The notes under the pieces: generated by a model | Database searches by the model: none | What the model was told of the DNA's origin: nothing | Seen by the model: the letters and a program-made list of their open reading frames with translations, nothing else | Position numbers and translations under genes: made by a program | Shown: positions 1-59,550 of the stretch, piece after piece | Layout of the letters: each line of letters begins with the position of its first letter | Position numbering within the stretch: position 1 is the stretch's first letter | Source of the DNA: Escherichia phage BRET | DNA: 59,550 nucleotides | Sequence record: MK165087.1 | Direction: 5' to 3' (one strand)

Positions 1-552
1 ATGGTAAAGCCTATTCTACCTTGGACACGTAGCATTGAATACGAAGCCGATCTCACTAAAGAAGAGATGGCTATACGTGACTCTGTCGTTGAAGAATATC
101 TGTTCGATTATGATTGGGTTAATGCGTGTAAACGTGTAGGCATGAGCTCCGCAATGGCGTTTGATTATGCCAAACGTTTTCAGGATGATAGCTATTGCCA
201 AAGACGAATTAAAGAACTTCAACAGCAGAAAGCAAGAAGTGCTCAACGTGACAGTAAATATGAAATAGAACAAGAGCGCCAGCGCATCATTGAAGGTCTT
301 AGATTTGAATCCACTTATCGTGGCCCTGGATCTTCTCAAGCTGCTCGTGTTGCTGCATATAAACAATTATGTAGCATCTTTGGATTTGAAGCTCCTAAGC
401 AACAGAAGATGGATGTTGGAGTATCTACTGGTGTTATGTTGGTTCCTATGGTTGGTTCTATGGATGATTGGGAAAAAGTTGCTGGGGAGTCTCAGACTAA
501 GCTGCAAGAGGATACTTTAAATGGACTCAATGATTCAGACACCGTCCACTAA
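1..552 (+). CDS. putative terminase small subunit
   Basis: 183-aa ORF directly upstream of and overlapping the large terminase; the window end carries AGGAG about 8 nt before the wrap-around to this ATG. Confidence 0.45.
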   Translation: MVKPILPWTRSIEYEADLTKEEMAIRDSVVEEYLFDYDWVNACKRVGMSSAMAFDYAKRFQDDSYCQRRIKELQQQKARSAQRDSKYEIEQERQRIIEGLRFESTYRGPGSSQAARVAAYKQLCSIFGFEAPKQQKMDVGVSTGVMLVPMVGSMDDWEKVAGESQTKLQEDTLNGLNDSDTVH

Positions 553-2119
553 GGTAGTATGGAAACCACATCCAGGATCTCAGGTACTGGCACTGAGTTG
601 TCCAGCAGATGAGATTTTATATCATGGTACTCGTGGCCCTGGAAAGACCGATGCTCAGTTGATGCGTTTTCGTCGTTATGTCGGCATGGGGTATGGTAAA
701 CACTGGCGCGGTATCATTTTTGACCGAGAATACAAAAACTTAGATGACTTAGTTGCAAAGTCACAGCGTTGGTTTCCTGAATTTAATGATGGTTGTAAAT
801 TCTTATCTTCCAAGTCAGATTATAAATGGGTATGGCCTAGCGGCGAAGAACTAATGTTCCGTGTCGCTAAAAAGCCTAAGGATTACTGGCTGTACCACGG
901 TCAGGAATTTCCATTTATTGGGTGGAACGAATTAACTAAATATCCTGATAGTGGACTTTATGAAGCGATGAAGTCCTGTAACCGTACATCCTTTGTTGCA
1001 GAAGAAAACCCGATAATTATTGACGGTGATGTGTATCAGAGAACTGGACGTCTTGTGCTTGTTCAACCGGACCATGAATACGCAATGCAGTTCATACTAC
1101 CACCTTTGCCGTTGCAAATTTTTTCTACGACTAACCCATTTGGGGTCGGACATAACTGGGTCAAGAAATATTTTATTAACTCTTGCCCTCTTGGGTCTAT
1201 GAAGAAGGAAGTAACAAACGTCTTCAACCCGCGTACACAGAAACGGGAAGACGTAGTTAGAACTCGCTGTCATATATTTGGTTCGTATCGAGAGAACCGA
1301 AACTTGACACCTGAGTATGTTGCGCAGCTTGTGAACATTGACGATCCTAACCTCCGTATGGCATGGCTTGGTGGTAGCTGGGATATTACGTCAGGTGGAA
1401 TGTTCGACGACCTATGGCGCCAGAATATACATGTGGTCAAACCATTTCCAATACCTCACTCTTGGAGAATTGATAGATCGTTTGACTGGGGCTCAAGTAA
1501 ACCTTTTTCTGTTGGTTGGTGGGCAAGAAGTGATGGTAGCGATATCGTGTATCCAAATGGGCGTCGTGTACGAACAGTACGAGGTGACTTATTTAGGATC
1601 ATGGAGTGGTATGGTACTAACGGAAAACCGAACGAAGGTTTAAGATTATTGGATTCTGAAATTGCTCGTGGTATCATCGTCAGGGAAATTGAAGCTGGTT
1701 TATACGGTCGCGTAGTTCCAGGCCCTGCTGATAACAGCATTTGGGACGTTAAAGACGGTAACAGTACCGCAGCAACAATGTCTAAGCCAATAACTATCAA
1801 TGGTCGGTCTTATCCTGGTGTACAGTGGATCCGAAGTGATAAATCCCCTGGATCACGTAAAGCAGGTTGGAAGCGAATGCGGGAATATTTAGCTGCTTCA
1901 ATTCCGGATCCTAAGGTTGCCGCTTTGCGTGAAAGACCTTCTATGTTTATTTTTGACAACTGTCATCATTTTATAGATCTTGTTCCAACTCTTGCTAGAG
2001 ACGAAGATGATCTTGATGATGTCGATACTGATTCTGAGGACCACATTGCTGACGAAGCACGTTATCGCGTAGCCAACGAAGCACGTGGCGGTAGTATCGG
2101 TAAGACTGTTGGGACATAA
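521..2119 (+). CDS. terminase large subunit
   Basis: 532 aa; Walker-A-like GTRGPGKT near N-terminus; sits just upstream of portal; AGAGGA RBS before ATG. Confidence 0.8.
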   Translation: MDSMIQTPSTKVVWKPHPGSQVLALSCPADEILYHGTRGPGKTDAQLMRFRRYVGMGYGKHWRGIIFDREYKNLDDLVAKSQRWFPEFNDGCKFLSSKSDYKWVWPSGEELMFRVAKKPKDYWLYHGQEFPFIGWNELTKYPDSGLYEAMKSCNRTSFVAEENPIIIDGDVYQRTGRLVLVQPDHEYAMQFILPPLPLQIFSTTNPFGVGHNWVKKYFINSCPLGSMKKEVTNVFNPRTQKREDVVRTRCHIFGSYRENRNLTPEYVAQLVNIDDPNLRMAWLGGSWDITSGGMFDDLWRQNIHVVKPFPIPHSWRIDRSFDWGSSKPFSVGWWARSDGSDIVYPNGRRVRTVRGDLFRIMEWYGTNGKPNEGLRLLDSEIARGIIVREIEAGLYGRVVPGPADNSIWDVKDGNSTAATMSKPITINGRSYPGVQWIRSDKSPGSRKAGWKRMREYLAASIPDPKVAALRERPSMFIFDNCHHFIDLVPTLARDEDDLDDVDTDSEDHIADEARYRVANEARGGSIGKTVGT

Positions 2120-2131
2120 GGAGTTTAACAG

Positions 2132-3658
2132 ATGGCCATTTCTTCGGTTCATCCTAAATATTTACAGTTTAGTGCATTATGGTTGAAGATGCGAGACTGT
2201 TTCCTTGGAGCTGACCACATTAAGGCTCAAGGTACTTTGTATCTTCCACCGACACCTGCTATGCGTTATGACGGTATGAAACCAGGCGAAGATGGCTATA
2301 TCCGTTACAACGATTATAAAGAACGTGCAGTGTTCCCGGAATATGTGGCGGATGCAGTAATCAACCACGGTGGTATGTTGCATAGCAAGGCAGCTATTAT
2401 TCAGTTGCCTGCTGCAATGGAACCCCTTCGTCAATCTGCTACCAGCAAGCGCGAAGGTTTAGATCAGCTACTACGCCGCATAAACGAGCTACAGCTACGC
2501 GATGGTCGTCTTGGCCTTCTGTTGGAGCTGCCAGCGGGAAGTACCCGTGACACGCTGCCGTACATTGCGGTATACGAGGCGTTAAGTATACGAAACTGGG
2601 ATGATGGTGAAGACGATCTTGGTTCAGTTAATCTTAACCTAGTTGTATTGGATGAGTCCAAAGAAGTAATGGACAAGACTTCATTTGATTGGACTTATAA
2701 AGTTCAATACCGAGTTCTTGTTCTTGGAAGCGCCAGTGTAGATGAACCATCAGATAGCGGTTACGTGTACGGTCAGTACATGACAGAATTACTTCCTGGT
2801 GAGGATGACGAACCAGAAGAAGTAAGCTCTGATGTTGTAGTCCCTCAATATAAAGGTACTCCGCTTGAGCAGATACCTTTCGTATTTTGTAACGCTATGG
2901 ACTTAGTCCCAGAACCAGATAAACCACCGCTACTCGCATTAGCAAACAGATGTATTTCCATTTATCAGGGTGAAGCTGATTATCGACAGGCTTTGTTTAT
3001 GCAGAGCCAGGATACGCTGGTTGTTCGTGGTGGTATTACGAACAGTGACGCAGTTGATGATAAAGCTCCTGTTCGTGTTGGTGCTGGTGCTCGTATTGAT
3101 GTATCTCCGGACGGTGATGCCAAATACATTGGTACTAACTCGCAAGGTCTACCGGAGCAACGTAAAGCACTTGAAGCTGACCATAAAGACGCTCAGACTC
3201 GTTCCGGGCATTTAACCAGTGCAGAAAGTGCTGCTCAAGAGTCTGGTGACGCACTGGAAACACGTCTTATCACTAAAACTGCTTCATTAGTTGGTATTGC
3301 TAAGACTGGCGCTGCTGCGTTAGAAAAAATCCTTCGTATTTGTGCTATATGGATGGGATTAAATCCAGACGAAGTTAAAGTTACACCTAACCTTGACTTC
3401 AGCAAAGCTAATATTGAAGGCCAGGAATTGGTGCAGGTGCAAACTGCCAAGAATCTTGGTGCTCCGTTATGTGCTGAGTCTATGCACAACTGGTTGCAGG
3501 ATAAGGGAATGACCTCTTTGACGTTTGAAGAGGAGATGAAACGGCTTGAGGAGGAGCGCAAAGAATACCCGTTCCTTTTACCTCAAGTTAAAAATGATCA
3601 GAACCAGATCCAGCAAACAACCGGAGAACAGACGGGGAATGAAAATGCCGCTAAGTAA
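2132..3658 (+). CDS. portal protein
   Basis: 508 aa, acidic C-terminal region, follows terminase; AAGGAG RBS. Confidence 0.75.
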   Translation: MAISSVHPKYLQFSALWLKMRDCFLGADHIKAQGTLYLPPTPAMRYDGMKPGEDGYIRYNDYKERAVFPEYVADAVINHGGMLHSKAAIIQLPAAMEPLRQSATSKREGLDQLLRRINELQLRDGRLGLLLELPAGSTRDTLPYIAVYEALSIRNWDDGEDDLGSVNLNLVVLDESKEVMDKTSFDWTYKVQYRVLVLGSASVDEPSDSGYVYGQYMTELLPGEDDEPEEVSSDVVVPQYKGTPLEQIPFVFCNAMDLVPEPDKPPLLALANRCISIYQGEADYRQALFMQSQDTLVVRGGITNSDAVDDKAPVRVGAGARIDVSPDGDAKYIGTNSQGLPEQRKALEADHKDAQTRSGHLTSAESAAQESGDALETRLITKTASLVGIAKTGAAALEKILRICAIWMGLNPDEVKVTPNLDFSKANIEGQELVQVQTAKNLGAPLCAESMHNWLQDKGMTSLTFEEEMKRLEEERKEYPFLLPQVKNDQNQIQQTTGEQTGNENAAK

Positions 3659-3789
3659 AGGCGTGCAACGTAAAGCAAAAGACAAGAGTAAAAAATAGTT
3701 GCTTCATTCTTAATGATGTATTAGTCTTTATAGCGCGGTAGAACGGTCTATCGCGCTTTTTAGTGGAACGGTCCACAATGGAGAATTTT

Positions 3790-4668
3790 ATGAACAAATA
3801 TCACATTCATCTAGCGGTAGCTTATTCCGCTGGCTTCTTCCAGTCCATGCCTCGTTTTGGTGCATTGGAACTTGAATATACTTCTGAGGATGAAATCCCG
3901 GAAAACGCGCGTGAGTATTATTCCCAAGAAGGCGATAAGTGGATCCTCACTGGTGTAAAGGGTGGTGGCAAACAGAATATTGACAGGCTGCAATCCGCAC
4001 TTGAAAAAGAGCGCAACGATCATAAGGCGGTCAAGAGTAAGTTAAGTAAGCTGAACGGACGTGATATTGACGAACTCTTGCAGCGCGACGCTGAATATGA
4101 AGAGCTTAAACTACGTGCGGATAAAGTTGATGATGAAAAGCTGGAGCAGATCATTAACGTGCGCATCCGTAACAAGCTAACTCCGCTTGAGCGTGAACGT
4201 GACGAGCTGAAAAACAAACTTTCTACCTATGAGAAGCAAGTAGAAGAGCTGACCACAAAAGAGAAGAACCGCATCGTTAAGACCGCTCTCAGCAAGGCTG
4301 CAATGTCTGCTAAAGTGATCACGGAAGCTATTGACGACGTGGAACTGATTGGCTCTCGTTTGTTCGAGCTCACCGAAGACGGTCAGGTTGTTACCCGCGA
4401 CGGCGTTGGTGTAACCCCGGGCATCACTCCAGAAATGTGGTTACAGGACATTCAGGATAAGAAACCTCACTGGTTCCCTGGAAACGTTGGCGGGGGTGCT
4501 GGTGGCTCCCGTACTCCTGGCGCGGCTGGTAAGAACCCGTGGAGTGCTGAGGGTTGGAACCTTACTGAACAGGGTAAAATTCTTCGTGAAAATCCTGAAA
4601 AAGCAGGCCGTCTGGCAGCCATGGCTGGCGTGGACTTGAAGCGTCCAGTACGTCCAGTTAAAAAATAA
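3790..4668 (+). CDS. putative scaffolding protein
   Basis: Charged coiled-coil-like protein with Gly-rich basic C-terminus between portal and capsid; alternative starts at 3763 (GTG) and 3778. Confidence 0.55.
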   Translation: MNKYHIHLAVAYSAGFFQSMPRFGALELEYTSEDEIPENAREYYSQEGDKWILTGVKGGGKQNIDRLQSALEKERNDHKAVKSKLSKLNGRDIDELLQRDAEYEELKLRADKVDDEKLEQIINVRIRNKLTPLERERDELKNKLSTYEKQVEELTTKEKNRIVKTALSKAAMSAKVITEAIDDVELIGSRLFELTEDGQVVTRDGVGVTPGITPEMWLQDIQDKKPHWFPGNVGGGAGGSRTPGAAGKNPWSAEGWNLTEQGKILRENPEKAGRLAAMAGVDLKRPVRPVKK

Positions 4669-4806
4669 TAAAATTTGTTGACACTCCCTCCGGTTGGTGC
4701 TAGTTTTACATCAACCGGAGCACGGGCTCCGATCAATCAAGGATTATTGGAGCCTCCCACGGCGGTAGAGTTCCAAAGTAAATCGATTAACTTTGCGGAG
4801 ACTACC

Positions 4807-5910
4807 ATGTCTAAAATTCTGTCAGCTCCGATGCTTAATTTGCGAGCTACCAATTCAATTCTTCTGTCTGCTGTTCGTCGTGGTGCGATCACTGAACTTG
4901 CAGATGTTATCGTTCCAGAGATCTTCGTACCGTATGTGCAGAACCGCACTACTGAAAAGTCCCGACTGATTCAGTCTGGTGCTATTGAGATTTCTGAGCG
5001 TCTTAACGCTGCATTGATGGGTGAAGGTACTACCTTTAACCAGCGTTTCTTCAAAGACCTGGATCGTGATGAAGAAAACGTTTCCAGCGCAAGCGATTCA
5101 ACCGATTCTACTCCTGGCGGTATCAAATCTGGTCGTGAAATTCAGGTCCGTCTGTCTCGTAACCATTCATGGGGTTCTGCGGACCTGCTGGACAGCCTGA
5201 TCTCTCCTGACCCGCTGGATGCTATCATTAATCTGGTGGCAAGCTACCGTCAGAGTCGTCTGCAACGCGCATTCGTTGCGACTGTGAGTGGTGTGTTTGC
5301 TATGAACGCCGCTGCTCCGGTTAGTTCCGGTGATAAGAAGTCTACCCACGTTCAGAACGATATGACCCACGATATCTCTGGTTCATCCTTCACCGATGGT
5401 GTGACTAACTTCAACCCGGCGGGTGTTATTCTGGCTGCTGGTACTATGGGTGACTCCCTGAACGAGCTGTCCATGATGATGGTACACAGTGTGGTCTACC
5501 AGCGTATGCAGCTTATGAACCTGATCGACTTCATCCCGGATGCTCGTGCTGAAGTAATGATCCCGACCTACATGGGCCGTGAAGTTATCGTTGACGATAT
5601 GATGCCTCACGATAGCGGTAAGTACGAAACCTGGCTGGTTGGCCGTGGTGCATTCCAGTTGGGTGTTGGTTCACCGAAAGTTCCTGTTGAAACTGAACGT
5701 AAACCTGCATCCTACAAAGGTGGTGGTTCTGAAATCCTGTTCCACCGCTGGGAAAACATCATTCACCCTGTCGGTCACGCATGGGTTGGTACTGCTGCTG
5801 AAGGTGGTCCGGATAACGCCGCTCTGAAGACTGCTACCAACTGGGCTCGTGTATTCCCTGAGCGTAAACAGATTAAGATTGCTCGCCTGGTCACTCGCGA
5901 ACACGCTTAA
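4807..5910 (+). CDS. major capsid protein
   Basis: About 367 aa from internal ATG with GGAG RBS (track ORF begins 4675 on a TTG); position after scaffold; strong terminator follows. Confidence 0.7.
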   Translation: MSKILSAPMLNLRATNSILLSAVRRGAITELADVIVPEIFVPYVQNRTTEKSRLIQSGAIEISERLNAALMGEGTTFNQRFFKDLDRDEENVSSASDSTDSTPGGIKSGREIQVRLSRNHSWGSADLLDSLISPDPLDAIINLVASYRQSRLQRAFVATVSGVFAMNAAAPVSSGDKKSTHVQNDMTHDISGSSFTDGVTNFNPAGVILAAGTMGDSLNELSMMMVHSVVYQRMQLMNLIDFIPDARAEVMIPTYMGREVIVDDMMPHDSGKYETWLVGRGAFQLGVGSPKVPVETERKPASYKGGGSEILFHRWENIIHPVGHAWVGTAAEGGPDNAALKTATNWARVFPERKQIKIARLVTREHA

Positions 5911-5928
5911 TGCTTTAGCCATGTAATT

Positions 5929-5954
5929 AAAGGGGCCTATATGGTCCCTTTTTT
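5929..5954 (+). terminator. rho-independent terminator after capsid gene
   Basis: AAAGGGGCC-tatat-GGTCCCTTT stem followed by a T run. Confidence 0.6.
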
Positions 5955-5967
5955 GTTAGGAGGAAAC

Positions 5968-6402
5968 ATGCGTTATCAACGTCATTCAAGACATCGTCGT
6001 TATGTACGTCACGAACGTCACGGTTCGGATGCAACACCTAAAGCGAAGATTAAGACTGTAGGTAAAGTTCAGTATTCAGCTGACGGTGAAAGTGGTTGGC
6101 AGGATACAATCCCCGCCGGTCTTATGAAAGTAAGCACACCACTGACTTTCTACATTCGTGCTAAAGAAGTAGATCCAGAGGATGATGGTTCTTATGTTTA
6201 TAAGTTCCAGATTGCTGCTGGAACTGGCGATGCATTGTCCCTTCAAAATGCGGGCGTCAACAAAGCAAAAATCTCTGGTACAGCTTCAGAGGATATGCTG
6301 AGTAAGACGTTCAGTGTTAACTGTACAGTTGAAGACAGTTATGGGACGGAAGTTACGGGAACTGCATTAACGCAAGCCTGGTCCGCAGCTCCAGCAGCAT
6401 AA
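5968..6402 (+). CDS. hypothetical head-associated protein with Arg/His-rich N-terminus
   Basis: AGGAGG RBS before ATG; bounded by terminators on both sides. Confidence 0.5.
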   Translation: MRYQRHSRHRRYVRHERHGSDATPKAKIKTVGKVQYSADGESGWQDTIPAGLMKVSTPLTFYIRAKEVDPEDDGSYVYKFQIAAGTGDALSLQNAGVNKAKISGTASEDMLSKTFSVNCTVEDSYGTEVTGTALTQAWSAAPAA

Positions 6403-6428
6403 ACGTTAAATTGCTAGATGTTTTAAAG

Positions 6429-6462
6429 GGTGTTACACTTCGCTTGTAACACCTTTTATTTT
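6429..6462 (+). terminator. rho-independent terminator
   Basis: GGTGTTACA-cttcgct-TGTAACACC perfect 9-bp stem followed by TTTTATTTT. Confidence 0.65.
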
Positions 6463-6471
6463 GAGGAATGA

Positions 6472-7143
6472 ATGATGAAAGATAAGATCATTGAAGGGCT
6501 TCGTAAACTCAATGTTGAGAATGACAATCATTGGACTGCAGATGGCCTGCCTAAAATTGAAGCATTGAAGTTTACAGTTGGCCCGTCCGTCACGCGAGAA
6601 GATGTCAATTCTGTTGCGCCTGGGTTCACTCGTTCAAATCCTGTAATTGAGGACGTCGAACATGAAGAAAAGCATGACACTTCCTCATTGCAGGAAACCG
6701 AACAGACGGAAATTGTTGCAGATACCGACAATGCACAATATGAGTCCTTATCTAAGGCTGAAGCAGATAAGGAAACTGTTAACGGTAAATCGATTGTCAC
6801 TACGCGAGTAGCTTTTGAAGTCAGCGTGAGCGATGCAGTTAAAGCAATGCTCAAAGATATTCCAGATATTGACTTTGACACTGTTTCTGTGGAAGAGCTT
6901 AAAGAATATGAAAAAGTTCTTTCAGAACAAGTCAATGCAGACAACCAGATGTTATCTGCAATGAACGAACTTGTTGAATCTCGTGCTAAATTGTACGCAA
7001 AAGTCAACACTGAAATTGAACGTCGTAAACCTAAGACCGAGCTGGCTCACACGTTAGCATCTTTCCGCGATCAGATGGCACAAGTTGCACATGTGGTCAA
7101 TCAGCCTCGTATGGTTGTTCGTAACGGTATCCGCACTCGCTAA
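6472..7143 (+). CDS. hypothetical acidic protein
   Basis: 223-aa ORF with GAGG RBS; Glu/Asp-rich. Confidence 0.5.
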   Translation: MMKDKIIEGLRKLNVENDNHWTADGLPKIEALKFTVGPSVTREDVNSVAPGFTRSNPVIEDVEHEEKHDTSSLQETEQTEIVADTDNAQYESLSKAEADKETVNGKSIVTTRVAFEVSVSDAVKAMLKDIPDIDFDTVSVEELKEYEKVLSEQVNADNQMLSAMNELVESRAKLYAKVNTEIERRKPKTELAHTLASFRDQMAQVAHVVNQPRMVVRNGIRTR

Positions 7144-7151
7144 GGTGACAT

Positions 7152-7481
7152 ATGGCATTTCGAACAGACAAAAAGTTCTTGTTTCATATGATGCAACGTA
7201 ACAGACGTCGTCGAGATGCCACGTTGAACCCTGTAAGCGGTGTCCTGGGGTGGGTAACGCCGCCCCCGTCGACAGGTGTGGTAGATACCGATTACGTTAC
7301 AACGTGGCAGAATGGACAAACACCTTACGTTGTACAGGTCTTTAAAGATAAAGAATTGGTCTCACAGAATCAATTTGATTTGCAGACCTTCACAATTAAC
7401 GAATCGTCTGCTGCAAGGTATGACATTAAAATTATAAGTGCAGACGGACAGATTCTTAATGCTACGATAGATATTGCTTGA
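7152..7481 (+). CDS. hypothetical protein
   Basis: 109-aa ORF packed tightly in the late operon. Confidence 0.45.
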   Translation: MAFRTDKKFLFHMMQRNRRRRDATLNPVSGVLGWVTPPPSTGVVDTDYVTTWQNGQTPYVVQVFKDKELVSQNQFDLQTFTINESSAARYDIKIISADGQILNATIDIA

Positions 7482-7488
7482 GGTGCAT

Positions 7489-7992
7489 ATGACTATAACT
7501 ATCATTGTTGAAGATGGGTCTTGTGTACCTAACGCAAATAGCTATATTGATGTTGAATATGCTACGCAGTATTTAAAAGACCGTGGAGTTACTGTCCCGG
7601 CGGAAGATAAGTTGAAACCAATGCTTATCAACGCGATGGATTTTATGGAAAGTCTTAACCGCTATAAAGGTAAGCGTACCAACCAAGATCAGGAGCTACA
7701 ATTCCCGCGCAGCGGCTTATACAGCGACGGTGTGGAGATTCCAGGTAACACCATACCTGTAGCAATTAAGCGAGCACAGGCCCAACTGGTCGCGGATACG
7801 GTGCAGAGCGGTAAGCCGTTATTAAGTAACAGTACCAATCATGCGCTGAAAAAGCGTGTTCTTGGTCCACTGACACTTGAATACGCAGTTGGTCAGAGTG
7901 CTGTATTAGAAAGCGCGACACCACACCAGCGTTTTTGGGCTTTGATTAATGACTACCTGCGAAGCTCTAGCTCACAAGGAGTAATTCGATGA
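7489..7992 (+). CDS. putative head-tail connector/adaptor protein
   Basis: Position between head and tail genes; internal ATG with GAGG RBS (track ORF from 7474). Confidence 0.45.
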   Translation: MTITIIVEDGSCVPNANSYIDVEYATQYLKDRGVTVPAEDKLKPMLINAMDFMESLNRYKGKRTNQDQELQFPRSGLYSDGVEIPGNTIPVAIKRAQAQLVADTVQSGKPLLSNSTNHALKKRVLGPLTLEYAVGQSAVLESATPHQRFWALINDYLRSSSSQGVIR

Positions 7993-8363
7993 CAATTGCT
8001 TCAGAATTTATTGCAATGGCACATGAGATGTTGAACGACCAAGAAATTGGTTTTGATGGAACACTCATTGCCAAAGTAAAAGAAGAGGGTAATGAATCGA
8101 AGCCTTGGGCCCCGACTTTTAAGGAACAGGAAATACCACTACGCGTGTTCTATGACGAGCAGTCAAAGACTAACGTAAATGGTAGTGTAATCCTTCAAGG
8201 TGAAAAAGTATTCATTACATACGAACCTGAAGGTGTTAGCCTGGAAGACTGTATTGGTTTTAAATTTATTGACCACAAAGGTCGCTCGTTCACGGTCAAT
8301 GCAGTTGAGCCTATTGGTGCTGGTGGAACTACAATCATTAGTTATGTTAAGGTCGGTTCCTAA
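7989..8363 (+). CDS. putative head closure / head-tail joining protein
   Basis: 124-aa ORF translationally coupled to neighbours (4-nt overlap). Confidence 0.4.
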   Translation: MTIASEFIAMAHEMLNDQEIGFDGTLIAKVKEEGNESKPWAPTFKEQEIPLRVFYDEQSKTNVNGSVILQGEKVFITYEPEGVSLEDCIGFKFIDHKGRSFTVNAVEPIGAGGTTIISYVKVGS

Positions 8364-8782
8364 TGGCTAAGAAGAGCTTCCGTGATCAATTTACCAGTGC
8401 TCAATTAAGAGCTATGCAGAAAGCCGCAGGTGAGGTAAAACAAAGACTTTATGGCTTCGTTAGTGCTGTTGTTGATGACACTCCTGTTAAGGACGGTGGA
8501 TTACGCGGAAGTTGGCAGATACAGAAATCACCCGACCTTATTCAGGACAATCTACCGGAAGACCCGTCAGGAGCTGCTACGAAACAAAGATTGTTTACTA
8601 AAATAAGATATCTTCCAATCCATCAAGATTGGAGTATTTATTTTGGTAACGGTAAACCTTATGCTCAGAAGATTGAATATGAGGGTTATAGTAAGCAAGC
8701 GCCTAACGGGATGTTGCGTAAGAACATCGCAAGAGGTGGACAGGCATTCAATGGATTTAAACTTGGGAGCTTTGATAAATGA
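8363..8782 (+). CDS. tail component, HK97 gp10-like
   Basis: DTPVKDGGLRGSW resembles the HK97 gp10 family motif; position. Confidence 0.5.
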   Translation: MAKKSFRDQFTSAQLRAMQKAAGEVKQRLYGFVSAVVDDTPVKDGGLRGSWQIQKSPDLIQDNLPEDPSGAATKQRLFTKIRYLPIHQDWSIYFGNGKPYAQKIEYEGYSKQAPNGMLRKNIARGGQAFNGFKLGSFDK

Positions 8783-9246
8783 TCCCGTATCCGTTTCATT
8801 GGGTGGAAGATACCCTGAAATCACACTTAGTGAATAACTATGCTGAAATGTCACACGCTATGGCATGGAAGAACTTGACATTTGATGCCAGCGGCTTTAA
8901 AGTGTGGTTAAAGATCATCAATACCCCATCAAGTGAAGACCCTGTAACGTTAGGCCCTTATGGCGATAATGAAATGCGTGGGTTTTTACAGATTGGTGTA
9001 TATTCACAGTTGAATATTGGTGTTGAAGAATCTAATGCTGTTCTTGGTCATGTGAGTAAAATCTTTAGTGTACCAAGACAGCTCCAAGCACCGGACGGCT
9101 GCATGTTAAGACTGACAAGAAAGACGTTTTCTCAAGGTGGGCAGACGTCAATTGCAGACTTCACTCGCGGTGGTGTTGAAGGTGTTTGGGATGCTCAATA
9201 TGTAACAATCTACTGGCTCGCACGTGAGCCTAAACAGAGGATATAA
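8779..9246 (+). CDS. putative tail terminator / completion protein
   Basis: 155-aa ORF directly upstream of the major tail protein. Confidence 0.4.
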   Translation: MIPYPFHWVEDTLKSHLVNNYAEMSHAMAWKNLTFDASGFKVWLKIINTPSSEDPVTLGPYGDNEMRGFLQIGVYSQLNIGVEESNAVLGHVSKIFSVPRQLQAPDGCMLRLTRKTFSQGGQTSIADFTRGGVEGVWDAQYVTIYWLAREPKQRI

Positions 9247-9248
9247 CG

Positions 9249-10427
9249 ATGGCTGAAGGTTCACGTTATAGTAGCTATTATATCAAAGAACAGACCTCCG
9301 GTGTCACTCCGTCTAGCGGAACTCTGAAGGTCTTTCGTGCTACTAAATCGGGTCTTGATATTAAAGTCGCTACTCTGCAATCTGAAGAAATTCGAGATGA
9401 TGCGGAAGTGGCGGATTTCCGTCTTGGTGCTCGGCACGTAGAAGGTACAGCAACGGGTGAACTGTCTTATGAGACATTTGATGACCTGTTGGGTGGTGCG
9501 TTACGTGGTACGTTTGCGGGCGAAGTGCTTACCGCAGGCATCGAGCGCCAATCCTTTACTTTTATCGACTATAACGCAGATATTACGGACTTCCCGTATA
9601 CCATCTATCGTGGTTGTGAAGTTAACAGTCTTGCAATTACTGTAAGTGCTGAAGCTATCACCGGCGTGGAATTCGGTATCGTTGGCCGTACAATGGAACA
9701 AGCTGCTACCCTGCCGTCTGGTCTAAGTAAAGGTACTCGCACGACTACTCCACCTATGGACGGCTTCTCTGGTAAGCTGGCTATGGGTGATGTATCCGTT
9801 GATGTTATTACTGAGATGGCTATTAACCTTGAGAACGGCATCGAGCCTCGCTTCGTTGTTGGTTCCAAGTTCTCTATTAAGCCAAGCTCTAAACGTCGTC
9901 AGATTAGTGGTACACTGACCGCCTACTACGAAGATAACAAACTGCGTAGTAAGTTCCTGAACGAACAGGAAAGTAACCTGACTATCGACATCCTGGACGG
10001 GACTACTGGTGCTGGTTATCGGTTCAGTATGCCTCGTATCAAGATTACGGAAGCTCCGCGTCCGATCGATGGTGAAGGCGATATCATGCTGAACATGAGC
10101 TATACTGGCCTGTTGGATCAGGACGAAGGTTACAGCATTCGCATTACTAAACTTCCGCCGATGTCTTTCACGACCGATCTTACCGCAAACAAGACTATCA
10201 CTAAAGGACAAACATTAACCCTTTCAGTTGTGGTCAAAGGTGGTGAAGAACCTTATACCTACGTGTGGAAGAAAGGTGGTGTCGTTATTGGAAGTGCTAA
10301 TCAAGCCACCTTCACTAAAGCTAACGCGCAACCGGCAGATGCAGGTCAGTATGTATGTGAAGTAACAGATTCACATGGCCGTACTATACCGAGCACACCT
10401 TGCCTTGTTGCTGTTAATGGTGAGTAA
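9249..10427 (+). CDS. major tail protein with C-terminal Ig-like domain
   Basis: 392 aa; C-terminal about 90 aa (YTYVWKKGG...GQYVCEVTD) looks like an Ig-like fold; upstream of chaperones and tape measure. Confidence 0.65.
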   Translation: MAEGSRYSSYYIKEQTSGVTPSSGTLKVFRATKSGLDIKVATLQSEEIRDDAEVADFRLGARHVEGTATGELSYETFDDLLGGALRGTFAGEVLTAGIERQSFTFIDYNADITDFPYTIYRGCEVNSLAITVSAEAITGVEFGIVGRTMEQAATLPSGLSKGTRTTTPPMDGFSGKLAMGDVSVDVITEMAINLENGIEPRFVVGSKFSIKPSSKRRQISGTLTAYYEDNKLRSKFLNEQESNLTIDILDGTTGAGYRFSMPRIKITEAPRPIDGEGDIMLNMSYTGLLDQDEGYSIRITKLPPMSFTTDLTANKTITKGQTLTLSVVVKGGEEPYTYVWKKGGVVIGSANQATFTKANAQPADAGQYVCEVTDSHGRTIPSTPCLVAVNGE

Positions 10428-10467
10428 TTGGAACGGGGTGCAAACCCCGTTTTATTAAGGAACGATT

Positions 10468-10896
10468 ATGTCTTCAGAAAATAAACAAGTATCTACTGAA
10501 GTTGCAAAGAAAGCTGTTAGTGCATCTTTCCGTGACTTTAACTTGAAAAAGAAATTAGAGAACGCTCCGCTGCTGCATTACCCGCTTGTTTTTCCAGGAC
10601 AGGGCGATACAGGCCACTGGTTGAAAATTCGCAACCGCCACAGCGAAGAATTTCGTCAAGCAGATTTAAAAGCACAACGTCAGATTAGTGCGCTTGTCGT
10701 TGCCAACGGATCTTTTGAAAAGATTGATAAGGACATGCTCGACGATATCAATATGCGAGCGTTCTGTAAGTTGGTTGCTTCGTGGAGCTTCGAAGAAGAA
10801 TGTAGCGAAGACAACCTTATTGAATTCTTTAATAATAACCCGTTTGCATATGACGATATTAATCGTCTGGCAGCTCAGGATTCCCTTTTTTTCTAA
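10468..10896 (+). CDS. tail assembly chaperone (G-like)
   Basis: 142-aa ORF immediately before tape measure, ending in a T7 run. Confidence 0.6.
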   Translation: MSSENKQVSTEVAKKAVSASFRDFNLKKKLENAPLLHYPLVFPGQGDTGHWLKIRNRHSEEFRQADLKAQRQISALVVANGSFEKIDKDMLDDINMRAFCKLVASWSFEEECSEDNLIEFFNNNPFAYDDINRLAAQDSLFF

Positions 10897-11279
10897 GATC
10901 CCGCGAAAAGCTAATTGATCACTTACTGCTCGAATGGCAATTGCACAGTTGCCCGCCGGGCAGTAAGACTCCCACAATTAAACATCTCCAACACGTTAAA
11001 AAAGTCACTGGTAAGACTCCCTCCTTACTAGCAAAGTACGAATCTAGCTCCGTACCGCACGAACTCAGATACATTTACAAGTTATTCCTTGACTTTTATA
11101 ATGGTGATAAATTCAGTTACAGCGAATTCAATGCCTGGCAAGATTATATAGGTGTAGAACTTGATTTTAGAGAGCGTGAACTAATTCGGCAGATTTGTCT
11201 TGAACGGCAAGCATTTGATATTAGGCGTCAACAAGAACTTATGCAACACGCTCAGACTAATAATAAAGGAGGTAAATAA
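10468..11279 (+). CDS. tail assembly chaperone -1 frameshift product (GT-like)
   Basis: Slippery T_TTT_TTC at about 10887-10893 just before the stop; the -1 frame is open through 11279 and abuts the tape measure start. Confidence 0.5.
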
Positions 11280-14200
11280 TGGCTGATGCAGCTGACATCG
11301 TCATTAGAGTCCGTGCTGAAGGTATCCAGAATGCTGAAACAGCACTGCGACGCTTGCAAGCGGCAGGTGTAAGAGTTGAGACTGTCAGCTCGCGTATGGA
11401 GAATGGTTTTCAACGTGCGGCTACAAGTGCTGACGCATTCCATCATGCCATTAGTGCAATCTATACGGTAATGACTGTAACCACACTGACAACCTACGTC
11501 GGTGGGCTTGCTAAGTTATCGGATGCGTGGCTGGATGTTACAAACAAACTGGCTAACGCCAACTCTGCAAACGAGCAGATGGTTGATATCCAAGAGCGCG
11601 TATTTGGTATCGCTCAAAGGACTCGTACGAGCTTAGAAGCTACGTCAACTCTTTATGCTCGTATGGAACGTTCCCTGAACCAGTATGGTGTGACTGGTAA
11701 ACAGGTTGCGCAGATCACTGAAACAATTAACAAAGCTATGATTGTTTCTGGTGCGACCACTGCGGAATCCACCGCTGCTATTATCCAGTTCTCACAGGGT
11801 CTGCAATCTGGTGTGTTACGTGGGGACGAATTCCGTTCTGTAATGGAACAGGCTCCTCGTCTTGGTAAGATGATTGCAGACGGTCTTGGTGTTGGTACTG
11901 CTGGTCTTCGCCAGATGGCTAACGCCGGACAATTGACCGCAGACGTTGTTATTAACTCCATTTCTAAAGCTGCATCCACTATTAACGATGAGTTTGCTCG
12001 TACGATACCAACGTTCTCGCAACGAATGGAGATCGCCAACAATAACTTAATCAAATTCGCGGGAACGTCAACCTCAGTACAAACTGTGGTCAATTCCATG
12101 GGTTCTGTGATCGAAACTGCTACAGACCACCTCACCTTGCTGTCTAATATAGCAATCGGTGTTGCTGCTATTATTGGCGGTCGAATGATCACTGCGCTGT
12201 CCGCACAAATCGCAGCATTTATCAAGCTCAACGCAATACAGGCAAGTAGCTCGGCTATAAACATCAAGACTATTGATGGTATCACAAGATCTGCAGTAGC
12301 TCGATATAACGAAGCACAAGCAACGTTAGCACAAGTTGCAGCCGAGCGCACCAAGATTCAGGCAGCATTGCAAGCCAACCAGACGTATTATAAAGGTATA
12401 GCAACACTCAACGCATACATGCAGAATACGCGGCAGGTACGCGAAGCTACGGAAGCGGTTGCTATTGCCCAGACTACCATGCAGGCGCGTATGGCTGCCG
12501 CAACTGTAGCGTCCCGTGTGCTTACTGTTACCATGACCGGCTTGCGGACTGTAATGGGACTGATGGGCGGACCTGTAGGTGTGGTCACATTGGCTGCTGC
12601 CGCATGGTTCATGTGGAGTCAAAACAGTAAACAAGCTGTTCAAGATGCACAAAATCTTGCATCTTCTCAAGAGGACTTAAAGAACAAGTTAAAAGAAACA
12701 ACTCTTGAACAGCAACGAGCTCTTAGTGTTCAGTTACAACGTGCCGCTATCACGTTGGACGAACAGATTGCTGCTGAAAACAGAGAGCTGGCTGAATTAA
12801 AGAACCGTCTTAGTACAGTAACCCGCTATCAAGCTGAAGCAACTGAAGGAACAAGCGAGTATAACCGACTCACTAAAGACCGTAAGGAGTTAGAAGGTGA
12901 CGTTGCTATTAAGATTGGTGAAATATCCACTCTTGAGCAAAAAGCACAACAAATTAAATCTAACTTAACGACTGTACTGAACAATTTAACTGCTGCTGTA
13001 ATGGGTCATACTGACGCACTCAAAGCAGAAAACGAGCAGTTAAGTATTAACATCAGTTCTGCTGCCGGTCGTTCGCAGGAATTAGTGAGTGCAATTCAGG
13101 CTCAAAATAATGAGTTAGATGTTGCTCAATTGAAGATGTCTGGACACGCACGACAAGCAAGTATCCTCAAAGATGCTCAGACAGCTCTCGGTAAGAAGTA
13201 TAAAGAAAACGAAAAGTTCATTAAGAACTATATCAGCGGCCATGCTGACGCAACTGCTGTATTAACAGATGAGCAGCAAGGACTAGTTGAACTTCTCAAT
13301 TTATCCGGAAAGAACTACGACGCTCAGAAGAAGATCCACGAACAGCAAGAAAAAGAACGTCAAAGTAAGAAAGACAATAAAGCTGCCGCACGCTATGCTG
13401 AACAATGGGATAAAGCATATGAACGTGTGGAAGCGCGTGGTGCTACTGGTTTACAGCGTCTTAACTTACAGCAAGAAGCTGAAGTTCGTGCTATTCGTGA
13501 TAAAGCTGAGAAAGCTAAAGCATCAGAAGAACAATTACAGAATGCACTACTTGCTATTCAGCGTAAATATGATTTAAAACGTGCAGAACTAGCAGAGCAG
13601 TATAAACCAGGCGTTGCAATGGTGCGTTCTTATAAGGAAGCTCAACAAGAGATAAATCAGCTACTCGAAGAAGGGTTGTTGACAGAAGAGCAGGCATATA
13701 TTGCTAGATTAAATCTTCAGGCTGATTATTATACAAAACGTTCTCAAATGCAATCCGAGCTCAACCCTGCTGGTCGAGCGAAAGATGAAGAAGCCGCTAA
13801 ATTTGCAGAACTGAAGGCTCAATATGAAACAGCCATAGAGTTGGCTGAGGGCAACGAAGAACAGCTAACAGCCATCAAGGAGAATTATGAGCGTAAACGT
13901 TATGAGATTCAATTAAAATATGCCGAACGGCAGATGATGGCACAGAACCAGACTGCAATGTCCTACATTGAAAGTCTAAGTTCAATAGCTGGTTCAATGA
14001 CCACAATTATGCAAGCTGCTGGAGATGAGTCTTCCACGACTTACAAAGCCATGTTTGCGATGTCTAAAGCCTTTAACATTGCACAAGCGTCTTTGAGTTT
14101 ATCTAGTGCGCTCGCTCAGGTATTAGCGGATCCGACTGCTGTTACTCCAGCCCAGAAATTGGCTAACTATGCAACTATTGCAGCGGCCGGTGCAAGTTTA

Positions 14201-14539
14201 ATATCCGCAATCAGCAGTGCCACTTTGACAGGTATGGCGCATGATGGTATTTCCAATGTACCATCAGAAGGTACATGGTTACTTAATAAAGGTGAACGTG
14301 TATTAAGTCCTCAACAGAACGCGGATCTGACATCGTTTATGAGACAGCAATCTCAGGGCGGGACAAATTCAAGCGGCAATGTTACCATACAGCAACATAT
14401 CATAGTTCAAGGTAATGGCGACGCTGCTCTGAAACAAGCAATGCAGCAAGCGGCTCGAGATGGTGCAGAACAAGGTTATAACAAAGTTCTGCAAGATTTC
14501 GCAAATCGTGGTTCTATTAGGAAAGTGGCTTTGGGGTAA
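11279..14539 (+). CDS. tail tape measure protein
   Basis: 1086 aa, Ala/Gln-rich with long coiled-coil and hydrophobic segments; canonical position. Confidence 0.85.
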   Translation: MADAADIVIRVRAEGIQNAETALRRLQAAGVRVETVSSRMENGFQRAATSADAFHHAISAIYTVMTVTTLTTYVGGLAKLSDAWLDVTNKLANANSANEQMVDIQERVFGIAQRTRTSLEATSTLYARMERSLNQYGVTGKQVAQITETINKAMIVSGATTAESTAAIIQFSQGLQSGVLRGDEFRSVMEQAPRLGKMIADGLGVGTAGLRQMANAGQLTADVVINSISKAASTINDEFARTIPTFSQRMEIANNNLIKFAGTSTSVQTVVNSMGSVIETATDHLTLLSNIAIGVAAIIGGRMITALSAQIAAFIKLNAIQASSSAINIKTIDGITRSAVARYNEAQATLAQVAAERTKIQAALQANQTYYKGIATLNAYMQNTRQVREATEAVAIAQTTMQARMAAATVASRVLTVTMTGLRTVMGLMGGPVGVVTLAAAAWFMWSQNSKQAVQDAQNLASSQEDLKNKLKETTLEQQRALSVQLQRAAITLDEQIAAENRELAELKNRLSTVTRYQAEATEGTSEYNRLTKDRKELEGDVAIKIGEISTLEQKAQQIKSNLTTVLNNLTAAVMGHTDALKAENEQLSINISSAAGRSQELVSAIQAQNNELDVAQLKMSGHARQASILKDAQTALGKKYKENEKFIKNYISGHADATAVLTDEQQGLVELLNLSGKNYDAQKKIHEQQEKERQSKKDNKAAARYAEQWDKAYERVEARGATGLQRLNLQQEAEVRAIRDKAEKAKASEEQLQNALLAIQRKYDLKRAELAEQYKPGVAMVRSYKEAQQEINQLLEEGLLTEEQAYIARLNLQADYYTKRSQMQSELNPAGRAKDEEAAKFAELKAQYETAIELAEGNEEQLTAIKENYERKRYEIQLKYAERQMMAQNQTAMSYIESLSSIAGSMTTIMQAAGDESSTTYKAMFAMSKAFNIAQASLSLSSALAQVLADPTAVTPAQKLANYATIAAAGASLISAISSATLTGMAHDGISNVPSEGTWLLNKGERVLSPQQNADLTSFMRQQSQGGTNSSGNVTIQQHIIVQGNGDAALKQAMQQAARDGAEQGYNKVLQDFANRGSIRKVALG

Positions 14540-14542
14540 TAA

Positions 14543-15133
14543 ATGGCAATATTAACGTGGCCTGAAGCATTAAGACCGTCAAATATGGAGTGGAAATTAA
14601 CTTCTAACTCCAAGGAATTTACAAGCCCCTTCACTGGGGCTTCACAAGTTGTATCCTGGCCGGGATCTAGATGGTCTATGAGCTTAAAATTTGAGAATCT
14701 GGATGACTGGGAATCTAGAAAACTCGAAGTGCTTATCGCTAAACTGGACGGTATGGCTGGTATGATCAAAGTTGGAGACTTTGGTCGATGGGGAAGACCT
14801 CCATTTGGAAGACCGGTTGTAAAAGGTTCAAATAATACGGGAACAGAATTACCTACTCGTGGTTGGGATGCTAGTAGACTCGTACTAAAAGAAGGTGATT
14901 ATATTACAGTTAACGATGAGCTTAAATTAGTAACGGAAGACGTATGGAGCGATGCTCAAGGTTTAGCAACAATAAAAATCTCACCGTTATTAAGAGAGAT
15001 GCCACCTGATGGTGCAACAATTGAAACTCAGAATCCATATGGTATATTCAGATTGAGTAGCAATGAAAACAGCGTAACAAGAGCTCCAGCGTTCAACAAT
15101 ACAATCAACCTAGAGTTCAAGGAGACATTTTAA
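14543..15133 (+). CDS. minor / distal tail protein
   Basis: First ORF after tape measure. Confidence 0.55.
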   Translation: MAILTWPEALRPSNMEWKLTSNSKEFTSPFTGASQVVSWPGSRWSMSLKFENLDDWESRKLEVLIAKLDGMAGMIKVGDFGRWGRPPFGRPVVKGSNNTGTELPTRGWDASRLVLKEGDYITVNDELKLVTEDVWSDAQGLATIKISPLLREMPPDGATIETQNPYGIFRLSSNENSVTRAPAFNNTINLEFKETF

Positions 15134-15717
15134 TGATATTTAGCCCATTCAGTGAATCCGTGATGAACGCGATGGACAAAGATGTGGTTACTATGGTGCT
15201 CGCTGTGGCAATTTATTTCGATAGTGGTACAACTAGAGTCCATTCTGGTACTGGTACTATTGTAATAGATGGTCAAACATTTCTCGGTGTCGGTACATTG
15301 GGTCAAGTAGGTAGTGTCACGGAAGAAAATACTACCAGCTCTAGTACAATGAGCCTTACATTAAGTGGGCTTGATATGACACTTGTTGGTCAGACACTTA
15401 ACGAAAATTGTATAGGTTCCAACGTGACAGTTTATGTTGGTGTGATGAACGAGCAAGGTCAAGTAGTAAGTGCTAACGTTCTGTTCGAAGGTTTTATAAG
15501 TGACACCGCAATGCAAGCGGGAAACACTAATGCAATATCCTATGTCGTGTCAAACGTGTTTGAAAAATGGTCGACAGGATTACCGGATCGTTATACAGAT
15601 GAAAGTCAACAACGATTACATCCAGGAGACCGCTTTTTCAGATATGTTGCACAAATGGCTGAACGTTCTATTTATTGGGGAAATAAAAAAGACGCTCCGG
15701 GGTTCCATTATGAATAA
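15133..15717 (+). CDS. minor tail protein (L-like)
   Basis: Synteny with lambda/T1-type tail tip modules. Confidence 0.5.
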   Translation: MIFSPFSESVMNAMDKDVVTMVLAVAIYFDSGTTRVHSGTGTIVIDGQTFLGVGTLGQVGSVTEENTTSSSTMSLTLSGLDMTLVGQTLNENCIGSNVTVYVGVMNEQGQVVSANVLFEGFISDTAMQAGNTNAISYVVSNVFEKWSTGLPDRYTDESQQRLHPGDRFFRYVAQMAERSIYWGNKKDAPGFHYE

Positions 15718-16126
15718 GACACCAGGCTGGCAGACAAGATTGTTGACCACAGTTAAACAGCTTGAGACAGTTCCTTTTGAATGGGGACAGAATGATTGTT
15801 GCATCTTTGCGGCTAAATGTATTGACGCTCAATATGGTACTACTATTAGCCAAGATGTTGTTGGTAAGTACAATAGTGAAATCAGCTGCAAACGCTTTAT
15901 GATTAGTCGAGTAAAAGACACGTCCTTACCTAAAGTGTTGGATTCCTTTTTACCAGTGCGAGTAGACCCAAGATTAGCTCAGAGGGGTGATGTTGTCATG
16001 TTTAATACGGACAATGGATTGACAGCCGGTGTATTGTGGACTGGTTGTGTCTGGGCTATGGGCCCGAGTGGGGTCACTACATTTAAGCGTGCCGACATAA
16101 AATTAATTGACGCATGGAGGGTTTAA
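15710..16126 (+). CDS. tail assembly protein, K-like (NlpC/P60-type Cys)
   Basis: ATG inside track ORF 15500..16126; WGQNDCCIF Cys motif; synteny. Confidence 0.5.
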   Translation: MNKTPGWQTRLLTTVKQLETVPFEWGQNDCCIFAAKCIDAQYGTTISQDVVGKYNSEISCKRFMISRVKDTSLPKVLDSFLPVRVDPRLAQRGDVVMFNTDNGLTAGVLWTGCVWAMGPSGVTTFKRADIKLIDAWRV

Positions 16127-16127
16127 T

Positions 16128-18752
16128 ATGCCACCAGCAATAATTGGAGCCGTTGTAGCTGTCGGTGCCGCTGTAGCTGGAGCCATAGGTGTTATCCCAG
16201 CTACAGTAGCACTTGTTGTGACTATTGCCGCTAGTACCGCTGGCGCATTATTGACTAAACCTAAGAGCTATGACTTTGGTGCTTATACACCTCAGAGTGA
16301 ACGTAAACAAGTTATCCGAGCTGCCGCTGCTGCAAGAACAGTTATATATGGGACTACAGTATCTAGTGGTGTTCTTGTATTCGCTGAGGAAGAACCGGGA
16401 GAACAGGACGAAGACGAAAAGTTGACTCTTGTTATCGCGTTAGCTGGCCATGAACTGACCGAAGTAGGCCAAGTGTGGTTAGGTGACGACACAATTGAAA
16501 GCTACGCTGAAAATGCACAATACGAAGTCTTTAATAACCCGACAAAAGTAAGCCAGAAGATGCTAGAATCATGCCCTTCATGGAAAGAAGATATGATTGG
16601 TAAAGGTATTTGCTGGTTAAAATTAAGTTTAAAATTTGATTCTGAAAAATTCCCGTCTGGTTTACCTAACGTTAAATGCCTTAAGAAAGGTCGAAAGGTA
16701 TTGGATCCAAGATCTAAACAGATGGTATTCACAGCTAATGCCGCACTTATTATTTTAGATTACCTTCGTGTATATTTAAAAAGAACGGACGATCAGATTT
16801 ACTGGGATCAATTTATTGAAGCTGCAAACATTTGCGACGAATATGTTGAAAACGTAGATGGATCATCCGAGCACCGATACACCATTAACGGAGAATTTGA
16901 TATAGACGAAGCTCCAGCTAAAGTCTTGGAAGACATGTTGGATGCTTGTGGTGGCGAATTGACTTACATTGGCGGTAAGCACGGGATTTTAGTTGGTGCA
17001 TATTATGGGCCTCCACAACACGTATTAGATGAGAGTTGTATTGCAGGCGATATTAAAATTACACCTGAAACTTCGTTCAAGGATCGTACAAACACTATCA
17101 CTGGTAAATATGTAGATCCACAACAGAATTACCAGGAAGCTGACTTCCCATCTGTTAGCATCAAAGAATACGTTGATGCAGATGGACAAGAAATTACGGA
17201 AGACTACGACTATCGCTTTGTTACAAGTCCCTATCAAGCTCAACGTCTTGCAACATTGACACTACGTCGTAAGCGCATCGGCCGTTCTATGGAAATACCA
17301 TGTAACATGAAAGGTTACAAGTTCCGTCCTGGAATGTACATCTATGTGACGATTAAACAGCTTGGAATTGAAAGAGTTGAAATGCGAGTCACTCAATGGC
17401 AGTTTGATCCACAAGGTGGAGTAACTCTGACATTACGACAAGACTTTGCGGAGTTGTGGGATGACGCAGTTGGTAAACCTGTAGAAAGACCAGACCTAGT
17501 CGAATTACCTACTGGTGGAGCTGTTCAGCCGCAAAACCTGAAATACGAAGTTCTTGAAATTAGCGACGTAGTGCAGGGTGTTTTATCGTGGCAGAATATT
17601 GGCGCTGTAGCCTATAACAGTGTGGTTATTAAGAAAGGTGGTGTAACTGTATTGACAGTGCAAGTACCGGGGCAGAGCACGCGGCTTACTGGACTTATTC
17701 GGGGTACTTATACCGCACATGTGAAAGCTACTGCTTACACTGGTGCAACTAGCCCCGAAGGTTACTTGGAATTTAATATTCAAGCACCTTCGACCCCATC
17801 TTCAGTAGAAGTAACTCAAGGTTATTTTTCAATAACTTTAAAACCAAAATCTGCAGATTTAACTAACGTCAGTACACAGTATGATTTCTGGACTTCCGGT
17901 GAAACGAGACTTCCATCTGCTGCTGTAGATATTGTAGAAAAACAAGCAACTCGTGCTGGTATGGGTACAACATGGACTTCGGAAGGGTTGCTCAATGACC
18001 ACACTTATTACTGGTACGTGCGAGCAATTAATGCGTTCGGTTCCTCAGCATTCATAGAAGTAGCTGCAAAATGCTTTACTGATGCTGCTGGTCTTATCCC
18101 TCAGATTGACAAGGAATTCAAAGACACAAACACTTATAGAGAGTTGATGTCCGAGATTGAAGGTGTCAGCGACGGGATTACATCTGTCAATGAAAGCCTT
18201 GTAGACGCAGAAAAGAGACTCAGCCAGAGTATTAACAGTGTTCAGGAGACTGTGAATGGTGTTAGTGCAACTGTGCAGCAAGTCAGTAAAGCTGTCGTAG
18301 ACCTAGAAGGTAACGTTAACGCCCAATGGGGTGCTAAAGTTCAAGTTGACAACAAAGGTCAGAAATATGTTGCTGGTATTCAATTAGGTTTAGAGGGTTC
18401 CGGTGGAGCTGTTCAATCTTACTTCATGGTGAGCGCAAACAACTTCGCTGTATATAATCCCACTAACAGTACCGCTGATCTTGCATTTGCTGTCAAAAAC
18501 GGTCAAGTGTATATGAAGGCAACGTTCATCGAGAACGGTTCCATAGATAACGCTAAGATTGGTAACTATATTCAATCGAACAACTTCTCTGCTGGCTACA
18601 GCGGATGGAGATTAAGTAAAGATGGTACATTTGAAAACTACGGGACTCCTACAAGTGAAGGTGCAATGAAGTTCACTAACAGCACGATCAGTGTAAAAGA
18701 TTCCAATGGTGTACTCCGTGTACAAATAGGTCGTATAACAGGATATTGGTGA
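16128..18752 (+). CDS. tail tip / central tail fiber protein (I/J-like)
   Basis: About 875 aa; hydrophobic Ala/Gly-rich N-terminus then large beta-rich body; GGAGGG RBS before second ATG. Confidence 0.6.
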   Translation: MPPAIIGAVVAVGAAVAGAIGVIPATVALVVTIAASTAGALLTKPKSYDFGAYTPQSERKQVIRAAAAARTVIYGTTVSSGVLVFAEEEPGEQDEDEKLTLVIALAGHELTEVGQVWLGDDTIESYAENAQYEVFNNPTKVSQKMLESCPSWKEDMIGKGICWLKLSLKFDSEKFPSGLPNVKCLKKGRKVLDPRSKQMVFTANAALIILDYLRVYLKRTDDQIYWDQFIEAANICDEYVENVDGSSEHRYTINGEFDIDEAPAKVLEDMLDACGGELTYIGGKHGILVGAYYGPPQHVLDESCIAGDIKITPETSFKDRTNTITGKYVDPQQNYQEADFPSVSIKEYVDADGQEITEDYDYRFVTSPYQAQRLATLTLRRKRIGRSMEIPCNMKGYKFRPGMYIYVTIKQLGIERVEMRVTQWQFDPQGGVTLTLRQDFAELWDDAVGKPVERPDLVELPTGGAVQPQNLKYEVLEISDVVQGVLSWQNIGAVAYNSVVIKKGGVTVLTVQVPGQSTRLTGLIRGTYTAHVKATAYTGATSPEGYLEFNIQAPSTPSSVEVTQGYFSITLKPKSADLTNVSTQYDFWTSGETRLPSAAVDIVEKQATRAGMGTTWTSEGLLNDHTYYWYVRAINAFGSSAFIEVAAKCFTDAAGLIPQIDKEFKDTNTYRELMSEIEGVSDGITSVNESLVDAEKRLSQSINSVQETVNGVSATVQQVSKAVVDLEGNVNAQWGAKVQVDNKGQKYVAGIQLGLEGSGGAVQSYFMVSANNFAVYNPTNSTADLAFAVKNGQVYMKATFIENGSIDNAKIGNYIQSNNFSAGYSGWRLSKDGTFENYGTPTSEGAMKFTNSTISVKDSNGVLRVQIGRITGYW

Positions 18753-18755
18753 TTT

Positions 18756-18786
18756 AAATGTGCACACATAGTATGTGTGCACATTT
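18756..18786. terminator. bidirectional hairpin between convergent genes
   Basis: Perfect 13-bp inverted repeat AAATGTGCACACA-tagta-TGTGTGCACATTT between a plus gene ending 18752 and a minus gene ending 18789. Confidence 0.55.
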
Positions 18787-18788
18787 AT

Positions 18789-19687
18789 CTAGTCGTATTT
18801 CGATGTGTTAATAACTAGAACCGTTCGCGAATAAATCTTTTTAACGTCTCGTGTAATATTTCCGGAATACCACTGGCCGTTATATATTTCATTTCCAGTC
18901 GCACCTGTCATTGTTACATAAGTAGGCCTGTCATAGTCGGTTCGTCTGTAATTATACACTCCAACCATAGCAGGCATTATTGCACACGGATAACCCATGT
19001 TTATTGTAAATTGCGGATCAGAAATATTAACAAGCTGCGCATCCAAAGGCATCATCTCTCCATGATATACCATTTGACCAGACCTGTTATAAAAAGCGAC
19101 ACCATATCCAGAATGTGGTAACACCATATCAGAAAATGCGTAAACTGTTATGACACCTGGGCTACCGTTAACTTGATGTAATCTTAATGCGTTGTAGCCG
19201 TTTCTTTGTTCGTGCATAAACATCATGTTCGCCTTTGCACCGCTTTTTATAAAGAAGAAACATGATTTGTTTGAAGGTATGGATGTTGTAAAAACAGAGT
19301 CCTTTGAAGTTCCCATCGTACCTTTATTAATTAAGTTCTGAGGTGTGAATTCAGGGCTCAACCACACGTTTCCATTCGGTTGAGCAATAGACATCCCATA
19401 CATGATTACCCCCAATAAGTATAAATATAAGACCCAAGACCTGTATATAAGTTCGACCAACTAATTGTATTACCACTAATTACAACAGAGGGAACTGGTA
19501 AGTCTATATAGTTATCGTTGTTAAAAGGAAGTATAGACCAAACAGCCTTTAATGCCTTTCCAGGTGGTGGACTGTCGTATGTCTTAGAACCAGAAGATGC
19601 TGTGAATCTATCTAAAAAGAAGATTGGAGTTAAAATACCAGTGACATCCACACCTTTAGAATTGTATACAGCAAAACCGTATTTCAT
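18789..19687 (-). CDS. hypothetical protein split by a frameshift at a G5 tract
   Basis: Two overlapping minus-strand ORFs (19406..19687 and 18789..19460) in frames that differ by -1, sharing related motifs (YGFAVYNSKG / YGVAFYNRSGQ). Confidence 0.4.
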
Positions 19688-19839
19688 TTATCACTCCAAT
19701 AATCAAATGTTCAAATCTAATACTAGAATAAAGCTATTATACATTTATATTATATACCTAATGCACATCTGAATACTTGTTATTATACCTGTTTAATTTT
19801 ACTATATGTATCTAGTATTCTCAATGTAAAGAGGCGAAC

Positions 19840-22011
19840 ATGTCGATTCGTTTAACTGGTATTTTAGTTGACGGGTTGAATAATCCGTTAGTTAATACTA
19901 CTGTCACACTAATTGCAAGAAGTAACACGTTACTAGTGTTAGGTAGTAGCGAAGCTGTATTTCGCACAGACGCACAAGGTGCATATAATATCACAGTGAA
20001 CCCAGGGCACTATGTGGTCATAGTAGGCCCTCAAGGAAAAGAACCATATAAAGCAGGTGAAATTGTTCTTTATGCAGATAGCCCAGAGGGATCTCTCAAT
20101 GGATATCTGGTCAATTGGGTGGAAGAAGAACTAACACCAGATGTTATCAAACAAGTTCAACAACTTGTGGCTAACTCTGAGGAATACGCGTTACAAGCTG
20201 GTCGCTCTGCTGCGGCAGCAAATGCAGATGCTACGGATGCTCGCAATAGTAAGGCTTCAGCTGCTCAATCTGCTTCGGATGCACTTGTCTATAAAAATGA
20301 TGCTAAAGCTAGTGAAGACGCTGCTAGACAAGCACAGGCTGGAGCTGCCGGTTCTGCTAACACTGCATCACAAGCTGTAACCACAATTCAAGGTCTAAAA
20401 TCTGAGGTTGAGCAGTTAAAAGTAGACACACAGACTATTAAAGATAGTGCAGTAAGCGAGACGCAAGCAATTAAGAATAGTGCAGTAACCGAAACACAAG
20501 CAATTAAAGACGCTGCTGTGTCCGAAACTACCGCGCTAAAAGATGCTGCCGCTGCTTCAGCTACACAAGCAAGCAATAGCGCCACTGAAGCTGGACAACA
20601 AGCAAGCAACGCGGGTACAAGCGCAACCGCAGCTAAAAACGACGCGGACCGTGCAAAGGTAGAAGCAGACCGTGCGGAAGTTGCAGCTAACAGGGCTCCG
20701 GATCTTCAACCATTCCCTGATGTATGGATTCCATTTAATGACTCGCTGGATATGCTTGCAGGTTACTCGCCAGGCTATAAGAAAATAACAGTTGGTGAAG
20801 ATGTTATTACAATGCCTTCTGATAAGGTTGTTAATTTCTCGCGTGCGTCAAATGCAACATATATAAACAAACACGGTGAGTTTTGTATTGCTAATATCGA
20901 TGAACCTAGATTTGAAAAGCAAGGACTCTTAATCGAAGGGCAGAGGACAAACCACATTACTTTTAGTAACGACCCGGCTTCCTTAAACACGGATAGACAT
21001 CGTAGCGATGTTACATATGGTGTTGATAAGTATGGTTTTACATACATAACGGCAACTGTAAACCAAAATGGTCAAGGTGATACGCCATCACTATTTTATT
21101 GCGAATACAATAATAGCATATATTGTCAGCAGAACGAATACGCAACCTTATCTATTAGAGTGAAAGCAAATAATATTTCCATAATTCCTCAATTTTATGC
21201 GTTGGGAGAAGATAATGCCCTTATTCTTGTTGCAAGATCTATATTGTCGTGTGATACAGGGGAGGTTACATCTACACTCGAAGCTAGAGGAACTGTAACA
21301 CACAGAATCACCAAAGAAGATAACGGATGGCTGAAGGTTGAGATAATATGTAAATTTTCTGATATTGCAGGTGCTATGATTGGGAGCATCAACTATGCCC
21401 ACGGCCCTAACGGAGGTAATGTGCAAGTTGGGGATACAATATCCTTTTGTACCCCGCAGTTTGAAAAGGGTTTTTGTGCATCCTCCTTCATTATTACGGG
21501 GAGCACACCTGCAACAAGGGCTGTGGATTATGTTACTATACCTGCGAGAAATAATTTCTCAGGGATGAATATTTCATTCCTTGCTGAGGTGAGCGTTAAC
21601 TGGGATACCTTTCAATTAGATAATACATACCCAATGATAGTTGATAACAACCAGTACTTCGTAAGAGGAAAAGCATTTGTTGCGGAATTTGACGCAACCA
21701 CCGCTACACCTTACTCGTATGTAGTAAATGAAGATGGATCAACTATATTATCAAGAGGTTATGCATTTGAAAAACAACCTTCTTCACATGTGTTTGGTTT
21801 TATTTTTAGTGGTAATGGAGACGTCACCTCATTTGTTAATGGGAATAAGGGGGGTACTTCACATGGTTCTACATGGAAAGGAACAGACTCGGACTCCCTA
21901 GTAGAAGTAGGTGGAAGACTTTCAGATTCAACTAAATTGTACGGTCATATTCGTAACCTTAGAATATGGAATCGAGTATTAACGGATAGTCAAATGAGGG
22001 AGAAAGTTTAA
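19840..22011 (+). CDS. tail fiber protein
   Basis: 723 aa; Ala-rich N-terminal repeats (ETQAIKDSAVS x3-4); C-terminal region possibly lectin-like; AAGAGG RBS. Confidence 0.6.
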   Translation: MSIRLTGILVDGLNNPLVNTTVTLIARSNTLLVLGSSEAVFRTDAQGAYNITVNPGHYVVIVGPQGKEPYKAGEIVLYADSPEGSLNGYLVNWVEEELTPDVIKQVQQLVANSEEYALQAGRSAAAANADATDARNSKASAAQSASDALVYKNDAKASEDAARQAQAGAAGSANTASQAVTTIQGLKSEVEQLKVDTQTIKDSAVSETQAIKNSAVTETQAIKDAAVSETTALKDAAAASATQASNSATEAGQQASNAGTSATAAKNDADRAKVEADRAEVAANRAPDLQPFPDVWIPFNDSLDMLAGYSPGYKKITVGEDVITMPSDKVVNFSRASNATYINKHGEFCIANIDEPRFEKQGLLIEGQRTNHITFSNDPASLNTDRHRSDVTYGVDKYGFTYITATVNQNGQGDTPSLFYCEYNNSIYCQQNEYATLSIRVKANNISIIPQFYALGEDNALILVARSILSCDTGEVTSTLEARGTVTHRITKEDNGWLKVEIICKFSDIAGAMIGSINYAHGPNGGNVQVGDTISFCTPQFEKGFCASSFIITGSTPATRAVDYVTIPARNNFSGMNISFLAEVSVNWDTFQLDNTYPMIVDNNQYFVRGKAFVAEFDATTATPYSYVVNEDGSTILSRGYAFEKQPSSHVFGFIFSGNGDVTSFVNGNKGGTSHGSTWKGTDSDSLVEVGGRLSDSTKLYGHIRNLRIWNRVLTDSQMREKV

Positions 22012-22013
22012 AA

Positions 22014-22280
22014 ATGAAGGATATTAGCTTGCAATTTAAAGACGAAGAACATTATCGGGATGTTGTCATTGATAGTGATTGGCTTAAGACAAACTACGGT
22101 AAAGTGTTTGTAGATGAAATTGGTTTTGTCCTCATAGTAGATGACACGAAAAGTAAGACTCCAGTTGTCATTGGCAAAGAAGGGTATTATATAAACATAA
22201 GAATAATAGGGGACAATGTGGACTTGTCAGATCTTGAACAATTTATTATTAAGAATCCCTGTGTACGTAACTGGGCATAA
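22014..22280 (+). CDS. hypothetical protein
   Basis: 88-aa ORF between two fiber genes. Confidence 0.4.
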   Translation: MKDISLQFKDEEHYRDVVIDSDWLKTNYGKVFVDEIGFVLIVDDTKSKTPVVIGKEGYYINIRIIGDNVDLSDLEQFIIKNPCVRNWA

Positions 22281-22290
22281 GAGGTGATCA

Positions 22291-24030
22291 ATGACTACTT
22301 ATACTAATATCCCTCGGGACATTACAAAACTTAAAGATGAAAAGATGGATAAAAGTAATAACTTATCCGATCTTGCGGACCGTGCTGCTGCGTGGTTAAA
22401 CGTCCGACCAATTGGGTCTACACCATTAGCTGGGGACCCCGTTAACGATTATGACGCCGTAACTAAGCGTTGGGTGGAGAACAAGATTAATACTGGTACA
22501 GTAGGACCCACAATGAATGGCGTTATGAATTACGGGGTTGGGGATTTTCATCTTCGAGATAGCCGTGCGTATATTCAACCGTATGAGGTGGTTTCTGATG
22601 GGCAGCTTCTTAACAGGGCTGACTGGCCTGAGCTTTGGGCATATGCTCAAATGGTCGGTGTTATAGAGGATTCAGTTTGGTTAGCGGATAAATTCCAGCG
22701 TGGTAAATATTCTAATGGTGACGGAGCAACAACTTTTCGTGTTCCAGATAAGAATGGCGTACAAGCTGGGTCGATACGCGCTCTTTATGGTCGTGGTGAC
22801 GGTGGAAATAGTGGTGCAAATGGCCAGCTATTTGAATCTGCTGCACCAAATATTACAGGTTATTTTACCACTTATTCCAGTGGTAGTTACGCGCAGGCTA
22901 TTGGCACATCTTATGGTGCATTTTATTCCGACAATGGCGTATTCCCTGATGTTAGCGGGGGTGATGCAATCCCTGGAGGTACAAAAGCAATAGCAGGTCG
23001 CTATAACACATGTAATTTTAACGCTTCCCGCTCAAGTCCAATTTACGGAGCATCAACTGATGAAATTCTTACACGAAACTTTGTAGGCGTGTGGGTAATC
23101 CGCGCATCTGGTGGGTTTGTCGCCGCGAATACGTCTTGGAGTGTTAAGAACGCAGATGGTAGCGCACCTGCGCTGAACACTACCGTTCGTGGCGGCGAGG
23201 TAGTGTCGGAATATTCCAACCCGGCAGGTAAGCGGTTTGCGCGTCTGTACTCAGAAACTGTCTGGGACTCTTCCAGCGCGGCTGTTATTGAGGCGGAAGG
23301 TTCTACTAAACACTCCTACAAATTTTACGAGAATGGTACAGCTGACTTCCGACAGTCGGGTAGGGTTAACACCTTCCATATGAACACACCTATGGGCACA
23401 TGGAATGATGCTACTGAGGCTCTAATGAACAACCTTACTACTAATGGCATGAATAGGGTAGCCATTGCTAGTGGTTCCGACGCACTAGTTCGTGGCTATT
23501 CTATAGGAGGATATCGACCTAATGGCTATCCAACTAAGGTTGGCCTCCATATGTATATACCCGGAAATGATGGATGGGGTATAGCATGTGTAACAGTTGG
23601 CGGGGATAATGGTAGATTCTGTCGATATTTCCTTGACATCGACGGTCAGATTTACGGGGGTACGAATTCCGGTAACTTCAGCTACACCAAGAACGGTGCC
23701 TCTGACGCACGAGTCAAGCATAACATCTCCCCTGTCGGCGTTGAGAAGTCGTACTCCAACATCCAAGGTCTGGAGTTTGTAGAGTTCATCTACGACAACG
23801 ACGAACAGGAACGAGTGCGTCATGGTGTAATCGCGCAGCAGGCGGAGACTGTTGAACCTCTATACGTTAAGACCCGTAAGTACGTGGGTATTAATCCAGG
23901 AGAGGTTGTGGAGCAGAAGGAACTGGACACCACGCCGATGCTTCTCGATACCATGCACGTTGTGCAGGTTTTGATGCAGAAGATCGAGGCGATGGAGGCG
24001 GAGATTGCCGAGCTAAAGGCGAGTAAGTAA
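22291..24030 (+). CDS. tail fiber protein with C-terminal intramolecular chaperone (S74-like) domain
   Basis: C-terminal about 100 aa (VKHNISPVG...GLEFVEF...HGVIAQQ...coiled coil) resembles self-cleaving chaperone domains of phage fibers. Confidence 0.6.
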   Translation: MTTYTNIPRDITKLKDEKMDKSNNLSDLADRAAAWLNVRPIGSTPLAGDPVNDYDAVTKRWVENKINTGTVGPTMNGVMNYGVGDFHLRDSRAYIQPYEVVSDGQLLNRADWPELWAYAQMVGVIEDSVWLADKFQRGKYSNGDGATTFRVPDKNGVQAGSIRALYGRGDGGNSGANGQLFESAAPNITGYFTTYSSGSYAQAIGTSYGAFYSDNGVFPDVSGGDAIPGGTKAIAGRYNTCNFNASRSSPIYGASTDEILTRNFVGVWVIRASGGFVAANTSWSVKNADGSAPALNTTVRGGEVVSEYSNPAGKRFARLYSETVWDSSSAAVIEAEGSTKHSYKFYENGTADFRQSGRVNTFHMNTPMGTWNDATEALMNNLTTNGMNRVAIASGSDALVRGYSIGGYRPNGYPTKVGLHMYIPGNDGWGIACVTVGGDNGRFCRYFLDIDGQIYGGTNSGNFSYTKNGASDARVKHNISPVGVEKSYSNIQGLEFVEFIYDNDEQERVRHGVIAQQAETVEPLYVKTRKYVGINPGEVVEQKELDTTPMLLDTMHVVQVLMQKIEAMEAEIAELKASK

Positions 24031-24034
24031 ACAG

Positions 24035-24056
24035 AACCCTGCTTCGGCGGGGTTAT
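24035..24056 (+). terminator. possible hairpin after tail fiber gene
   Basis: AACCCTGC-ttcg-GCGGGGTT stem with one G-U pair; weak T tract. Confidence 0.4.
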
Positions 24057-24087
24057 TGCATTGCACCATAAAGCAATTCTTGCTTTG

Positions 24088-24234
24088 ATGGACCCTTTAA
24101 CTGGTATTATGTCAGTAATGAGTTCAGGTAAACTAACTCAGCAACAAGTTGATATTGCACAACGCATTGTTGTAAAGGTCTTGGTTGTTCTAGGCATCCA
24201 AGAATCAAATAAAAAACAAGAAAAAGAAGAATAA
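24088..24234 (+). CDS. small hypothetical ORF (48 aa)
   Basis: ATG-initiated ORF between two terminators, below the track's size cutoff; no clear RBS. Confidence 0.25.
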   Translation: MDPLTGIMSVMSSGKLTQQQVDIAQRIVVKVLVVLGIQESNKKQEKEE

Positions 24235-24270
24235 GCAGAGGCAACGTTCGGCATTTTGGGGCAGTTTATT

Positions 24271-24303
24271 GTGGGCCAGTACAAATGTATTGGCCCACTT
24301 TTT
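24271..24303 (+). terminator. rho-independent terminator at end of late region
   Basis: GTGGGCCA-12 nt loop-TGGCCCAC followed by TTTTT. Confidence 0.6.
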
Positions 24304-24304
24304 A

Positions 24305-26278
24305 TTAAGCGGCGTATGCGAGTTTTTCCAGCAATTTTTCCGCTTTAGCTATGTACACTTCGTGGTTGAGATCCGGCGGCAATTGATCGGTGAGTTCCAT
24401 CATGGGTTTACCCCCTGCTGTCTTACCGACACGACCACCACTCTTGACTATCAGTATTTCAGGTACTTCCTCTTTTGTATAATACCAACGAACAACTTTA
24501 CCTAGTGGCTCGCTATTCCATGCAGCGCCACCGTTAGCTGTCTTAATACAAACAAACTTACGAATGTCCTGACACTCTGTGATAGTTTTAGCAATTGGTG
24601 TGCCGTCACGGAGGAGATTAACCACAGCATCCATAATGATCTCACCTTCCGCGTTCTTAGCAAGGCCAGTCTCTGCGAACCAACCTTTACGCTTGGCTTT
24701 ACCATCCGCCTTAATTGCGACGTAGTTGTTAACGTTTGCAGAGTTAAGACGCAGGTACTGGTTCAGTTCCATTTCAAAGCCAGTTGTCTCTTCCCACCAC
24801 TTGATGATATCAGTCATTAATTGCTTCTTAGCTTTGCAAGGTTTAATAACGATACCATCTGTGTTAGCACTAACGACCTGGATACCATTAAGCTCCAGTG
24901 TTTCAATGAGCATAAGTAGAGCTAACTGACCTGTGAGCGTAGTCTGGATAATAAGGTGTGGTGCATACAGGATAGAGAACGGTGAACCGAACTTACCATA
25001 GGAACCGTTGATAACGATCTTAAGAGTTTGTGCGGTCTTATCGTCATGAGCCATCTTAGCTGCAATACGTCGTTCTACGATCTTAACGAAGATATCTATA
25101 AAGCGTGGGCCCAGGTGTTCAGGATACAGTTGCTGGTTAATGATACAGATTGGGTAGTACGATGTTACGTCAGCATCCCACATCTCTTCATCTTCAGACG
25201 GTACAATCTCCATTAACTCTTCGCACGAGTGCAGACCACCGATGCCCATGTTGTAAGTTGTCTGGTTGATTGTAAACTTCAAAGAGTTCATTGTAGATGG
25301 TTGCTTAATTTTACCATCTTCTGCAACTCGGAAGTAACTGTCAAGCACCACCTGAAATACCGACTTCATTAGTGGCGTTTGGAAACCTAACCACACTGGA
25401 GGATTGTATCTAAAGGTTCTACCGACTTCCACCATACCCTTCTGTGGCACGAAGCCCAGCATTTCCTTCATCTCATGACGAATTACAGCTTCTGCAATCT
25501 GTGCGTCAGATTTAGAGCGAAGGTCTACTTTATACTCTTCACTCATAATCTCACGTAGATGGATCTGCTCTTCCAGCGAGTTAAACAGAGCCATTGTTGT
25601 ATCAAGGTCGTTAATACAGTAGAAGCGCACAATAGCAATCTGTTCTATGGACAGCGCCCAATGCGGTGGGAACGGTAAGTCCTGGAGCTTCTGCATGTGC
25701 ATACGGCCACCGTACAGCTTCAGTGAACCGAAGCCAGGAGCTACTTCTTGAACGTCAATGTGGTCAATCCAAAACTGTTTCACACCAAAACTGTTAAGAA
25801 CGTCCCACGGAGCCCACTCTTCCTGGATCATCCTGTCACTTGCTTCTTTCAACTTGTCGACAGTCAGTCCAGCAATGGCAAGGAATGACATCGTGTTATC
25901 GTAGTTTCTTGAGTTGAAACCAACGGTACGAAAGTTCTTCATTATCCATTCGTACTTTTCCGTGTCAAGTGTCTGACCAGCAGTCATTTCTAGATAATAA
26001 ACCTTACCGAACTTAACCCCTTTGAACGCCACAAGAAAATAGTTCTTATAGCATTCAATATCGTATACGAACGTTTCTTGTGCAAAATACATCTCCACTA
26101 ACTCACCGTCTGTCATACGCGGATCGTTAGCTGCAAAACGCATTGCTGCATCAAGACCTGGAAGGTAGTCCGGACGCTCCCATACCATTTCAACTGGTTG
26201 ACGTTTTACTTTCTGTTTCTTCTCTTTCTTAGCGGGAGGTAAATCCTCCCAAAAGAAACCAATAGCATCTTTTCTCAT
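24305..26278 (-). CDS. DNA polymerase (family A-like, with 3'-5' exonuclease motif)
   Basis: YDIECY (exo I-like), RRIAAK...NGSYGKFG (motif B-like), NTDG. Confidence 0.7.
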   Translation of the reverse strand: MRKDAIGFFWEDLPPAKKEKKQKVKRQPVEMVWERPDYLPGLDAAMRFAANDPRMTDGELVEMYFAQETFVYDIECYKNYFLVAFKGVKFGKVYYLEMTAGQTLDTEKYEWIMKNFRTVGFNSRNYDNTMSFLAIAGLTVDKLKEASDRMIQEEWAPWDVLNSFGVKQFWIDHIDVQEVAPGFGSLKLYGGRMHMQKLQDLPFPPHWALSIEQIAIVRFYCINDLDTTMALFNSLEEQIHLREIMSEEYKVDLRSKSDAQIAEAVIRHEMKEMLGFVPQKGMVEVGRTFRYNPPVWLGFQTPLMKSVFQVVLDSYFRVAEDGKIKQPSTMNSLKFTINQTTYNMGIGGLHSCEELMEIVPSEDEEMWDADVTSYYPICIINQQLYPEHLGPRFIDIFVKIVERRIAAKMAHDDKTAQTLKIVINGSYGKFGSPFSILYAPHLIIQTTLTGQLALLMLIETLELNGIQVVSANTDGIVIKPCKAKKQLMTDIIKWWEETTGFEMELNQYLRLNSANVNNYVAIKADGKAKRKGWFAETGLAKNAEGEIIMDAVVNLLRDGTPIAKTITECQDIRKFVCIKTANGGAAWNSEPLGKVVRWYYTKEEVPEILIVKSGGRVGKTAGGKPMMELTDQLPPDLNHEVYIAKAEKLLEKLAYAA

Positions 26279-27267
26279 AGACGAAATCCTACAATTACCC
26301 CACGTAGATTTTCACCATAAAAAATAATAGGAGTTGAAAGACCCCTTTCGTCCTTTTCATTGAAACGAGAGGCATCCCAGTCCGTTGCAAGTCCTTTCAA
26401 CTGCATAATAAGATCTATATTATACACGCCAATTGACTTGGATTCACGGAACATTGCACTAGCACCATCCAACTCGTTGTAATGTGTGCGTACAACACCA
26501 TTCTCCATGTAAATACGCCCATCCCGCTCACAGAACGGTTTTATCTTTTCTAAGCAATTAAAAAGCTCAGTATCAAGCGTATAAACGTCGGACCCCTTTT
26601 CTGTACGCTCAATTATCTTATCAATATTAGGCCACTTTAATTCCAGTAATTGTGTACGCAACCAGCAACCGTCTTCGTAATGGAATGTCATACTGGTATC
26701 TGTACATTGAATTCTTACTGGTGGCTTTTTAATGCGCAATAATTCTTTGATGGCCATACGTGGTACAACACAATCGACAGGGAATACAGCACCGAACCAA
26801 TATTGTATAATGCTGGCGTTGTTAGTCGCGTACATGCTGCCCTGTTTTACCAGCACGCCGCAAGACCACGGGCGGGAAGCATCGTCGCTTATAAACGGCG
26901 TCACGCGGCTTAAACCGTTAAGAAAAAGCTGACCGTCTATTTCGTGAATCGTTCCTTCTGGCTCTACGTGTGCAGTTGGTTTCTGAAGAGTATCTACACT
27001 AACCTTAAAGCCACCAGACTTAATGCTCAACTTACCGTTCGCTAACATTGTCATCTGTACAGCTTCGTCACATGCTGCAATAGCCTTGAGCATCGGTTCA
27101 GCTTTCGGTGTACAGTCAATGTTCAGTGGTACTGGGCTACACAATGAAATAGTTCCGTTGAACCCGCGAACAGTACCATCAACAATACGGAAGTGAGTTA
27201 AACCTTCCTGGAGTTCTTTCTTAGCTACAGAACCCTGAACAAACTTTAAAGCATCAAGTAAATCCAT
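26275..27267 (-). CDS. putative sliding clamp-like protein
   Basis: 330 aa, translationally coupled to the polymerase; N-terminus loosely resembles beta-clamp. Confidence 0.35.
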   Translation of the reverse strand: MDLLDALKFVQGSVAKKELQEGLTHFRIVDGTVRGFNGTISLCSPVPLNIDCTPKAEPMLKAIAACDEAVQMTMLANGKLSIKSGGFKVSVDTLQKPTAHVEPEGTIHEIDGQLFLNGLSRVTPFISDDASRPWSCGVLVKQGSMYATNNASIIQYWFGAVFPVDCVVPRMAIKELLRIKKPPVRIQCTDTSMTFHYEDGCWLRTQLLELKWPNIDKIIERTEKGSDVYTLDTELFNCLEKIKPFCERDGRIYMENGVVRTHYNELDGASAMFRESKSIGVYNIDLIMQLKGLATDWDASRFNEKDERGLSTPIIFYGENLRGVIVGFRL

Positions 27268-27275
27268 AAGTAACC

Positions 27276-28229
27276 TTACTCGTCAAATAAATCCTGGAGA
27301 CGTTCGTTGAACTTCCCATTGTGGTTAGCAAGAATCATAGCGTTGACCACACCATACGCCCACAAATTGTATGCAGCGCGTGATTCATATATTGTTGAAA
27401 GACGTTCGTATGTAAAACCTGACTCCTCTAAGTAGCGTAGAACGTTGTTCTGTTCTATTTCTGAAAGGTTGCAAATATGCTGCCCTTGATAGTGACGTGA
27501 CGGCGATTTTTCGGATACCTGCATTGGGCCCCACTTTGGAGTTTCAATAGCACCAAACGCCGCAGATTGAATCCAGGAGGATGAGTCACAGGAGTACCAC
27601 GGGTAACGCTCCATAAGTGGACGGGACGTAATACCAAATCCGTGAACTTTAATCTTAGCTCGTCCACTACCGTCTACAAGGTGCTTATCCCATACCCTGT
27701 CCAACCATACCTGGAGTTGTTGTGTACTCGCTCCAACAAGACCACCGAGAGTGATATATTCATAATTTCGTACATAATGGTCCAGGTACTCAAAAGGTTC
27801 ACCGGCGTGGAAGCACGGTAAAGGTCTTACGCCTCTGGCTTCCATTTCTTCCTGGTTACGCCACGTTTGAAGTGGATCACCGATACCATCGAGTACGGAC
27901 GCCATGAGTGATCCATCTTCCACACGAATGATATCTATGTTTCGTTTGATGTAATCACAGTATTCTTTAACTGATAACGTAACTCCCAAAGTGTAAGCTG
28001 AGAACGCTCCGGAGTCGAGGAATATCTTGGCCCCATCGGCACGCATGGCATCAACATACGATTGCTTTCCAACGTAGTGCCATGATTCAAGAATGTTTGG
28101 AATATTCTCGACAACACGTTTTTCTTGTTCATTGAGTTTGACATAGCGGTTCATTCCTGGTTTATAGCTGTTCGTATATACGGCAGCCATATAAATCTGA
28201 AAGGTATAGTCGATATCTTGTCTGTGCAT
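27276..28229 (-). CDS. dpdA: DpdA-like DNA guanine transglycosylase (TGT superfamily)
   Basis: LDSGAFS TGT-type motif, about 317 aa; next to 7-deazaguanine synthesis genes. Confidence 0.7.
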   Translation of the reverse strand: MHRQDIDYTFQIYMAAVYTNSYKPGMNRYVKLNEQEKRVVENIPNILESWHYVGKQSYVDAMRADGAKIFLDSGAFSAYTLGVTLSVKEYCDYIKRNIDIIRVEDGSLMASVLDGIGDPLQTWRNQEEMEARGVRPLPCFHAGEPFEYLDHYVRNYEYITLGGLVGASTQQLQVWLDRVWDKHLVDGSGRAKIKVHGFGITSRPLMERYPWYSCDSSSWIQSAAFGAIETPKWGPMQVSEKSPSRHYQGQHICNLSEIEQNNVLRYLEESGFTYERLSTIYESRAAYNLWAYGVVNAMILANHNGKFNERLQDLFDE

Positions 28230-28298
28230 TGTTCACCTAACAAATAAGCGCCCGTAGGCGCTTATTATATTAAAGATAATGTATGATTCGCAAATCAG

Positions 28299-28898
28299 TT
28301 ACTTTTTACACGCTTCAAGAAATTCTCGACGCCATGTGTCACCGTGCATGGTGTGATGATAGCCATTGTTTATATCGGTTGCCCCACGGAACGCTTTAGT
28401 AATGGTTGAGCTCCCGCACACCTGCTTAACGCCGCGCGACTCCATACACATATGCTTGGCGTCAATATAAACACACACAGCTTTCGGGTCCAAGTGCTCT
28501 ACGATGGCATCTGCAATTTGGTTAGTCAGACGCTCTTGGACTTGCAAGCGACGGCTAAAAGCATCTACGACGCGAGACAGTTTAGAAAGCCCAACAATTT
28601 TCCCATTTGGTACATATCCCACAACAGCACGACCGATAATGGGAGCCATATGATGCTCACAATGGCTATAAACTGGAATATCGCGGACGATGACCATTTC
28701 ATTACAGTTTTCCCCACCATCTTCAAAAGTCTTAAACAGGGATGCGATATCTACATCGTAACCGCCGAACCATGTCTCAAATGCTTTAGCGACACGTTCA
28801 GGTGTTTCCTGTAGTCCACCACGCAAAGTCGGCGACGCATGGTCTTCAATATTAAACAACAGAGAAGTGACGGCGTCTTTTACAGCTTGTTTATTCAT
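28299..28898 (-). CDS. folE: GTP cyclohydrolase I
   Basis: CEHH motif and T-fold pattern (PVYSHCEHHMAPIIG). Confidence 0.85.
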   Translation of the reverse strand: MNKQAVKDAVTSLLFNIEDHASPTLRGGLQETPERVAKAFETWFGGYDVDIASLFKTFEDGGENCNEMVIVRDIPVYSHCEHHMAPIIGRAVVGYVPNGKIVGLSKLSRVVDAFSRRLQVQERLTNQIADAIVEHLDPKAVCVYIDAKHMCMESRGVKQVCGSSTITKAFRGATDINNGYHHTMHGDTWRREFLEACKK

Positions 28899-28924
28899 GG
28901 TTTACAGTTTCCTTGTGTGGTCAA

Positions 28925-29434
28925 TTATTTGCAATAGTTAACATGGCATTTGGACGTTTCTTCAATGGTACATTCTACCAGTTCAACACCATACTCGTCA
29001 AGAAGTTGTGGGCCAATTACGTCAACCATATATGCAGCTAAGTTTTCCGCAGTAGGGTTGAACGGTAAAGATACCAGCGAGTTGTCAAAGTCCCTTACAT
29101 CGTGACCAGTAGTTTCGTCACAAAGTTCACAATCAACCTGAAGAGCTTTGATCAAAGGATCTTCTTCCCAATGCAGGAACTTATGATCCCAGTTATCTTC
29201 CAACCATTGGCAGAGTGTAGTTTTAACCACACTGAAGTCAATCACGCGCCCAACGCTGTCCAGACCGTCCTCAACCAGCTTTCCTCGCGTCACTACTTTT
29301 CCGCATCCATGTTTCGGCGCAACTTTAAAATGAAACTTATAGTTGTGACCATGCAGGTGGCGACATTTACTTTCATGCCCTACGACACGATGCCCAGCGC
29401 AAATTTCATGTGAACGAATTACTGTATAGCTCAT
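28925..29434 (-). CDS. queD: 6-carboxy-5,6,7,8-tetrahydropterin synthase
   Basis: CxxHRxxGHESKCRHLHGHNYK zinc-binding signature. Confidence 0.8.
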   Translation of the reverse strand: MSYTVIRSHEICAGHRVVGHESKCRHLHGHNYKFHFKVAPKHGCGKVVTRGKLVEDGLDSVGRVIDFSVVKTTLCQWLEDNWDHKFLHWEEDPLIKALQVDCELCDETTGHDVRDFDNSLVSLPFNPTAENLAAYMVDVIGPQLLDEYGVELVECTIEETSKCHVNYCK

Positions 29435-29763
29435 TAGAATTTCTCCGCGTGTTTTTCGTATGTGTTATTGATCACAGTGAGAAAGGACTGGTCCCACTCG
29501 CTCCACAGGACTTTGCCCATACTTACTGCTTCAATGTGAAAAGTATTTGTGGCATCATCTTGAAATAATTTAATGGTGACGTCTGATCCATTCTGGATAT
29601 ATCCCATCAACGCACGTATCTTATCACCTACATCAATGTGTGGATTAAACTGAGGAACTGCTTCTTCAACCGCATCAATTAAATCATAAGCCTGTTGCGG
29701 AATCGGATTACCGAAGCATTTGTGGGCTATACCAGTCTTTGCCGAATTGCTCAATTTATTCAT
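29434..29763 (-). CDS. hypothetical protein embedded in the deazaguanine cluster
   Basis: 109-aa ORF translationally coupled between queD and gat-queC. Confidence 0.5.
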   Translation of the reverse strand: MNKLSNSAKTGIAHKCFGNPIPQQAYDLIDAVEEAVPQFNPHIDVGDKIRALMGYIQNGSDVTIKLFQDDATNTFHIEAVSMGKVLWSEWDQSFLTVINNTYEKHAEKF

Positions 29764-31179
29764 TTACGCCTCGTTTTCGTATTTAATAACTTCTTGTGCG
29801 TTATTAATATTAAACGCAGTCCGGCGCATCATGCAAGGTCCGCAAGTACCGCAATGCAAATCCCCGTTACGGTAACAGCTCCAGGTGTGCTCCAACGGGG
29901 CCCCTAAACGCAGACCTGTAGCGACAATTTCGTGCTTCATTAAGTTACCTACTGGCATGAGCACTTCAACGCGCTTACCGTCCCCTACAGCGAACGGTAA
30001 CACCTGATTAAAGCGGTTAATAAACTCAGGTTCGTTGTCCGGATAGGCTCCAGCTTCTTCTAGGTTGTTACCAAGAACAATATAGTCGAAACCGTTAGCT
30101 TCTGCGTATGCAGTAGCAACAGAAAGCATCACAAGGTTACGAGCTGGAACCCATTCATGCGCGAACTCAGCGCCTTCTTCACCGCCCGCAATTGCAGCAT
30201 CTTGGTCAAATAACGGGCTATCTTTTTTATCGTAAATTGGGATTGGGAATTCAACTAACGGAACTTCCATCACTTCCGCAATTTTACGAATAGCCTTCAA
30301 CTCGTTAGTTTCTGCACGACAACCATACTGGAAGTTAATTAAAGTGACATCTAACCCATTGGACTTACACATCTGAGCTGCTACTGTGCTGTCCATACCA
30401 CCACTGGCGACAACTAACGCGCGTTGAGTCTGCTTATTTGGAATAAGATCAACTTCATTGCATACATCGGTCGATGTGACCACATTGCAGGTGTAAGGCT
30501 TCAGCATTTGTTTAATAGCACGGGATGGTAGCATATCTTCCTGGCTGGCGAAATACATACCAGTATCAGTCTTACCAATCCAGATTGGACGATAATTACA
30601 TGCTGTAAACACACATCCTGGAAAGGAATCATGTGTTGCAAGGATTGCGAAGCTACCTTTCAATTTGCGAATAACTTCATGAAACACACTGTACAGGTAA
30701 TTAAAGTCAGACAAACACATTTCATCTGCTGAAAGTGTACATTCTGCTAACTGTTCAACGATCGCAGCACTATCAATCTTAGTCTGTAGGGCATAGGTAC
30801 GAAGGTCTTTATCGTTCGCAATAGTACCGTTATGAACAATAGTCCAACCATCCATATGATACGGTTGCTGGTCCCACTCATTCTTGTCAACGACCCACTC
30901 TGTAGTCGGTTCAGCGCGAGCGTTACCAATCATTGTGAAGCTACCAATAGCTCCAGCATGAGATACAATGCGCCCAACTTTAACAAGACGTTCCAGCGAT
31001 GTTTTCTTACCGACACTAACAATACGTTGCGGGTGCATACTGTGGTCACCATGCGTAAAGCGTACACCAAGACCATCACGACCACGGTTGATACTAGCTT
31101 TAATAAGATCCTCAATGTCGTTACGGATAATAAGACTTTCAGGTTGACCGTTAGTAATAACACCAAAGATAGAGCACAT
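29764..31179 (-). CDS. queC: Gat-QueC (class II glutamine amidotransferase fused to QueC)
   Basis: N-terminal MCSIFGV (Ntn Cys), SGGMDS PP-loop, C-terminal CxxxC..CxxC zinc motif; AGGAAGG RBS before internal ATG (track ORF extends to 31278). Confidence 0.8.
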   Translation of the reverse strand: MCSIFGVITNGQPESLIIRNDIEDLIKASINRGRDGLGVRFTHGDHSMHPQRIVSVGKKTSLERLVKVGRIVSHAGAIGSFTMIGNARAEPTTEWVVDKNEWDQQPYHMDGWTIVHNGTIANDKDLRTYALQTKIDSAAIVEQLAECTLSADEMCLSDFNYLYSVFHEVIRKLKGSFAILATHDSFPGCVFTACNYRPIWIGKTDTGMYFASQEDMLPSRAIKQMLKPYTCNVVTSTDVCNEVDLIPNKQTQRALVVASGGMDSTVAAQMCKSNGLDVTLINFQYGCRAETNELKAIRKIAEVMEVPLVEFPIPIYDKKDSPLFDQDAAIAGGEEGAEFAHEWVPARNLVMLSVATAYAEANGFDYIVLGNNLEEAGAYPDNEPEFINRFNQVLPFAVGDGKRVEVLMPVGNLMKHEIVATGLRLGAPLEHTWSCYRNGDLHCGTCGPCMMRRTAFNINNAQEVIKYENEA

Positions 31180-31180
31180 A

Positions 31181-31930
31181 TTATTTACCTTCCTTAACCA
31201 TTTCAATTTCACGCTCAACGGATGCAATAATGTCGTTGAGGTCTTCCAGTAAGTCCTTATGACCGCGCTCACCCGCACACAGCAATTTCTTCAGTGCATG
31301 TTGCATGGGCCCACTGGTTACATTGAATGCTTTAATTACGTCGTACACGTCAACCCATACATCAATTTCGATTGGGCTACCATTAATGTCATGAGATTCA
31401 AAAGTTTTAATTTTGCGCATATATTTATTCGGACGTGGAGCTTTAATCTCCTGGATACAACCCTTATTAATAAATGCTTCATTAACGAATAGTTCCGGCT
31501 CACCTTCTTTGTTACGATCAACGTTAAAGACATTCGTAAGTAGATCGTCCATGATACCAGCTAATTTTTCGGAAGAAGTTTTATGATTTTTAACCATCTC
31601 TTCCGCTTTCTGTGTTCCGCTAACAGAAGCACTAATGCGCCATTTGTAAAGCGCATTACGCGGAGGCGTTACATGCGTGTTGTAGACTGTCTTTAAGCTC
31701 ATAAGATCACTTCCATCCATACCTTCAACAAAGACAGTGAGTTCGGGACTAATATCGTTCAGAACATCTACTAAATATCCTTCTCGAATTACAGATGCAA
31801 GAGCTGTATTGGACGCCGCCTGGGAAACTGTGGTCACATAATGTTTTACAAATCCGTCTTCATCAAACAGACACTGGTTTAACACATCTTGTGGAACAAT
31901 TTGACCGAGTAATTGAATATGCTTATTCAT
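31181..31930 (-). CDS. hypothetical protein embedded in the deazaguanine cluster
   Basis: 249-aa ORF between queE and gat-queC, stop 1 nt from the gat-queC start. Confidence 0.5.
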   Translation of the reverse strand: MNKHIQLLGQIVPQDVLNQCLFDEDGFVKHYVTTVSQAASNTALASVIREGYLVDVLNDISPELTVFVEGMDGSDLMSLKTVYNTHVTPPRNALYKWRISASVSGTQKAEEMVKNHKTSSEKLAGIMDDLLTNVFNVDRNKEGEPELFVNEAFINKGCIQEIKAPRPNKYMRKIKTFESHDINGSPIEIDVWVDVYDVIKAFNVTSGPMQHALKKLLCAGERGHKDLLEDLNDIIASVEREIEMVKEGK

Positions 31931-31964
31931 AACGATTTACCTTATTAGTTGAATATGTATAACT

Positions 31965-32729
31965 TTACTCTACACCTAAATATTTGTGAATCTGCAACTG
32001 CACGATGTAATTATGCTTCATTGCGTATTTAACAACAGCTTGAGCGTTTGCTTTGTTAGCAACGTCATCCTGTTCATCCATAGGTTGAAGATAGATATCA
32101 CCTTTAAAGTGTACCGGAGGACGTGCGATAAATGGTGTTGCACGGTGATCCAGTGCCTGCAACGGTAATCCATCTTCCTCGTTGACGTTTCCGCTTTTCA
32201 TTACATATTTGAAAGCGTCTGCTCTGGCGGAAACACTAGGATGAATCTTTGCTGCCTTAGGACTACATACTACCACACAACTATAGTTGAGTTCACGCGG
32301 GATAGGCATAGTTCCGTTAGTTTCAACCTGTACACGGTATCCTTTCATATCAATAAGATAGTTGATAAAATTAACAACTTCAGGTTGACGGAAAGGTTCG
32401 CCACCAGTAATAACAACTAATTCAGTCTTAGCTTCACCAGTAACACGGACAATCTCTTTCCAGATATCGGTATGACTCATCTTCTTACGATTGGACGTAT
32501 AGTTTGTATCACATCCTGGGCATTGCAGATTACAACCAGCTAAACGAACGAACACGGCAGGTTGACCACAAAACGGGCCTTCACCTTGAATGGTATGAAA
32601 AATGGAATGTACGTCAAGAATACCACGTTCACGAACTAACTTCTCAGGATCCTGAGTATTAATAATTTTCATATGATTTCCAAATTTGGCTTGAGCCCAG
32701 TGGTGGGCGATAATGGCTTGTGCAAACAT
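31965..32729 (-). CDS. queE: 7-carboxy-7-deazaguanine synthase (radical SAM)
   Basis: CNLQCPGCDT CxxxCxxC cluster, IQGEGPFCGQ; start likely the internal ATG with GAGG RBS. Confidence 0.8.
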   Translation of the reverse strand: MFAQAIIAHHWAQAKFGNHMKIINTQDPEKLVRERGILDVHSIFHTIQGEGPFCGQPAVFVRLAGCNLQCPGCDTNYTSNRKKMSHTDIWKEIVRVTGEAKTELVVITGGEPFRQPEVVNFINYLIDMKGYRVQVETNGTMPIPRELNYSCVVVCSPKAAKIHPSVSARADAFKYVMKSGNVNEEDGLPLQALDHRATPFIARPPVHFKGDIYLQPMDEQDDVANKANAQAVVKYAMKHNYIVQLQIHKYLGVE

Positions 32730-32797
32730 TTGAACCTCGGGGTAAGATAACAAAGGGGCAGTAAATGCCCCTTCTGAGTTTCCGAAGTGTCTACAGA

Positions 32798-33622
32798 TTA
32801 CTCTGCAGATTTCTGAGACGGAATTTCTACGTTAGCGGCCGCCTGTGCAATATTAGCAGGTACTGGAACTGATACGCGACCAGTAATGCCCATGTATTTT
32901 TTCCAGCGAGCGTATTCAGCTTTGACGTTCGCTTCGTTCAGGCCTTTGTCCAGTGCAACCGGCAGAACGTAGCTGATCGGTGCAGTCTGGCCCAGCTCCA
33001 GGGTGACAGCGTCAAAGATATCCCATGCAGCACGGCACAGAGTACCAACACCAGGCTTACGAATACCGTTCTGTTCCGGCTCTTTCTTAGCTTCACGTTC
33101 TGCTGCTTTACGAGCGCGCTCTTCGTCCTGCAGACGTTTCTTCTCAGCGCGTTCTGCGTCACGTTTCGCTTTTTCAGCGGCCTTAGTGGCTTCGCGGGCA
33201 GCGGATACACGACCTTTAATATCTTTCAGAGTGGATTCAATGCTAGAAACCAGATCTTCAGATGCTGCAACGGCAGTTTTCAGTTGATCGTTGTCTTTGA
33301 CTTTACGTGCTGCTGCTTTAACAGCTTTCAGACCTTCTTTAGCGGTCTTCAGTTGAGCGGTAACTACCCCTTCAACTGCTTTAACTTCGTCCAGCAACGA
33401 ACCTTCGTGCAGGGTGTCGAACTGTTCTTTAACAGCGGACACAGCACCTTCGATCACATTGTAACCGGCAGTGGCTTCGTTCAATGCGGCGTCAACTTTA
33501 GCCTGCAATTCACGTGCTGCTTTTTCTTCAGCTTCACGTTTTTTCTTTGCTTCAGCTTCTTTTGCTGCTTTCTTTGCTGCTTCTTCTGCTTCCAGTTGTT
33601 CTGGAGTTTTCTCTTTAGCCAT
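32798..33622 (-). CDS. Lys/Ala/Glu-rich coiled-coil protein
   Basis: About 200 aa of KAAEK-type low-complexity helix plus a conserved-looking C-terminal domain; locally GC-rich. Confidence 0.5.
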   Translation of the reverse strand: MAKEKTPEQLEAEEAAKKAAKEAEAKKKREAEEKAARELQAKVDAALNEATAGYNVIEGAVSAVKEQFDTLHEGSLLDEVKAVEGVVTAQLKTAKEGLKAVKAAARKVKDNDQLKTAVAASEDLVSSIESTLKDIKGRVSAAREATKAAEKAKRDAERAEKKRLQDEERARKAAEREAKKEPEQNGIRKPGVGTLCRAAWDIFDAVTLELGQTAPISYVLPVALDKGLNEANVKAEYARWKKYMGITGRVSVPVPANIAQAAANVEIPSQKSAE

Positions 33623-33718
33623 GATTTAAATCCTCACAGTGTGGTTATTGGTTGTGAACTACGTTCTAAGTGGTTGCACTATAACCCCTCTAAAAGAACT
33701 ATGCAATATTTTAGTTAA

Positions 33719-34441
33719 TTAATTTAAGCCACGTTCTTTTACCCAGACCCCTAATGTATTACTTGATGTATTACGCTTCACACCTTGTGCCTCTAAACGA
33801 TCCATCATTTGTTTTCTAAGCTGAAGGATTTCCTTCTTGTCACGAGGTTCACCAGCTTCTTTCCACATTTCGTCAGCAACAGCGAAAATAATATCGCGAG
33901 TGCCGGCTGTACGCGACGTTGCGGCACGTTTTTCGTTTGCCGGTGTGCTAGTACCTTGCCGCTCTCTTGTCGGTGTCCATGCCCCTTGTATGCCCATATT
34001 TGTTTGTACGGTTGGGCCGTCAATGATGGCGGATTCCAATGAACTATCATTCCGTACTTGAATATTAGGCTCCTCCCCCAAATCTGGAACAGAGCTGCCT
34101 TCGCGGTACATGCACTCACCCTCTTTATTACTAGCAATTGCCCAGTCCGCTTGTTCAGCCACATCCGCATCTATTACTGTCTCCGGTATTTCATTTAAAA
34201 AGTAATGGATAATCTTACTGATCATTTTCTTTGGATATAAAGCACCTTGCTTATTACCCGTTAAGTTAATGTACAAAAGCTGCATTTGCACATCATCAAA
34301 CTCCTTATACAGTTCTTCAACTTCTAACGGAAGAACTACAGAACTTTCGCTACAGCATAGAATTCCATACTCATGAAGACGTTGGAAGTTTGGATGTTTG
34401 GCTAATACCTGCATCCGATCGTAATCAATTAAGACGTACAT
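33719..34441 (-). CDS. hypothetical protein
   Basis: Internal ATG with GGAAGG RBS (track ORF extends to 34519 on TTG). Confidence 0.45.
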   Translation of the reverse strand: MYVLIDYDRMQVLAKHPNFQRLHEYGILCCSESSVVLPLEVEELYKEFDDVQMQLLYINLTGNKQGALYPKKMISKIIHYFLNEIPETVIDADVAEQADWAIASNKEGECMYREGSSVPDLGEEPNIQVRNDSSLESAIIDGPTVQTNMGIQGAWTPTRERQGTSTPANEKRAATSRTAGTRDIIFAVADEMWKEAGEPRDKKEILQLRKQMMDRLEAQGVKRNTSSNTLGVWVKERGLN

Positions 34442-34442
34442 A

Positions 34443-34682
34443 TTAATCCTTCCACCATTCAGGCCCACAATACATTCCACGTAGTTCTTCACGCATGTAA
34501 TTTTCAAACTCATCTTCAATATTGATTACTTGACTTTCGTGAAAAACTGCAATACCGTGAATAAACCGTTTGGCTCTTTCACCTTTAATTACACCATAAC
34601 CCAACTCTTCCCACTCTTTAAAAGTCTTCCATTCACCATCTTCCGGTGAATAGTCGTCACTTCTAAACGTCATCTTTGCCAT
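34443..34682 (-). CDS. small hypothetical protein
   Basis: 79 aa from an internal ATG of track ORF 34443..34850; overlaps the helicase 3' end. Confidence 0.35.
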   Translation of the reverse strand: MAKMTFRSDDYSPEDGEWKTFKEWEELGYGVIKGERAKRFIHGIAVFHESQVINIEDEFENYMREELRGMYCGPEWWKD

Positions 34683-34689
34683 ATAAGCC

Positions 34690-36693
34690 TCAAAACGGAA
34701 TGTCGTCATCAAAGTCTGGTGGTAGTTCTTTACCGTTACCAGTAAGAATAGGTTGATTAGACGTAGAATGCAACACTGTCGTACGGGAATCAGTCTGCTC
34801 ATCTTCATCAAACTTATTCGTATAACTTCCACCAAACTGGGACAGACCATTCATTGCTGCAATTTGTACAACCGGACGTTCGTTTGTTGCTTCTTTCTTA
34901 CCGAACTCACTACCGTCGTAACAACTGTTCAACACTTCGGGGAACTTACCCTTCAAGTTGACATAAATGTGCGTCGGTACACGAAGCTGGCTGACCACAT
35001 TGAGAGCTTCGTCAATGTTAGCTGGGATTGCCAAGCTGCAATGTTCACGCCACCAGTTACGCGCTTTCTTACCTGCAAAGCCAGTATGGAATAGGCAAAT
35101 ATATTGTTGAATAGTTTGTGAGCCACAAAGATAATCAACACGAAGTGTTGGTGGCTTAGAACGGTCGCCCCTGTTCTCGTGGCGGTAGTAACTTACCATA
35201 TCAACTTTCAGTACCTCAGTGACCGGTAAATCATTCTTGATAATAGCTTTCGTACTAGCACTCGCCATTAGTTTCTTCTCAAAAGTAAACTCATGACCGC
35301 AATAACCAGCACGACACGCTTTATTATTTGTAATGGTATATCCTAATCCTTGTAGATAGAGTATTTCCTCATGAGACATACTACTTGTATCGAATGGTTT
35401 TAACCCACCGCAATAGCGAACCGACGCATGGTTCCAGGTCTTACATACTGGGCATTCTTTAACAGGTGCAGCGGACTTTCCTTTCTGCCCTGGACGCTTA
35501 GGAATTACAGGGTCGTTAATAGGTCCAAGGCGTCTTGTGTTACCTGCATAGTCCAATACAAGACAGTTCTGTTTATGCGAAGCGGAGATAGCTTGCAAAC
35601 GACCCTCTGTTGTGGTCAAATCAAAACCATCTGCATAATCAGGTCGTGTACCACGTCCAAGCATCTGAACCCATAGGCGGGAAGATTGGGACGGGCGCAT
35701 ACCAATTATCAAGTCAAGACCCGGATGGTCAAAGCCTGTTGTCAATACGTTGTTGTTCGCTATTGCCTGCAAACGACCAGCTTTAAAATCAATAAGATAC
35801 TGGTCACGCAAGGCTTTCGGTGTATCACCAGTTACAACTTCACAACTAATACCGCGCTCGTTGAGGTAGTCTTTGACATCTTTTGCATGGTCTACACCAG
35901 CACAAAAGACAAGCCAACTCATTCTATTCTCTTCTTCCGCAATACTAATCGCATCATCTAATAAATGGCGAGTTACATCAGGATCGTTTACAACCTTTTG
36001 AAGCTCACTTTCAATGAACTCACCACCTCGAGTATGAACACCACTTACATCATACTCTTTCTTTGTTTTACGTGGTACTAACGGAACAAGATAACCTTCA
36101 TCGATGAACCAGTTGAAGCACTCTACGGTACATGCGTTAAATACGATTTCATCAAATAAAGCATTAGGCGCATAATCATCTTTGATAATAGAACCAAAAC
36201 CAAGACGCCAACTCGTAGCAGTAAGACCGATAATCTTTAGATATGGGTTCTTTTCACGAATGTGCGCAAAGAACTTCTGATAACTTGTTTGCTGATTTGG
36301 ACTAATAAGGTCACATTCGTCAACTATAATAATATCAACGTCCTCGAAGTATTTAGCTTGTTTTGCAACAGACTGAATACCTGCGAACGTTATCATTGCG
36401 TTCTTATCTTTGCGACCCATACCAGCACTATAAATACCAGTCGGTGCTTCAGGCCACAACTTCTTAAATTTATCGTGGTTCTGGTCTATCAATTCTTTTA
36501 CGTGAGTAATTACCATCATGCGGGTACTACCCCAATTATCGTGAATTGTCTTTAATAGACCAGCAATTACAAGGGACTTACCAGTCCCTGTAGGCAACAA
36601 GATAACAGGATTTCCTGACTTTTCACCATGCTTGATGAAATAGCGCAATGTACTGTTTACAGCTTCTTGCTGATAATCACGTAGTTTGAACAT
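34690..36693 (-). CDS. SF2 DEAD-like helicase with Zn-finger region and C-terminal DFDDDIPF tail
   Basis: Walker A LLPTGTGKS, DEAD-like IVDECD, CPVC..C..C cluster; last residues are DFDDDIPF. Confidence 0.7.
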   Translation of the reverse strand: MFKLRDYQQEAVNSTLRYFIKHGEKSGNPVILLPTGTGKSLVIAGLLKTIHDNWGSTRMMVITHVKELIDQNHDKFKKLWPEAPTGIYSAGMGRKDKNAMITFAGIQSVAKQAKYFEDVDIIIVDECDLISPNQQTSYQKFFAHIREKNPYLKIIGLTATSWRLGFGSIIKDDYAPNALFDEIVFNACTVECFNWFIDEGYLVPLVPRKTKKEYDVSGVHTRGGEFIESELQKVVNDPDVTRHLLDDAISIAEEENRMSWLVFCAGVDHAKDVKDYLNERGISCEVVTGDTPKALRDQYLIDFKAGRLQAIANNNVLTTGFDHPGLDLIIGMRPSQSSRLWVQMLGRGTRPDYADGFDLTTTEGRLQAISASHKQNCLVLDYAGNTRRLGPINDPVIPKRPGQKGKSAAPVKECPVCKTWNHASVRYCGGLKPFDTSSMSHEEILYLQGLGYTITNNKACRAGYCGHEFTFEKKLMASASTKAIIKNDLPVTEVLKVDMVSYYRHENRGDRSKPPTLRVDYLCGSQTIQQYICLFHTGFAGKKARNWWREHCSLAIPANIDEALNVVSQLRVPTHIYVNLKGKFPEVLNSCYDGSEFGKKEATNERPVVQIAAMNGLSQFGGSYTNKFDEDEQTDSRTTVLHSTSNQPILTGNGKELPPDFDDDIPF

Positions 36694-37644
36694 TTACTCA
36701 CCGTAATAATCTGCTGCTTCGTATTGACCACATGCTGCCATCTGGTCTTCCTTCGTTAATACACCTTCGGTTCCATCTGTGATGTATGCAGTAGCAGAAG
36801 CTACTTTGATTGCACATCTCCAGGTTCCATCTTCGAGCGGATAAGAGTGCTTACAGGTGCGGCAGTTAACTTCAGGCATCTTGTTGTTGTGACATACCGC
36901 TTTGTGGTCACACCATTTGCATTTATAGTAAGATTTACTTTCATTGATCTTAGGTGGTGGGCATTCCGCCAGTGCAATTACAAATCCACGGTCTTTGTAG
37001 CGTTCTGCTGTTTCTTTATCAAACGGTACAAGCTCTGCCCAAATCTCGTCCGTGTTCTTATTAACTGCAATATAAAGAGCGGCTGGGAGCCCATAATACA
37101 ACATGTATTCCTGCATCTGAACATAGTGCTCCCATTTGGATTCCATCACACCATTAACGACAAGTTTCTTGAACGAATCGTTATTGTGCGTTTTCATCTC
37201 CGTCAAGATTGGTGTAGAAGGTTGTGGCATGTCGGGGCAACCAATGACAATACCATCTATCGCAGAGCCAAAGTGTCCGTTGAGATAGCTAACTCTATAC
37301 TGGCTGCCATTTTCGTCTTGTTGGATGACTTGCATACCGGCGGTAAGTAATAAGGCCACGAAGCGACCTTCTTCAAGATGCCCGCGATTGAATAGACGTA
37401 AGGTTTTACCGTTAAAGTGCGGTTTTGTTGCCCATCGCCATCCGTAGAAGATTGCTCTGCTACACTCTTGCCCGATAAGACTAATCCCAAGATGCGAACG
37501 GAATCCGCCATCCCCCTCTCGATATGCGTCTTCAATATGCGGTAATACTTTTCCGAGCCATACTCTGTAAGCGGATCCTTGATCTCGTTCAATACAGTCA
37601 TTGAATAACTCCATTGTCTTAGTAGCAGGATAAAAATGTGGCAT
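36694..37644 (-). CDS. PD-(D/E)XK exonuclease with C-terminal Cys cluster (Cas4/RecB-like)
   Basis: AIDGIVIG...LTEMKTH motif and a C-terminal 4-Cys cluster. Confidence 0.6.
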   Translation of the reverse strand: MPHFYPATKTMELFNDCIERDQGSAYRVWLGKVLPHIEDAYREGDGGFRSHLGISLIGQECSRAIFYGWRWATKPHFNGKTLRLFNRGHLEEGRFVALLLTAGMQVIQQDENGSQYRVSYLNGHFGSAIDGIVIGCPDMPQPSTPILTEMKTHNNDSFKKLVVNGVMESKWEHYVQMQEYMLYYGLPAALYIAVNKNTDEIWAELVPFDKETAERYKDRGFVIALAECPPPKINESKSYYKCKWCDHKAVCHNNKMPEVNCRTCKHSYPLEDGTWRCAIKVASATAYITDGTEGVLTKEDQMAACGQYEAADYYGE

Positions 37645-37660
37645 ATCATAATCCTATATA

Positions 37661-37690
37661 GAAAAATAAAGCTCCCGGAGGAGCTTTATT
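37661..37690 (-). terminator. rho-independent terminator (minus strand)
   Basis: AAAGCTCC-tccg-GGAGCTTT hairpin followed on the minus strand by ATTTTTC. Confidence 0.5.
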
Positions 37691-37706
37691 ATAACATGAT
37701 TTTTAA

Positions 37707-38633
37707 TTACTGTGCAGCGTCATCGCCTTCAGTGGAACGTTTCCACGGTGGAGTCTTGGTCTGAGCTGCTTTAGCGATATCGTCCTGGACTTCAGGTTCT
37801 GCATGGTTAGCAGTACCAGTGTTCTGAGCTTGAGTTTGCGGTTGCTCTGCTCCTGGTTGAACCTGCTGAGTTGCCCAGTTAGGCTGCTGAGTCTGTTGCT
37901 GCGCACCAGTAGCCCACGGTTGGGATTGTGCCGCACTGTTAAAGTCAACTGTTCCAGACTGCTGCGTCTGCTGTACAGGTTGTTGCTGCTGTACCGGCTG
38001 CTGCGGCTGTTGTTGCTGCTGCGTTTGCTGGAACCCCTGAGCCTGAGTTTGCTGCTGCTGTTGCTGCGGCTGCTGCCCAAATGCGCCCGGGAAACCCTGC
38101 TGCGGTTGCTGCTGTTGCTGCTGAGCACCACCAAACGCACCGCCACCGAATGCCGGAGACTGTGCTGCCGCTGCTGGAGTTGACTTAGGCAGGTTAGCCA
38201 TGTCCGCCTTAGTTGCGTATACAACACCTTCCATGTTATCAATTGCTTGATAAATTTGAGGTTCGTTGTTTGGCTCATAGCCAGGTTGTTGACGAACTTT
38301 CACTTTCAGGTTAAACGGAATACCGTGCAGTTGTTCAGTATCGTTCCAAACTGGAACTTTAACAGCACGGGACAGCTCTGCCAGTTCTTCCATTGCAATC
38401 TGTACAGCGACAGGGTTCGCGTTCTTGACGTTGTAACCGCCAAACATTACACGACCAGCAAAATCACCCTGCATAATCTTAAACTGAAGATTCAGACGCG
38501 CACCGCCTGGAGTTTTAGTCGGTTTGATTTCAGAGTTTACAATCTGAACAACATACCAACCAGCGGGCATCAAGCTGTTGTGTTGACGCTCTGCGTGCTG
38601 TCCAGCGTTAAATTGCATTCCTAAACCGGCCAT
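37707..38633 (-). CDS. putative ssDNA-binding / annealing protein with Gln/Gly/Pro-rich linker
   Basis: Structured N-terminal 150 aa then a long Q/G/P-rich low-complexity region like SSB linkers; coupled to the Sak4-like ATPase. Confidence 0.4.
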   Translation of the reverse strand: MAGLGMQFNAGQHAERQHNSLMPAGWYVVQIVNSEIKPTKTPGGARLNLQFKIMQGDFAGRVMFGGYNVKNANPVAVQIAMEELAELSRAVKVPVWNDTEQLHGIPFNLKVKVRQQPGYEPNNEPQIYQAIDNMEGVVYATKADMANLPKSTPAAAAQSPAFGGGAFGGAQQQQQQPQQGFPGAFGQQPQQQQQQTQAQGFQQTQQQQQPQQPVQQQQPVQQTQQSGTVDFNSAAQSQPWATGAQQQTQQPNWATQQVQPGAEQPQTQAQNTGTANHAEPEVQDDIAKAAQTKTPPWKRSTEGDDAAQ

Positions 38634-39379
38634 TATTGTACCCCTTTGATTTTGTTAATGATTGCACCGAGATGTGGATATTCCATCTGTTCTAACGAAC
38701 CAGAACGATCTTTACATACATTTGACAGATCTGGTCTTGTCAGCAGATAACGAAAATCTGCTTGAGTATTTTGGTCTTTACCAACACTAATTTTGAAAAC
38801 TTCATCAAAAAAGTATGGTAATTCTGGACCTAATTTTGCACCAGGCATAGAAGGACCATAAGACGTAATACCTGTTAACTCGTCCTTATTACGGGACATT
38901 TTAGCTGCCATGTATACGTTAAGTCCAGGGATATCCCGAAAAGCACGAACCAACGTTTGCATCTTCTCAATGAGATCCCCATAAGCCTGACGCGGATCCT
39001 TCACAGTACGCTTCGCATTGTTAAGGCACTTTTCAGCAATCTCAGTAAGTGAATCCAGCGCAAGAGACTGAAAGCGCGGTAAACCATCTTCACCTACAGG
39101 GTTGTTTGCAGGGTTAGTCGCCCAAACATAAGCCTGCTCCACATCCTGGATATTTTCAACCGTGATGGTTGGAATATCGTAACAGATATCTGGTCTGTTT
39201 TCACCAAACACACGAGCAATGTTATTCGGTGTTAAAGACAGAAGCCCAGACTCTGCAGAAATCAGCAACGGTCTTGGAAGGGTTGCTGTAAGCATGGTCT
39301 TACCCATACCGGATTCACCATACACAAGCATCTTGACACCAGTGTCCAAAACTGCCTGCGCGGTAGTTGTAAATTGCAT
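38633..39379 (-). CDS. RecA-like ATPase (Sak4-like recombination protein)
   Basis: Walker A GESGMGKT at N-terminus, about 248 aa, within recombination module. Confidence 0.6.
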   Translation of the reverse strand: MQFTTTAQAVLDTGVKMLVYGESGMGKTMLTATLPRPLLISAESGLLSLTPNNIARVFGENRPDICYDIPTITVENIQDVEQAYVWATNPANNPVGEDGLPRFQSLALDSLTEIAEKCLNNAKRTVKDPRQAYGDLIEKMQTLVRAFRDIPGLNVYMAAKMSRNKDELTGITSYGPSMPGAKLGPELPYFFDEVFKISVGKDQNTQADFRYLLTRPDLSNVCKDRSGSLEQMEYPHLGAIINKIKGVQ

Positions 39380-39443
39380 AATTTGTTCCTTGTGTGGTTA
39401 CGGTTGCAATACTAGGACCTAATTAACCTGAATGCAAACGTGA

Positions 39444-40388
39444 TTATTCACTAATATCTGTTGGATCACGGAAACTTTGATGCGTAGGAATACGCAATTT
39501 GTCTTTCATACCGTGAGCAAAGAATTTCCATTTAGAAATCTTCCCAATGAATTCATCAGGATGCTCAAAATAATATTTACGTTCTTCGTGCGTAAGACGA
39601 CCAGCACCTACACGCATCTCTTGCCCGATCTCAATAAGATCTTCGAGTCCTTCTGGTACTGTAAGCACACGTACATCAAATGAGCCAACCATACCATTTG
39701 GAATCATATTTTCCTGATGGGATGAACGGAACGTTTGTCCTAATTCGTTAATCTGAGCCTCATTTGCATTGGTGCAACCCTCGATGATACGAATGATCTC
39801 ACCTTCACCATCAGTGAAACGTTTAATGCGGAGATAACCGCCTTCACGCTGCGTACTACGACCCCATTTATATTTCGCTTCAAGGTCACGAATAATAACA
39901 CCTTCGTATCCCATATCGAGCCAAATATTTTCCCACTCCAGGAGTTCTTGTTCGTTGTTGACCACATACAACGGCACAAGTTTCACGTCCATCAACTCGC
40001 CGTTAGCATGGCATTCGTCCACGTACTTCTTGAGCATATCATAACGCTCTTTGTACGGTAGATGTGCAACATTCGGTTCGCACAAATCGAACACATGCCA
40101 CGTCCAAACGTATTCACCTTCAATTTTAGATGTTGCACTACTTGTCTTGCGACATAAATCAAAGTCCGTTTCGTCCCCAACGGCAAGCTCACCGTCCATA
40201 CCATCATAGATGGGAGATCCAAATACCTTTGCGACCTGCTTATTTGCAAAAGATTTAAGACTTCGTCCAACAAGCTCCCCAAACGGTTTCATCCCACGAA
40301 CGCCGTCAATTTTAGGCATGATACCTACAGGGTATTTCTGTTTAGCTGAATCCCAATCTGTTGCTAGATAAGGTTTAAATCGAGCCAT
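39444..40388 (-). CDS. ATP-dependent DNA ligase
   Basis: Motif I KIDGVRG (adenylation lysine), about 314 aa. Confidence 0.75.
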   Translation of the reverse strand: MARFKPYLATDWDSAKQKYPVGIMPKIDGVRGMKPFGELVGRSLKSFANKQVAKVFGSPIYDGMDGELAVGDETDFDLCRKTSSATSKIEGEYVWTWHVFDLCEPNVAHLPYKERYDMLKKYVDECHANGELMDVKLVPLYVVNNEQELLEWENIWLDMGYEGVIIRDLEAKYKWGRSTQREGGYLRIKRFTDGEGEIIRIIEGCTNANEAQINELGQTFRSSHQENMIPNGMVGSFDVRVLTVPEGLEDLIEIGQEMRVGAGRLTHEERKYYFEHPDEFIGKISKWKFFAHGMKDKLRIPTHQSFRDPTDISE

Positions 40389-40965
40389 TGAAATTTACCT
40401 TTGTGTGTTCCCGAACAAGAAGTTTTAACTTCCTAACCCAAGATTGTTGTTTCTCAATGTTAACTTTCTTCGGTTTAGGAATAACGGATTTTGCTGTATC
40501 TACTTTTAACTTATCGTAGTCCATGCGTCGTCTACCTTTTCGCATGTGCATACCCGCAATTTCATCACACTTGTCTTGCGCAAGACTACGGGAATCCATC
40601 CTACCCGAATGACCTTTAACATGACGGAATTGGAAACTAAGTCTATTCTCGACAATAGTATCCATGAACCATTTATATACTTGCTGTTCTTCTCCTCTCG
40701 GTGGACGCTTACCTTCGAACATATGGATTGCTGCTTTGCAATCCGTCTGGAATAATATAACGTCGTTTGTGTAGATAAGTCCAGCTTCTATACCGTGATA
40801 TAAACCGTTAGCTACTGCAATACATTCAACTACAGTATTATCCGTGTGACCATGTGCAGAGCCGCCAAAAGCCTTCTTACCCCGTTTGGAGGCTACCCAA
40901 ATTCCATAGCCTCCACATTTAGTACGGTGACAGAACGACGCATCCGATATTATCGTGATGAGCAT
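40375..40965 (-). CDS. ribonuclease H-like protein
   Basis: ISDASF...E...TDC...HVKGHSG...DKCDEIA arrangement resembling RNase HI catalytic residues. Confidence 0.55.
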   Translation of the reverse strand: MLITIISDASFCHRTKCGGYGIWVASKRGKKAFGGSAHGHTDNTVVECIAVANGLYHGIEAGLIYTNDVILFQTDCKAAIHMFEGKRPPRGEEQQVYKWFMDTIVENRLSFQFRHVKGHSGRMDSRSLAQDKCDEIAGMHMRKGRRRMDYDKLKVDTAKSVIPKPKKVNIEKQQSWVRKLKLLVREHTKVNFNGSI

Positions 40966-41391
40966 TTAACCCTTCTTAACAGCGATCTTAACCTGTGGAG
41001 AACCTGGAGTTGTGGTCACACATTCATCAAAGATTGCCAACTGTTCCGGTGTTAACTGACGGTATTTAGCAACTCGAAGTTCTACTTTAGTTTCAGTAAC
41101 TTCGTTGACGTCAACTCCAGCTTTTACAAGATCTGGAAGGATTTGACTAAAGATAGCCTTATCAACTTTATGCGTATAAGGTTGAGTTACAACAAGGTCA
41201 TCACCTGTATCAAGTTTGATCTTGTTAGTATTTTCGTTAAGGCCATCAGGAAAGAAGACGCTAACCACACTTTGGCGCAGTGCGCGTTCTTGCGCTTGCA
41301 CTTTGGCTAATTCTTCTTTCTTAGAATACCAGTTGTAAAGGAGTTCGTACTTCTGCTCTTCAGTTAAGTTCATTTCTGGTAACTGGACCAT
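40966..41391 (-). CDS. hypothetical protein
   Basis: 141-aa ORF packed in the operon. Confidence 0.45.
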   Translation of the reverse strand: MVQLPEMNLTEEQKYELLYNWYSKKEELAKVQAQERALRQSVVSVFFPDGLNENTNKIKLDTGDDLVVTQPYTHKVDKAIFSQILPDLVKAGVDVNEVTETKVELRVAKYRQLTPEQLAIFDECVTTTPGSPQVKIAVKKG

Positions 41392-41400
41392 GTTATCACC

Positions 41401-41718
41401 TTATTGCAAAGATAAAGATACAGTAATAAAGTTTCTTGTCTGAATATCACTACTTACATTTTTGTCATCCATTGTGGATTCTACGAACTGCATTACTTCC
41501 TTCGTAGACATACCCGATTCTGAAGCTGTTCTTGCAGCTTTACACAGACCGATGCTAGTCTTAATGACGTTATCGGCGTACTTCTTATCAATATTGTAAC
41601 GCTCATTCTTAATAAGAATGTCTTTATTTACAATGTCTGAAACAGTTTCGCAATTGAACGTATATGCGTTCGCGTTGACACATACAACCAATCCTAACAA
41701 AACAAGTAGCTTTTTCAT
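41401..41718 (-). CDS. putative secreted / periplasmic protein
   Basis: N-terminal signal-peptide-like MKKLLVLLGLVVCVNANA. Confidence 0.5.
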   Translation of the reverse strand: MKKLLVLLGLVVCVNANAYTFNCETVSDIVNKDILIKNERYNIDKKYADNVIKTSIGLCKAARTASESGMSTKEVMQFVESTMDDKNVSSDIQTRNFITVSLSLQ

Positions 41719-41788
41719 TTCTAGCTCCTTTTCTTAATGAGGGTATGTTACCCAACTAAAATGCTGATGTAAATACCCTCGGAGCTTA

Positions 41789-42322
41789 TTACAACTTACC
41801 AGTAGAACCAAAACCACCGCGGCCTGTTTCTTCTACAATACCAGAAACAATACGCGTACGAACCAACTCCACAAGACGTGCCTGTGCAATACGTTCGCCA
41901 ACCTGAACTGTGTAAGGTTCACTAGAGTCGTTATGCAGACGTATCTTCAACTCATCACGGTAATCTTGATCTATGATACCAATACAGTTACCTAAACGAA
42001 TCCCGTGTTTAAACCCGTGACCGCTACGTGAATAAACTTCCAGGCCGTAACCATGAGGGATCTGTAGCTTAATACCCGTGCTGAACGTATACGCACGACC
42101 TGCATAGATAGTCACGGGCTCTGGTTCATCCGCATAGATATCAAAGCACATAGAACCTGGAGTAGCGAATCGTGGCATTTGAGCAGTGTCAGTAAGAAGC
42201 TCCACAATTAGCTGTTCCGCAGTGATACCTTTCACAGCACCGTTTTGAACTGAAATAGTACCCTTGACAGTTACATCTTTCATAATGTTAGACATATTGT
42301 CTTTCTCAGTCATGTTCTTCAC
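41789..42322 (-). CDS. dut: dUTP diphosphatase
   Basis: dUTPase motifs (RSG, GIIDQDYRDE, RGGFGSTG). Confidence 0.75.
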   Translation of the reverse strand: MKNMTEKDNMSNIMKDVTVKGTISVQNGAVKGITAEQLIVELLTDTAQMPRFATPGSMCFDIYADEPEPVTIYAGRAYTFSTGIKLQIPHGYGLEVYSRSGHGFKHGIRLGNCIGIIDQDYRDELKIRLHNDSSEPYTVQVGERIAQARLVELVRTRIVSGIVEETGRGGFGSTGKL

Positions 42323-42461
42323 TCTCTTTATCAGACAGACGTTGTTCCCATTGTTGCTTTAACTGATAATAACGATAAGCGTCCTCACCAGTTTCAGCTT
42401 CCCGTTGCATACGTTCACACCATTGAACAGGACTTTCCTCACAGCTCACTTCTTACACCTC

Positions 42462-42923
42462 CTAAGCGTGGCCGTTTCTCTTGATATATTCATAAGCATG
42501 TGATTTAAAGATCATGCGAAAATCCTCCAGGGATATTTCACATCTTGGAGGATCTTCTTTGTGATGTTTCGCTTCATCAGCGAAAAGCATGATAGGGTTC
42601 ATATACAGGACTACGCGCCAGGGCTTTTTATTCTGACGGTACATAAGAACTGGAAACTTGTCTGCTTCCAATGCACTCTTAACACACTGCGCCCACCATG
42701 TGTTAATTGATAGCTGCTCCTGTCGTTTAACTTCTACCGCATAGAAACAGGTATTTGTGATATCACAACCACCTACAGCACTCTGATTCTGGTTACGTTG
42801 TGCTATGGGCTTTTCTGGATAAGTCATTCCAAGAGCGGCGTAAACTTCTTCGTAGATATCATTAAAGAATTTGCAGATCTCACGCTCACCTGTTTGACCT
42901 TTAGTACAAGGATTAGCTCCCAT
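42462..42923 (-). CDS. putative PD-(D/E)XK nuclease (Holliday-junction-resolvase-like)
   Basis: GE.E...D...AVEVK pattern; GGAG RBS before second ATG. Confidence 0.4.
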   Translation of the reverse strand: MGANPCTKGQTGEREICKFFNDIYEEVYAALGMTYPEKPIAQRNQNQSAVGGCDITNTCFYAVEVKRQEQLSINTWWAQCVKSALEADKFPVLMYRQNKKPWRVVLYMNPIMLFADEAKHHKEDPPRCEISLEDFRMIFKSHAYEYIKRNGHA

Positions 42924-42940
42924 GTTATAAATCTCCATTC

Positions 42941-42969
42941 AAAAAAATAGGGGGTACACAAGTACCCCC
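42941..42969 (-). terminator. rho-independent terminator (minus strand)
   Basis: GGGGGTAC-acaa-GTACCCCC perfect 8-bp stem followed on the minus strand by TATTTTTTT. Confidence 0.5.
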
Positions 42970-43110
42970 GAAAGCGAAGCATATAATAGATAATAACATG
43001 TCAGCGAGAGGCAGCCTTCGAAAAGGGGTAATCTACCAACCACTCTCGCAAATAATGTTAACCCGTTTACATGTTTGATTACAATACACGAATTCGTCAG
43101 AATTCACAGG

Positions 43111-43386
43111 TCATACAGTACATTTTTTCCAATGGCCCATAGAAAATGACAGCGAAGTACAGACAACTTCCAGCCCGTCATCATCACGAACCACAGGCAA
43201 AGCTAAGCCGCTACGGGCGTTATGTACAGTGCGGTGTACTCTATACACAGAGTTATGCGTAAAGCGCCGCGTGTTCGCGTTTGTGCAGCGTAATAACGCT
43301 CCGATATGTACAAGTGGAGCAGGCATAGTAAAACCAATCATTAAATCCTTCTCTTTCTTATTAGGCTGGCGTACAGTTACATTCAT
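43111..43386 (-). CDS. hypothetical protein
   Basis: 91-aa ORF; ATGA overlap with the upstream small ORF. Confidence 0.4.
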   Translation of the reverse strand: MNVTVRQPNKKEKDLMIGFTMPAPLVHIGALLRCTNANTRRFTHNSVYRVHRTVHNARSGLALPVVRDDDGLEVVCTSLSFSMGHWKKCTV

Positions 43387-43562
43387 TGTGTCGTCCCCTC
43401 ATTTAAAGATTCCAGGCGCTCACCTAACAAAATGAGCGATTTAATTTGATGTGGTTTCTTACCAAGATGTTCAGCAATGTGGTTATAAGTAAAACCTTTC
43501 TCCCGCATACGATAAGCAGTAATAGCGGCATTGCGATTGCGGATATCGGTTTTCTTACTCAT
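43383..43562 (-). CDS. small HTH-like DNA-binding protein (59 aa)
   Basis: Hand-translated ORF below the track cutoff (MSKKTDIRNRNAAITAYRMREKGFTYNHIAEHLGKKPHQIKSLI...), helix-turn-helix-like, coupled to neighbours. Confidence 0.35.
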   Translation of the reverse strand: MSKKTDIRNRNAAITAYRMREKGFTYNHIAEHLGKKPHQIKSLILLGERLESLNEGTTQ

Positions 43563-43867
43563 GGTAAACTAATTCTCCTTAATTTAGCTTCAATACGATT
43601 AATTAACATTGAGATACTACGATCTGCAATCATATGATGTGGTTCGTAGTAACCGTATGCCCAATAGTTTACCTCTTGCCCGCAATGATTACAATTAATC
43701 TTTGACTCGCACACAGGTGAATAGTATCCATCAACTTGAGCTACAACAGTTTCTGTAAATTCAGTGTGACCACACTTTGGGCACTGTATACACTTCATTT
43801 CCTTGTCGTAGTTTGAGCGAAAAGTATAAGGCTTCCACCCTAACACCTTGTATATTTTGCTAGGCAT
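43559..43867 (-). CDS. zinc-ribbon protein
   Basis: CxxC...CxxC pairs (CIQCPKCGH...CNHCGQ). Confidence 0.45.
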   Translation of the reverse strand: MPSKIYKVLGWKPYTFRSNYDKEMKCIQCPKCGHTEFTETVVAQVDGYYSPVCESKINCNHCGQEVNYWAYGYYEPHHMIADRSISMLINRIEAKLRRISLP

Positions 43868-44106
43868 TAGTGTAGATTCTCTTTAGGTTGTTCTTCGCTC
43901 GTCATAAGATGAGCTAATACGCTACATGTGTTTGATTTCTGCCAGGCTTTCTCAATTTCATCTAACGAGGATTCTGGTTTACATAAGCGATAGGCTTCCA
44001 TGAAGGAATTCTGGGCTGCTTCAATGATTGCCAGAGACACCAACACTCTTTCGTCTATCATTGTCATCATTTCTTCACATTTATTACACATATTATTTCT
44101 CCTCAA
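43867..44106 (-). CDS. hypothetical protein
   Basis: 79-aa ORF with start/stop overlaps. Confidence 0.4.
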   Translation of the reverse strand: MRRNNMCNKCEEMMTMIDERVLVSLAIIEAAQNSFMEAYRLCKPESSLDEIEKAWQKSNTCSVLAHLMTSEEQPKENLH

Positions 44107-44312
44107 TATTTATCAGAAATTATACCTAGTTTATCTTCAATTATTTCAATTCGTGTCAATAATCTATCAATATACTCGGACTTAGTGTCTTCATCTATAC
44201 GATGTGATTGATTAGAACCGCAATTCGGACAGATGTACTGGTTAGTTAACACTTCCCTCTGAGAAGGTCGATCCATACCAGCTTCGCATTCATTGCAGTA
44301 TATAAAGGCCAT
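44103..44312 (-). CDS. zinc-ribbon protein
   Basis: CNEC...CPNCG motif. Confidence 0.45.
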   Translation of the reverse strand: MAFIYCNECEAGMDRPSQREVLTNQYICPNCGSNQSHRIDEDTKSEYIDRLLTRIEIIEDKLGIISDKY

Positions 44313-44328
44313 TTATTTCTCCAGTGTC

Positions 44329-44550
44329 CTAATCATCAATTAATGTGATATCATCCACAAAAAATAAGCTATCGTTCTGGATACATTTACGTCGATTAAT
44401 AATATCTTCGACATTGTAGTCCATCAAGGAAGGGTACTCGACCTCATCCTTCATACAAGGCCCATACACACTCAGACCCAACTCAGCTAGATGTTGCATG
44501 AATCCTTCAAGAGATTTTTTAGTATAAATTGTCGTTTTTAATTTACCCAT
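44329..44550 (-). CDS. hypothetical protein
   Basis: 73-aa ORF. Confidence 0.4.
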   Translation of the reverse strand: MGKLKTTIYTKKSLEGFMQHLAELGLSVYGPCMKDEVEYPSLMDYNVEDIINRRKCIQNDSLFFVDDITLIDD

Positions 44551-44586
44551 CGCCCACTCCTTAAATCTTTAATGACAAACTGGAAG

Positions 44587-44784
44587 TTAAAAGAACGCAC
44601 CAGTAAGTACATACAACACAGCGTCGCGCAGTGTTGGTAACAAGGGCGAGCAGTTAGGAACGTTGTAGAATTTACGTGATCCCACTTTAACACTTACGAT
44701 TGTAATGGAACGTTTATTACGCTCTACTGCGTAGAGGCCCCCACCAAGACGGCGGACTTTATAAAGAGGTTGATGCTTTTGCAT
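44587..44784 (-). CDS. hypothetical protein
   Basis: 65-aa ORF. Confidence 0.35.
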   Translation of the reverse strand: MQKHQPLYKVRRLGGGLYAVERNKRSITIVSVKVGSRKFYNVPNCSPLLPTLRDAVLYVLTGAFF

Positions 44785-44800
44785 GTTTTAACTCCTTTCT

Positions 44801-45079
44801 TTATTTGCTGACACGTATGGCTCTACCAGTTAAGAAGGTGTACCCACAGTGCCGCATTAAGTCACGTTCTTCTATTACACTTCGTAACTGGCGTGACAGC
44901 GTTTCATAGTAAGGACGGACTTCGTTCTTACTTATGGCTAAAGCATAGGCGAACAGTTGTTCCGAGTCAATACGATTAGACTTGATTCTTTTGATCGCCT
45001 GCTCAATTCCTGGGAACTCCTCATCCTGGTATAGAGCACCGTACACAATTTTAATAGCTGCTAGATTGTAACTGGACAT
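44801..45079 (-). CDS. hypothetical protein
   Basis: 92-aa ORF. Confidence 0.4.
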   Translation of the reverse strand: MSSYNLAAIKIVYGALYQDEEFPGIEQAIKRIKSNRIDSEQLFAYALAISKNEVRPYYETLSRQLRSVIEERDLMRHCGYTFLTGRAIRVSK

Positions 45080-45114
45080 TTGACCCTCGGACGTAAAATA
45101 ATTCTTGATACCTA

Positions 45115-45142
45115 TTGCATTCCTAAGGAAATGCTCTATAGT
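45115..45142 (+). promoter_or_regulatory. candidate sigma70-type promoter
   Basis: TTGCAT-N16-TATAGT about 35 nt upstream of the lone plus-strand ORF at 45178. Confidence 0.3.
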
Positions 45143-45177
45143 ATGTATTATACAGTTTGTAAGCGGAGGAACACAAA

Positions 45178-45402
45178 ATGACTCACCAAGATCTTATAAA
45201 AAGAAACATCAGAACTGCAATGAACAAATCAGAGGAATTCTTATTTGAGCAAGGTAGTTCGATAATAAAATATGAATATATGGGATCCTCAACTGTGGTT
45301 ACATTTGAGAACGATCAGTATCACATTGGAGATTTTTCAACACCGGATTACGACGAGATGTTTGAATACGTTGTATGTGGGTTCTTGGAGTTACACGAAT
45401 AA
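45178..45402 (+). CDS. hypothetical protein (lone plus-strand gene in the minus-strand block)
   Basis: 74-aa ORF with GGAGGA RBS, own promoter candidate and a terminator right after the stop. Confidence 0.45.
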   Translation: MTHQDLIKRNIRTAMNKSEEFLFEQGSSIIKYEYMGSSTVVTFENDQYHIGDFSTPDYDEMFEYVVCGFLELHE

Positions 45403-45406
45403 TATA

Positions 45407-45432
45407 ATGGGCGCATATAGCGCCCATTTTTT
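45407..45432. terminator. bidirectional rho-independent terminator
   Basis: ATGGGCGC-atata-GCGCCCAT followed by TTTTTT; lies between convergent genes. Confidence 0.6.
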
Positions 45433-47980
45433 ATAACTTAATGACTTCGTTCATTCTCTCAATGTCTACCAAATAACACTTCATTCTCGGTGGTGTAAAC
45501 TCTGCACCGAAGAAACTTGTAAAGTCCATTGGCCTCATCTCGGTAAGAACTTCCATAGACATCAGACCATAGATTGTATTGTCTATGACTTGCAAGATGT
45601 TGTCATTTCTTGTCTGTTTAAAAGCCTTAAACTGGCGGCATACTGTGCATAAATCACTCCTTGTGACAATAAATGCGTCCTTAAACATGGGAAACCGTTT
45701 ATACACGCCAGCTTTAACTTCCCCATCCAAGAACTTCTTAATGGAATTCAGCATTATCTTCTCACGGCTTGTACTGTCGGTAGAACCGATCTGCCCACTG
45801 TTACGCTTCTCTAAGAAACGCTCGTTACCCTGATCAATAAATGACTCAGCCCAACGATAATGTTCCATAGTAACAACAGGTCGTTCACTGTTATCAGCCA
45901 CAGCAAGAAGAGAAGCGATACGCAATACCTTCAACGCCTTCCTTGTGTACATCTGACGAATTACTTCGTCTTGTACCTGCTCACCATCATTGCCGCTGTT
46001 CAGGAACTTCGCAACAACATTATCAAGATTATCAAATGCTTCGTGTACCTCTGCTTCCATTTCAACATAGCATGGGGCAGTCCCTGACATAATGCGCACA
46101 GCTTGTTTATAGATAGCTCCAATAGTGCGCAGAATTGCTTCTGGATATTCCAGGAGCATACTCTTATTCATCAACGGTCGGTTAGCAGTACATTCCCATG
46201 CAATAATACGTGACATGAAACCACTAGACATCATGCGGTCATCCACGTTCCCGTAAAATTCATCTGGTGTTGTTTCACCTGCAAAGCTATACGCCTTAAC
46301 TTTACCGCCAGCAGTTGTATTGTCTTTGCTAGAGTGTTTTGAACCACCTGAGAAAGCGTAGAAATGCCCCTTATCATAAAGGGAAAGCATTTCATCCATA
46401 ATGTCTTTAGCTTTACCAACTTCCATCTTACCATTACGGAAAAACGCACCGACTTCAGTCTTATAGTTAATGGATGAGCCACAGGACATAACTGACGTAT
46501 CCATTATGACGTCCTTGCGCAATGCAGCATCAGACGCATATGTACTTGTATCCAGGACACGTTCAATACCAAATATCTGCTGCCCGTCCTGGCCGCCATA
46601 ATTGGATACTTGAGAAAGAATAGTTTCAATGTTAGAGCGAAACGCTTCTTTACCAATACCAGAACGTGCAATCAGTACAAAGTAGTTATTCAAACCACTT
46701 CGTGTGACTGTGTTCCACGCCTTACCGCACATACCACTAAATAAAGCAAGAGCAGACAGAATACTAATGTCTTTAATAGGCAACAAGCTCGCTTTATACA
46801 TATTACGAGCAACCTCACCCATAAATCCTGGAGGCCAAGCTAAACCGTCTGCCTGTTCTTCAGTGTAATTACCATCTGTGGTCAACACCTCTTCAGGTGG
46901 GCGTTCTGGTGTAGTTGCCTGACGCAGTTTCTCCGTGCGCTCTATAGCTGCATTAACGTTATTCTGAACTATCTGCATAAGTCCCATAGATTTAACATGG
47001 GCATCGTAGCGATAGTTGCGAATCATTCTATCCAGGTGGTACGGACGCTTAATTTTTTCACCAGGCATACGACGTGAATCATCGTAACGACTACTCATTG
47101 GTGAATACATGAATAGGCGTCTTACCTGGAAATTGTACTTGCTCTTAAAGCAAAGAAAGTCAATTAATGCAAATTCTGCTTCAGACTGAGAAGGGAAACA
47201 GCGTTCACCGATAGAAGTATCAACTTCTTCAGCTCTCCAACGACCTTCCCATAGCTGTTTAAACAACGTTCCGTTTTCTTGTTCGCACAACTGGATATAA
47301 ACATCCTGATCTTCCATTGCATATGGATCATTACTGAAATCTTCTTCAGTAAGTTCCAACATTTGGAAGCCATCGGATTCATTAATTTCACTCATCTCTG
47401 ACATAAGCTGATGAATGAGATTAGCAATATATCCTTCGCTTTCACTACCTGGAGCACCAGACACAGTGCGTGGAGTAACATCCCAGTGATCACCTGTACA
47501 GATAATGAAGCGATACTGTGAATATACTTCTACACCATCACGGCGCTTACCAGCTTGAGGGATGGAATAAATCCATGTATGCAACCCATCACCGCTTCTG
47601 GAAATTTCCGTATAACTGTGGAACGATTCAACAATCTTCTTATATCGCTCGCCAGCAACTTTCTTTTCCATTTCAGACATGGTGTCTTTAATATCCATGT
47701 CTATACAACAGAACGGATCACTTGGAAGTAGATAGAAACCTAGACGCAGATTATGACCGATTTCGTTATAGTAACGAATACAACGTTCCGCATCTTCAAA
47801 GGACATTAGTAAATGCAAGTTAGACGGTTTTTTATCGTTGCCGTCTTTACGAAGTGGGACCATATCCCCTAAATCATCGTCCCATACATAAGGTTGTTTT
47901 TCTGATGATGTACCTGGATGAAAACCGCAGACAGCCCACTGTTCGTATTGTTTAATTTCTTGAGGAAAAAGTTCCAGCAT
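45431..47980 (-). CDS. primase-helicase (primase-polymerase-like N-terminus plus P-loop helicase C-terminus)
   Basis: 849 aa; N-terminal acidic motifs (CIDMDIK, SGDGLH) and C-terminal P-loop (ARSGIGKE). Confidence 0.65.
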   Translation of the reverse strand: MLELFPQEIKQYEQWAVCGFHPGTSSEKQPYVWDDDLGDMVPLRKDGNDKKPSNLHLLMSFEDAERCIRYYNEIGHNLRLGFYLLPSDPFCCIDMDIKDTMSEMEKKVAGERYKKIVESFHSYTEISRSGDGLHTWIYSIPQAGKRRDGVEVYSQYRFIICTGDHWDVTPRTVSGAPGSESEGYIANLIHQLMSEMSEINESDGFQMLELTEEDFSNDPYAMEDQDVYIQLCEQENGTLFKQLWEGRWRAEEVDTSIGERCFPSQSEAEFALIDFLCFKSKYNFQVRRLFMYSPMSSRYDDSRRMPGEKIKRPYHLDRMIRNYRYDAHVKSMGLMQIVQNNVNAAIERTEKLRQATTPERPPEEVLTTDGNYTEEQADGLAWPPGFMGEVARNMYKASLLPIKDISILSALALFSGMCGKAWNTVTRSGLNNYFVLIARSGIGKEAFRSNIETILSQVSNYGGQDGQQIFGIERVLDTSTYASDAALRKDVIMDTSVMSCGSSINYKTEVGAFFRNGKMEVGKAKDIMDEMLSLYDKGHFYAFSGGSKHSSKDNTTAGGKVKAYSFAGETTPDEFYGNVDDRMMSSGFMSRIIAWECTANRPLMNKSMLLEYPEAILRTIGAIYKQAVRIMSGTAPCYVEMEAEVHEAFDNLDNVVAKFLNSGNDGEQVQDEVIRQMYTRKALKVLRIASLLAVADNSERPVVTMEHYRWAESFIDQGNERFLEKRNSGQIGSTDSTSREKIMLNSIKKFLDGEVKAGVYKRFPMFKDAFIVTRSDLCTVCRQFKAFKQTRNDNILQVIDNTIYGLMSMEVLTEMRPMDFTSFFGAEFTPPRMKCYLVDIERMNEVIKL

Positions 47981-47989
47981 GTTATTACC

Positions 47990-48226
47990 TTAAAACGTAG
48001 CGGGATTAATTTCAAATAACGAACGGGATGGTACAACATCAAAGTTGACATCTACCAGCTTAAAAGAATTCGTGTAAACACACCATGTACCGACCTTTTC
48101 ATTAAAGACGGGCTTGTCATTATTAAATGCGTACACGCAACCATCAGAATCTGTTGCAATATATCTTGTATCTTTTGGTACTTCTACATCTGAACCATAA
48201 TAGTGAACGGTAATTAAATCTGACAT
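47990..48226 (-). CDS. hypothetical protein
   Basis: 78-aa ORF with AGGAGA RBS. Confidence 0.4.
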   Translation of the reverse strand: MSDLITVHYYGSDVEVPKDTRYIATDSDGCVYAFNNDKPVFNEKVGTWCVYTNSFKLVDVNFDVVPSRSLFEINPATF

Positions 48227-48299
48227 GTTATTCTCCTACGATCCATTAGGACACACATAGTATATACTGATGGATCGCAGGGGGTTAACCCCCTGCAGA

Positions 48300-48713
48300 T
48301 TATGGTACTAAGACCCAACGACAAGCGATAGGTTGGCATGTTATCTCTTCTTTAGAGATATTTATACGATCTTTAAAAATTATTCTCGGATAAAAGTGTT
48401 TCATATAATTATCAGAAGCTACTTTATATTCGGTCTTTAATATACGTGCGCTAACAATAAATTTTAAATCTTCCCAATCTTTCATAGAGTCAGCAAAAGA
48501 CAGGATACGCCCATTTCCACGGACTTTTGCAAAAGACTGAGAAGGTAACTTGTGGTTAATATCACATGGTAGATCTAAGGATTTATCTTTAAAGAATTTA
48601 CTCCCACCATTAAAAAATTTACTTACATCAAAAGAACCAATTTCCAAAGTATGGATATTCTGACCTTTAATTGGTTCTTCAAATTTAACATCGACAACTA
48701 GTTTGACTAACAT
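48300..48713 (-). CDS. hypothetical protein
   Basis: 137-aa ORF in an AT-rich segment. Confidence 0.4.
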   Translation of the reverse strand: MLVKLVVDVKFEEPIKGQNIHTLEIGSFDVSKFFNGGSKFFKDKSLDLPCDINHKLPSQSFAKVRGNGRILSFADSMKDWEDLKFIVSARILKTEYKVASDNYMKHFYPRIIFKDRINISKEEITCQPIACRWVLVP

Positions 48714-48728
48714 ACATTACCTTTACAA

Positions 48729-48998
48729 TTACCAGAAAATTTCTACACTTTCAGTATCCATCTGGCTCAATGGTTGCTTATATGAGATTGTATATCCAAA
48801 TGATACCAGTTGTTCAGTCACCTTTCTCATTACAGGACGTGCATTAGGACTACCAATTTCATTATAAGGCTTTTTAAATAATTTAATATGATCCCTGCCA
48901 TCTAGAGACGCTTTAGTAATCCATTTATCCAAATCATCAAGATATGCACTGGTATCCAAGTTTTCACTATTTGTACGAGCTTCTTGTGCTGTAATCAT
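48729..48998 (-). CDS. hypothetical protein
   Basis: 89-aa ORF. Confidence 0.4.
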   Translation of the reverse strand: MITAQEARTNSENLDTSAYLDDLDKWITKASLDGRDHIKLFKKPYNEIGSPNARPVMRKVTEQLVSFGYTISYKQPLSQMDTESVEIFW

Positions 48999-49000
48999 AA

Positions 49001-49225
49001 TTATTGCTCCATAGCTTGTTTGATCAATGCGTCATGGATAAGTTTCGCAGTAGACGCGTTCCACAGTTGTTCATCTGTCTGAACTTCCTGGTTCCATTGC
49101 TTATCAAATAATCCTTCTTCATACGCATCTTTGATACGCTTGCATAAAGTAAGGATGTCGGTCTGAAGAATATCGATTTCTTCTTGGGTTAACGGAGTCT
49201 GGAGTTCTTTACTCATCCTTATCAC
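49001..49225 (-). CDS. hypothetical protein
   Basis: 74-aa ORF. Confidence 0.4.
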   Translation of the reverse strand: MIRMSKELQTPLTQEEIDILQTDILTLCKRIKDAYEEGLFDKQWNQEVQTDEQLWNASTAKLIHDALIKQAMEQ

Positions 49226-49601
49226 CTTCTTTATTCAGTTGACCACATGCTGATGTGCATTCTCCAAGGAATTCGCGCTTATATTCACCTTTGCGCATAC
49301 GCTCGAACCATTCAGTGTGGTCATGAGGATTGTCGCTTACTTTATAGTCTATATTAACACACGTTTCTTTGAAGTCCATGCCTTCAAGATCTACGTTATA
49401 GCAGATGTCGATTTCAATACCTGGCTCGGTCAATACCCAAAAACCATCGCCGTCGATACACTCACACCACTGAGGTTCATTCTCAAATGCAGTTAAAGTA
49501 CCGTCCTCGTCTACCGCAAGGTATTTGGCCCACACTGGAACAAAGAACACTTCACCGAAGTACCGCACAGCCTTCTGAGTAAGATTAATTTGCATCTTCA
49601 C
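49209..49601 (-). CDS. hypothetical protein
   Basis: 130-aa ORF. Confidence 0.4.
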   Translation of the reverse strand: MKMQINLTQKAVRYFGEVFFVPVWAKYLAVDEDGTLTAFENEPQWCECIDGDGFWVLTEPGIEIDICYNVDLEGMDFKETCVNIDYKVSDNPHDHTEWFERMRKGEYKREFLGECTSACGQLNKEGDKDE

Positions 49602-49938
49602 CTCCCGTTACTATTTCCAAAGTCTCACGAAGTAGACGTTCAACCTTCGATTTATTTTTGATAAGCTGATATTGACGATCCACCACCAGCGCCTTCTCGC
49701 GGTTACGCATAAGGTATTCGAACGCACCTTGAAAATCTTCGACATTACCCGTGTAACCTAAAGCCTTGGCGACGTGCGACACACGATGGAGCAGGAAATC
49801 CGCCGCGTCCATAACTTCCATCGCATTCACAATATCGTCAATTAAATCTGTATTGGTAATTGGGTCTAGTTGTCTAGCTTGTTCAAGAAGTTTCACCTTT
49901 GCTTTATATAAAGGTGAATTGCTTACCGTTTCCATCAC
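49585..49938 (-). CDS. hypothetical protein
   Basis: 117-aa ORF. Confidence 0.4.
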   Translation of the reverse strand: MMETVSNSPLYKAKVKLLEQARQLDPITNTDLIDDIVNAMEVMDAADFLLHRVSHVAKALGYTGNVEDFQGAFEYLMRNREKALVVDRQYQLIKNKSKVERLLRETLEIVTGGEDAN

Positions 49939-50276
49939 TTCTCCTTAAATGGATAGTATTGAGGGTTATTCTTGTAGAAGGTTTTAAGCCACGCCTTTGC
50001 TTCAGCAATGCTACTGAACTCTTCTTTAGAGAGTCCTGTGCGATGCTCACCGCCAACCTTGAAGTATATACGAACTTTCAGACGTAAGTCTGTCGCCCTT
50101 GCGTAATAACCTTCATACCCATCACGGTTAAGACTGACAATGGTTGCAAGTACATCGCAATCTTCTTTATCAGGATTACCATTGTAACAAGTCGGCCATC
50201 CTCTACGTTGGAAAGACCTGTATGGCCCTGTCGGCTCAGGATCCACGTACCATTTTAACTTGATCATTCTCGTCAC
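49935..50276 (-). CDS. hypothetical protein
   Basis: 113-aa ORF. Confidence 0.4.
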   Translation of the reverse strand: MTRMIKLKWYVDPEPTGPYRSFQRRGWPTCYNGNPDKEDCDVLATIVSLNRDGYEGYYARATDLRLKVRIYFKVGGEHRTGLSKEEFSSIAEAKAWLKTFYKNNPQYYPFKEK

Positions 50277-50542
50277 TTCCTCCAGATTTTACGTGATTCT
50301 TCAATACGGATGCTATACCGTATAAGTTTCTGCATAACTTTATGCAGGTCATCCAGATGCTTCCTTAAACGAAGACGTTTCTTGATAGCCCACAGGTTCT
50401 TCATATCCGTTCGTTGTAGCTCCTCCCTTAAATACAATGAAAAGTCAGTCTGGTGGTTTAGGATAAATTGAATACGCATCAAAGTATCTGACTTACGATA
50501 ATCAGGATACCACTTAGGAATAATATCTTGTTCGCCAATCAT
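50273..50542 (-). CDS. hypothetical protein
   Basis: Internal ATG of track ORF 50273..50767, placed so it does not overlap the upstream gene. Confidence 0.35.
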   Translation of the reverse strand: MIGEQDIIPKWYPDYRKSDTLMRIQFILNHQTDFSLYLREELQRTDMKNLWAIKKRLRLRKHLDDLHKVMQKLIRYSIRIEESRKIWRK

Positions 50543-50543
50543 C

Positions 50544-51164
50544 TTACGCTCCAAACTGATCAATGTATTCAATGAGCTCTTGCAATTCTTGCTGTAACTG
50601 CACATTACCACTATTATTCGTCTGAAGTCTAACGAGGCGCTCCTTGATATGTGCAATGTGGTTAGCACCCATCCGACGCTTCTGTACATCGCACCAGTGA
50701 ACAATACCGTCTTCAATATACGCACGACGCGCTTTACCACGCGGATATCGCAACGGCCGAACTTCACACTTATCGCCCACCCACTTAAAGCCCAGGATCA
50801 TAACAGCGTTGCCTTCCGTATCAGGACACACGTCAAAGCAACTGTTGAACCCTTTACTGTGCATGTACTTGTCAAGCGGAATCACACAATCCACATCTAA
50901 CAACCAGTACCCGAAGTAAATGTCAACAGTAAACATCATCCCCAACATCGGAGCCGCCCAGCACATGTACATCCGCCCGTCATCCAACTTCTTGACCGCA
51001 TTCGGCCTCAACACGAGGCCAGCCGCCTTCCACGCTTTGACCACATTGCTTATACTGTCTTTGTGCTGTTCTAATATGGTTACCGCTTTGGCATACATTT
51101 GTTCGTCGTAACCGAACATTTCCTGTACGTGTGCGTGCGTTATTTCAATATTACGATTGCGCAT
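50544..51164 (-). CDS. hypothetical protein (first gene of a leftward operon)
   Basis: 206-aa ORF with GGTGAGG RBS; sits just downstream of the AT-rich repeat region. Confidence 0.45.
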   Translation of the reverse strand: MRNRNIEITHAHVQEMFGYDEQMYAKAVTILEQHKDSISNVVKAWKAAGLVLRPNAVKKLDDGRMYMCWAAPMLGMMFTVDIYFGYWLLDVDCVIPLDKYMHSKGFNSCFDVCPDTEGNAVMILGFKWVGDKCEVRPLRYPRGKARRAYIEDGIVHWCDVQKRRMGANHIAHIKERLVRLQTNNSGNVQLQQELQELIEYIDQFGA

Positions 51165-51227
51165 AACCTCACCCTTGACTAAATAAAATCGATTGATTTT
51201 GAAATTCAGTTGCCAAGTTTTAATTTA

Positions 51228-51374
51228 TGCAAAGTTTTTGCTATTTGCAATTGTGATGTTTTGCGGTGTTTGTATGTGCAAAGTTTTTGCGTTTGCAAAA
51301 AATTACAACAGTCTGAAGGTGAGAAATTGCAAATTTATAAAGATCGGTGAAAAAATGCACAATTTATAAAGATT
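51228..51374. repeat. dyad-symmetric repeated elements in AT-rich non-coding region
   Basis: Two copies of TGCAAAGTTTTTGC(t/g)(a/t)TTTGCAA about 49 bp apart, plus two copies of (T)GCA(A/C)AATTTATAAAGAT about 30 bp apart. Confidence 0.4.
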
Positions 51375-51854
51375 CAGCAACATACGAAACCGCGAAGCGA
51401 AGTGTATGAAAAATAAGGGAAAATTTCGAGGATTGGGGGGTTTGTATGGATTTATATTATTTATAAAGGGGTCTCGTGGGGGTCGTCAGTAGACAACTCA
51501 AAAATAAAAAATCTTTATAAAATTTATATAAATACACACATACACACACTTTTACCTTATTTTTCATGCACTTACCCCCTTTCATTTCGTACATTAGGCG
51601 ACAATATACGAGCAATATAAGAAATATTTGTTGCGCAACGACTGTGTGTTTTCTAACCAATCGAAAGATTGCTTTATATACGTCCGCGCGTCTAACACAA
51701 AAGAAAAGTAGATTGCAAGCGATTTTTGCTGAGGTAACTCTCGAAGTGAAAGCGATTCGCGAGTTTGAAATTTTGTAGCCCGAAAACGATTCTATTTTAT
51801 GGTATAAATGCCGGATTTTTCGGGCAAAGCCGGCTTTTCGGTGAGGTTGGGTGG

Positions 51855-52030
51855 CTGGGATCGGGGTAGCGAGTCGCCCATAAGGCGAAAATAGCCGCGA
51901 AAACGGGGCACACAGCGCGATTAAACGGTTGGATCGGTGTAAGGGTGGCGGTGAGGGGCGAAAATGCCGCAAAATCGCGTACAGGGAAGCAGGGAGTGGA
52001 TCGCTGTAAGGGCGTGTAAGGCGACTGAAT
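51855..52030. repeat. GC-rich degenerate tandem repeat with GATC cores
   Basis: Three units starting GGATCG(G/C)(G/T)GTA(A/G) spaced about 70 bp apart; two are followed 26 nt later by GGCGAAAAT(a)GCCGC. Confidence 0.4.
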
Positions 52031-52142
52031 TGGAGTCAATGGTAATGTACGGAAGAGGGATTCAGGTTCTTAGAGCGCGAATGGTGGAGTTATGGGTGAG
52101 GAATATGTGGTCAGCAGGGTAACGCGGGAGGTGGTGCGGGTA

Positions 52143-52181
52143 CAAAAACGAAAACGCCCCGTTGGACTTCAACAGGGCGCG
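52143..52181 (-). terminator. rho-independent terminator (minus strand)
   Basis: On the minus strand GCGCCCTGTTG-aagtc-CAACGGGGCG followed by TTTTCGTTTTT, just downstream of the gene ending at 52204. Confidence 0.5.
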
Positions 52182-52203
52182 GATTATATAATGCAGTTAG
52201 AAG

Positions 52204-52452
52204 TTATTTACTAGTTAATAGTACCGCCCAGGTATTATCTGGAAGCGTACCAACTCCGAGTATCTTAAGCTGAAGCGACTGGTTCTGCATATTGTAGTTG
52301 TCCAGTAGCTCCTGGGCCGCGGCAGCGGCGTTCGCTTCACCGTTGAGGTTGTAGTCGTTACTCGTTACCGCGCACATACCGAGACCGACAGCTTTAAAGC
52401 GCATACCTTTCGTCTGAGTCGGTGCTAGTGCTTTGACATGGATAGCGTTCAT
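52204..52452 (-). CDS. hypothetical protein (small early paralog family A)
   Basis: 82-aa ORF; sequence-related to 52983..53237. Confidence 0.45.
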   Translation of the reverse strand: MNAIHVKALAPTQTKGMRFKAVGLGMCAVTSNDYNLNGEANAAAAAQELLDNYNMQNQSLQLKILGVGTLPDNTWAVLLTSK

Positions 52453-52481
52453 ATTATTTATCTCCGTTACAATTTGAAAGG

Positions 52482-52739
52482 TTAGCAGTTTTTTAACAGG
52501 TTAATGAAGCCCACCAGCGTGGACGCGGTTGCAACCAGGCGGCCCATAGTATGCAGTTCCGCGTAAACTTTACCGTCGTTGAACACCGTTAAATAAACGT
52601 TAAGACCATTGCAACGGACGCGATATTTGCGCGCGTTATTATTAAAAGTTTCCAATTCCGCAGTGATAGTTGCAAGGTTGACTATACGTTTTTCAATAAT
52701 GCGACGAGTGATCATGGACTGGTTTAATACTGTAGACAT
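52482..52739 (-). CDS. hypothetical protein (small early paralog family B)
   Basis: 85-aa ORF; N-terminal SMITRRIIEKR shared with 54356..54661. Confidence 0.45.
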   Translation of the reverse strand: MSTVLNQSMITRRIIEKRIVNLATITAELETFNNNARKYRVRCNGLNVYLTVFNDGKVYAELHTMGRLVATASTLVGFINLLKNC

Positions 52740-52807
52740 AATAATTTCCTCTGTTAATTATGCGAAGTGCATATTATTGCCCACTGTTACTATGGGCAAT
52801 GTATATG

Positions 52808-52972
52808 TCACTCAGCGGACACATATTCTAACGCTTCTGATAGTGTAGCGAAGTGACCATCACTCACCAGATTAATAGCGTACTCAAGTTGATCGCGGGT
52901 CAGGTTGCGAAACTTGTTGCGGATGTGATAGCAACGACCGCGATAAATAACCTGGAAATAGTTGCGTTCCAT
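52808..52972 (-). CDS. hypothetical small protein
   Basis: Internal ATG of track ORF 52808..53050, placed to avoid overlap with the upstream gene. Confidence 0.3.
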   Translation of the reverse strand: MERNYFQVIYRGRCYHIRNKFRNLTRDQLEYAINLVSDGHFATLSEALEYVSAE

Positions 52973-52982
52973 AATTATCCCC

Positions 52983-53237
52983 TTATGCAACGATGAACGC
53001 GTAACCACTTTGATCCGGGAGCTCACCACCAGCGAGAATCTCAAATTCAACGCCCGCTTTAGCGTTAAACTTATTGATCAGCTCCTCCGCTGCGGCGCGA
53101 TGGTTGCCGTAAACGCCCAGATCGTCACGCCATGTGATAGTTACAGAACCGTTCCAGCCCGTTGCTTTTACGCGCGGAGCGCGAGCGGCAGTTGGGTTCA
53201 CGAATTTGGTAATAATAGCTTGAGCCATGATAGTCAC
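52983..53237 (-). CDS. hypothetical protein (small early paralog family A)
   Basis: 84-aa ORF; shares PT...R.KA.G / AAA.EL / ILG.G.LPD pattern with 52204..52452. Confidence 0.45.
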   Translation of the reverse strand: MTIMAQAIITKFVNPTAARAPRVKATGWNGSVTITWRDDLGVYGNHRAAAEELINKFNAKAGVEFEILAGGELPDQSGYAFIVA

Positions 53238-53263
53238 TCCTTAAATTATGTTAACGTTAATAT

Positions 53264-53539
53264 TCACTCAGCGCGAAGGCCCATCGGGTGAATAGTTTGC
53301 TTCTGAAATTCAGCATACGCTTCAGCGATCAGCTTGTCCCAGTATTCTTTAACTTCCGGATAGTTACTGGAAGTGAATACTACACCATTCCGAGTGTGGA
53401 TCTCGTACTGGCAGCACGTTTCCTCTTCGGTCCACAGATCAAACTCGTGGCGGTGGTACAGGTAGAAGGACTGACGGTTCAACACAACTCGAGCCATTTC
53501 AACGAAAGAATTCTGGTTAGGTTTACGCATGATAATCAC
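53264..53539 (-). CDS. hypothetical protein
   Basis: 91-aa ORF. Confidence 0.4.
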   Translation of the reverse strand: MIIMRKPNQNSFVEMARVVLNRQSFYLYHRHEFDLWTEEETCCQYEIHTRNGVVFTSSNYPEVKEYWDKLIAEAYAEFQKQTIHPMGLRAE

Positions 53540-53721
53540 TCCGGTAAAATTACAGTCACGTTAATATTTGCAATGCGAGCGCACTCGGTGAAACCTTTTA
53601 CATAAGCATCCATTTCGTCATAGGATGCGAAAGTCACGTCCGGGACTGGTCCGTTGTTAATATTCACGCAATATTCGTGTTCGTCCAGGTCAACCCAACA
53701 AGTTAGAACGATAGTTTCCAT
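53536..53721 (-). CDS. hypothetical small protein
   Basis: Internal ATG (METIVLTCW...) of track ORF 53536..53754. Confidence 0.35.
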   Translation of the reverse strand: METIVLTCWVDLDEHEYCVNINNGPVPDVTFASYDEMDAYVKGFTECARIANINVTVILPE

Positions 53722-53799
53722 ATTATTTACCCTCCGTATAATACAGACCCGCAACTATTGGAGCACCGAATACCAAGAACGCTAATAAGTAGAACATAA

Positions 53800-54294
53800 T
53801 TAATTGCCCCCTTTATTGTTGAGCCCGTGGAATTTGCGCCATGCGTAGAATTCAATCGTTGCGTTATTAATATTCCAACTATTAGCTTTCGCAAGGTCAC
53901 GGACGTTACCAATAGTTGGCACACCATTAGGCAACATATTATCCAGAGCGTTCCAAACGTCTGCACATTTACCTTTAATTGGGCGACGGACCCCGTTGCG
54001 CGTTTCGCTGCGCGTTTTACCTTTGACGGGAGCGACCGGAGCTGGTTGTGTGGTCACTTCCACGACAGTTGCTTTATCAGCTTCTACCAGATCGTTAGCT
54101 GCCTTATTAACCGCGCTTTCGCTGTACCAGTAGCGGCCACCGTCTTCGTGCGGTTCCTGGTGAATAAAGCTATTAGCTGTCGCAGTGTCCACATCCAGAA
54201 CCTTTTTTAAGGCACGGCGAGCGTTAGACATAGTGGCGAAGAAGCGAGCGTCTTTTGCTACGCGAGTGATAGTTGCCATTGTGATTATCTCCAT
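53800..54294 (-). CDS. hypothetical protein
   Basis: About 160-aa ORF; start may be 54279. Confidence 0.4.
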   Translation of the reverse strand: MEIITMATITRVAKDARFFATMSNARRALKKVLDVDTATANSFIHQEPHEDGGRYWYSESAVNKAANDLVEADKATVVEVTTQPAPVAPVKGKTRSETRNGVRRPIKGKCADVWNALDNMLPNGVPTIGNVRDLAKANSWNINNATIEFYAWRKFHGLNNKGGN

Positions 54295-54355
54295 GTTGAT
54301 CTAGCGGATTGCTAGTGGGAGCCCACTGTAACAATGGGCAACCATTAACACGCTA

Positions 54356-54661
54356 TTATTGTTGAATAGCCTTAGCTATCATTGCAATAAAGCAGAACAC
54401 AGACCAAAGGCTATTCGCTTGACATACTGGTCGACCGTACATTACGCTATAAGAGCTGACAGTGCCGTTCTCGTTAATGCGAATATATAACGCGGTGCTG
54501 GAATACTTTTCGTTTCCCGGGAGCATTACTAAATACTCGTCGTAATCCCAGTCCCCGTTGACTTTTTCCGCAGTAAGGCCCAGCTGATACAGGCGCTTGC
54601 CAATAATACGTTTGGTGATCATGGACTGGGACATAGAACGCGGTAAGTAGATAATGGACAT
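54356..54661 (-). CDS. hypothetical protein (small early paralog family B)
   Basis: 101-aa ORF with AAGGGAGA RBS; N-terminal SMITKRIIGKR. Confidence 0.45.
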   Translation of the reverse strand: MSIIYLPRSMSQSMITKRIIGKRLYQLGLTAEKVNGDWDYDEYLVMLPGNEKYSSTALYIRINENGTVSSYSVMYGRPVCQANSLWSVFCFIAMIAKAIQQ

Positions 54662-54846
54662 AATGCAATCTCCCTTCGGGTGAAGCGGGCGCGGAACCCG
54701 TGTCCCGCTTTAAAACCCCCTTTACCCCACGCGTTTATAATATGACAGCAGGGTATCAGATGCAACTATTATCTGCATTATTTTAGAACTTTTTTAGTTG
54801 TGTTTCATAATAATAACATCCGGGACTATACGGTAGATGGTGTGCC

Positions 54847-54915
54847 GGAAATACCAGGTGGCGCGAGTGTGCTGAAAATACCAGGTAACAGCACGCGCAG
54901 GAAATACCAGGTAGC
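54847..54915. repeat. iteron-like direct repeats (3 x AAATACCAGGT at 26-bp period)
   Basis: Copies at about 54850, 54876 and 54902 in the intergenic region between divergent operons. Confidence 0.5.
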
Positions 54916-55215
54916 ACATACATAGACAGCACATAGTGGGCAGGTGGATAGTAACAGATGTAATTATACTGGACGGTATAGTATAGTCATGTAATAGATA
55001 ACATACTAATCAAATAAAAAATAATAACGCGTGCAACAATAAACAACGTTACAATAGAGCGCGCGACAGTCACATGACGTAACAATCACCTCACTGACGA
55101 TCACGGGACGTTATAGTAACGCCGCGGGGCGGCTCTTAGATCTCTGCCAAGGATTCATCTTTTGTAGATTATCTCGTCACTAGACACTTTATATCCCCAC
55201 CTCACCTGCCCTATA

Positions 55216-55244
55216 TTGTTCGTATAAAGTTAATTCCGTATATA
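55216..55244 (+). promoter_or_regulatory. candidate sigma70-type early promoter
   Basis: TTGTTC-N17-TATATA upstream of the rightward operon starting at 55418. Confidence 0.25.
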
Positions 55245-55417
55245 AATACTCGAGATCAGGTTTACAAGATTCGGTTTCCTGTATGTGTAACTGATTTGCC
55301 GCACAAGATTTAAAGCACACGAGACAGCTAACTGTGGTTATTAATTGTTGCGGCCGGCTATGTTAATCAACTTGCGTATCCTGTTATAGTTATTCCGTTA
55401 ACGTTAAAGGGGTTTAT

Positions 55418-55783
55418 ATGAACGAGAATATAGTTAAAGCCTGGTCTATCTTACGACCACAGCTGAAAGACGATCGTGTCGCTTTTGTTTTATGTCCTGC
55501 TAATGAATATCGCCGGAAGCTCGAAGAAGTGTTGCGCGAAGATTCTGAGTTCGTTCGCTGTGTGCAACTGTCGCGCGAGTCATCTGTGGTGCAGTTTGAT
55601 CGTTTCCACCTTCGTTTGGTTGCTCATCGCAGAGACTCGTATGAAGACACTGTTATTCGTACGAGCGGCTTCCATTGTGATATTGCCATTCTTGACTGCG
55701 AATTAAGTATTGAGCAGAAACAAGATTTATATAATCTCGCTCGTGAACGTCATGGTGAATTGTTAATTGTGGAAGTGCAATAA
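55418..55783 (+). CDS. hypothetical protein
   Basis: 121-aa ORF with AAAGGGG RBS, first gene of the rightward block. Confidence 0.45.
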   Translation: MNENIVKAWSILRPQLKDDRVAFVLCPANEYRRKLEEVLREDSEFVRCVQLSRESSVVQFDRFHLRLVAHRRDSYEDTVIRTSGFHCDIAILDCELSIEQKQDLYNLARERHGELLIVEVQ

Positions 55784-56121
55784 TGGCCAAAGATATCGTT
55801 ATTCCGAAAATGTATTGTCAGCTCCGTGATGCTTTATTACAGAGCGGTTGGATTATTAGTCATACCGATGTGAATGATACTTATATTGTTCTTATACCAC
55901 CTGAAGGAACGATATCCTGCATTTTGCACTATATGCCCGAAGCGAAAACGGTTTATCCGAACGGGTCATTCCTGCTTCGTTTGCGCTCCGATACATGGAA
56001 GATCCAGACGGATACCTGTGCAATTGACGAGAATACCAGTAAAGAATTTATTCGCAAGCTAACTCAGCTGAATAAAATCTACGAGCATGTTAAATTTGAT
56101 TTGTTTAAGGAAGTGTTCTAA
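55783..56121 (+). CDS. hypothetical protein
   Basis: 112-aa ORF, translationally coupled. Confidence 0.45.
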   Translation: MAKDIVIPKMYCQLRDALLQSGWIISHTDVNDTYIVLIPPEGTISCILHYMPEAKTVYPNGSFLLRLRSDTWKIQTDTCAIDENTSKEFIRKLTQLNKIYEHVKFDLFKEVF

Positions 56122-56561
56122 TGATTACTATCAACGATCCAATCACGCATAAAACTCAGAAAAGCATAATGGCTTGCATCCCTACCTGCCTTGCTATGCT
56201 TCTTGACAAAGACCCTGAGCAGGTATATGACGAGTTCACAAAGGATTATATTCATGGACATATTGATGTTGCTAGTTATCTATATCGATACGGTATCTTT
56301 GCGCAGCCGCATATCACTGCCGGTATGCACCAGATCCGACCTGGGCGCTTGTATCTTGCAACTGTACCTTCTTTGCAGTTACCTGGGCTTTTCCATCAGA
56401 TCATTATTGACGCTCGCTTCGGTGATGTTAAGGTATACGACCCATGTAAAGGTTTGCAAGGGAAACAATACTATTCCTATGACCACGTTGCAGAGGGTAA
56501 CGATCTGGCGTATCCTCTGCGGTCTTTCCTGATTGATTACGAAATTATATTGCCTGGGTGA
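56121..56561 (+). CDS. hypothetical protein, possible Cys/His peptidase-like
   Basis: 146 aa; Cys near N-terminus (MACIPTCLAML) and downstream His (HQIIID); weak. Confidence 0.3.
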   Translation: MITINDPITHKTQKSIMACIPTCLAMLLDKDPEQVYDEFTKDYIHGHIDVASYLYRYGIFAQPHITAGMHQIRPGRLYLATVPSLQLPGLFHQIIIDARFGDVKVYDPCKGLQGKQYYSYDHVAEGNDLAYPLRSFLIDYEIILPG

Positions 56562-56564
56562 TTT

Positions 56565-56918
56565 ATGGGCTTGCAACGTTTTGACAATGCGGAACTCGCG
56601 TGTGAATTTGCAAAGCGTAAGTTCGCTAAAACAGGTACGCCGCGATGCGTACACGCGGCTATTGGGCAAAATGGGGCAAAGTATTGGTACGTTGGTACAG
56701 TAGCTCAGATCAAGCGAAGATTCGCGACTACGCCCGAAATGCGCCGGCTTGGGTCCCCTACACTTGTGCGAAACAGGCAGTTGGATAAAGAGGAAATTTA
56801 TCAATTTCTTAGGAATTACACTGGTAAAGAGAATAGATTTCAGGTTGCAGCGAAAGAGTTCAATATCGGTCTTTCCACTGCTTATAAAATTTATCACATA
56901 TATGGGCGTTTAATATGA
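56565..56918 (+). CDS. hypothetical protein with C-terminal HTH-like segment
   Basis: 117 aa; FQVAAKEFNIGLSTAYKIYH looks like a helix-turn-helix. Confidence 0.4.
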   Translation: MGLQRFDNAELACEFAKRKFAKTGTPRCVHAAIGQNGAKYWYVGTVAQIKRRFATTPEMRRLGSPTLVRNRQLDKEEIYQFLRNYTGKENRFQVAAKEFNIGLSTAYKIYHIYGRLI

Positions 56919-57409
56919 CCGCAATTGCTTATCGTAATGGTATATTGGCTGTAGATCGTCAGGTTACATGGGGTAATATTGCAACAACTACGGATAAAGT
57001 TCATACTGTCAATATTCCAGGGATTGGACTTTGTCTTGTTGCGATGTCTGGTAAACTACGTCCTGTAACTGATATTGTGGATCATCTGAAAACTACGGTT
57101 CGTGGGCGTAAAGAACCTTTCTCGGATTTAAATCCGGATTCCCGTTATGGTATTGCCGTGACGCAGGAACTTGTCGTATATCCTATCTACGGGGATGGGA
57201 AATTAGGTCTACCGGACACTAACGAATTTATTGCGGAAGGTAGCGCGTTTGAGTTCTTGATGGGTGCAATGGCGGGAGGTTGCACCGCCGAAGAGGCCGT
57301 ACAACTGGCGTGCGTATATTGCGACAGTTGTGGTCAAGGGGTTAAGTTCTATGACGTAGCCTATACTCTTAAAGTGGCGCAGTGTAAAATCGAGGAGAAA
57401 CCATTTTGA
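56915..57409 (+). CDS. HslV / proteasome-beta-like Ntn hydrolase
   Basis: N-terminus MTAIAYRNGILAVDRQVTWGN resembles HslV TTIVSVRRNG..GDGQATLGN (Thr1 nucleophile after Met removal); downstream Lys and GG motifs. Confidence 0.5.
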   Translation: MTAIAYRNGILAVDRQVTWGNIATTTDKVHTVNIPGIGLCLVAMSGKLRPVTDIVDHLKTTVRGRKEPFSDLNPDSRYGIAVTQELVVYPIYGDGKLGLPDTNEFIAEGSAFEFLMGAMAGGCTAEEAVQLACVYCDSCGQGVKFYDVAYTLKVAQCKIEEKPF

Positions 57410-57597
57410 AGAAACCTAAGACTGGTCTGTTCCTTTGTGTTGGTGGACCTTTTGACGGTAAGCGTATACGCTTAACAACATCAGATTTGTATCCAAGTTC
57501 CTCCGTTTTCTCTGTTCCATCCTATAAAAATGGTGAGAAGGGGCAATACGTCTGGAATGATGAAATTCGAAACAGTGTAATCTGGAGAACATCGTGA
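57406..57597 (+). CDS. hypothetical protein
   Basis: 63-aa ORF. Confidence 0.35.
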   Translation: MKKPKTGLFLCVGGPFDGKRIRLTTSDLYPSSSVFSVPSYKNGEKGQYVWNDEIRNSVIWRTS

Positions 57598-57821
57598 GTG
57601 ATCCTACAAATGCGCAATTAGCCGCTGCAAGAGTGTATATGCGCGGAGCTGCTGCTGAGATTGATGCTTTGCCTCAATTTGAAAAGTATGTACAGCAACT
57701 CGAAGATAAATTCAAGACTCTTAAAGATCTAGGGGATACGAAAGATGCTATAGCCTTTCTTCTTGCTATCCAATACTTGTCTATGGGGGTTGGTGACAAA
57801 GTATGTTCCTTAGAAGAATAA
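57594..57821 (+). CDS. hypothetical protein
   Basis: 75-aa ORF. Confidence 0.35.
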   Translation: MSDPTNAQLAAARVYMRGAAAEIDALPQFEKYVQQLEDKFKTLKDLGDTKDAIAFLLAIQYLSMGVGDKVCSLEE

Positions 57822-58303
57822 TTGGTATTGTTGCACCTTGCATACCACTTGTCATAATTGTTATTCTAGCCAACTGGGCTTATGACAATGCCATAGAATC
57901 AGCTAGAAAGGAGGGTTTCGATGCCGGTGTGTCGTACCAAAAAGAAACTCAGAAAGCGGTTGATTTCGAGGAGGAGAAACGAAGAGCATATGAGAAAGAC
58001 GTTATCGAACGCCAGTATCAATCTCGCATTGAGTCTTTGGTTGCCGATCTTAATGATTATCGTGCTACTAATGACAGGTTGCACAACGAAATCGCAACCG
58101 TCCGTAAGTACCTCGGCGACGCTACCGGCCCTCAGCCCGACAGCAAGACAACCGCCCAGATCGCCCGTGTGCTCACCGAACTGTATTCGGAAAGCGTCAC
58201 AGAATACAGACAAGTGGCAGAAGAGGCTGAAAAGTATCGTGTTGCCGGCGAGCAGTGCGAACTACAGTATGATGCAATGCGAAATGCGCGTAAAGAACGG
58301 TGA
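57803..58303 (+). CDS. i-spanin (Rz-like)
   Basis: N-terminal transmembrane helix then coiled-coil periplasmic domain; an overlapping lipoprotein ORF sits in another frame. Confidence 0.55.
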   Translation: MFLRRIIGIVAPCIPLVIIVILANWAYDNAIESARKEGFDAGVSYQKETQKAVDFEEEKRRAYEKDVIERQYQSRIESLVADLNDYRATNDRLHNEIATVRKYLGDATGPQPDSKTTAQIARVLTELYSESVTEYRQVAEEAEKYRVAGEQCELQYDAMRNARKER

Positions 58304-58334
58304 TAAACTGCAAAGTCCTTGCCGGGTTGCGTAA
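57990..58334 (+). CDS. o-spanin (Rz1-like lipoprotein)
   Basis: MRKTLSNASINLALSLWLPILMIIVLLMTGC signal with lipobox Cys, Pro-rich mature part; overlaps and extends past the i-spanin; start may be 58053. Confidence 0.45.
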   Translation: MRKTLSNASINLALSLWLPILMIIVLLMTGCTTKSQPSVSTSATLPALSPTARQPPRSPVCSPNCIRKASQNTDKWQKRLKSIVLPASSANYSMMQCEMRVKNGDKLQSPCRVA

Positions 58335-58425
58335 CTAAACGTTCAATCTTAATCGCGCATAATTGATTGTGTGCGTGTGATAATTCAACTATGCTCTATT
58401 CGGTTTAACTGAATGGAGCTTTTTT

Positions 58426-58860
58426 ATGACTGTGCAACCACGAGGTATCCGGAATAACAATCCGGGAAATATTCGTTGGGGTGATAACTGGAAAGGTCTT
58501 GTTCCTGAAAACAAACGGACTGACCGTTCTTTTTGTCAATTTATCGATGTAAAATATGGTATTCGCGCCATTGCGCGTATTTTACTAAACTACCGCAACC
58601 GCGAAGGGATGAAGCGTGTCGGAAATAAAGGGATTGACACTGTACGGGAAATTATTTCGCGCTGGGCTCCGCCGAATGAAAATAACACTGAAGCCTATAT
58701 TCAATCTGTGTCTAAGGCTTGTGGTGTTGGTGCAGAACAGCCGATTTCAGTGACCGATGATAAAATCATGCTTGCGATCGTGAAAGCGATCATCAAACAT
58801 GAGAACGGTGTGCAACCTTATTCTGATGAAGATTTGCTCGCGGGTATCCATATGGCATAG
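58426..58860 (+). CDS. putative endolysin (by position only)
   Basis: 144-aa soluble protein between spanins and holin-like genes; no catalytic motif recognised. Confidence 0.35.
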   Translation: MTVQPRGIRNNNPGNIRWGDNWKGLVPENKRTDRSFCQFIDVKYGIRAIARILLNYRNREGMKRVGNKGIDTVREIISRWAPPNENNTEAYIQSVSKACGVGAEQPISVTDDKIMLAIVKAIIKHENGVQPYSDEDLLAGIHMA

Positions 58861-58873
58861 TAAGAGGTTATAA

Positions 58874-59182
58874 GTGTCGCCGAACTGGGATTGGAATATA
58901 GTTTTTATTCTGACTGCCATTGCAATGGTAGGGGGTTCCCTTGGCTACGCTGCAAGAACCCATGATGCTAAAGAAAGGTTCAGACTCAGCGTCTTCATTC
59001 AAGAGGGTGCTTTTTCTGCATTCTTTGGTTTCTTGATAGGTGTAATTAACGTGGAACATGGTGTCTCACTGGGCCTCAGTGGGGCGTTCATAGGCGTGTT
59101 ATCTTGGTCAGGATCAAGAACCATGCTGAAGTTTCTACGGAGAAAAACAGAAGCATGTGACCGAGAAAGAGAAAGAGGTTAG
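58874..59182 (+). CDS. putative holin
   Basis: 102 aa with 2-3 predicted transmembrane helices and a charged C-terminus; AAGAGG RBS before a GTG start. Confidence 0.5.
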   Translation: MSPNWDWNIVFILTAIAMVGGSLGYAARTHDAKERFRLSVFIQEGAFSAFFGFLIGVINVEHGVSLGLSGAFIGVLSWSGSRTMLKFLRRKTEACDRERERG

Positions 59183-59184
59183 TT

Positions 59185-59421
59185 ATGCGTCACTTCATCG
59201 ACGATCTTCTTATATTGTGTAAGAAACCGCGATTGCTTTTCATTTATATGATGATTGGACTTGCACAAATTGGAGTCAGTGCTATCGCCATTGATCAGAT
59301 GCACAAGAGACACAGGGCAAACCTGCAACCTTCAAAACCACCTGTTTATGTGGTCAATAAGGTTGAACAAATCAAACAAGACATCCGGGAGATAACGTAC
59401 ATTCCTAAAGCGGAAATGTAG
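59185..59421 (+). CDS. putative holin / antiholin-like membrane protein
   Basis: 78 aa with one transmembrane helix; AGAGG RBS. Confidence 0.4.
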   Translation: MRHFIDDLLILCKKPRLLFIYMMIGLAQIGVSAIAIDQMHKRHRANLQPSKPPVYVVNKVEQIKQDIREITYIPKAEM

Positions 59422-59437
59422 ATTGGTTTATAAGTAA

Positions 59438-59475
59438 AGCCCGCTCCTTGAATTTATATCGAGCGGGCTTTTTAT
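59438..59475 (+). terminator. rho-independent terminator
   Basis: Perfect 10-bp stem AAGCCCGCTC / GAGCGGGCTT followed by TTTTTATT. Confidence 0.6.
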
Positions 59476-59493
59476 TGACATTTGCTATAACCC

Positions 59494-59522
59494 TTGCAAT
59501 TAATTAGTCCACCGCTTATATT
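59494..59522 (+). promoter_or_regulatory. candidate sigma70-type promoter upstream of the terminase genes
   Basis: TTGCAA-N17-TATATT, then AGGAG close to the window end. Confidence 0.35.
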
Positions 59523-59550
59523 CGTGTCAAGAATCGACAGGAGTAACGTT

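Follow-up and report, generated by a model that had tools for sequence, protein, structure and literature searches.

The DNA analysed here, referred to as the window, is a stretch of 59,550 nucleotides from Escherichia phage BRET (record MK165087.1), a Nonagvirus related to phage 9g and ~94% identical to Enterobacteria phage JenK1 and to other Nonagvirus genomes. The locus of interest is a gene-free gap located between two leftward gene blocks (Table 1), the left 40% of which (51165-51560) had been described in an earlier note as an AT-rich, non-coding region with repeated dyad-symmetric elements lying upstream of a leftward operon. The leftward operon is indeed there: the replication operon starts at ATG 51164 with the gene for a 206-aa protein of unknown function and continues to the primase-helicase and other replication genes. 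On the right side of the gap, the small early genes are also transcribed leftward, from 54661 down to 52204, and are followed by a strong intrinsic terminator that is annotated in the HdSG1, HdK1, and SP8 records and that lies inside a 58-nt exact run common to L028, the most divergent relative of the comparison. Since this terminator ends the early operon, transcription of the replication operon requires either a separate promoter or antitermination.

The comparison set consists of ~20 relatives, namely 12 GenBank genomes and more divergent contigs that were collected via the 206-aa protein. An equivalent gap is present in all 12 of the GenBank relatives inspected, in which it is either empty or inconsistently annotated, and it is ~90-95% identical to that of BRET; the conservation per site, ~0.9 over 13 genomes, is comparable to that of the flanking genes. 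Annotators differ on which small ORFs the gap holds, and scattered one-base indels occur in it among the relatives, which indicates that the gap is non-coding. These frame-breaking indels, together with the disagreeing ORF calls, rule out coding potential and confirm the absence of a credible ORF noted before; the sole ORF with a preceding ribosome-binding site (51964-52122) is interrupted by a stop at codon 3 in 9g. The AT-richness is likewise borne out by a GC content of 33-36% over 51250-51750. The content of the gap is not the same everywhere. Specifically, JenP1 carries an HNH insertion, a distant Klebsiella phage has the same layout with a 1.25-kb gap and entirely different repeat arrays, and the corresponding gap of a distant relative harbours, at another place, 8 units of 14-15 bp in an iteron-like array.

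The surroundings offer few hints about the proteins that may act on this DNA. Pfam profiles, which can miss small helix-turn-helix proteins, recognise no domain in 10 neighbouring proteins, and hence neither a helix-turn-helix protein nor another DNA-binding regulator that might bind at the locus as the earlier note had envisaged. PHROG matches of the neighbouring proteins are restricted to families of unknown function. Moreover, the family of the 206-aa protein is confined to Nonagvirus-like phages and carries no annotation, hence no role as initiator or regulator can be assigned to it. At the DNA level, DnaA boxes (TTWTNCACA), IHF sites (WATCAANNNNTTR), and Chi are absent from 51165-52203. 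A T4-type late promoter motif (TATAAATA) found at 51527 and 55241 was discarded as a candidate, as its 6 sites in the genome compare with 3.5 expected, with no enrichment.

Table 1. Features of the gene-free gap of phage BRET and of the predicted terminal repeat that overlaps it; positions are those of the window.
Feature	Position	Length	Strand	Sequence or structure	Remarks
Gene-free gap	51165-52203	1,040 bp			flanked by leftward gene blocks on both sides; based on the ORF list
Invariant block	51196-51214	19 nt	minus	GGCAACTGAATTTCAAAAT (operon strand)	within the 5' leader predicted for the replication operon
Best leftward sigma-70-like promoter candidate	51222-51250		minus	TTGCAA-17-TAAATT	-10 hexamer ends 57 nt before ATG 51164
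Dyad copy 1	51228-51249	22 bp		TGCAAAGTTTTTGCTATTTGCA	fills the spacer of the promoter candidate
Dyad copy 2	51277-51297	21 bp		TGCAAAGTTTTTGCGTTTGCA	
R1	51332-51344		plus	AATTTATAAAGAT	
R2	51361-51373		plus	AATTTATAAAGAT	29 bp after R1
Imperfect palindrome	51400-51573	175 bp		19-bp outer stem, 51400-51418 with 51555-51573	centre at ~51487
Most conserved core	51450-51505			TTATATTA|TTTATAAAGGGGTCTCGTGGGGGTCGTCAGTAGACAACTCAAAAA	holds R3, the predicted left end 51460 (+/-3), and a pair of GGGGTC boxes with 11-bp spacing
R3	51459-51468			ATTTATAAAG	direct copy
R4	51511-51523		minus	ATTTTATAAAGAT	inverted copy; pairs with R3 as inner stem of the palindrome
Intrinsic terminator of the leftward early operon	52154-52180		minus	11-bp stem with 7 G-C pairs, T-run	
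Predicted BRET direct terminal repeat (DTR)	51460-55135	3,676 bp			based on the HdSG1/HdK1 duplications and the 9g hot spot

Two families of repeated elements occupy the left part of the gap, and a genome-wide motif search finds both of them clustered far beyond chance, in keeping with the earlier note. The first family is formed by the TGCAAA...TTTGCA dyads, whose location, number, and start-to-start spacing of 49 bp are as first reported, except that copy 2 measures 21 bp and not 22. A 14-mer common to both dyads (TGCAAAGTTTTTGC) has exactly two occurrences in 59,550 bp, both at this locus, and the palindrome GCAAA-N3-TTTGC contained in each dyad is found nowhere else in the genome; as for the single TGCAAA/TTTGCA hexamers, six of the 59 present genome-wide fall in 51228-51333. 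A resemblance to a PurR/LacI-type operator was set aside, the half-site spacing of this palindrome being one base off that of the PUR box. The first gene of the replication operon lies 60-135 bp downstream of the dyads.

The promoter candidate associated with the dyads is the top leftward site of the gap, with a position-weight score of 8.77 (~99.99th percentile genome-wide) that was obtained with a crude matrix of approximate frequencies; it matches 8 of the 12 consensus positions and stays below the threshold of the consensus scan. The candidate is identical in 10 of 13 genomes. In an alternative lineage, the segment is replaced by one that cannot be aligned apart from its promoter-like site; this replacement carries a TTTACA-18-TATAAA element at a similar distance upstream of the ATG (67 nt, compared with 57 nt in BRET) and nested dyads of its own (TTACCCTT/AAGGGTAA and TAGTGTAA/TTACACTA), and HdSG1-type genomes present rearranged TTGCAAT repeats in the dyad segment. 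The dyads themselves vary to a different extent. Of 13 genomes, only 6 have a perfect dyad 1, while four carry GCGAA in one half-site and three a rearranged segment; the half-sites of dyad 2 (GCAAA and TTTGC) are intact in all 13 GenBank-level genomes around a variable central spacer, and the whole element is lost in L028 and in L031-L033. A conserved promoter candidate combined with the positional replacement of the segment by one with different dyads fits a promoter equipped with lineage-specific operators. Therefore, module A (~51215-51314) fits the role of a candidate promoter/operator region of the leftward replication operon, and its dyads are probably bound by a lineage-specific factor. 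Between module A and the start codon, the 19-nt block of the predicted leader is part of an exact run even in L028 and is conserved in the alternative lineage. A sigma-54-like reading of this block (TGGCA-N7-TTTCA) was rejected, as the GC of the -12 element is missing and the T of TGGCA is unconserved.

The second family is made of the TTTATAAAG elements, four of whose seven sites in the genome are clustered in a stretch of 190 bp in module B (51315-51600). Two such elements about 30 bp apart had been recognised before; they correspond exactly to R1 and R2, which start at 51332 and 51361, but the copies are four and not two, three direct and one inverted, with spacings of 29, 97, and 52 bp. 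R3, R4, and the 175-bp palindrome had been overlooked, and the gap extends beyond the region first described. The full AATTTATAAAGAT sequence is exact only at R1 and R2. Their core ATTTATAAAGA shows no variation across 13 genomes or in L021-L023, L027, L032, and L033, and is degenerate in L028. The core of R3 is invariant in 13 genomes as well, while that of R4 is mutated in 3 of 13, and R4 is lost in L028. An A-tract is present between the TTTATAAAG copies.

The palindrome that encloses R3 and R4 opposes a GT-rich to a CA-rich sequence in its middle part. It folds far more stably than shuffled sequences, as DNA or as RNA and on either strand (z = -4.3 to -5.1). Strong folding of both strands (z = -4.3 and -5.1) is what a structured RNA would show, and the hairpin of 175 nt could accordingly be read as a small RNA, a leader, or a processing element rather than as a signal acting at the DNA level. 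Such a reading is extremely improbable: a scan of 50900-52500 with Rfam 15 returns best E values of 0.18 and 0.97, far below the gathering scores, the palindrome is mostly invariant and none of its 48 predicted pairs shows a compensatory change, the structure is not retained in L028 (z = -0.34), and the DNA folds equally well, with a symmetry that is independent of the strand. In the structured-RNA test, the alignment fold of 51700-51978 yields one compensatory pair and the palindrome none, which lends no support to a structured RNA. The predicted left end of the genome, discussed below, falls inside this long palindrome, a context that is able to stop sequencing reads by itself.

Two relatives provide explicit information on the physical ends of the chromosome. 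HdSG1 and HdK1 are deposited as linear records of 63.6 and 64.1 kb, respectively, with terminal duplications of 3,363 bp (HdSG1) and 3,367 bp (HdK1) that are 100% identical. The left ends map to BRET 51460 (HdSG1, whose record starts with TTTATAAAGGGG) and 51463 (HdK1), and the right ends of both phages map to 55135|55136 (...GCGGGGCGGCTC|TTAGATC). The unique genome lengths of the two phages, 60,232 and 60,692, are 460 bp apart, whereas the repeat lengths are 4 bp apart; a repeat of constant length despite the 460-bp difference in genome size indicates sequence-specific cuts and not headful measurement. A third phage converges on the right end. In 9g, another laboratory located a physical end at nt 28,243 from the accumulation of read starts and deduced a terminal repeat of unspecified size (PMC4276943), and this hot spot is the same junction as BRET 55135|55136. 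BRET is 94-96% identical to the 150 nt at each end of HdSG1 and HdK1, and the segment 55100-55149 is conserved even in L028. The ends of the BRET contig were trimmed before deposit (PMC6357644). The location of the relatives' ends at 51460 and 55135 leads to the DTR predicted for BRET in Table 1, on the premise that BRET would have the same ends as HdSG1 and HdK1. This repeat would comprise an untranslated part of 690 bp, the block of small early genes transcribed leftward, and the region of the early promoter. No significant motif is common to its two boundaries: the 11-mers TATATAAATAC and AAATAAAAAAT were retrieved, and a match of at least 11 nt is obtained in 103 of 500 shuffles.

The predicted DTR is of a known kind, and its boundaries, predicted here, are undescribed in the Nonagvirus literature searched. 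For phage iggy, a relative by its large terminase, DTRs were determined by Nanopore sequencing (PMC10484667); the ends of the iggy record are too distant for a comparison with BRET. Apart from the 9g study and the DTR of iggy, the search of the literature on Nonagvirus or Seuratvirus termini returned nothing.

Measured against these boundaries, the elements of module B acquire a definite arrangement. The predicted left boundary coincides with R3, the third TTTATAAAG copy, and the centre of the palindrome is 27 nt away; R1 and R2 are 99-128 bp outside the predicted repeat, R4 is 52 bp inside it and inverted, and the invariant core reaches 45 bp into it. The same position is marked by the conservation profile. 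L028 is 28-68% identical to BRET to the left of ~51450 and 92-96% identical over 51450-51499, with an exact run from 51452 and with the retention of TTATATTATTTATAAAGGGGTCTCGTGGGG(G)TCGTCAGTAGACAACTCAAAAA; its break in conservation, a rise in identity from ~55% to more than 92%, occurs within 8 bp of the reported end, a coincidence expected by chance in ~2% of cases in a 1,040-bp gap according to our own estimate. Conversely, L032 and L033 show their break at ~51315: identity to BRET is 24-68% over the dyad segment (51215-51314) and ~100% from R1 rightward, R1-R4 and the palindrome included. Across the more divergent contigs, identity reaches 90-96% over module B, compared with 83-89% over the adjacent gene. 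The expectation that the repeats are kept in relatives thus holds largely for the 13 genomes and fails for L028, in which neither the dyads nor R1, R2, R4, or the palindrome are retained, and for L032 and L033, in which the dyads have diverged. These breaks show that modules A and B evolve separately, and they indicate that module A travels with the replication operon and module B with the terminal repeat. Moreover, a lineage such as L028 that does without R1, R2, R4, and the palindrome implies that none of them can be essential, and they are treated here as accessory.

The position of the TTTATAAAG elements points to genome-end formation rather than to gene regulation. In the regulatory reading, the whole 400 bp would be a promoter/operator cluster only, with TTTATAAAG as -10-like or regulator sites and with an incidental or artefactual coincidence with the genome end. 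Such a reading gains from the palindromic nature of TTTATAAA, which carries TATAAA on both strands, from weak promoter-like combinations at R1 and R2 (scores of 5.7), and from the location of the region directly upstream of the operon and downstream of the terminator. It is nonetheless quite unlikely. R1-R4 do not co-vary with the operon, being ~100% identical where the operon and the dyads diverge; R3 and R4 are 300-360 bp away from the start codon; no TTTATAAAG-based site comes near the top promoter scores; no regulator is recognised by Pfam in the 10 neighbouring proteins; and the coincidence with the end is backed by three phages and by the conservation break. The promoter/operator cluster envisaged in the earlier note is therefore maintained for the dyads, the first of which is overlapped by the best leftward promoter candidate, and disfavoured for the TTTATAAAG module, which tracks the edge of the predicted DTR.

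A different doubt concerns the left end itself. The duplications of HdSG1 and HdK1 could be artefactual, with pac/headful packaging starting from the sole site 55135|55136 and nothing special at 51460. The 9g study reported a single read-start hot spot and none at the position equivalent to 51460 (PMC4276943), and one hot spot in one orientation is the classical signature of pac packaging; in addition, the left end is located within a hairpin-prone palindrome, and the text of Korf et al. contains no discussion of the Nonagvirus repeats. Against these points, the left ends of two phages are 3 nt apart and their right ends identical, their repeats differ by 4 bp in length where their genomes differ by 460 bp, and the duplications are 100% identical. 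Moreover, according to the methods of Korf et al., the ends were set from abrupt read ends. Lastly, the conservation break found within 8 bp of the left end is independent of the reads. Packaging of the headful type from one site is consequently very doubtful.

The region may also be regarded as a replication origin or as a part of it, in which the TGCAAA and/or TTTATAAAG elements would serve as iterons for a phage initiator, e.g. the primase-helicase, with the AT-rich stretch acting as unwinding element and with strand opening or primosome loading at the palindrome. The low GC content, the replication genes adjoining the region, the presence of several short repeats and palindromes, and the iteron-like array of 8 units in the equivalent gap of a distant relative are all compatible with this proposal, and the cumulative GC skew reaches its global minimum at 51190. 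However, a leftward transcription unit of 27 kb starts at this minimum, where a G-rich non-coding stretch is also found, and the two explain it without invoking replication. Furthermore, the gap is devoid of DnaA boxes, the dyads are only two, their 49-bp spacing corresponds to a non-integer number of helical turns, and they are replaced in some lineages. An origin at this locus is thus unlikely; it would not exclude a terminus, and both readings can hold at the same time.

Overall, the locus is best explained as a composite, with the promoter/operator of the replication operon (module A) placed beside the left edge of the DTR (module B), at the junction between unique DNA and terminal repeat; this interpretation is considered probable, with moderate confidence. 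In the proposed mechanism, the early operon would end at the terminator (52180-52154), and the moderate sigma-70-type promoter TTGCAA-17-TAAATT would drive the replication operon, under the control of dyads that overlap and precede the promoter and that would be bound by a lineage-specific factor. At the adjacent module, the terminase or an associated nuclease would cut or nick the concatemer at TTA|TTTATAAAGG. Staggered nicks at 51459|51460 and 55135|55136 would then be the starting points of the strand-displacement synthesis that duplicates the DTR, in line with the classical T7-type model. The product would be a virion DNA of ~63.2 kb with the same 3.7 kb at each end. Recognition and cleavage are likely to take place at the core (51450-51505), in which R3 is accompanied by the GGGGTC boxes at a spacing of one helical turn. 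R1, R2, R4, and the palindrome would have an accessory function, because one lineage does without them, for example as extra binding sites for the small subunit or in DNA bending or extrusion. Both the action of a terminase on module B sequences and the firing of the module A promoter are what we infer from the DNA sequence.

Several known systems share parts of this architecture. In T7-type phages, the terminase is formed by gp18/gp19, and short repeat arrays flank the terminal repeat of T7; a hairpin intermediate was reportedly proposed for T7 concatemer processing by Chung, Nardone and Hinkle in 1990. BRET would resemble T7 in several respects: its ends would be fixed by sequence and would carry the same repeat, an inverted repeat and short repeated motifs would adjoin the boundary, and the terminal repeat would be duplicated from a single concatemer copy. 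The differences are equally clear: the predicted repeat of BRET spans 3.7 kb with the whole early operon, in contrast to 160 bp in T7, no phage RNA polymerase promoter is found in BRET, and there is no sequence similarity.

Repeats by the cut that are bound by the terminase small subunit are also found in lambda cosB (R1-R3, with an IHF site) and in SPP1 (pacL/pacR boxes). The similarity lies in the three direct and one inverted copies of 10-13 bp that are distributed over ~190 bp around the predicted cut, with an A-tract between them. In contrast to these systems, the BRET gap lacks an IHF consensus, three of the four copies are dispensable in L028, and the products are predicted to be DTR ends that are blunt or near-blunt, as opposed to 12-nt cohesive ends or headful cuts. 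Module A recalls instead a lambda-like logic, in which a middle or delayed-early promoter with an overlapping operator is placed downstream of an early terminator. In BRET, a terminator ends the early operon, the next operon has its own sigma-70-like promoter candidate overlapped by dyads, and the dyads are lineage-specific, like the operators of immunity regions; unlike in lambda, no repressor or activator gene is recognised, and the promoter candidate is weak by consensus.

The delimitation of the two modules has practical consequences. Work on 7-deazaguanine DNA modification and screens for phage defence use Nonagviruses (9g, JenK1, BRET, and the BASEL phages Bas19 and Bas20) as models, and nearly all of their database records are arbitrarily permuted and devoid of the terminal repeat. 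If the ends are at 51460 and 55135, the true virion chromosome of BRET would be ~63.2 kb long, all the small early genes would be diploid in the virion, and the DNA end that carries the early promoter would be defined. Moreover, the compact and invariant candidate packaging site of 55 bp could be exploited for engineering or in vitro packaging, and a lineage-specific promoter/operator module separated from the end module may be useful for the study of the early-to-middle switch.

The closest architectural parallel is offered by T5. In the left terminal repeat of this phage, early genes transcribed inward are followed by a conserved 1.2-kb untranslated region of repeats and palindromes (Davison, bioRxiv 10.1101/866236). 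The untranslated Repeat Region 3, or injection stop signal, is located mostly inside the repeat and overruns into unique DNA by 270 bp, and the region is interrupted by HNH genes in some members and contains 8 paired DnaA boxes (bioRxiv 10.1101/866236). BRET would similarly have a long DTR that carries small early genes transcribed inward from the end, and, of its gap, 744 bp would fall within the predicted DTR and 295 bp beyond it. The untranslated region is better conserved than the neighbouring ORFs in T5, and as well or better conserved in BRET, and an HNH insertion is found in JenP1. Conversely, the repeat measures 3.7 kb in BRET and 10 kb in T5, no sequence similarity is present, DnaA boxes are absent, and homologues of the A1 and A2 genes of the T5 repeat are not recognised (Pfam, PHROG); the latter two differences make T5 an analogy and not a class to which BRET belongs. 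That the hub of about 1 kb, composed of the region described here and of 51600-52150, is a miniature counterpart of the T5 injection-stop region is a long shot. By analogy with T5, the DNA could enter from the 55135 end, so that the takeover genes of the 3.7-kb repeat would be expressed first, and DNA transfer or transcription could pause at the block of repeats and palindromes until an early protein releases it. In a variant of this improbable reading, the palindrome across the cut could form a hairpin or cruciform intermediate that drives the duplication of the terminal repeat. The parallel makes the question of stepwise DNA entry testable in a much smaller and unrelated 60-kb siphovirus.

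The predicted terminal repeat contains another conserved non-coding module at 51701-52150, whose identity is 88-93%, divergent relatives included. A hypervariable spacer (51601-51700) separates the two conserved non-coding modules and occurs in at least three unrelated alleles among the relatives (40-70% identity), including a 10-nt deletion and an 8-nt insertion. The sequence on both sides of the spacer is near-invariant. The + strand of the 51701-52150 module is G-rich, with a GC skew of +0.34 to +0.38, and a leftward transcript would therefore be C-rich. Three units of ~70 bp are present within it, each starting with GGATCG(G/C)(G/T)GTA and containing GCGAAAA, and its sole ORF with a ribosome-binding site ahead (51964-52122) is broken in phage 9g by a stop at the third codon. 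RNA covariation was sought in this module and none was found. The module may represent a zone of Rho-dependent termination or antitermination, an origin, or a piece of a T5-like stop region.

Over the whole window, cumulative GC skew is lowest at 51190, on the left edge of the region under study, and peaks at 24394, where the two converging gene blocks meet. Skew is nearly zero in the early genes of the predicted repeat, in contrast to the strongly skewed replication operon on the same strand. These small genes (52204-54661) include paralogous pairs: the 82-aa and 84-aa proteins share a match to phrog_3199, as do the 85-aa and 101-aa proteins to phrog_13865. Given the predicted repeat, the paralogous early genes would be present in two copies per virion DNA.

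Of the promoter-like sites in the gap, the strongest points rightward and overlaps the early terminator (see the table); RNA starting from this candidate promoter would be antisense to the early genes. The best of the early leftward candidates lies just ~150 bp inward of the right repeat end, so that the right boundary of the predicted repeat falls in the stretch separating the divergent early promoters from the first rightward gene (55418), leaving 55136-55417 as the interval up to that gene.

Promoter-like sites in the gap and ahead of the early genes
Site	Coordinates	Strand	Sequence (-35, spacer, -10)
Rightward, in the gap	52163-52192	+	TGGACT-18-TATAAT
Early leftward	54963-54990	-	ATGACT-16-TATAAT

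The distant Klebsiella phage vB_Kpn2-P2 (L030, 3800-5047) has the same layout, in which the early genes are followed by a terminator, a 1.25-kb gap, and the operon. Its gap holds eight 14-15-bp units in a tandem array (GCTAAC.ATTAG...), especially at 4585-4696, together with dispersed and inverted copies of GCCAGCTAA and an AT-rich stretch of ACATA repeats. The tandem array looks like an iteron array, at a position equivalent to BRET 51830-51950.

In JenP1 (L012, 2106-2579), the non-coding hub is interrupted by an inserted HNH homing endonuclease gene that runs on the opposite strand, at a place corresponding to ~51979-52200 of the window. A different HNH gene lies immediately beyond the right repeat boundary in HdK1 (L014, 3536-4015), and in the most divergent relative compared (L028) an HNH_3 gene comes after the gene for the 206-aa protein.

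Follow-up and report, generated by a model that had tools for sequence, protein, structure and literature searches.

The closest described systems pair a terminase cut with bent DNA and a small number of binding boxes. In phage lambda, cosB lies just inside the left end and combines the gpNu1 boxes R3, R2, and R1 with a bend; in SPP1, the bent arms pacL and pacR are bound by the small terminase G1P. The left end of T7 is gene-free and carries short repeat arrays, and the phiOL promoter lies roughly 400 bp in. How phages recognize and cut long direct terminal repeats is poorly understood. To our knowledge, nothing has been published on end recognition or cutting in the Queuovirinae, and we know of no packaging signal described for terminal-repeat siphophages that has the size, distance from the cut, and strand asymmetry of the one proposed here.

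The window analyzed is the whole 59,550-nt stretch of DNA in the record of Escherichia phage BRET (MK165087), a Nonagvirus of the Queuovirinae with deazaguanine-modified G in its DNA; 7-deazaguanine derivatives stand in for a quarter of its G. The feature under study is a segment at 51780–52140 that a first-pass annotation, made from the sequence alone, had described as a GC-rich degenerate tandem repeat with GATC cores. The feature is real, conserved, and non-coding; that annotation mis-described it. The segment is the most strongly curved and most strand-skewed DNA of the genome, and its most probable role is that of a DNA element acting in cis at the end of the genome. Which protein it serves, in which direction packaging proceeds, and whether Rho acts on it are matters that we infer.

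Genomic Context and Virion Ends

The segment occupies part of a gene-free gap of approximately 1 kb (51165–52203), and it carries no gene calls in any of the 12 annotated relatives (12/12), as the first-pass annotation had supposed in calling it gene-free. That annotation was also right about base composition: the GC content of the segment is 0.54–0.58, compared to 0.32–0.37 immediately to the left. The gap is bordered on the left by a minus-strand gene (50544–51164). On the right, the minus-strand terminator said to bound the segment is indeed an intrinsic terminator (52154–52180, minus strand), where an operon of small terminal-repeat genes, read leftward, comes to its end. It looks strong, with an 11-bp stem and a U-tract that follows the hairpin on the minus strand only; it is also annotated in HdSG1, HdK1, and SP8, and in distant relatives G-C pairs of its stem have given way to A-U, a compensatory change.

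The position of the virion ends was taken from relatives. Exact direct terminal repeats are present in the sister records MK373795 and MK373794 (HdSG1, 3363 bp; HdK1, 3367 bp). Their left boundary corresponds to 51457–51468 in BRET (51459/51460 by HdSG1, 51462/51463 by HdK1), the putative left virion end, which thus comes from two sister-phage database records and not from BRET reads. The right terminal-repeat boundary, and putative right virion end, corresponds to 55128–55143, with the same junction in both phages at 55135/55136, between ..GGCGGCTC and TTAGATC... This boundary in HdSG1 and HdK1 matches, to the base, position 28,243 of phage 9g, where reads pile up and where Kulikov et al. inferred a physical end, the size of the repeat being unknown (PMC4276943). 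By homology with HdSG1, HdK1, and 9g, the BRET terminal repeat would therefore extend from about 51460 to 55135 (3.7 kb), and by the same homology the segment is predicted to lie 320–680 bp inside the left virion end. The authors of the 9g study also proposed that the early genes enter the cell first (PMC4276943); since the opposite, early-gene end would enter first, the left end would be the one packaged first.

Several features cluster around the putative terminus. The cut falls in the A+T-rich center of an imperfect 54-nt inverted repeat (51400–51573) whose arms are rich in G on the left and in C on the right, and over 100 nt the GC skew is +0.66 at 51392–51491 and −0.85 at 51494–51593. It also falls at the third copy of a box, ATTTATAAAG, that occurs three times in the genome, always in the gap (0.18 expected), and once more as an inverted copy. 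Two 29-bp tandem units, GGTGAAAAAATGCACAATTTATAAAGATC, contain this box (51318–51373; Tandem Repeats Finder score 91) and sit a little to the left of the terminus, beyond the terminal repeat. Inside the terminus, the first 140 bp include an A+T-rich region (51480–51600) that is the most conserved part of the gap, with a diversity of 0.013–0.046, followed by a hypervariable cassette (51601–51685) with alternative alleles among Nonagvirus and a nucleotide diversity of about 0.31. Further in, the terminal repeat contains leftward promoter candidates in addition to the small-gene operon. No motifs were found to be shared with the right terminal-repeat boundary.

Helical Phasing and Repeat Units

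The segment stands out most clearly in its helical periodicity. The eight strongest 335-nt windows for 10–11-bp WW periodicity in the entire 59.5-kb genome all lie at 51601–52135, with a top WW power of 4.05 (genome mean 0.59, sd 0.42). The periodicity of G also reaches its genome maximum here (2.31 vs. 0.29, sd 0.21), in antiphase to WW, and none of 1000 doublet-preserving shuffles reached the observed WW or G power. The signal is centered on a curved-DNA core (51783–51975), where each of nine A/T tracts 4 nt or longer falls within 0.52–0.76 of the 10.5-bp turn. The phasing metric was calibrated on lambda (1941 windows), where attP ranked 1st, ori 11th, and cos 57th, and on SPP1 (1761 windows), where the 330 bp adjoining the pac cut ranked 1st. 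The top ranks of lambda attP and of the SPP1 pac neighborhood indicate that the metric picks out nucleoprotein-wrapped DNA. A helical-phasing scan is a cheap, general means of flagging end-processing or origin elements. The IHF consensus was searched for in the gap and was not found.

The repeat units that first drew attention to the segment are present as reported. Sequences of the form GGATCG(G/C)(G/T)GTA start at 51858, 51931, and 51998, by direct reading as well as with tools, at spacings of 73 and 67, and the identical 26-nt spacing claimed for two of them is exact: GGCGAAAATAGCCGC at 51884 and GGCGAAAATGCCGC at 51957 each begin 26 nt past a unit start. Both GGCGAAAAT(A)GCCGC motifs belong to the phased tracts. 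As a description of the whole, “GATC-cored tandem repeat” fits poorly, because the units are degenerate, Tandem Repeats Finder (minimum score 30) reported nothing in 51780–52140, and GATC shows no enrichment and no conservation. The three units (51858–52012, plus strand; cores GGATCGGGGTAGCGAG at 51858, TGGATCGGTGTAAGGG at 51930, and TGGATCGCTGTAAGGG at 51997) share 63%, 69%, and 58% identity over their whole length of about 70 nt, compared to 52–56% (sd 4) for shuffled units. The only clearly repeated part is a 16-nt core, TGGATCG(G/C)TGTAAGGG, found twice with 15/16 identity. The 1-kb gap contains four GATC sites where 3.2 are expected, each GATC core is mutated in some Nonagvirus phages, and none is present in more distant homologs. 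On the basis of this count and of the lack of conserved positions, a Dam- or GATC-regulated site of the P1 pac or oriC type is not supported, and neither is the GATC-based form of the replication origin that had been suggested.

Sequence Constraint and Sister Lineages

The segment matches Nonagvirus records only (17, at 91–96.5% identity). In pairwise comparisons of 17 Nonagvirus sequences, the mean diversity is 0.027 at 51760–51799, 0.074 at 51810–51975, and 0.092 at 51976–52140; in the genes on either side it is 0.166 and 0.239 at third codon positions. Alleles of the adjacent 82-aa gene are only about 65% identical, though the segment is 91–96% identical in the same phages. More distant homologs were recovered via the neighboring gene and the conserved blocks, and by scanning viral contigs and metagenomes. 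These scans yielded only Nonagvirus and four sister lineages (Klebsiella-type L015-17 and L070; L033; L075; L051/52), many of the other matches being due to chance.

The sister lineages are about 60–75% identical to BRET in the primary sequence of the gap, with many indels, and have neither the GGATC cores nor the −10-like element discussed below. What they have in common with BRET is a set of short blocks, including GATTGCAAGCGATT (51711–51724) and AAAACGATTCTATTTTAT (51783–51800) in alignments of five lineages, as well as CGAAAATA, TCGCTGTAA, GTGGTC, and the terminator. The GC skew of the 330 nt preceding the terminator (0.31–0.46) is also conserved in five lineages, and the strongest helical-period signal of the locus is the homologous gap in L015-17, L070, L033, L075, L051/52, and JenP1. 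The persistence of skew and phasing in such diverged lineages indicates that selection has kept composition and phase, not the exact sequence. Seurat and phage Iggy were also considered as architectural analogs and were rejected as weak or different; phasing is weak in Seuratvirus and in Iggy is not at the left end.

Phage JenP1 limits the part of the segment that could be essential. In this phage, a homing-endonuclease gene replaces 51975–52200, including the third unit and the terminator, and homology ends at about 51973; L051 and L052 have a similar insertion. The part that JenP1 retains is exactly the phased core (51783–51975). Because the right half of the segment is replaced in a viable phage, only the left half can be essential.

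A Proposed Terminus-Linked DNA Element

Our leading interpretation, which we hold tentatively, is that the segment is curved architectural DNA for a nucleoprotein complex linked to the terminus, probably one that involves terminase. According to this model, some 200–350 bp of phased A/T tracts alternating with G runs would give the DNA an intrinsic curve with one preferred bend direction, allowing it to wrap around or along a protein oligomer and so form the complex. The likeliest partner would be the small terminase subunit (TerS, encoded at 1–552), for which the TGGATCG(G/C)TGTAAGGG cores are candidate recognition boxes. The complex would position terminase for a site-specific cut at about 51460, and packaging would start from there rightwards.

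The locus has the features by which a terminase-binding region might be recognized: it adjoins the cut placed by homology, its phasing is the genome maximum, and its 16-nt boxes occur two to three times. TerS is 97–100% identical within Nonagvirus and 61% identical in a lineage with different boxes, a co-variation that is compatible with the terminase reading but not diagnostic of it. Searches with TerS matched no Pfam family or solved structure. The strongest phasing is 320–515 bp from the cut, whereas cosB and the SPP1 pac arms are nearer to theirs. A packaging-related site was among the possibilities listed in the first-pass annotation and is now the best supported of them, although on other grounds than the repeat units, namely a position 320–680 bp inside the left end and a helical phasing stronger than anywhere else in the genome.

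An element of this kind would account for 1 kb of conserved DNA that annotators pass over as “empty.” A defined end-processing or origin element would also help in engineering these widely isolated coliphages and in linearizing their genomes correctly, and it would offer a test case for sequence-encoded curvature amid 7-deazaguanine-substituted G.

A Possible Origin of Replication

A replication origin is the form of cis-acting DNA that competes most directly with a terminase complex. Only the GATC-based version lost its support above; an origin of another kind, one that relies on curved DNA and has iterons in the sister lineages, is still in contention, though we regard it as unlikely. A phage or host initiator would assemble on the curved DNA, the repeats, and the A+T-rich stretch at 51494–51600 and open the duplex, and the G-rich strand might in addition stabilize a primer RNA or R-loop. 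Curved DNA is typical of origins, and the phasing metric flagged lambda ori as well (11/1941). Klebsiella-type relatives have eight 15-bp palindromic iterons (GCTAAC..TTAG) exactly at the left edge of the segment, but the BRET segment itself is without a regular iteron array. The equivalent Seuratvirus gap, in which many CCCTATA repeats lie beside a stretch of 17–23% GC, resembles iterons with an unwinding element, and apart from the BRET gap only one large non-coding region lies near the early genes. The GC skew changes sign at about 51170, as it might at an origin; this flip, however, coincides with a gene boundary and far exceeds replication skews. No initiator gene was found in our searches, the one promoter that might give rise to a primer RNA is weak and lacks conservation, and the site coincides with an experimentally supported genome end, which points to packaging. 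Derivation of the sequence from the host or from a plasmid was rejected, there being no similarity to E. coli genomes or plasmids.

Strand Composition and Leftward Transcription

The plus strand at 51840–52139 is rich in G and in purines (G 126, C 44, A 75, T 55; 67% purine), and no other 300-nt window in the genome has a GC skew as large as its +0.48. A curve can form without any asymmetry between the strands, which leaves the skew to be accounted for separately. Leftward is the only certain direction of transcription at the locus, and RNA read leftward through the tract would be untranslated, with 42% C and 15% G over 300 nt. The density of YC dinucleotides in this direction (0.245) is the genome maximum on either strand (mean 0.101, sd 0.027), and the RNA is predicted to fold only weakly, with −60 kcal/mol for 336 nt and a z-score of −1.2. 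These are the traits of a rut-type site, an untranslated and unstructured RNA, rich in C and poor in G, that extends for 80 nt or more past a gene. Because the tract lies directly behind the terminator and the read-through RNA would be untranslated, C-rich, and G-poor, it probably has a role in loading Rho. For the architectural element favored here, this would be a second role, as a safeguard past the intrinsic terminator that would prevent transcription from running into the terminus. Searches for a leftward sigma-70 promoter inside the segment, by scan and by eye, found none. A lambda-like boxA/nut candidate (CGCTCTAA, minus strand, at about 52070) was rejected because it is not conserved.

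The two properties might also be parts of one dual element, in which the DNA curve would nucleate terminase or an initiator, and the C-rich RNA template would load Rho and guard the complex; we give this combined function only a modest chance. A third arrangement, in which the segment serves purely as a transcription insulator, seems improbable to us. The Rho-utilization zone would stop leftward read-through before it reached the terminus or pac and the early genes, a barrier that a phage antiterminator may overcome. Beyond the composition of the leftward RNA, its YC maximum, and its weak fold, this idea gains from the conserved place of the tract directly past the terminator, from a skew of the same sense in five lineages, and from a composition that has outlasted the sequence, as would be expected of rut sites. 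It leaves unexplained, however, the 10.5-bp antiphase of WW and G, and likewise the conserved blocks and repeated boxes. In addition, the intrinsic terminator already looks strong, and the YC maximum, which recurs in the Klebsiella-type loci, is absent here in L033 and Seurat. An insulator is in any case compatible with the terminus-linked element and need not replace it.

Coding, RNA, and Promoter Searches

Rightward transcription from the left edge of the segment would give a non-coding RNA, which could be a small RNA, an antisense regulator of the terminal-repeat genes, or a protein sponge, but we consider this doubtful. The idea starts from an extended −10-like element, TGGTATAAA, which is present at 51800–51808 (plus strand), where the first-pass annotation had seen it, and is invariant in all Nonagvirus sequences. 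Homing-endonuclease cassettes in relatives use a similar element, TGGTA(C/T)AAT. Being rich in G and poor in C, a rightward RNA would resist Rho, and an inverted repeat, TACAG..CTGTA, recurs in several lineages. As a promoter, however, TGGTATAAA has no −35 and ends in A instead of the conserved final T, and TGNTATAAW occurs in the genome at chance frequency (7 vs. 6.8 expected). It was not reported by a promoter scan of the locus. It is weak evidence for a promoter, since it is missing from the four sister lineages that keep the segment, invariant though it is in Nonagvirus.

Nor did the searches point to a structured RNA, which had been another of the initial suggestions. Minimum-free-energy z-scores on the plus strand are −0.34 and −0.89 relative to shuffles, and no plus-strand terminator, with a U-tract after a hairpin, was found in the segment. 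The covariance check proposed with the first-pass annotation, run with RNAalifold on 12 Nonagvirus sequences, gave a covariation term of −0.73 kcal/mol, with double changes in 3 of 104 pairs. Adding four distant sequences to the alignment gave 20 double changes, compared to 11 in column shuffles, all of them reflecting one split between two clades and with the terminator included. Rfam had no match in the segment at gathering or relaxed thresholds, and a search for tRNA and tmRNA found none. With z-scores within the shuffle range, negligible covariation, and a cross-genus signal that amounts to a single clade split, we consider a structured RNA unlikely.

Three other roles for the G-rich strand were considered. 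The canonical G-quadruplex motif (G3, loop 1–7) was not found in the segment; G-runs are enriched about 7-fold, and G4Hunter scores reach 1.3–1.6. Deazaguanine would oppose G4 formation in virion DNA. Chi-like protection was rejected because the segment contains no Chi and the G-rich strand is wrongly oriented for the near end. A CsrA sponge was also rejected, as we estimate GGA to be just as frequent as composition predicts, and Klebsiella-type homologs do not conserve these motifs.

A conserved protein-coding ORF, named in the first-pass annotation as the finding that would count against it, was looked for with negative results. None of the segment's four ORFs (six-frame) matched a PHROG family, and close relatives are told apart by 1-nt indels, which fall at 51839, 51954/5, 52057, and 52125, not all in the same phage. 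These frame-breaking indels and the lack of family matches indicate that the segment is non-coding, and a protein-coding gene was rejected. A functionless spacer or a decayed gene, with a composition that is merely a relic, is very improbable: annotators gave the segment no function, its purine-rich plus strand is coding-like, and half of it is dispensable in JenP1, but its diversity is less than half that of neighboring third codon positions, phasing and skew are kept across diverged lineages, and searches of PHROG and of E. coli genomes and plasmids returned no match.

Comparison With Known Systems

The GATC clusters of P1 pac and oriC share with BRET the presence of GATC boxes (three in BRET) in non-coding DNA, near a packaging cut; the BRET sites differ in that GATC is neither enriched nor conserved and the genome has deazaguanine-modified G. 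Ori-lambda and the attP intasome resemble the segment in having phased A/T tracts that rank at the top by our metric, and iteron arrays adjoin the segment in the sister lineages of BRET. The BRET site itself, in contrast, coincides with a genome end and offers neither an iteron array nor a known initiator, and the phage lacks an integrase. The T7 left end is similar in organization, as BRET likewise has a gene-free, repeat-bearing region with an orphan promoter-like element a few hundred base pairs inside the left end. There is no sequence relation between the two, however, and T7 has promoters for its own RNA polymerase and a gene-free terminal repeat of 160 bp. The BRET terminal repeat, with its leftward promoter candidates and small-gene operon, resembles the pre-early terminal repeats of T5 or SPO1.

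With regard to transcription, the leftward RNA of BRET would be untranslated, C-rich, G-poor, and weakly structured, as in Rho-dependent terminators such as lambda tR1 (rutA/rutB), and like rut sites the tract lies past the end of an operon, between early transcription units. It differs from them in following a strong intrinsic terminator and in being far longer (about 300 nt), and rut sites do not need the conserved blocks and helical phasing that it has.

The nearest parallels to the terminus-linked element are lambda cosB and SPP1 pac. The BRET phasing is longer than theirs (about 200–350 bp) and farther from the cut (320–680 bp), it is accompanied by a strong G/C strand skew and is without an IHF consensus, and its binding by a protein is proposed from sequence. 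The ends differ as well, since BRET has 3.7-kb direct terminal repeats in place of cohesive ends or headful cuts, and lambda cos itself ranked only 57th of 1941 by the phasing metric. What the three have in common is non-coding DNA that adjoins a terminase cut, contains a few short boxes, and is bent and phased; and in SPP1, as in BRET, this DNA ranks first in its genome by the metric.

Insertions and Variable Sequence in the Gene-Free Gap

The gene-free gap of about 1 kb (51165-52203) is an insertion site that has been used recurrently. In phage JenP1, a plus-strand HNH homing-endonuclease gene (2195-2799 of the JenP1 locus L014) with its own extended -10 element, TGGTA(C/T)AAT, lies between the G-rich segment (51840-52139 in BRET) and an 82-aa gene, and a similar insertion is found in L051 and L052, members of a sister lineage. 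With this insertion, the right half of the G-rich segment is lost, as is the minus-strand intrinsic terminator (52154-52180) that ends the leftward small-gene operon of the terminal repeat. An 85-bp cassette (51601-51685) has unrelated alleles among Nonagvirus phages (diversity ~0.31), while the rest of the gap is conserved.

Possible promoter elements lie near both edges of the gap. A plus-strand TGGACT-18-TATAAT at 52163-52192, a 10/12 match, overlaps with the loop of the terminator and is oriented so as to enter the terminal-repeat operon at its 3' end; all five lineages keep TGTATAATGCAGTTAG. This element may be an antisense promoter or mere terminator context. At the other edge, three repeats of TGCAAAGTTTT(TGC) (51211-51290) lie just upstream of a 206-aa gene, and the two 29-bp tandem units left of the terminus (51318-51373) read TTGTGC-17-TATAAA on the minus strand. 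Together these repeats and units may constitute the promoter/operator for the next early transcription unit.

Features of the Terminal Repeat and Its Ends

The window contains six copies of the Chi sequence of E. coli, GCTGGTGG, versus 1.3 expected, a count reached by none of 100 shuffles. Two copies are on the minus strand inside the terminal repeat (52511-52518 and 53026-53033), 1.05 and 1.57 kb from its left end; the others are at 4498, 8319, 16131, and 49683. By reasoning from textbook RecBCD polarity, the orientation of this pair is the one that RecBCD recognises when entering at the left end.

Clusters with high G4Hunter scores are located near both boundaries of the repeat (51415-51493, 54695-54741, and 55186-55219). 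Near the left end the G runs belong to the plus strand and near the right end to the minus strand, in each case the strand with its 5' end at that terminus. In a divergent promoter region just inside the right boundary, (G)AAATACCAGGT is present as three direct repeats at a spacing of about 26 bp (54848-54859, 54876-54886, and 54901-54912); these copies look like operators. The repeat also encodes two paralogous small genes of unknown function (phrog_3199; 52204-52452 and 52983-53237), the first of which has two alleles only ~65% identical in phages that are otherwise ~93% identical.

Comparison with Related Phages

The map of the related phage 9g was said to be re-linearised at the physical end (PMC4276943); unlike that statement, the deposited record (KJ419279) appears still to be in the original assembly coordinates. 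There the physical end is at position 28,243, mid-record and within the divergent promoter region.

Eight tandem units of GCTAAC-N-ATTAG-NNN (14-15 bp), each a near-palindrome, are found in Klebsiella phage vB_Kpn2-P2 (~4100-4230 of its locus L015) and also in three further Klebsiella-type relatives (L016, L017, and L070), with none in Nonagvirus. The inserted array is directly preceded by AAAACGATTCTATTTTAT, with an exact junction, and its units look like protein-binding iterons.

Follow-up and report, generated by a model that had tools for sequence, protein, structure and literature searches.

The window, by which we mean the whole 59,550-nt stretch of DNA analysed, is the genome of a Nonagvirus (phage 9g-like) and looks complete. 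The 3-kb region shares 91–94% identity with phages of this genus (Queuovirinae), among them vB_EcoM_PD328, JenK1, HdK1, JenP2, and 9g. The window starts with the small terminase gene, and the structural genes, on the plus strand, extend to about 24 kb. The minus strand carries replication and 7-deazaguanine genes up to position 51164, followed by a block of eight genes that fills positions 52204-54661 and is read in the order B2, g164, g72, g91, A2, g54, B1, A1. Upstream of the block, positions 54662-55417 form a divergent intergenic region, beyond which lies a rightward gene set including the lysis genes. Immediately downstream of the operon there is a conserved noncoding region of 1 kb (the gap, 51165-52153). 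Neither Rfam nor tRNA searches returned anything credible for the window or for this gap. In the order of transcription, the features of the locus are:

54963-54990, minus strand: sigma70-like promoter, predicted by a consensus scan (ATGACT-16-TATAAT, 10/12 matches), putatively the leftward early promoter
54840-54912, minus strand: three direct repeats with the core ACCTGGTATTTYC, spaced by 26–27 nt, located in the leader that separates B2 from the promoter
54356-54661, minus strand: B2, 101 aa, family B (phrog_13865), the first gene of the operon
53800-54294, minus strand: g164, conserved basic protein (pI 9.6), phrog_17772, probable start at 54279
53536-53754, minus strand: g72, small acidic protein, phrog_5461, probable start at 53721
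53264-53539, minus strand: g91, rare accessory gene without a PHROG match, probable start at 53530
52983-53237, minus strand: A2, the canonical family-A protein (phrog_3199), 84 aa or, if translation begins at the more probable ATG (53228), 81 aa
52808-52972, minus strand: g54, 54-aa protein matching phrog_18706
52482-52739, minus strand: B1, a basic family-B protein of 85 aa (pI 9.9), phrog_13865 match
52204-52452, minus strand: A1, 82 aa, divergent A1-type member of family A, the last gene of the operon
52144-52180 (52154-52180 in a narrower delimitation), minus strand: strong intrinsic terminator directly after A1 (11-bp stem with 7 GC pairs, followed by a T-run)

The four ORFs that the initial annotation had singled out as two pairs (A1 with A2, B1 with B2) are all present at the coordinates given there and lie on the minus strand. 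Terminators are annotated in the records of HdK1 and SP8 at the position matching the operon terminator of the window. Shine-Dalgarno-like motifs are found ahead of the gene starts in the block. The start of A2 is probably the ATG at 53228 and not the GTG at 53237, because its orthologues are annotated with a length of 246 nt and a GGAG motif is located 8 nt upstream of this ATG. The stop of B1 and the start of A1 are separated by 29 nt. The repeat core occurs in the window at three exact sites, all in the leader, and at one further site with a single mismatch, compared to 0.14 expected sites. Of 11 Nonagvirus relatives, 10 contain the core in one to three copies, whereas five more distant relatives lack it; these repeats may be an operator or may be related to packaging.

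The genome of 9g has been analysed in this respect by Kulikov et al. (PMC4276943), who mapped the physical left end of its DNA beside the divergent promoter region and called its leftward half early or early/middle. The end on the side of the operon is the one that 9g is proposed to inject first. The paper also reports a BPROM-predicted leftward promoter in the matching intergenic region, upstream of the B2 orthologue. Since the block adjoins the region that in 9g contains the divergent promoters and the physical end, and since the leftward half is called early or early/middle, it is most likely the first leftward transcript of the phage. Describing these genes as early, as had been done, is therefore plausible for a promoter-terminator unit in such a position, although the timing itself is inferred. 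Literature searches on the PHROG identifiers, the locus tags, and Queuovirinae transcriptomics yielded no functional or transcript data.

A1 and A2 are identical at 26 of 73 positions (36%; BLASTP, E = 1e-10). Their Smith-Waterman alignment scored 86, whereas shuffled sequences averaged 24.1 (sd 4.5), which corresponds to z = 13.8. For B1 and B2, 25 of 77 positions were identical (32%, E = 1e-7), with z = 11.1. Not one of 2000 shuffles scored as high for either pair, so that pairwise alignment, the check proposed initially, gave similarity far above chance. Each pair also falls into a single PHROG family. The phrog_3199 profile HMM matched A1 with E = 1e-25 and A2 with E = 1.9e-29, over positions 1–80 of 181, and the phrog_13865 profile matched B1 with E = 2.9e-35 (positions 6–95 of 101) and B2 with E = 2.2e-58 (all 101 positions). 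Comparisons between A and B proteins remained at chance level in the shuffle test, and a possible third pair, g91/g72, both with faint DUF7441 hits, was rejected at z = 1.8, also chance level; there is thus no third pair. A1/A2 and B1/B2 are two genuine paralog pairs belonging to two mutually unrelated families of small proteins, which bears out the pairing proposed initially. The N-terminal motif by which the B pair had been recognised is indeed present (QSMITRRIIEKR in B1 and QSMITKRIIGKR in B2); however, it is not the N-terminus alone that is shared, since the homology spans the full length of the proteins. Both phrog_3199 and phrog_13865 are labelled 'unknown function', and every related GenBank record lists the orthologues as 'hypothetical protein'.

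The age of the pairs was assessed with five distant relatives of the phage: two metagenomic contigs of 61–64 kb, Klebsiella phages K9PH25C2 and Kpn2-P2, and Escherichia phage Ec1-ASingh. Their homologous blocks contain one g164 orthologue (51–63% identity), one B1-type gene, and one A1-type gene. The B1-type genes are 47–60% identical to B1 but only 28–36% to B2, and the A1-type genes are 62–83% identical to A1. The gene order g164, x, B, A, followed by the noncoding gap, is conserved in all five; the ORF-poor gap after the A1-type gene measures 1.1–1.25 kb in these genomes. The B stop and the A start overlap by 4 nt in K9PH25C2 and Kpn2-P2, as annotated, and the unannotated Ec1-ASingh has the same coordinates. 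Within the homologous blocks of the 12 Nonagvirus genomes and five distant relatives compared, A2-type and B2-type genes are found in Nonagvirus only.

Of 257 family-A members from other phages, 248 give a higher score with A2 than with A1. The best outsider of A2 reaches 56% identity, compared to 36% between A2 and A1. A1-type proteins deviate at three nearly invariant positions of the family, Q6N, T10V, and H46A in A2 numbering. A2 is therefore nearer to homologues from unrelated phages than to A1, which together with the deviations of the A1 type argues against recent duplicates. In the same way, B2 shows only 28–36% identity to every B1-type protein, those of the distant relatives included. 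Recent tandem gene duplication was rejected because the paralogs are not each other's closest relatives, and the word 'duplicated' in the initial annotation is not supported if it is taken as a recent event within this genome. On these comparisons, the pairs are old paralogs or separate acquisitions. In the ancestral layout, one B1-type gene would have stood directly before one A1-type gene, the two being sometimes translationally coupled; Nonagvirus would then have gained B2, a second and very divergent B gene, as well as A2, a canonical representative of family A.

The gene content of the block differs between close relatives, as counted in 12 Nonagvirus genomes. A1 is present in 12/12 of them and in 5/5 distant relatives. 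Its alleles fall into two classes, one with about 90% and the other with about 65% identity to the copy of the window, and the phages with the second class (9g, JenP1, SP8, and SE1) are exactly those without B1, which is found in 8/12 genomes. A2 is present in 11/12 genomes, its alleles again forming two classes (about 70% and about 90%), and is absent, together with g54, from ChristophMerian. B2 was found in 11/12 genomes, FritzHoffmann being the one in which it was not detected. The gene g91 is restricted to 3/12 (the window, PD328, and SP8), and g164 is present in 12/12 Nonagvirus genomes as well as in all five distant relatives. Each of the 17 genomes retains one A1-type gene together with one or more B genes, and this core therefore acts like a conserved function and not like a dispensable accessory. 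The extra copies behave as exchangeable cassettes around it; they, and B1 where B2 is present, would have been gained, lost, or swapped among close relatives.

Pairwise dN/dS across the 12 genomes was 0.09–0.23 for all eight genes (0.086 for B2 and 0.18 for A2). Such values indicate purifying selection, and all eight are therefore real genes. The diversification expected at the outset is not seen at the codon level but does apply to presence or absence and to the exchange of allele cassettes.

Family A is large. An exhaustive profile search recovered 4,217 clusters (at 50% identity) with E ≤ 1e-3 and 817 with E ≤ 1e-10. Members were found in 150 annotated phage records, including phages of Escherichia, Salmonella, Pseudomonas, and Klebsiella, as well as in a few bacterial genome assemblies. 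A search of 72,556 plasmids with a canonical member gave no match. Judged by these searches, the family appears to be phage-specific and widespread. Its loci always lie among small unannotated genes, and no recurrent neighbour emerged from 80 IMG/VR loci and four long contigs (at most 14/80). Pfam gave no match at E ≤ 1 for A1 or A2, none at E ≤ 0.01 among 60 diverse members of the family, and no significant family for ten long members; an NCBIfam scan of all eight proteins of the block was likewise without a match. The longer family-A proteins carry unannotated, non-conserved C-terminal extensions. In one homologue, P0123, the A domain occurs as a tandem pair, a hint of possible dimerisation. 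A conserved element of the family is the TK..PT..R.KA hairpin.

The AF2 model of A2 is confident (pLDDT 92.8) and has the topology b-b-b-a-b-b (beta3-alpha-beta2), with five strands and one helix. No close solved structure was found for this fold, and a BFVD structure search returned uncharacterised phage proteins only. Small alpha/beta proteins such as the N-terminal domain of HicB antitoxins and TTHA1756-like proteins were listed among the closest known systems. No adjacent HicA toxin gene or C-terminal DNA-binding domain was found: the neighbours B1, g54, and g91 have no Pfam match above the threshold, and the A proteins are single-domain. The A2 orthologue of 9g, gp3 (9g_00036), has been labelled a TetR-family transcription factor and proposed to regulate the early/late switch (Kulikov et al., PMC4276943). 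A2 is, like gp3, a small protein of the putative early region; it has 84 aa compared to about 190–220 aa in TetR proteins, and a five-stranded sheet with one helix instead of an all-alpha HTH fold. The TetR label was rejected for A2, which matches no Pfam family, TetR_N included, at E ≤ 1 and is not modelled by AF2 as an all-alpha two-domain protein, and propagation of this label is unwarranted. Both A proteins are near neutral (pI 7.9 for A1 and 6.6 for A2).

Family B is lineage-restricted and comprises proteins of about 85–100 aa with a predicted helix, a five-stranded sheet, and a second helix, as in the AF2 model of B2 (pLDDT 77.8). Both members are basic (pI 9.9 for B1 and 9.0 for B2), and the QSxITRRIIG helix is a conserved element of the family. 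PDB sequences gave only chance-level matches to the family-A, family-B, and g164 profiles, and g164 had no Pfam or PDB match. A similarity of 25 residues between B and the beta-hairpin of lambda Cro (E = 0.3) is also at chance level. The closest systems listed include small alpha-beta-alpha inhibitor and immunity proteins (TriTu, DddI, PsiB, and AcrIIA11) and frataxin-like folds. No enzyme motif, helix-turn-helix, signal peptide, or transmembrane segment was found in family A or B.

We tentatively favour, with a confidence slightly below even, the reading that A and B are small early binding proteins, that the ancestral B-A pair works together, and that the extra copies of Nonagvirus add or alter specificity. 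The proteins would bind a host (or phage) macromolecule stoichiometrically early in infection, for host takeover or for protection of the incoming genome, and the paralogs would cover different target variants or partners. That B and A act together is probable since their genes are adjacent and sometimes translationally coupled.

Binding directed at the nucleic acid of the phage itself is the main alternative, if a somewhat doubtful one. In that case, g164 together with B and/or A would be regulators or replication accessory factors, with the leader repeats and the gap downstream of the operon as candidate sites, and would serve an early-to-middle switch or an origin function; the idea of the 9g authors that gp3 is a transcription factor is of this kind. 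It is favoured by the presence of the core in every genome and by the basic charge of B1 and g164, but the A proteins, being near neutral and lacking both a regulator domain and an all-helical HTH fold in the A2 model, fit poorly. Family A, moreover, occurs in thousands of phages without this gap, these repeats, or any conserved neighbour, a strong terminator stands between the operon and the gap, and a DNA-binding motif was looked for in B and not found.

It is unlikely that the genes encode dedicated anti-defence proteins, each paralog inhibiting a different host immune system, although such a function would account for the extra copies being patchily distributed. PADLOC (chance-level hits only), Pfam, and NCBIfam placed none of the eight proteins in a known family. 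Anti-restriction genes of the Ocr/ArdA type are common to plasmids and phages, and their products are DNA mimics with a strongly acidic surface. A1, A2, B1, and B2 (pI 6.6–9.9) are not acidic mimics, and a canonical family-A member, unlike such genes, gave no match in the plasmids searched. The purifying selection and the universal retention of the core copies also argue against this function. The sole phenotypic lead failed as well. ChristophMerian, the phage without A2 and g54, is the only EcoKI-sensitive Nonagvirus in BASEL; however, it has two EcoKI sites compared to one in FritzHoffmann and none in the window, and its sensitivity is attributed to these counts and not to the absence of A2. 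Anti-EcoKI activity of A2 was dropped, the lead being confounded by the site counts and by several other differing regions. As to the similarities being due to chance or the ORFs not being genes, for which nothing but the small size of the ORFs speaks, this has a negligible probability and is already refuted by the shuffles, the shared PHROG profiles, dN/dS values well below 1, the Shine-Dalgarno-like motifs, and homologues numbering hundreds to thousands.

The preferred reading, that of early binding proteins with a cooperating B-A pair, also has a bolder and quite improbable form. Family A would then be a new class of immediate-early effectors neutralising a conserved host function, for instance a nuclease or a defence component met by the incoming linear DNA. 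It would act in complex with the lineage-specific B protein in Queuovirinae-like phages, and A2 and B2 would extend the range of targets.

In other virulent phages, small diverged paralogous ORFs are clustered by early promoters, and their copy number varies between close relatives. The present locus is alike in its diverged copies of small ORFs beside a putative early promoter and in their variable number among relatives. It differs in that the pairs are ancient and not recent tandem copies, and in that the B1-type and A1-type genes form a conserved adjacent module. Early small genes kept as diverged paralogs are ordinary phage gene-family behaviour, common in phage genomes, and the modest added interest of this locus lies in family A being large and obscure and in the conserved B-A pairing. 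Family A is among the larger phage protein families without a domain model, and with its confident predicted fold and no close solved structure it is reasonably suited to functional screening. The B-A pair, which is conserved and in some genomes translationally coupled, offers a concrete two-protein hypothesis that is testable in the tractable BASEL phages Bas19 and Bas20, which differ naturally in their A2 and B2 content.

Four features of the putative early operon and its flanks were considered in the genome of phage BRET together with its relatives:

54840-54912, minus strand: a direct repeat (core ACCTGGTATTTYC) in three copies, spaced 26-27 nt apart, in the leader running from the putative early promoter to the family B gene B2
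53800-54294, minus strand: g164, encoding a basic protein of 164 aa (pI 9.6)
53264-53539, minus strand: g91, a rare insertion
51165-52153: ORF-poor gap of ~1 kb from the operon terminator to the next minus-strand gene

The highest conservation within the block was found for g164, which was kept in all 17 genomes examined. The C-terminal region of its product was strongly conserved (RPIKGKCA.VW ... NATIEFY.WRKFH), and searches against Pfam and PDB gave no match. This gene might be the key component of the block.

Gene content varied at other positions of the operon. Only BRET, PD328, and SP8 carried g91 among the 12 genomes compared, and no match to it was found in PHROG. One swap site was the promoter-proximal end of the operon: B2 was not detected in FritzHoffmann, where two other small genes were annotated at its position instead (L010, 3555-4167), and ChristophMerian had additional small genes upstream of B2 (L011, 3143-3891), with B2 itself annotated as a 140-aa protein carrying an N-terminal extension.

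Longer architectures were observed among family A homologues. The metagenomic protein P0123 (152 aa) contained a tandem pair of A domains, and several further homologues of 138-196 aa were extended at the C-terminus by unannotated sequence, which in some cases was cysteine-rich. In the GenBank record of phage 9g, the orthologue of the family A gene A2 (9g_00036; L001, 4694-4939) bears the note "TetR family transcription regulator," which was supported neither by profile searches nor by the predicted fold. The note "similar to bacterial oxidoreductases" on the g54 orthologue of the same phage was likewise unsupported by profile searches.

The leader repeats formed the sole such cluster in the genome. 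Their core was present in 1-3 copies in 10 of the 11 Nonagvirus relatives, the lone exception being JenP1, in which none was found, and in 0 of the five more distant relatives. Since only a few hundred bp separate the repeats from the physical end of the genome as mapped in 9g, they may represent an operator or a packaging-related site.

At the position equivalent to the gap, all relatives, including the distant ones, had a gap of 1.0-1.25 kb. In BRET, the minus strand was rich in C across the terminator-side half of the gap (GC 49-58%), and the half away from the terminator was AT-rich (GC 26-39%), with direct and inverted TTTATAAAGAT-type repeats. A core within the gap (51684-51800) showed 70-84% conservation in distant relatives, and an Rfam search of the gap yielded no credible match. 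Possible identities for the gap are an origin, a cluster of promoters, or an RNA of unknown type. In JenP1, a homing endonuclease was inserted within it.

EcoKI sites (AACN6GTGC) numbered zero in the whole BRET genome, one in FritzHoffmann, and two in ChristophMerian. Their absence from BRET may reflect site avoidance, besides dG+ DNA modification.

Follow-up and report, generated by a model that had tools for sequence, protein, structure and literature searches.

A putative operator-like array of three palindromic repeats, separate from the packaging site, in the early/late control region of Escherichia phage BRET

Background

What is the function of the short repeats that lie between two divergently oriented groups of genes in Escherichia phage BRET (sequence record MK165087.1)? 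Their pattern had been taken, in a sequence-only reading, as typical of origin iterons or of multi-site operator control. Here the repeats are considered within the whole stretch of 59,550 nucleotides that was analysed (referred to as the window) and in comparison with related phages.

BRET is a Nonagvirus, that is, a phage 9g-like coliphage. The segment 54300-55800 of the window matches 17 phage records at 91-96% identity, all of which belong to Nonagvirus (Queuovirinae); the matched phages include 9g, JenK1, JenP1, JenP2, SE1, HdK1, HdSG1, ESCO3, PD328, SP8, ChristophMerian, and FritzHoffmann.

Results and discussion

Layout of the early/late control region

The small terminase gene (phrog_5334) occupies positions 1-552 at the start of the window, and the large terminase and portal genes come next. 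The leftward genes (minus strand) run from 54661 down to about 24 kb, with replication and 7-deazaguanine genes among them. The rightward genes (plus strand) run from 55418; their products are small proteins, an HslV-like peptidase, spanins, and a lysin, after which the series continues round to the terminase. Both operon starts given in the sequence-only reading, 54661 and 55418, are confirmed. Its description of early operons on both sides has to be amended, since in the passages of the 9g paper on gene layout (PMC4276943) the leftward genes constitute the early region and the rightward genes, with lysis and morphogenesis functions, the late region. The same passages describe two BPROM-predicted promoters of opposite orientations in the early/late intergenic region of 9g. 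In BRET the interval combines the early/late control region with the Nonagvirus packaging site, and these are two separate elements.

The first late gene in most relatives (9g, JenK1, JenP2, SE1, SP8, and others) is a 95-aa ORF (9g_00039). It is absent from BRET, ESCO3, PD328, and JenP1, in which about 70 nt of other sequence is found instead. BRET 55256-55330 corresponds to positions 2468-2755 of L001, the site of the 95-aa ORF, and the upstream element TCCGTATATAAATACTCGAGA is retained.

The three-repeat array and its conservation

Three copies of GAAATACCAGGT start at 54848, 54875, and 54901; in the general form (G/A)AAATACCAGGT the repeats occupy 54848-54859, 54875-54886, and 54901-54912. 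Three direct repeats at exact 26-bp spacing had been described; the number is correct, but the start-to-start spacing is 27 and then 26 bp. In a repeat search, the copies appear as 20-nt units that are 80-100% alike. The 10-mer AATACCAGGT has three exact occurrences in the 59,550 bases, all in the array, and the 7-mer ACCWGGT is found genome-wide only at the three array copies. The repetition is far beyond chance.

Each copy contains a 9-bp core. In copy 1 (54848..54859, GAAATACCAGGT) the core is TACCAGGTG in BRET and TACCAGGTA in the 14 other relatives. Copy 2 (54875..54887, AAAATACCAGGTA) has the perfect 9-bp palindromic core TACCAGGTA at 54879-54887, and copy 3 (54901..54913, GAAATACCAGGTA) has a perfect palindromic core at 54905-54913, with polymorphic positions 54901 and 54903 on its 5' side. 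The chance for a 9-mer to be a palindrome is about 1 in 256, and the palindromy of TACCAGGTA is as expected for the site of a symmetric dimer.

To derive conservation counts, 15 distinct Nonagvirus sequences were aligned. In the 9-mer cores, 1 of 27 columns is variable (3.7%), as against 10 of 29 columns (34%) in the spacers between the cores and 68 of 165 third codon positions (41%) in the neighbouring 164-aa gene. These differences are statistically significant (Fisher p = 0.006 for cores versus spacers and p = 5e-5 for cores versus third positions). Therefore, the array cores are under purifying selection. The 3' flanks adjoining the cores of copies 2 and 3 are also invariant, so that the functional unit may be larger than the core or different from it.

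Three copies at 27/26 spacing are present in 15/15 sequences, and the distance from the array to the pac site is constant in every Nonagvirus sequence but JenP1. A few variants are found: one 27-bp unit is exactly absent from a metagenomic contig (L068), which has 2 copies, copy 1 carries a C-to-G change in one IMG/VR contig, and copy 3 is degenerate in L082. Repeat number and phase, which the sequence-only reading had singled out for comparison among related phages, are thus conserved in the 15 sequences, but JenP1 has 0 copies and the sister lineages differ (see below). The spacing of 26-27 bp amounts to about 2.5 helical turns, which places successive sites on opposite faces of the helix.

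Some other readings of the repeats were considered and rejected. Small ORFs of 41-49 aa overlap the array and are annotated in some relatives; coding was rejected because the frame changes from copy to copy with the 27/26 spacing, no ribosome-binding site is present, and the substitutions lack a synonymous pattern. A relation to Dcm or EcoRII was suggested by the CCAGG in each core, but CCWGG is not avoided genome-wide (103 versus about 75 expected). To our knowledge, none of the DnaA, IHF, NanR, CsrA, and Chi motifs fits the array. A scan of IMG/VR for two cores 12-22 bp apart gave 41 stretches, most of them outside Nonagvirus contigs and many from giant viruses; the two that were inspected are unrelated to the array. 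The passages of the 9g papers that deal with the cut repeats and the promoters (PMC5567051, PMC4276943) do not mention the three ATACCAGGTA repeats, and in the portions of the literature covered no report on these phages was found that contains the array motif.

A natural knockout in JenP1 and different repeats in sister lineages

The array is carried by an accessory cassette (54746..54936) that is replaced in JenP1 by approximately 700 nt of unrelated DNA. The replacement (L011 1947-2660) contains a 102-aa ORF and a hairpin, GTTGGATGC/GCATCCAAC, with T-runs on both strands, which looks like a bidirectional intrinsic terminator. The 3' arm of this hairpin provides the -35 hexamer TTGCAT of the early promoter.

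ATACCAGGT is not found anywhere in the 60.7 kb of JenP1. The JenP1 small terminase differs at 3 of 183 residues (98.4% identity, compared with 97.3-100% for the array-bearing phages), and its pac block is identical. The primase-helicase ORF (45431-47980) and the other large replication ORFs lie outside the BRET segments that have no blastn match in JenP1. Considering that JenP1 lacks the array and keeps the terminase, the pac site, and the replication genes, the array is not essential as a terminase site and is not the sole origin. Judged from these comparisons, it is a Nonagvirus-specific, accessory, and dispensable element, and the toleration of natural losses fits a modulatory site.

Further lineages were found via homologues of the 164-aa early protein. 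In Klebsiella-type phages (L064, L065, L066, L078), three tandem repeats of about 10 bp, GCCTTACAGC or CMTACAGGGG, occupy the array-homologous spot, and in L078 one copy of the Nonagvirus unit (GTGTGCCGAACATACCAGGTG) lies at another place in the control region. L075, L079, and L080 exhibit three copies of TAGTCACA at 91-bp spacing together with GTMAC-N4-GTKAC palindromes, and three such palindromes are located at the array-homologous spot in L077. L076 and L081 have almost no DNA from the TAGATGCAA block to the pac-like block. With different repeats or none according to lineage, the zone from the early-promoter block to pac is a hypervariable cassette. Seuratvirus CAjan and Pantoea phage Vid5 were also tried as comparators and were found too divergent, the intergenic region of CAjan being 172 bp.

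The array probably arose by triplication of a 27-bp unit. It is improbable, in our estimate, that it is nothing but such a triplication, kept without a function of its own by constraint on the region or by the youth of the group. Tandem duplication is suggested by the 80-100% likeness of the 20-nt units together with the single GTGTGCCGAACATACCAGGTG in L078, but a neutral duplication is not expected to yield a palindromic core. Neighbouring non-repeat stretches are fairly conserved as well (12-14% variable columns), and JenP1 does without the array; however, the cores match the pac block in conservation (3.7% versus 3.8%), while the variation in the spacers is about as high as that of synonymous sites (34% versus 41%).

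The pac site in the right third of the interval

Positions 55066-55156 are the experimentally mapped pac site of the 9g type, and this site is already known. According to the passages on the packaging site in Tsai et al. 2017 (PMC5567051), run-off sequencing and restriction mapping placed the major terminase cut of 9g at nt 28243. The same passages state that the cut is preceded by two 21-bp repeats sharing the core SRYCRCGGGRCG, that a BglII site is 2 bp away, and that packaging is leftward and headful with a terminal redundancy of about 3 kb. A pile-up of read starts at the same base is noted in the relevant passage of the earlier 9g paper (Kulikov et al. 2014, PMC4276943).

The 9g nt 28243 is position 2336 of L001 and position 55135 of BRET. 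It is the first base packaged (minus strand), with packaging proceeding leftward. The doublet bases at the cut (A/C, A/T) match the published 9g landmarks in BRET, and the BglII site (55138-55143) lies 2 bp from the cut, in agreement with the publication. The 12-bp cores of the pattern SRYCRCGGGRCG are located on the plus strand at 55099-55110 (GATCACGGGACG) and 55120-55131 (CGCCGCGGGGCG), 21 bp apart, and the pattern has exactly two matches in the BRET genome versus 0.07 expected. The 9g pac site and 55066-55156 are therefore the same element, with the SRYCRCGGGRCG cores, the BglII site, and the cut mapping base for base. Moreover, the linear GenBank records of HdSG1 (L071) and HdK1 (L072), each about 64 kb long with about 3.4 kb of terminal redundancy, end at ...GCCGCGGGGCGGCTC, which is the 55135 base, and this is an independent confirmation of the physical end.

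The pac block (55066..55156) is highly conserved: over 55066-55143, 3 of 78 columns are variable (3.8%) among 15 phages. The 35-bp pac core (55069-55103), GTCACATGACGTAACAATCACCTCACTGACGATCA or GTCACAYGRCGTRACWATCACCTCACYGAYGATCA, is common to the Klebsiella-type relatives, in which the small terminase is only about 61% identical.

The second group of repeats, which had been described as three ACGTTA(C/T)A copies at about 30 bp and included in the iteron pattern, belongs to this packaging signal region and is not a separate iteron array. Three copies of ACGTWAYA are present, at 55046, 55077, and 55108, the middle one reading ACGTAACA, and their spacing is 31/31; the invariant pac block includes copies 2 and 3, and copy 1 is polymorphic. 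ACGTWAYA has 14 matches genome-wide versus 9.3 expected, so that it is not rare and only its local clustering deserves attention. The short tandem TATAGTATAGT, also pointed out earlier, is present at 54977-54987 but is not conserved, since it reads TACAGTATAGT in about half of the relatives. An AT-rich stretch (54990..55045, 68-80% A+T) lies between the array and the pac block.

The array is 223-287 bp from the cut, on the first-packaged side. Repeat arrays beside cut sites are typical of terminase recognition regions, and in L075 and L079 the first motif of the pac block, TAGTCACA, is repeated three times at 91-bp intervals across the zone. These features would agree with accessory packaging sites that raise the efficiency of pac cleavage when occupied by the small terminase or by a host factor that bends DNA. 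We regard such a role as unlikely, because JenP1 combines a small terminase of 98.4% identity and an identical pac block with the absence of the array, and the Klebsiella-type relatives have the 35-bp pac core and no array. Lambda cosB (R1-R3), SPP1 (pacL/pacR), and P1 (the pac hexamers) likewise have short repeats close to the cut on the side that is packaged; unlike these, the array does not track the small terminase (as JenP1 indicates) and lies well outside the pac block. Recognition is, moreover, already explained by the invariant block and the pac repeats as published in the passages cited above.

Two GATC sites flank the cut (55099-55102 and 55139-55142), the left one within CGATCA, which reads TGATCA in the Klebsiella-type relatives. 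The pac site of P1 contains Dam-methylated hexamers, TGATCA/G. The GATC pair around the BRET cut recalls these hexamers, a likeness offered as an idea only.

Predicted promoters around the array

A proximal leftward early promoter of the sigma-70-like type, TTGCAT-17-TATTAT, is predicted from the sequence at 54737..54765 (minus strand), and the TAGATGCAA block at this promoter is conserved across Queuovirinae. The breakpoint of the JenP1 replacement falls inside the spacer of TTGCAT-17-TATTAT, and the -35 hexamer and the spacing have been re-created there from unrelated DNA. The re-creation of TTGCAT at the same spacing supports the proximal early promoter as real.

The block (T/C)AGATGCAA is located at 54753-54775, and its complement, TTGCATCT, includes the early -35 hexamer. 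It is kept in Nonagvirus and Klebsiella-type lineages and even in Seuratvirus CAjan (L064, L073, and L075-L081 besides BRET). In L076 and L081, the lineages with the short region, it occurs twice, 38 bp apart.

A rightward promoter, TTTAGA-18-CATAAT, is predicted at 54782..54813 (plus strand), matching a promoter that BPROM predicts in the 9g record. Lineages with a 164-aa early protein of 64-67% identity to that of BRET retain the -10/AACATC block. A distal leftward promoter-like site, ATGACT-16-TATAAT (10 of 12 matches), is found at 54963..54990 (minus strand), overlapping TATAGTATAGT; it would transcribe through the array. On the other side of the pac site, TCCGTATATAAATACTCGAGA at 55235..55255 (plus strand) is a candidate late promoter or leader; it directly precedes the first late gene and is conserved in every Nonagvirus and Klebsiella-type relative. 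No hexamer of the intergenic region is more enriched than TATAGT/ACTATA (5 versus 0.37 expected), and the TATAGT-rich middle of the interval has the appearance of promoter-like DNA. The array lies 30-95 bp from the predicted promoters on both sides and does not overlap any predicted hexamer.

An extended -10-like stretch, TGTTATAGT, is found at 55382-55390, 28 nt upstream of the start of the 121-aa gene. It lies within sequence that is unchanged in 13/13 aligned phages and may be a second late promoter.

With predicted promoters on both strands that would transcribe across the array, and with palindromic cores able to pair together, the repeats could act in RNA as alternative leader hairpins of an attenuator or a small RNA. 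This is very improbable. No Rfam match and no tRNA were found, compensatory changes are absent on either strand, and the folding energy is no better than that of shuffled sequences (z = -1.16 and +0.53).

The replication origin is better sought elsewhere

As origin iterons, the three repeats would be bound by a phage initiator that melts adjacent AT-rich DNA. Three direct repeats are indeed flanked by AT-rich DNA on both sides (54760-54815 and 54975-55035), at the divergence of two large transcription units. However, JenP1 conserves the replication ORFs and lacks the motif genome-wide, and L076 and L081 are without the array zone altogether. Iterons, such as those of the lambda ori and of theta plasmids, lack symmetry, usually follow one another in phase at about 11 or 22 bp, are essential, and come with an initiator gene. 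The array resembles them in having at least three direct repeats beside AT-rich DNA, but its cores are palindromic and about 2.5 turns apart, JenP1 dispenses with it, and no Rep/O-type initiator is recognisable, the primase-helicase having an AEP primase domain and DUF3987. Moreover, on a fine scale, the minimum of the cumulative GC skew is at about 51.1-51.25 kb and not at 54.85 kb. In view of JenP1, the sister lineages, the helical phase, and a GC-skew switch 3.5 kb away, an origin at the array is disfavoured, and we hold it to be decidedly unlikely.

A better candidate origin, judged by its sequence features, is a region of about 1 kb within the early region (51165-52200) that contains no credible ORF and has a GC content of 33-35%. 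The cumulative GC skew has a sharp minimum at its left edge, and the region has a G-rich flank with a GC skew of up to +0.45. It contains an inverted repeat with 54-nt arms (51400-51453/51520-51573) and the direct repeats AATTTATAAAGAT, GTGCAAAGTTTTTGC, and TGGATCGSTGTAAGGG, each present twice. Neither an Rfam family nor a tRNA was found in 51165-52200, and JenP1 and the Klebsiella-type phages display the same gap in annotation.

A putative operator function

Multi-site operator control, the other half of the original suggestion, is the best reading for the ATACCAGGT repeats and is kept on account of their palindromic cores, the purifying selection, and the position between the predicted early and late promoters; no binder to complete it was found. 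Our tentative explanation is that a protein binds the three ATACCAGGTA palindromes and thereby modulates transcription in the early/late control region, both the binding and the transcriptional role being what we infer for a palindromic, selected, and dispensable element. A dimeric DNA-binding protein, encoded by the phage or by the host, would bind the 9-bp palindromic sites. The array sits between the proximal early and rightward promoters on one side and the distal leftward promoter on the other, as predicted, and the bound protein could tune or block transcription that crosses the region. In this respect the array would be less like a core promoter element than like a tripartite operator or a roadblock. 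The packaging part of the interval is established by experiment for 9g: the invariant pac block is recognised by the small terminase, cleavage falls at 55135, and headful packaging runs leftward. The placement of sites 26-27 bp apart on opposite faces is unusual for cooperative operators.

Ten neighbouring proteins were compared with Pfam, PHROGs, and NCBIfam, and two of them also with PDB sequences; only function-less or insignificant matches were obtained. No protein co-varies with the presence of the array, JenP1 being the only array-less close relative. A protein of the array-bearing phages that is missing in JenP1 was sought, and the small genes that vary in the vicinity of the array are alleles or indels unrelated to its presence. 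The 117-aa protein of the late operon has an HTH-like sequence at its end. In a Klebsiella phage, the protein at the corresponding position has a weak match (E = 2e-4) to a PHROG named 'late transcriptional activator', but it aligns with the 117-aa protein only marginally. A search for homologues of the 117-aa protein returned only close relatives, and no link between this protein and the array was established.

Homologues of the second early protein, of 164 aa (53800-54294, minus strand), are found throughout Queuovirinae and in phages of Pseudomonas, Vibrio, and Alteromonas; one homologue is annotated as 'transcriptional activator'. The conserved C-terminal domain of the 164-aa protein (residues 96-155) is modelled confidently as a beta-hairpin and three helices, and the AlphaFold model has only a weak, non-significant likeness to winged-helix and HTH domains.

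A related possibility, quite doubtful in our judgement, is that the array with its bound protein is a transcriptional insulator or roadblock. It would keep transcription from the flanking promoters from reaching pac, the place of terminase assembly, on the right and the proximal early promoter on the left. In JenP1 the insulation would come from another device, the apparent bidirectional intrinsic terminator at exactly the position of the array. If this is true, the zone from the early promoter to pac would be an 'insulator cassette' across Queuovirinae, with other repeats in each lineage.

Comparison with known systems

As a putative operator, the array may be compared with two regulatory systems. 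The operators of lambda are 17 bp long, overlap promoter hexamers, and have their repressor encoded alongside. The array resembles lambda OR/OL in having three partly palindromic sites, about 23-27 bp from centre to centre, with oppositely oriented promoters. It differs in its 9-bp palindrome, in sites that overlap no predicted hexamer, in having no known repressor, and in belonging to a virulent phage. In the p4/p6 switch of phi29, which is also a virulent phage, several binding sites lie between divergent early and late promoters. The BRET region shares with it multiple sites (putative here) between early and late promoters, but has no sequence or protein similarity to it.

The array is thus a new instance of an ordinary kind of element, next to a pac site that is already known. 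The array, the promoter zone, and the pac site, which the first reading had merged, are now separated; the BRET region is tied to experimental packaging data, and the search for the origin is shifted to 51.2-52.2 kb. As a cis element the array is clean and conserved, and a natural knockout of it exists; it lies in the early/late switch region of a virulent phage with 7-deazaguanine-modified DNA and reported carrier-state associations, and a binder of the ATACCAGGTA array would give a handle on the timing of early and late expression. The relevance is local to specialists of the group and does not extend to a long-standing general question.

Nonagvirus-like DNA in bacterial assemblies

Isolate assemblies under the names Shigella sonnei, Shigella boydii, and E. 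coli contain Nonagvirus-like contigs of 55-59 kb (P0016, P0025, P0062, P0071). Phage 9g reportedly forms stable carrier-state ('pseudolysogenic') associations, and the contigs in the Shigella and E. coli assemblies fit these reports. A contig of 1036 nt in a Dyella japonica assembly (L082, NZ_JPLA01000062.1) consists of Nonagvirus control-region and pac DNA, and is probably a phage contamination of that assembly.

What the first reader, a model, noticed from the sequence alone, without database searches (positions are those of the whole stretch)
56915..57409. Phage-encoded HslV / proteasome-beta-like threonine peptidase without a cognate ATPase
The N-terminus MTAIAYRNG...DRQVTWGN aligns by eye with the HslV N-terminal catalytic segment, including the Thr that becomes residue 1 after Met removal. 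No HslU-like ATPase is encoded nearby, so the protein might pair with host HslU and alter host proteolysis, or act alone. It lies in the early rightward operon, consistent with a host-takeover role.
Basis: partly seen in the sequence, partly recalled or inferred. Interest (0 to 1): 0.5.

Follow-up and report, generated by a model that had tools for sequence, protein, structure and literature searches.

The report
Phage proteasome-like threonine hydrolase (PPH class)
This coliphage gene really does encode a miniature relative of the bacterial HslV/proteasome protease with an intact active site and no partner ATPase, but the protein class is already described and annotated in sister phages, and what it cleaves is still unknown.

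The parts
56915..57409 (+). CDS of the 164-aa proteasome-like (PPH-class) Ntn hydrolase, stop codon included
56915..56920 (+). Met1-Thr2 codons. Thr2 is the predicted N-terminal nucleophile (equivalent to Thr1) once the initiator Met is removed. There is no propeptide. The ATG overlaps the upstream stop (ATGA).
   Evidence: Family alignment has M1 in 120/120 and Thr (115) or Ser (5) at position 2 in 120/120. Representative hits nearly all match from residue 1. Met removal by host MetAP is an inference.
56954..56956 (+). Asp14 codon (GAT), equivalent to Asp17 of HslV and the 20S beta subunit
   Evidence: Co-alignment of the window protein and E. coli HslV to the family HMM. Asp in 116/120 members.
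56996..56998 (+). Lys28 codon (AAA), equivalent to catalytic Lys33
   Evidence: HMM co-alignment. Lys in 120/120 members.
57050..57052 (+). Gly46 codon (GGT), equivalent to the oxyanion-hole Gly47 in 20S numbering (Gly48 in E. coli HslV by this alignment)
   Evidence: Alignments to beta5i and HslV. Gly in 119/120 members.
57089..57142 (+). Residues 59-76: an 18-residue coil where HslV has helix H2 and its Arg86/Arg89/Lys90 end. This is the diagnostic deletion of the PPH class.
   Evidence: DSSP of the model shows a single helix at 48-58, then coil until strand 77-83. HslV carries insertions here relative to the family HMM. The segment from Gly46 to Ile80 is 34 residues here and a median of 33 in the family, against 46 in E. 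coli HslV.
57239..57247 (+). Gly109-Ser110-Ala111 codons, equivalent to Gly128-Ser129-Gly130 of 20S beta (Gly123-Ser124-Gly125 of E. coli HslV)
   Evidence: hhalign and HMM alignments. Gly109 in 120/120 and Ser110 in 87/120 members.
55418..56918 (+). Four co-directional, tightly packed upstream genes of unknown function (55418..55783, 55783..56121, 56121..56561, 56565..56918). The last is translationally coupled to the hydrolase gene.
   Evidence: ORFs. PHROGs 17838, 21152, 4049 and 17085, all of unknown function. No significant Pfam hits.
57406..58303 (+). Downstream genes of the same run: two small ORFs (57406..57597, 57594..57821) and the Rz-like spanin (57803..58303)
   Evidence: ORFs. PHROG 312 Rz-like spanin at E=1.2e-39.
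58393..58419 (+). Terminator-like hairpin (12-bp stem plus T-run) that closes the run. It lies immediately 5' of the endolysin start at 58426.
   Evidence: Scan. A hairpin with the same architecture but a different sequence lies at the same place in Klebsiella phage vB_Kpn2-P2.

Best explanation
The gene encodes a compact, stand-alone member of the proteasome-like (MEROPS T1-type) Ntn-hydrolase superfamily. [quoted passage not shown] Shown here: it has the alpha-beta-beta-alpha proteasome fold; Thr sits directly after the initiator Met; the Asp17, Lys33, Gly47 and Ser129 equivalents are present and almost invariant in more than 100 diverse relatives; helix H2 is missing; there is no propeptide; and no unfoldase gene occurs in this genome or next to relatives elsewhere. 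Inferred: host methionine aminopeptidase removes Met1, as it does for E. coli HslV (MTT...), which exposes the Thr amino group. The enzyme then acts as an N-terminal-threonine hydrolase, most probably a peptidase, without HslU or any dedicated AAA+ partner, on a specific host or phage substrate that is still unknown. It is an accessory gene. It is inherited vertically within Queuovirinae at a fixed position upstream of the lysis cassette, and it is scattered in different contexts in unrelated phages and prophages.
Against: No biochemical data exist for any PPH. The related stand-alone BPH has a perfect active site yet was inert on all standard substrates (PMC5777263), so an intact catalytic set does not prove protease activity. 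Proteasome-family active sites usually need ring assembly, and I could not test the oligomeric state. The Asp166 equivalent is not conserved in the family (D137: Asp in only 16/120). The protein is 164 aa rather than about 140, with an extra loop and a poorly conserved C-terminal helix, and I could not compare it directly with the PPH type sequence WP_042125023.1. All known hosts of these phages do have HslU, so use of the host ATPase is not excluded. In the deposited phage 9g genome the gene is frameshifted, so it may be dispensable.
Confidence: 0.55

Rival explanations
1. One reading: the phage protein assembles into HslV-like rings, docks onto the host HslU hexamer, and so redirects or hijacks ATP-dependent proteolysis in the infected cell.
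For: HslV is the top structural hit. The phage encodes no ATPase of its own. E. coli, the host, has hslVU. HslV on its own is a very weak peptidase (established knowledge).
Against: Helix H2 is missing, together with the Arg86/Arg89/Lys90 cluster at its end. Those residues are needed for HslV activity, and HslU binding remodels them (PMC5777263). By the HMM alignment, the positions I recall as contacting the HslU C-terminal tail (Lys28, Arg35; from memory, not verified here) correspond to Ala23 and His30. BPH, a closer HslV descendant that keeps both helices, has lost the HslU interface and did not pull down HslU. The protein fails every HslV-specific model.
Confidence: 0.12
2. It is a morphogenesis- or lysis-associated processing protease that trims a phage structural, packaging or lysis protein. 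Its position next to those modules would reflect that role.
For: In every Queuovirinae genome examined, the gene lies 1-3 genes upstream of the spanin/endolysin/holin cassette and the terminase genes. In 28 of 80 unrelated viral loci a TerL or portal gene lies within 5 kb, sometimes directly adjacent. No prohead protease is annotated in this genome.
Against: A rate of 28/80 is close to what a 10-kb window gives by chance in 40-60-kb genomes. There is no conserved immediate neighbour. In myovirus PEi21 the gene sits among tail genes in a separate small operon. The capsid protein is Gp13-like (SPP1 type) and has a separate scaffolding protein, an arrangement that needs no protease in SPP1 (plus established knowledge). 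Phage 9g may carry a frameshifted copy and still make virions.
Confidence: 0.15
3. It is not a protease but a sequence-specific transpeptidase/ligase (connectase-like), or an amidase acting on a non-protein substrate. It would work as a monomer or small oligomer rather than a barrel.
Confidence: 0.13
4. It is a catalytically irrelevant structural mimic, for example a decoy that poisons host HslV rings or titrates HslU.
For: Stand-alone relatives such as BPH show no activity in vitro. The gene may be dispensable.
Against: Near-absolute conservation of the nucleophile, Asp, Lys and the oxyanion Gly across more than 100 diverse members at about 24% mean column identity is hard to explain without catalysis. 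The HslV-specific surface elements are missing.
Confidence: 0.04

Closest known systems
[quoted passage not shown]
   Same: It has the proteasome-like beta-sandwich with the Thr1/Asp17/Lys33/Gly47 set. It has no propeptide. It lacks helix H2, a feature the paper gives as unique to PPH/RPC. It is compact. It is encoded by tailed phages and by prophage-like regions of Proteobacteria. Its nearest characterised relatives are HslV and BPH.
   Different: It is 164 aa rather than about 140. The Nonagvirus clade carries a longer loop after H1, with an invariant Arg77-Tyr78-Gly79, and an extra, poorly conserved C-terminal helix at 148-160. I could not compare it directly with the PPH type sequence.
HslV (ClpQ), the peptidase of the bacterial HslVU ATP-dependent protease
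   Different: There is no H2 helix or Arg86/Arg89/Lys90 region. There is no adjacent or genome-encoded HslU. The second Gly of both Gly-Gly motifs is lost. It does not reach Pfam PF00227 or any NCBIfam HslV model. Pairwise similarity is not significant.
BPH (betaproteobacterial proteasome homolog), a stand-alone HslV descendant
   Different: BPH keeps H1 and H2 and has a long acidic pore loop. It forms 14-mers and is a cellular protein in stress-related operons, not a phage protein.
Orphan 'HslV-like' genes of jumbo phages (e.g. Salmonella phage pSal-SNUABM-04 ORF1/116; Erwinia phage RAY gp116)
   Same: These are phage-encoded proteasome/HslV-family proteins with no HslU in the genome, and the authors of pSal-SNUABM-04 noted that explicitly.
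   Different: They are longer proteins (about 170-280 aa in the BFVD hits) from a different phage lineage. They share only the fold with the window protein, at 11-26% identity.

Membership tests
Proteasome-like Ntn hydrolases (MEROPS T1 / Pfam PF00227 superfamily) | Four-layer alpha-beta-beta-alpha Ntn fold most similar to proteasome beta/HslV | tested here: met
Proteasome-like Ntn hydrolases (MEROPS T1 / Pfam PF00227 superfamily) | N-terminal Thr/Ser nucleophile with Asp17, Lys33, Gly47 and Ser129 | tested here: met
   T2, D14, K28, G46 and S110 align to these positions and are conserved in 120, 116, 120, 119 and 87 of 120 members.
Proteasome-like Ntn hydrolases (MEROPS T1 / Pfam PF00227 superfamily) | Significant match to the family's sequence model | tested here: inconclusive
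   The window protein itself has no PF00227 hit. However, 41/120 of its relatives do (best 2.1e-10), and the family profile hits HslV at E=1.1e-10. The link is transitive.
HslV (ClpQ) sensu stricto | Match to HslV-specific models (NCBIfam) or significant pairwise similarity to HslV | tested here: not met
   NCBIfam gives 0 families. phmmer of E. coli HslV against the ORF gives E=6.3.
HslV (ClpQ) sensu stricto | Helix pair H1+H2 with the Arg86/Arg89/Lys90 cluster at the pore | tested here: not met
   The model has a single helix at 48-58 followed by an 18-residue coil. HslV has insertions here relative to the family HMM. The importance of the cluster is taken from PMC5777263.
HslV (ClpQ) sensu stricto | Encoded with its cognate AAA+ ATPase HslU (hslVU operon) | tested here: not met
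   There is no HslU homolog in the whole window (best E=1.2) or in 80 related viral loci (best E=0.02). The E. coli hslVU arrangement served as the reference.
HslV (ClpQ) sensu stricto | Dodecameric double hexamer; activity stimulated by HslU and ATP | not testable with these tools
   This needs multimer modelling or biochemistry.
PPH (Fuchs et al. 2021) | Lacks helix H2 while retaining H1, H3 and H4 | tested here: met
   DSSP shows H48-58, H112-120 and H125-135, with no second helix before strand 77-83. The criterion comes from PMC8665760.
PPH (Fuchs et al. 2021) | No propeptide; nucleophile directly after Met1 | tested here: met
   The MT start is seen in the window protein, and M1 is invariant with T/S at position 2 in 120/120 members.
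PPH (Fuchs et al. 2021) | Compact, about 140 residues, without C-terminal S12/H5 elements | tested here: inconclusive
   The family median is 150 aa, but the window protein is 164 aa with an additional C-terminal helix at 148-160. That helix has lower confidence and is not conserved.
PPH (Fuchs et al. 2021) | Found in tailed phages and prophage regions, mainly of Proteobacteria | tested here: met
   There are 76 phage records, 297 or more IMG/VR stretches, and 50 bacterial genome loci, mostly alpha-proteobacteria and Pseudomonas.
PPH (Fuchs et al. 2021) | Clusters with the PPH type sequence WP_042125023.1 in sequence space | not testable with these tools
   The type sequence and the authors' alignments are not in the held text or supplement.

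The most novel reading that the evidence does not exclude
PPH enzymes, this one included, are not barrel-shaped bulk proteases. They would be unfoldase-independent, sequence-specific N-terminal-threonine peptidases or transpeptidases (connectase-like in logic) that phages use to cut or ligate one particular host or phage protein, for example a defence or stress-response factor. That would be the first defined biological role for a viral proteasome homolog.
Probability: 0.2. Interest if true: 0.6.

Novelty: already known. Interest (0 to 1): 0.3.

Why it matters
Proteasome-family enzymes are textbook self-compartmentalising proteases that depend on AAA+ unfoldases. A minimal version carried by thousands of phage lineages (3,702 clusters at 50% identity), with a perfectly conserved active site and no ATPase, suggests either an unrecognised way of using the host's unfoldases or a partner-free activity. 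Because this copy sits in a small, genetically tractable E. coli K-12 phage (the window is probably phage BRET; close relatives are in the BASEL collection), it is a convenient entry point for finding the first substrate of the PPH class. As a sequence finding, however, it adds nothing beyond existing annotation and the 2021 survey.

Tried and rejected
(1) Direct family assignment failed. Pfam, NCBIfam, PADLOC and single-sequence PDB searches of the protein returned nothing significant. hhalign of the shallow 21-sequence alignment against one HslV sequence aligned only the C-terminal half, at 16% probability. A 120-member alignment from the exhaustive search was needed.

(2) I looked for a conserved partner.
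- The search for related loci with the broad alignment failed because no stretch was conserved enough, so I used a 9-member sub-alignment.
- Neighbour clustering over 80 loci gave no recurrent immediate neighbour and no unfoldase.
- The upstream 117-aa ORF is not related to the upstream ORF in phage PEi21 (E=24) and is only marginally related to its positional ortholog in Kpn2-P2 (E=0.038).
- None of the nine window neighbours recurs in 130 other loci.

(3) The 'late transcriptional activator' label on the upstream neighbour rests on a weak, partial PHROG 532 hit (E=1.9e-4), so I did not use it as timing evidence.

(4) I could not corroborate the 'papain-like cysteine protease' label on ORF 56121..56561 with Pfam or PDB sequence searches.

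(5) Cluster look-ups to obtain public names or accessions for typical members returned only unnamed metagenomic singletons.

(6) The AFDB50 fold library was unavailable.

(7) Literature searches for experimental work on PPH, for Nonagvirus expression data, or for a citable list of HslU-contacting HslV residues found nothing usable.

(8) Sigma-70 promoter matches in 53500-59550 are not clearly above shuffled expectation (19 against 13.4 +/- 3.3), so I make no promoter call.

Full report
**1. What is there**

The window is an almost complete genome of a Nonagvirus (Queuovirinae, 9g/JenK1-like). It is 92-97% identical in nucleotide sequence to 17 deposited phages over 55400-58900. Its length of 59,550 bp equals that reported for E. 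coli phage BRET (PMC6357644).

Its ATG overlaps the stop of the upstream ORF (ATGA). Its stop overlaps the TTG start of the downstream ORF (TTGA). It is therefore embedded in a tightly coupled gene run.

The ORF is conserved at 45-93% identity in 29 protein clusters. tblastn finds it in 76 phage records. It evolves under purifying selection, with dN/dS of 0.045 against JenK1 and 0.19 against ESCO3. It is a real gene.

**2. Is it HslV-like?**

- phmmer of authentic E. coli HslV (fetched) against the ORF gives E=6.3.
- Pfam, NCBIfam and a single-sequence PDB search find nothing.
- A shallow 21-sequence profile gave only weak hits (E 0.02-0.9). Eight of the 11, though, were proteasome beta or HslV chains, aligned on the N-terminal segment.

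Three independent lines then settle it.

(a) PHROGs places the protein in phrog_1040, 'peptidase HslV family', at E=9.6e-35.

(b) An exhaustive profile search finds 3,702 representative clusters (349 at E<=1e-10). Most are 140-155 aa and match from residue 1. A 120-member alignment of these hits 201 PDB chains at E<=0.01, with T. maritima HslV best at E=1.1e-10. Of its 120 members, 41 individually match Pfam Proteasome PF00227.

**3. Active site**

I aligned the window protein and E. coli HslV to the same family HMM, and I used the beta5i alignment. The mapping is:

| Window residue | HslV / 20S equivalent |
|---|---|
| T2 | Thr1 |
| D14 | Asp17 |
| K28 | Lys33 |
| G46 | Gly47 in 20S numbering (Gly48 in E. 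coli HslV) |
| G109-S110 | Gly128-Ser129 (Gly123-Ser124 in HslV) |
| D137, C139, G140 | Asp166, Ser169, Gly170 |

Across the 120 members the nucleophile is Thr in 115 and Ser in 5. Asp is present in 116, Lys in 120, the oxyanion Gly in 119, Gly128 in 120 and Ser129 in 87. The Asp166 position is not conserved.

Every member starts M-T/S, so there is no propeptide. I infer that the nucleophile is exposed by removal of the initiator Met by host methionine aminopeptidase. The same happens for E. coli HslV, whose gene also encodes Met/Val-Thr-Thr.

**4. Why it is not an HslV proper**

The model has a single helix (48-58) after strand S4, followed by an 18-residue coil, where HslV has the H1/H2 pair. 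In the HMM co-alignment, HslV carries about 17 inserted residues here. The Gly47-to-S5 segment is 34 residues here and a median of 33 across the family, against 46 in E. coli HslV.

The missing region includes the Arg86/Arg89/Lys90 cluster. That cluster is needed for HslV activity and is remodelled when HslU binds (PMC5777263).

The whole window encodes no HslU-like protein: the best E is 1.2 over 431 six-frame ORFs. Walker A motifs in genuine genes occur only in terminase large subunit and the Sak4-like protein. The PHROG-based annotation of the sister genome JenK1 lists no AAA+ unfoldase.

**5. What it is**

[quoted passage not shown] PPH is about 140 residues. It is found in Caudovirales and in prophage regions of their hosts. 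It has no propeptide. Together with RPC, it is the only family that lacks helix H2. It radiates from the HslV/BPH group.

The window protein meets the diagnostic features I could test:
- It lacks H2 and has no propeptide.
- It carries the catalytic triad plus Gly47.
- HslV and BPH are its nearest characterised relatives.
- It occurs in phages and prophages. A scan of bacterial genomes with typical short members returned 50 loci, mostly alpha-proteobacteria and Pseudomonas.

It is somewhat longer, at 164 aa. The Nonagvirus clade has a longer post-H1 loop with an invariant Arg77-Tyr78-Gly79, and a poorly conserved C-terminal helix. I could not compare it directly with the PPH type sequence. I therefore file it as a PPH-class proteasome homolog with high but not complete confidence.

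**6. Context and timing**

On the + strand, genes run from 55418 through four unknown ORFs, the hydrolase gene, two small ORFs and the Rz-like spanin, which ends at 58303. A strong terminator-like hairpin (58393-58419; 12-bp stem plus T-run) follows. It lies immediately 5' of the endolysin start, and holin comes next. Around the circular permutation come terminase, portal and the structural genes.

This order is conserved in Seuratvirus (CAjan, yong3), in Klebsiella relatives and in a 51%-identical metagenomic relative. In the Klebsiella phage, a hairpin of different sequence but identical architecture occupies the same position.

Nothing here shows that the run is 'early':
- Sigma-70-like promoter matches are not clearly above shuffled expectation.
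- The 'late transcriptional activator' label on the upstream gene's ortholog rests on a weak partial hit.
- I found no expression data.

Outside Queuovirinae the context differs. In myovirus PEi21 the gene sits between tail genes. Across 80 diverse IMG/VR loci, no gene family is the immediate neighbour in more than 4 of 66 loci, no HslU-like protein occurs, and TerL or portal lies within 5 kb in 28 of 80 loci, roughly the chance level. None of the nine window neighbours recurs in 130 other loci. The enzyme therefore has no conserved genetic partner.

**7. Mechanism**

Best supported: a stand-alone N-terminal-threonine hydrolase, most probably a peptidase. Host MetAP would mature it, and it would act without HslU on a specific, still unknown target. 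It is a non-core accessory function.

Shown: the fold, the catalytic residues and their conservation, the loss of H2, and the absence of any partner gene.

Inferred: Met removal, actual hydrolytic activity, independence from host HslU, and substrate specificity.

Caveats:
- BPH has a perfect active site yet was inert in vitro and pulled down no partner.
- Proteasome-type sites normally require ring assembly, which I could not model.
- The deposited phage 9g genome has a 1-nt deletion that frameshifts the gene after codon ~58. This is either a homopolymer sequencing error or a sign that the gene is dispensable.

Rivals, with my estimates: host-HslU-dependent protease, about 0.12; morphogenesis or lysis processing protease, about 0.15; connectase-like ligase or non-peptide amidase, about 0.13; inert decoy, about 0.04.

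**8. Novelty and verdict**

The 'HslV-like Ntn threonine peptidase without ATPase' reading is essentially right at superfamily level.

It is already known, however. Orthologs in JenK1, JenP1, JenP2, SE1, 9g, CAjan and others carry the RefSeq product name 'peptidase HslV family', and ESCO3 calls it 'proteasome subunit alpha type-2'. The class was described as PPH in 2021. Orphan HslV-like genes without HslU have been noted in jumbo phages. BFVD holds 40 or more viral representatives of the fold.

What remains open, and moderately interesting, is the function of the whole PPH class, for which no experiment has been published in the searched literature. Interest is 0.3; novelty is 'already known'.

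Noticed in passing
window ~57088 (codon ~58 of the ORF); L140 (phage 9g NC_024146.1) 601-1094: In the deposited genome of the type phage 9g, the ortholog has a 1-nt deletion in CATCTGAAAAC (the G is missing). The gene is frameshifted, and RefSeq/UniProt (X2KU94) hold only the C-terminal 83 aa, without the catalytic Thr, Asp and Lys. This is either a homopolymer sequencing error or evidence that the gene is dispensable in the laboratory.
   Followed up: partly
window 58393-58419 (+), just upstream of the endolysin start at 58426; L006 5497-5523: A strong hairpin (12-bp stem, 3-nt loop) followed by TTTTTT lies directly before the endolysin ATG. The Shine-Dalgarno-like GGAG lies in its 3' arm. 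Klebsiella phage vB_Kpn2-P2 has a hairpin of different sequence but the same architecture (11 bp, TTTTT, ATG) at the same spot. It could be an intrinsic terminator separating spanin from endolysin/holin, or a structure that masks the endolysin ribosome-binding site.
   Followed up: partly
window 56121-56561 (+): This 146-aa ORF (phrog_4049, unknown function) lies two genes upstream. It is annotated 'papain-like cysteine protease AvrRpt2' in phage ESCO3 and 'cysteine protease' in CSP1C. By eye it has a Q13-x5-C19 ... H92 pattern reminiscent of C39/C70 peptidases. Pfam, PADLOC and PDB sequence searches give no support. It is conserved at this position in Nonagvirus, Klebsiella relatives and Seuratvirus, but it does not co-occur with PPH genes elsewhere.
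   Followed up: partly
window 56565-56918 (+): This 117-aa ORF is translationally coupled to the hydrolase gene and has a C-terminal helix-turn-helix-like segment (weak Pfam HTH_7 hit, E=0.086). Its positional ortholog in Klebsiella phage vB_Kpn2-P2 is labelled 'late transcriptional activator', but only on a weak partial PHROG 532 hit (E=1.9e-4).
   Followed up: partly
whole window, 1-59550: The window starts at the small terminase gene and is 59,550 bp long, the length published for E. coli siphophage BRET (PMC6357644). It looks like a complete Nonagvirus genome carrying the archaeosine/7-deazaguanine DNA-modification gene cluster on the minus strand (about 27-34 kb, by synteny with JenK1).
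   Followed up: no
L012 2332-3522 (-) and three other IMG/VR loci (neighbour cluster 14): A 397-aa Walker-A protein that looks by eye like a MoxR/AAA_5-type ATPase lies about 2.4 kb upstream, on the opposite strand, of the PPH gene in 4 of 80 viral loci. That is too rare and too loosely placed to count as a partner. It is the only recurrent non-terminase P-loop neighbour seen.
   Followed up: no
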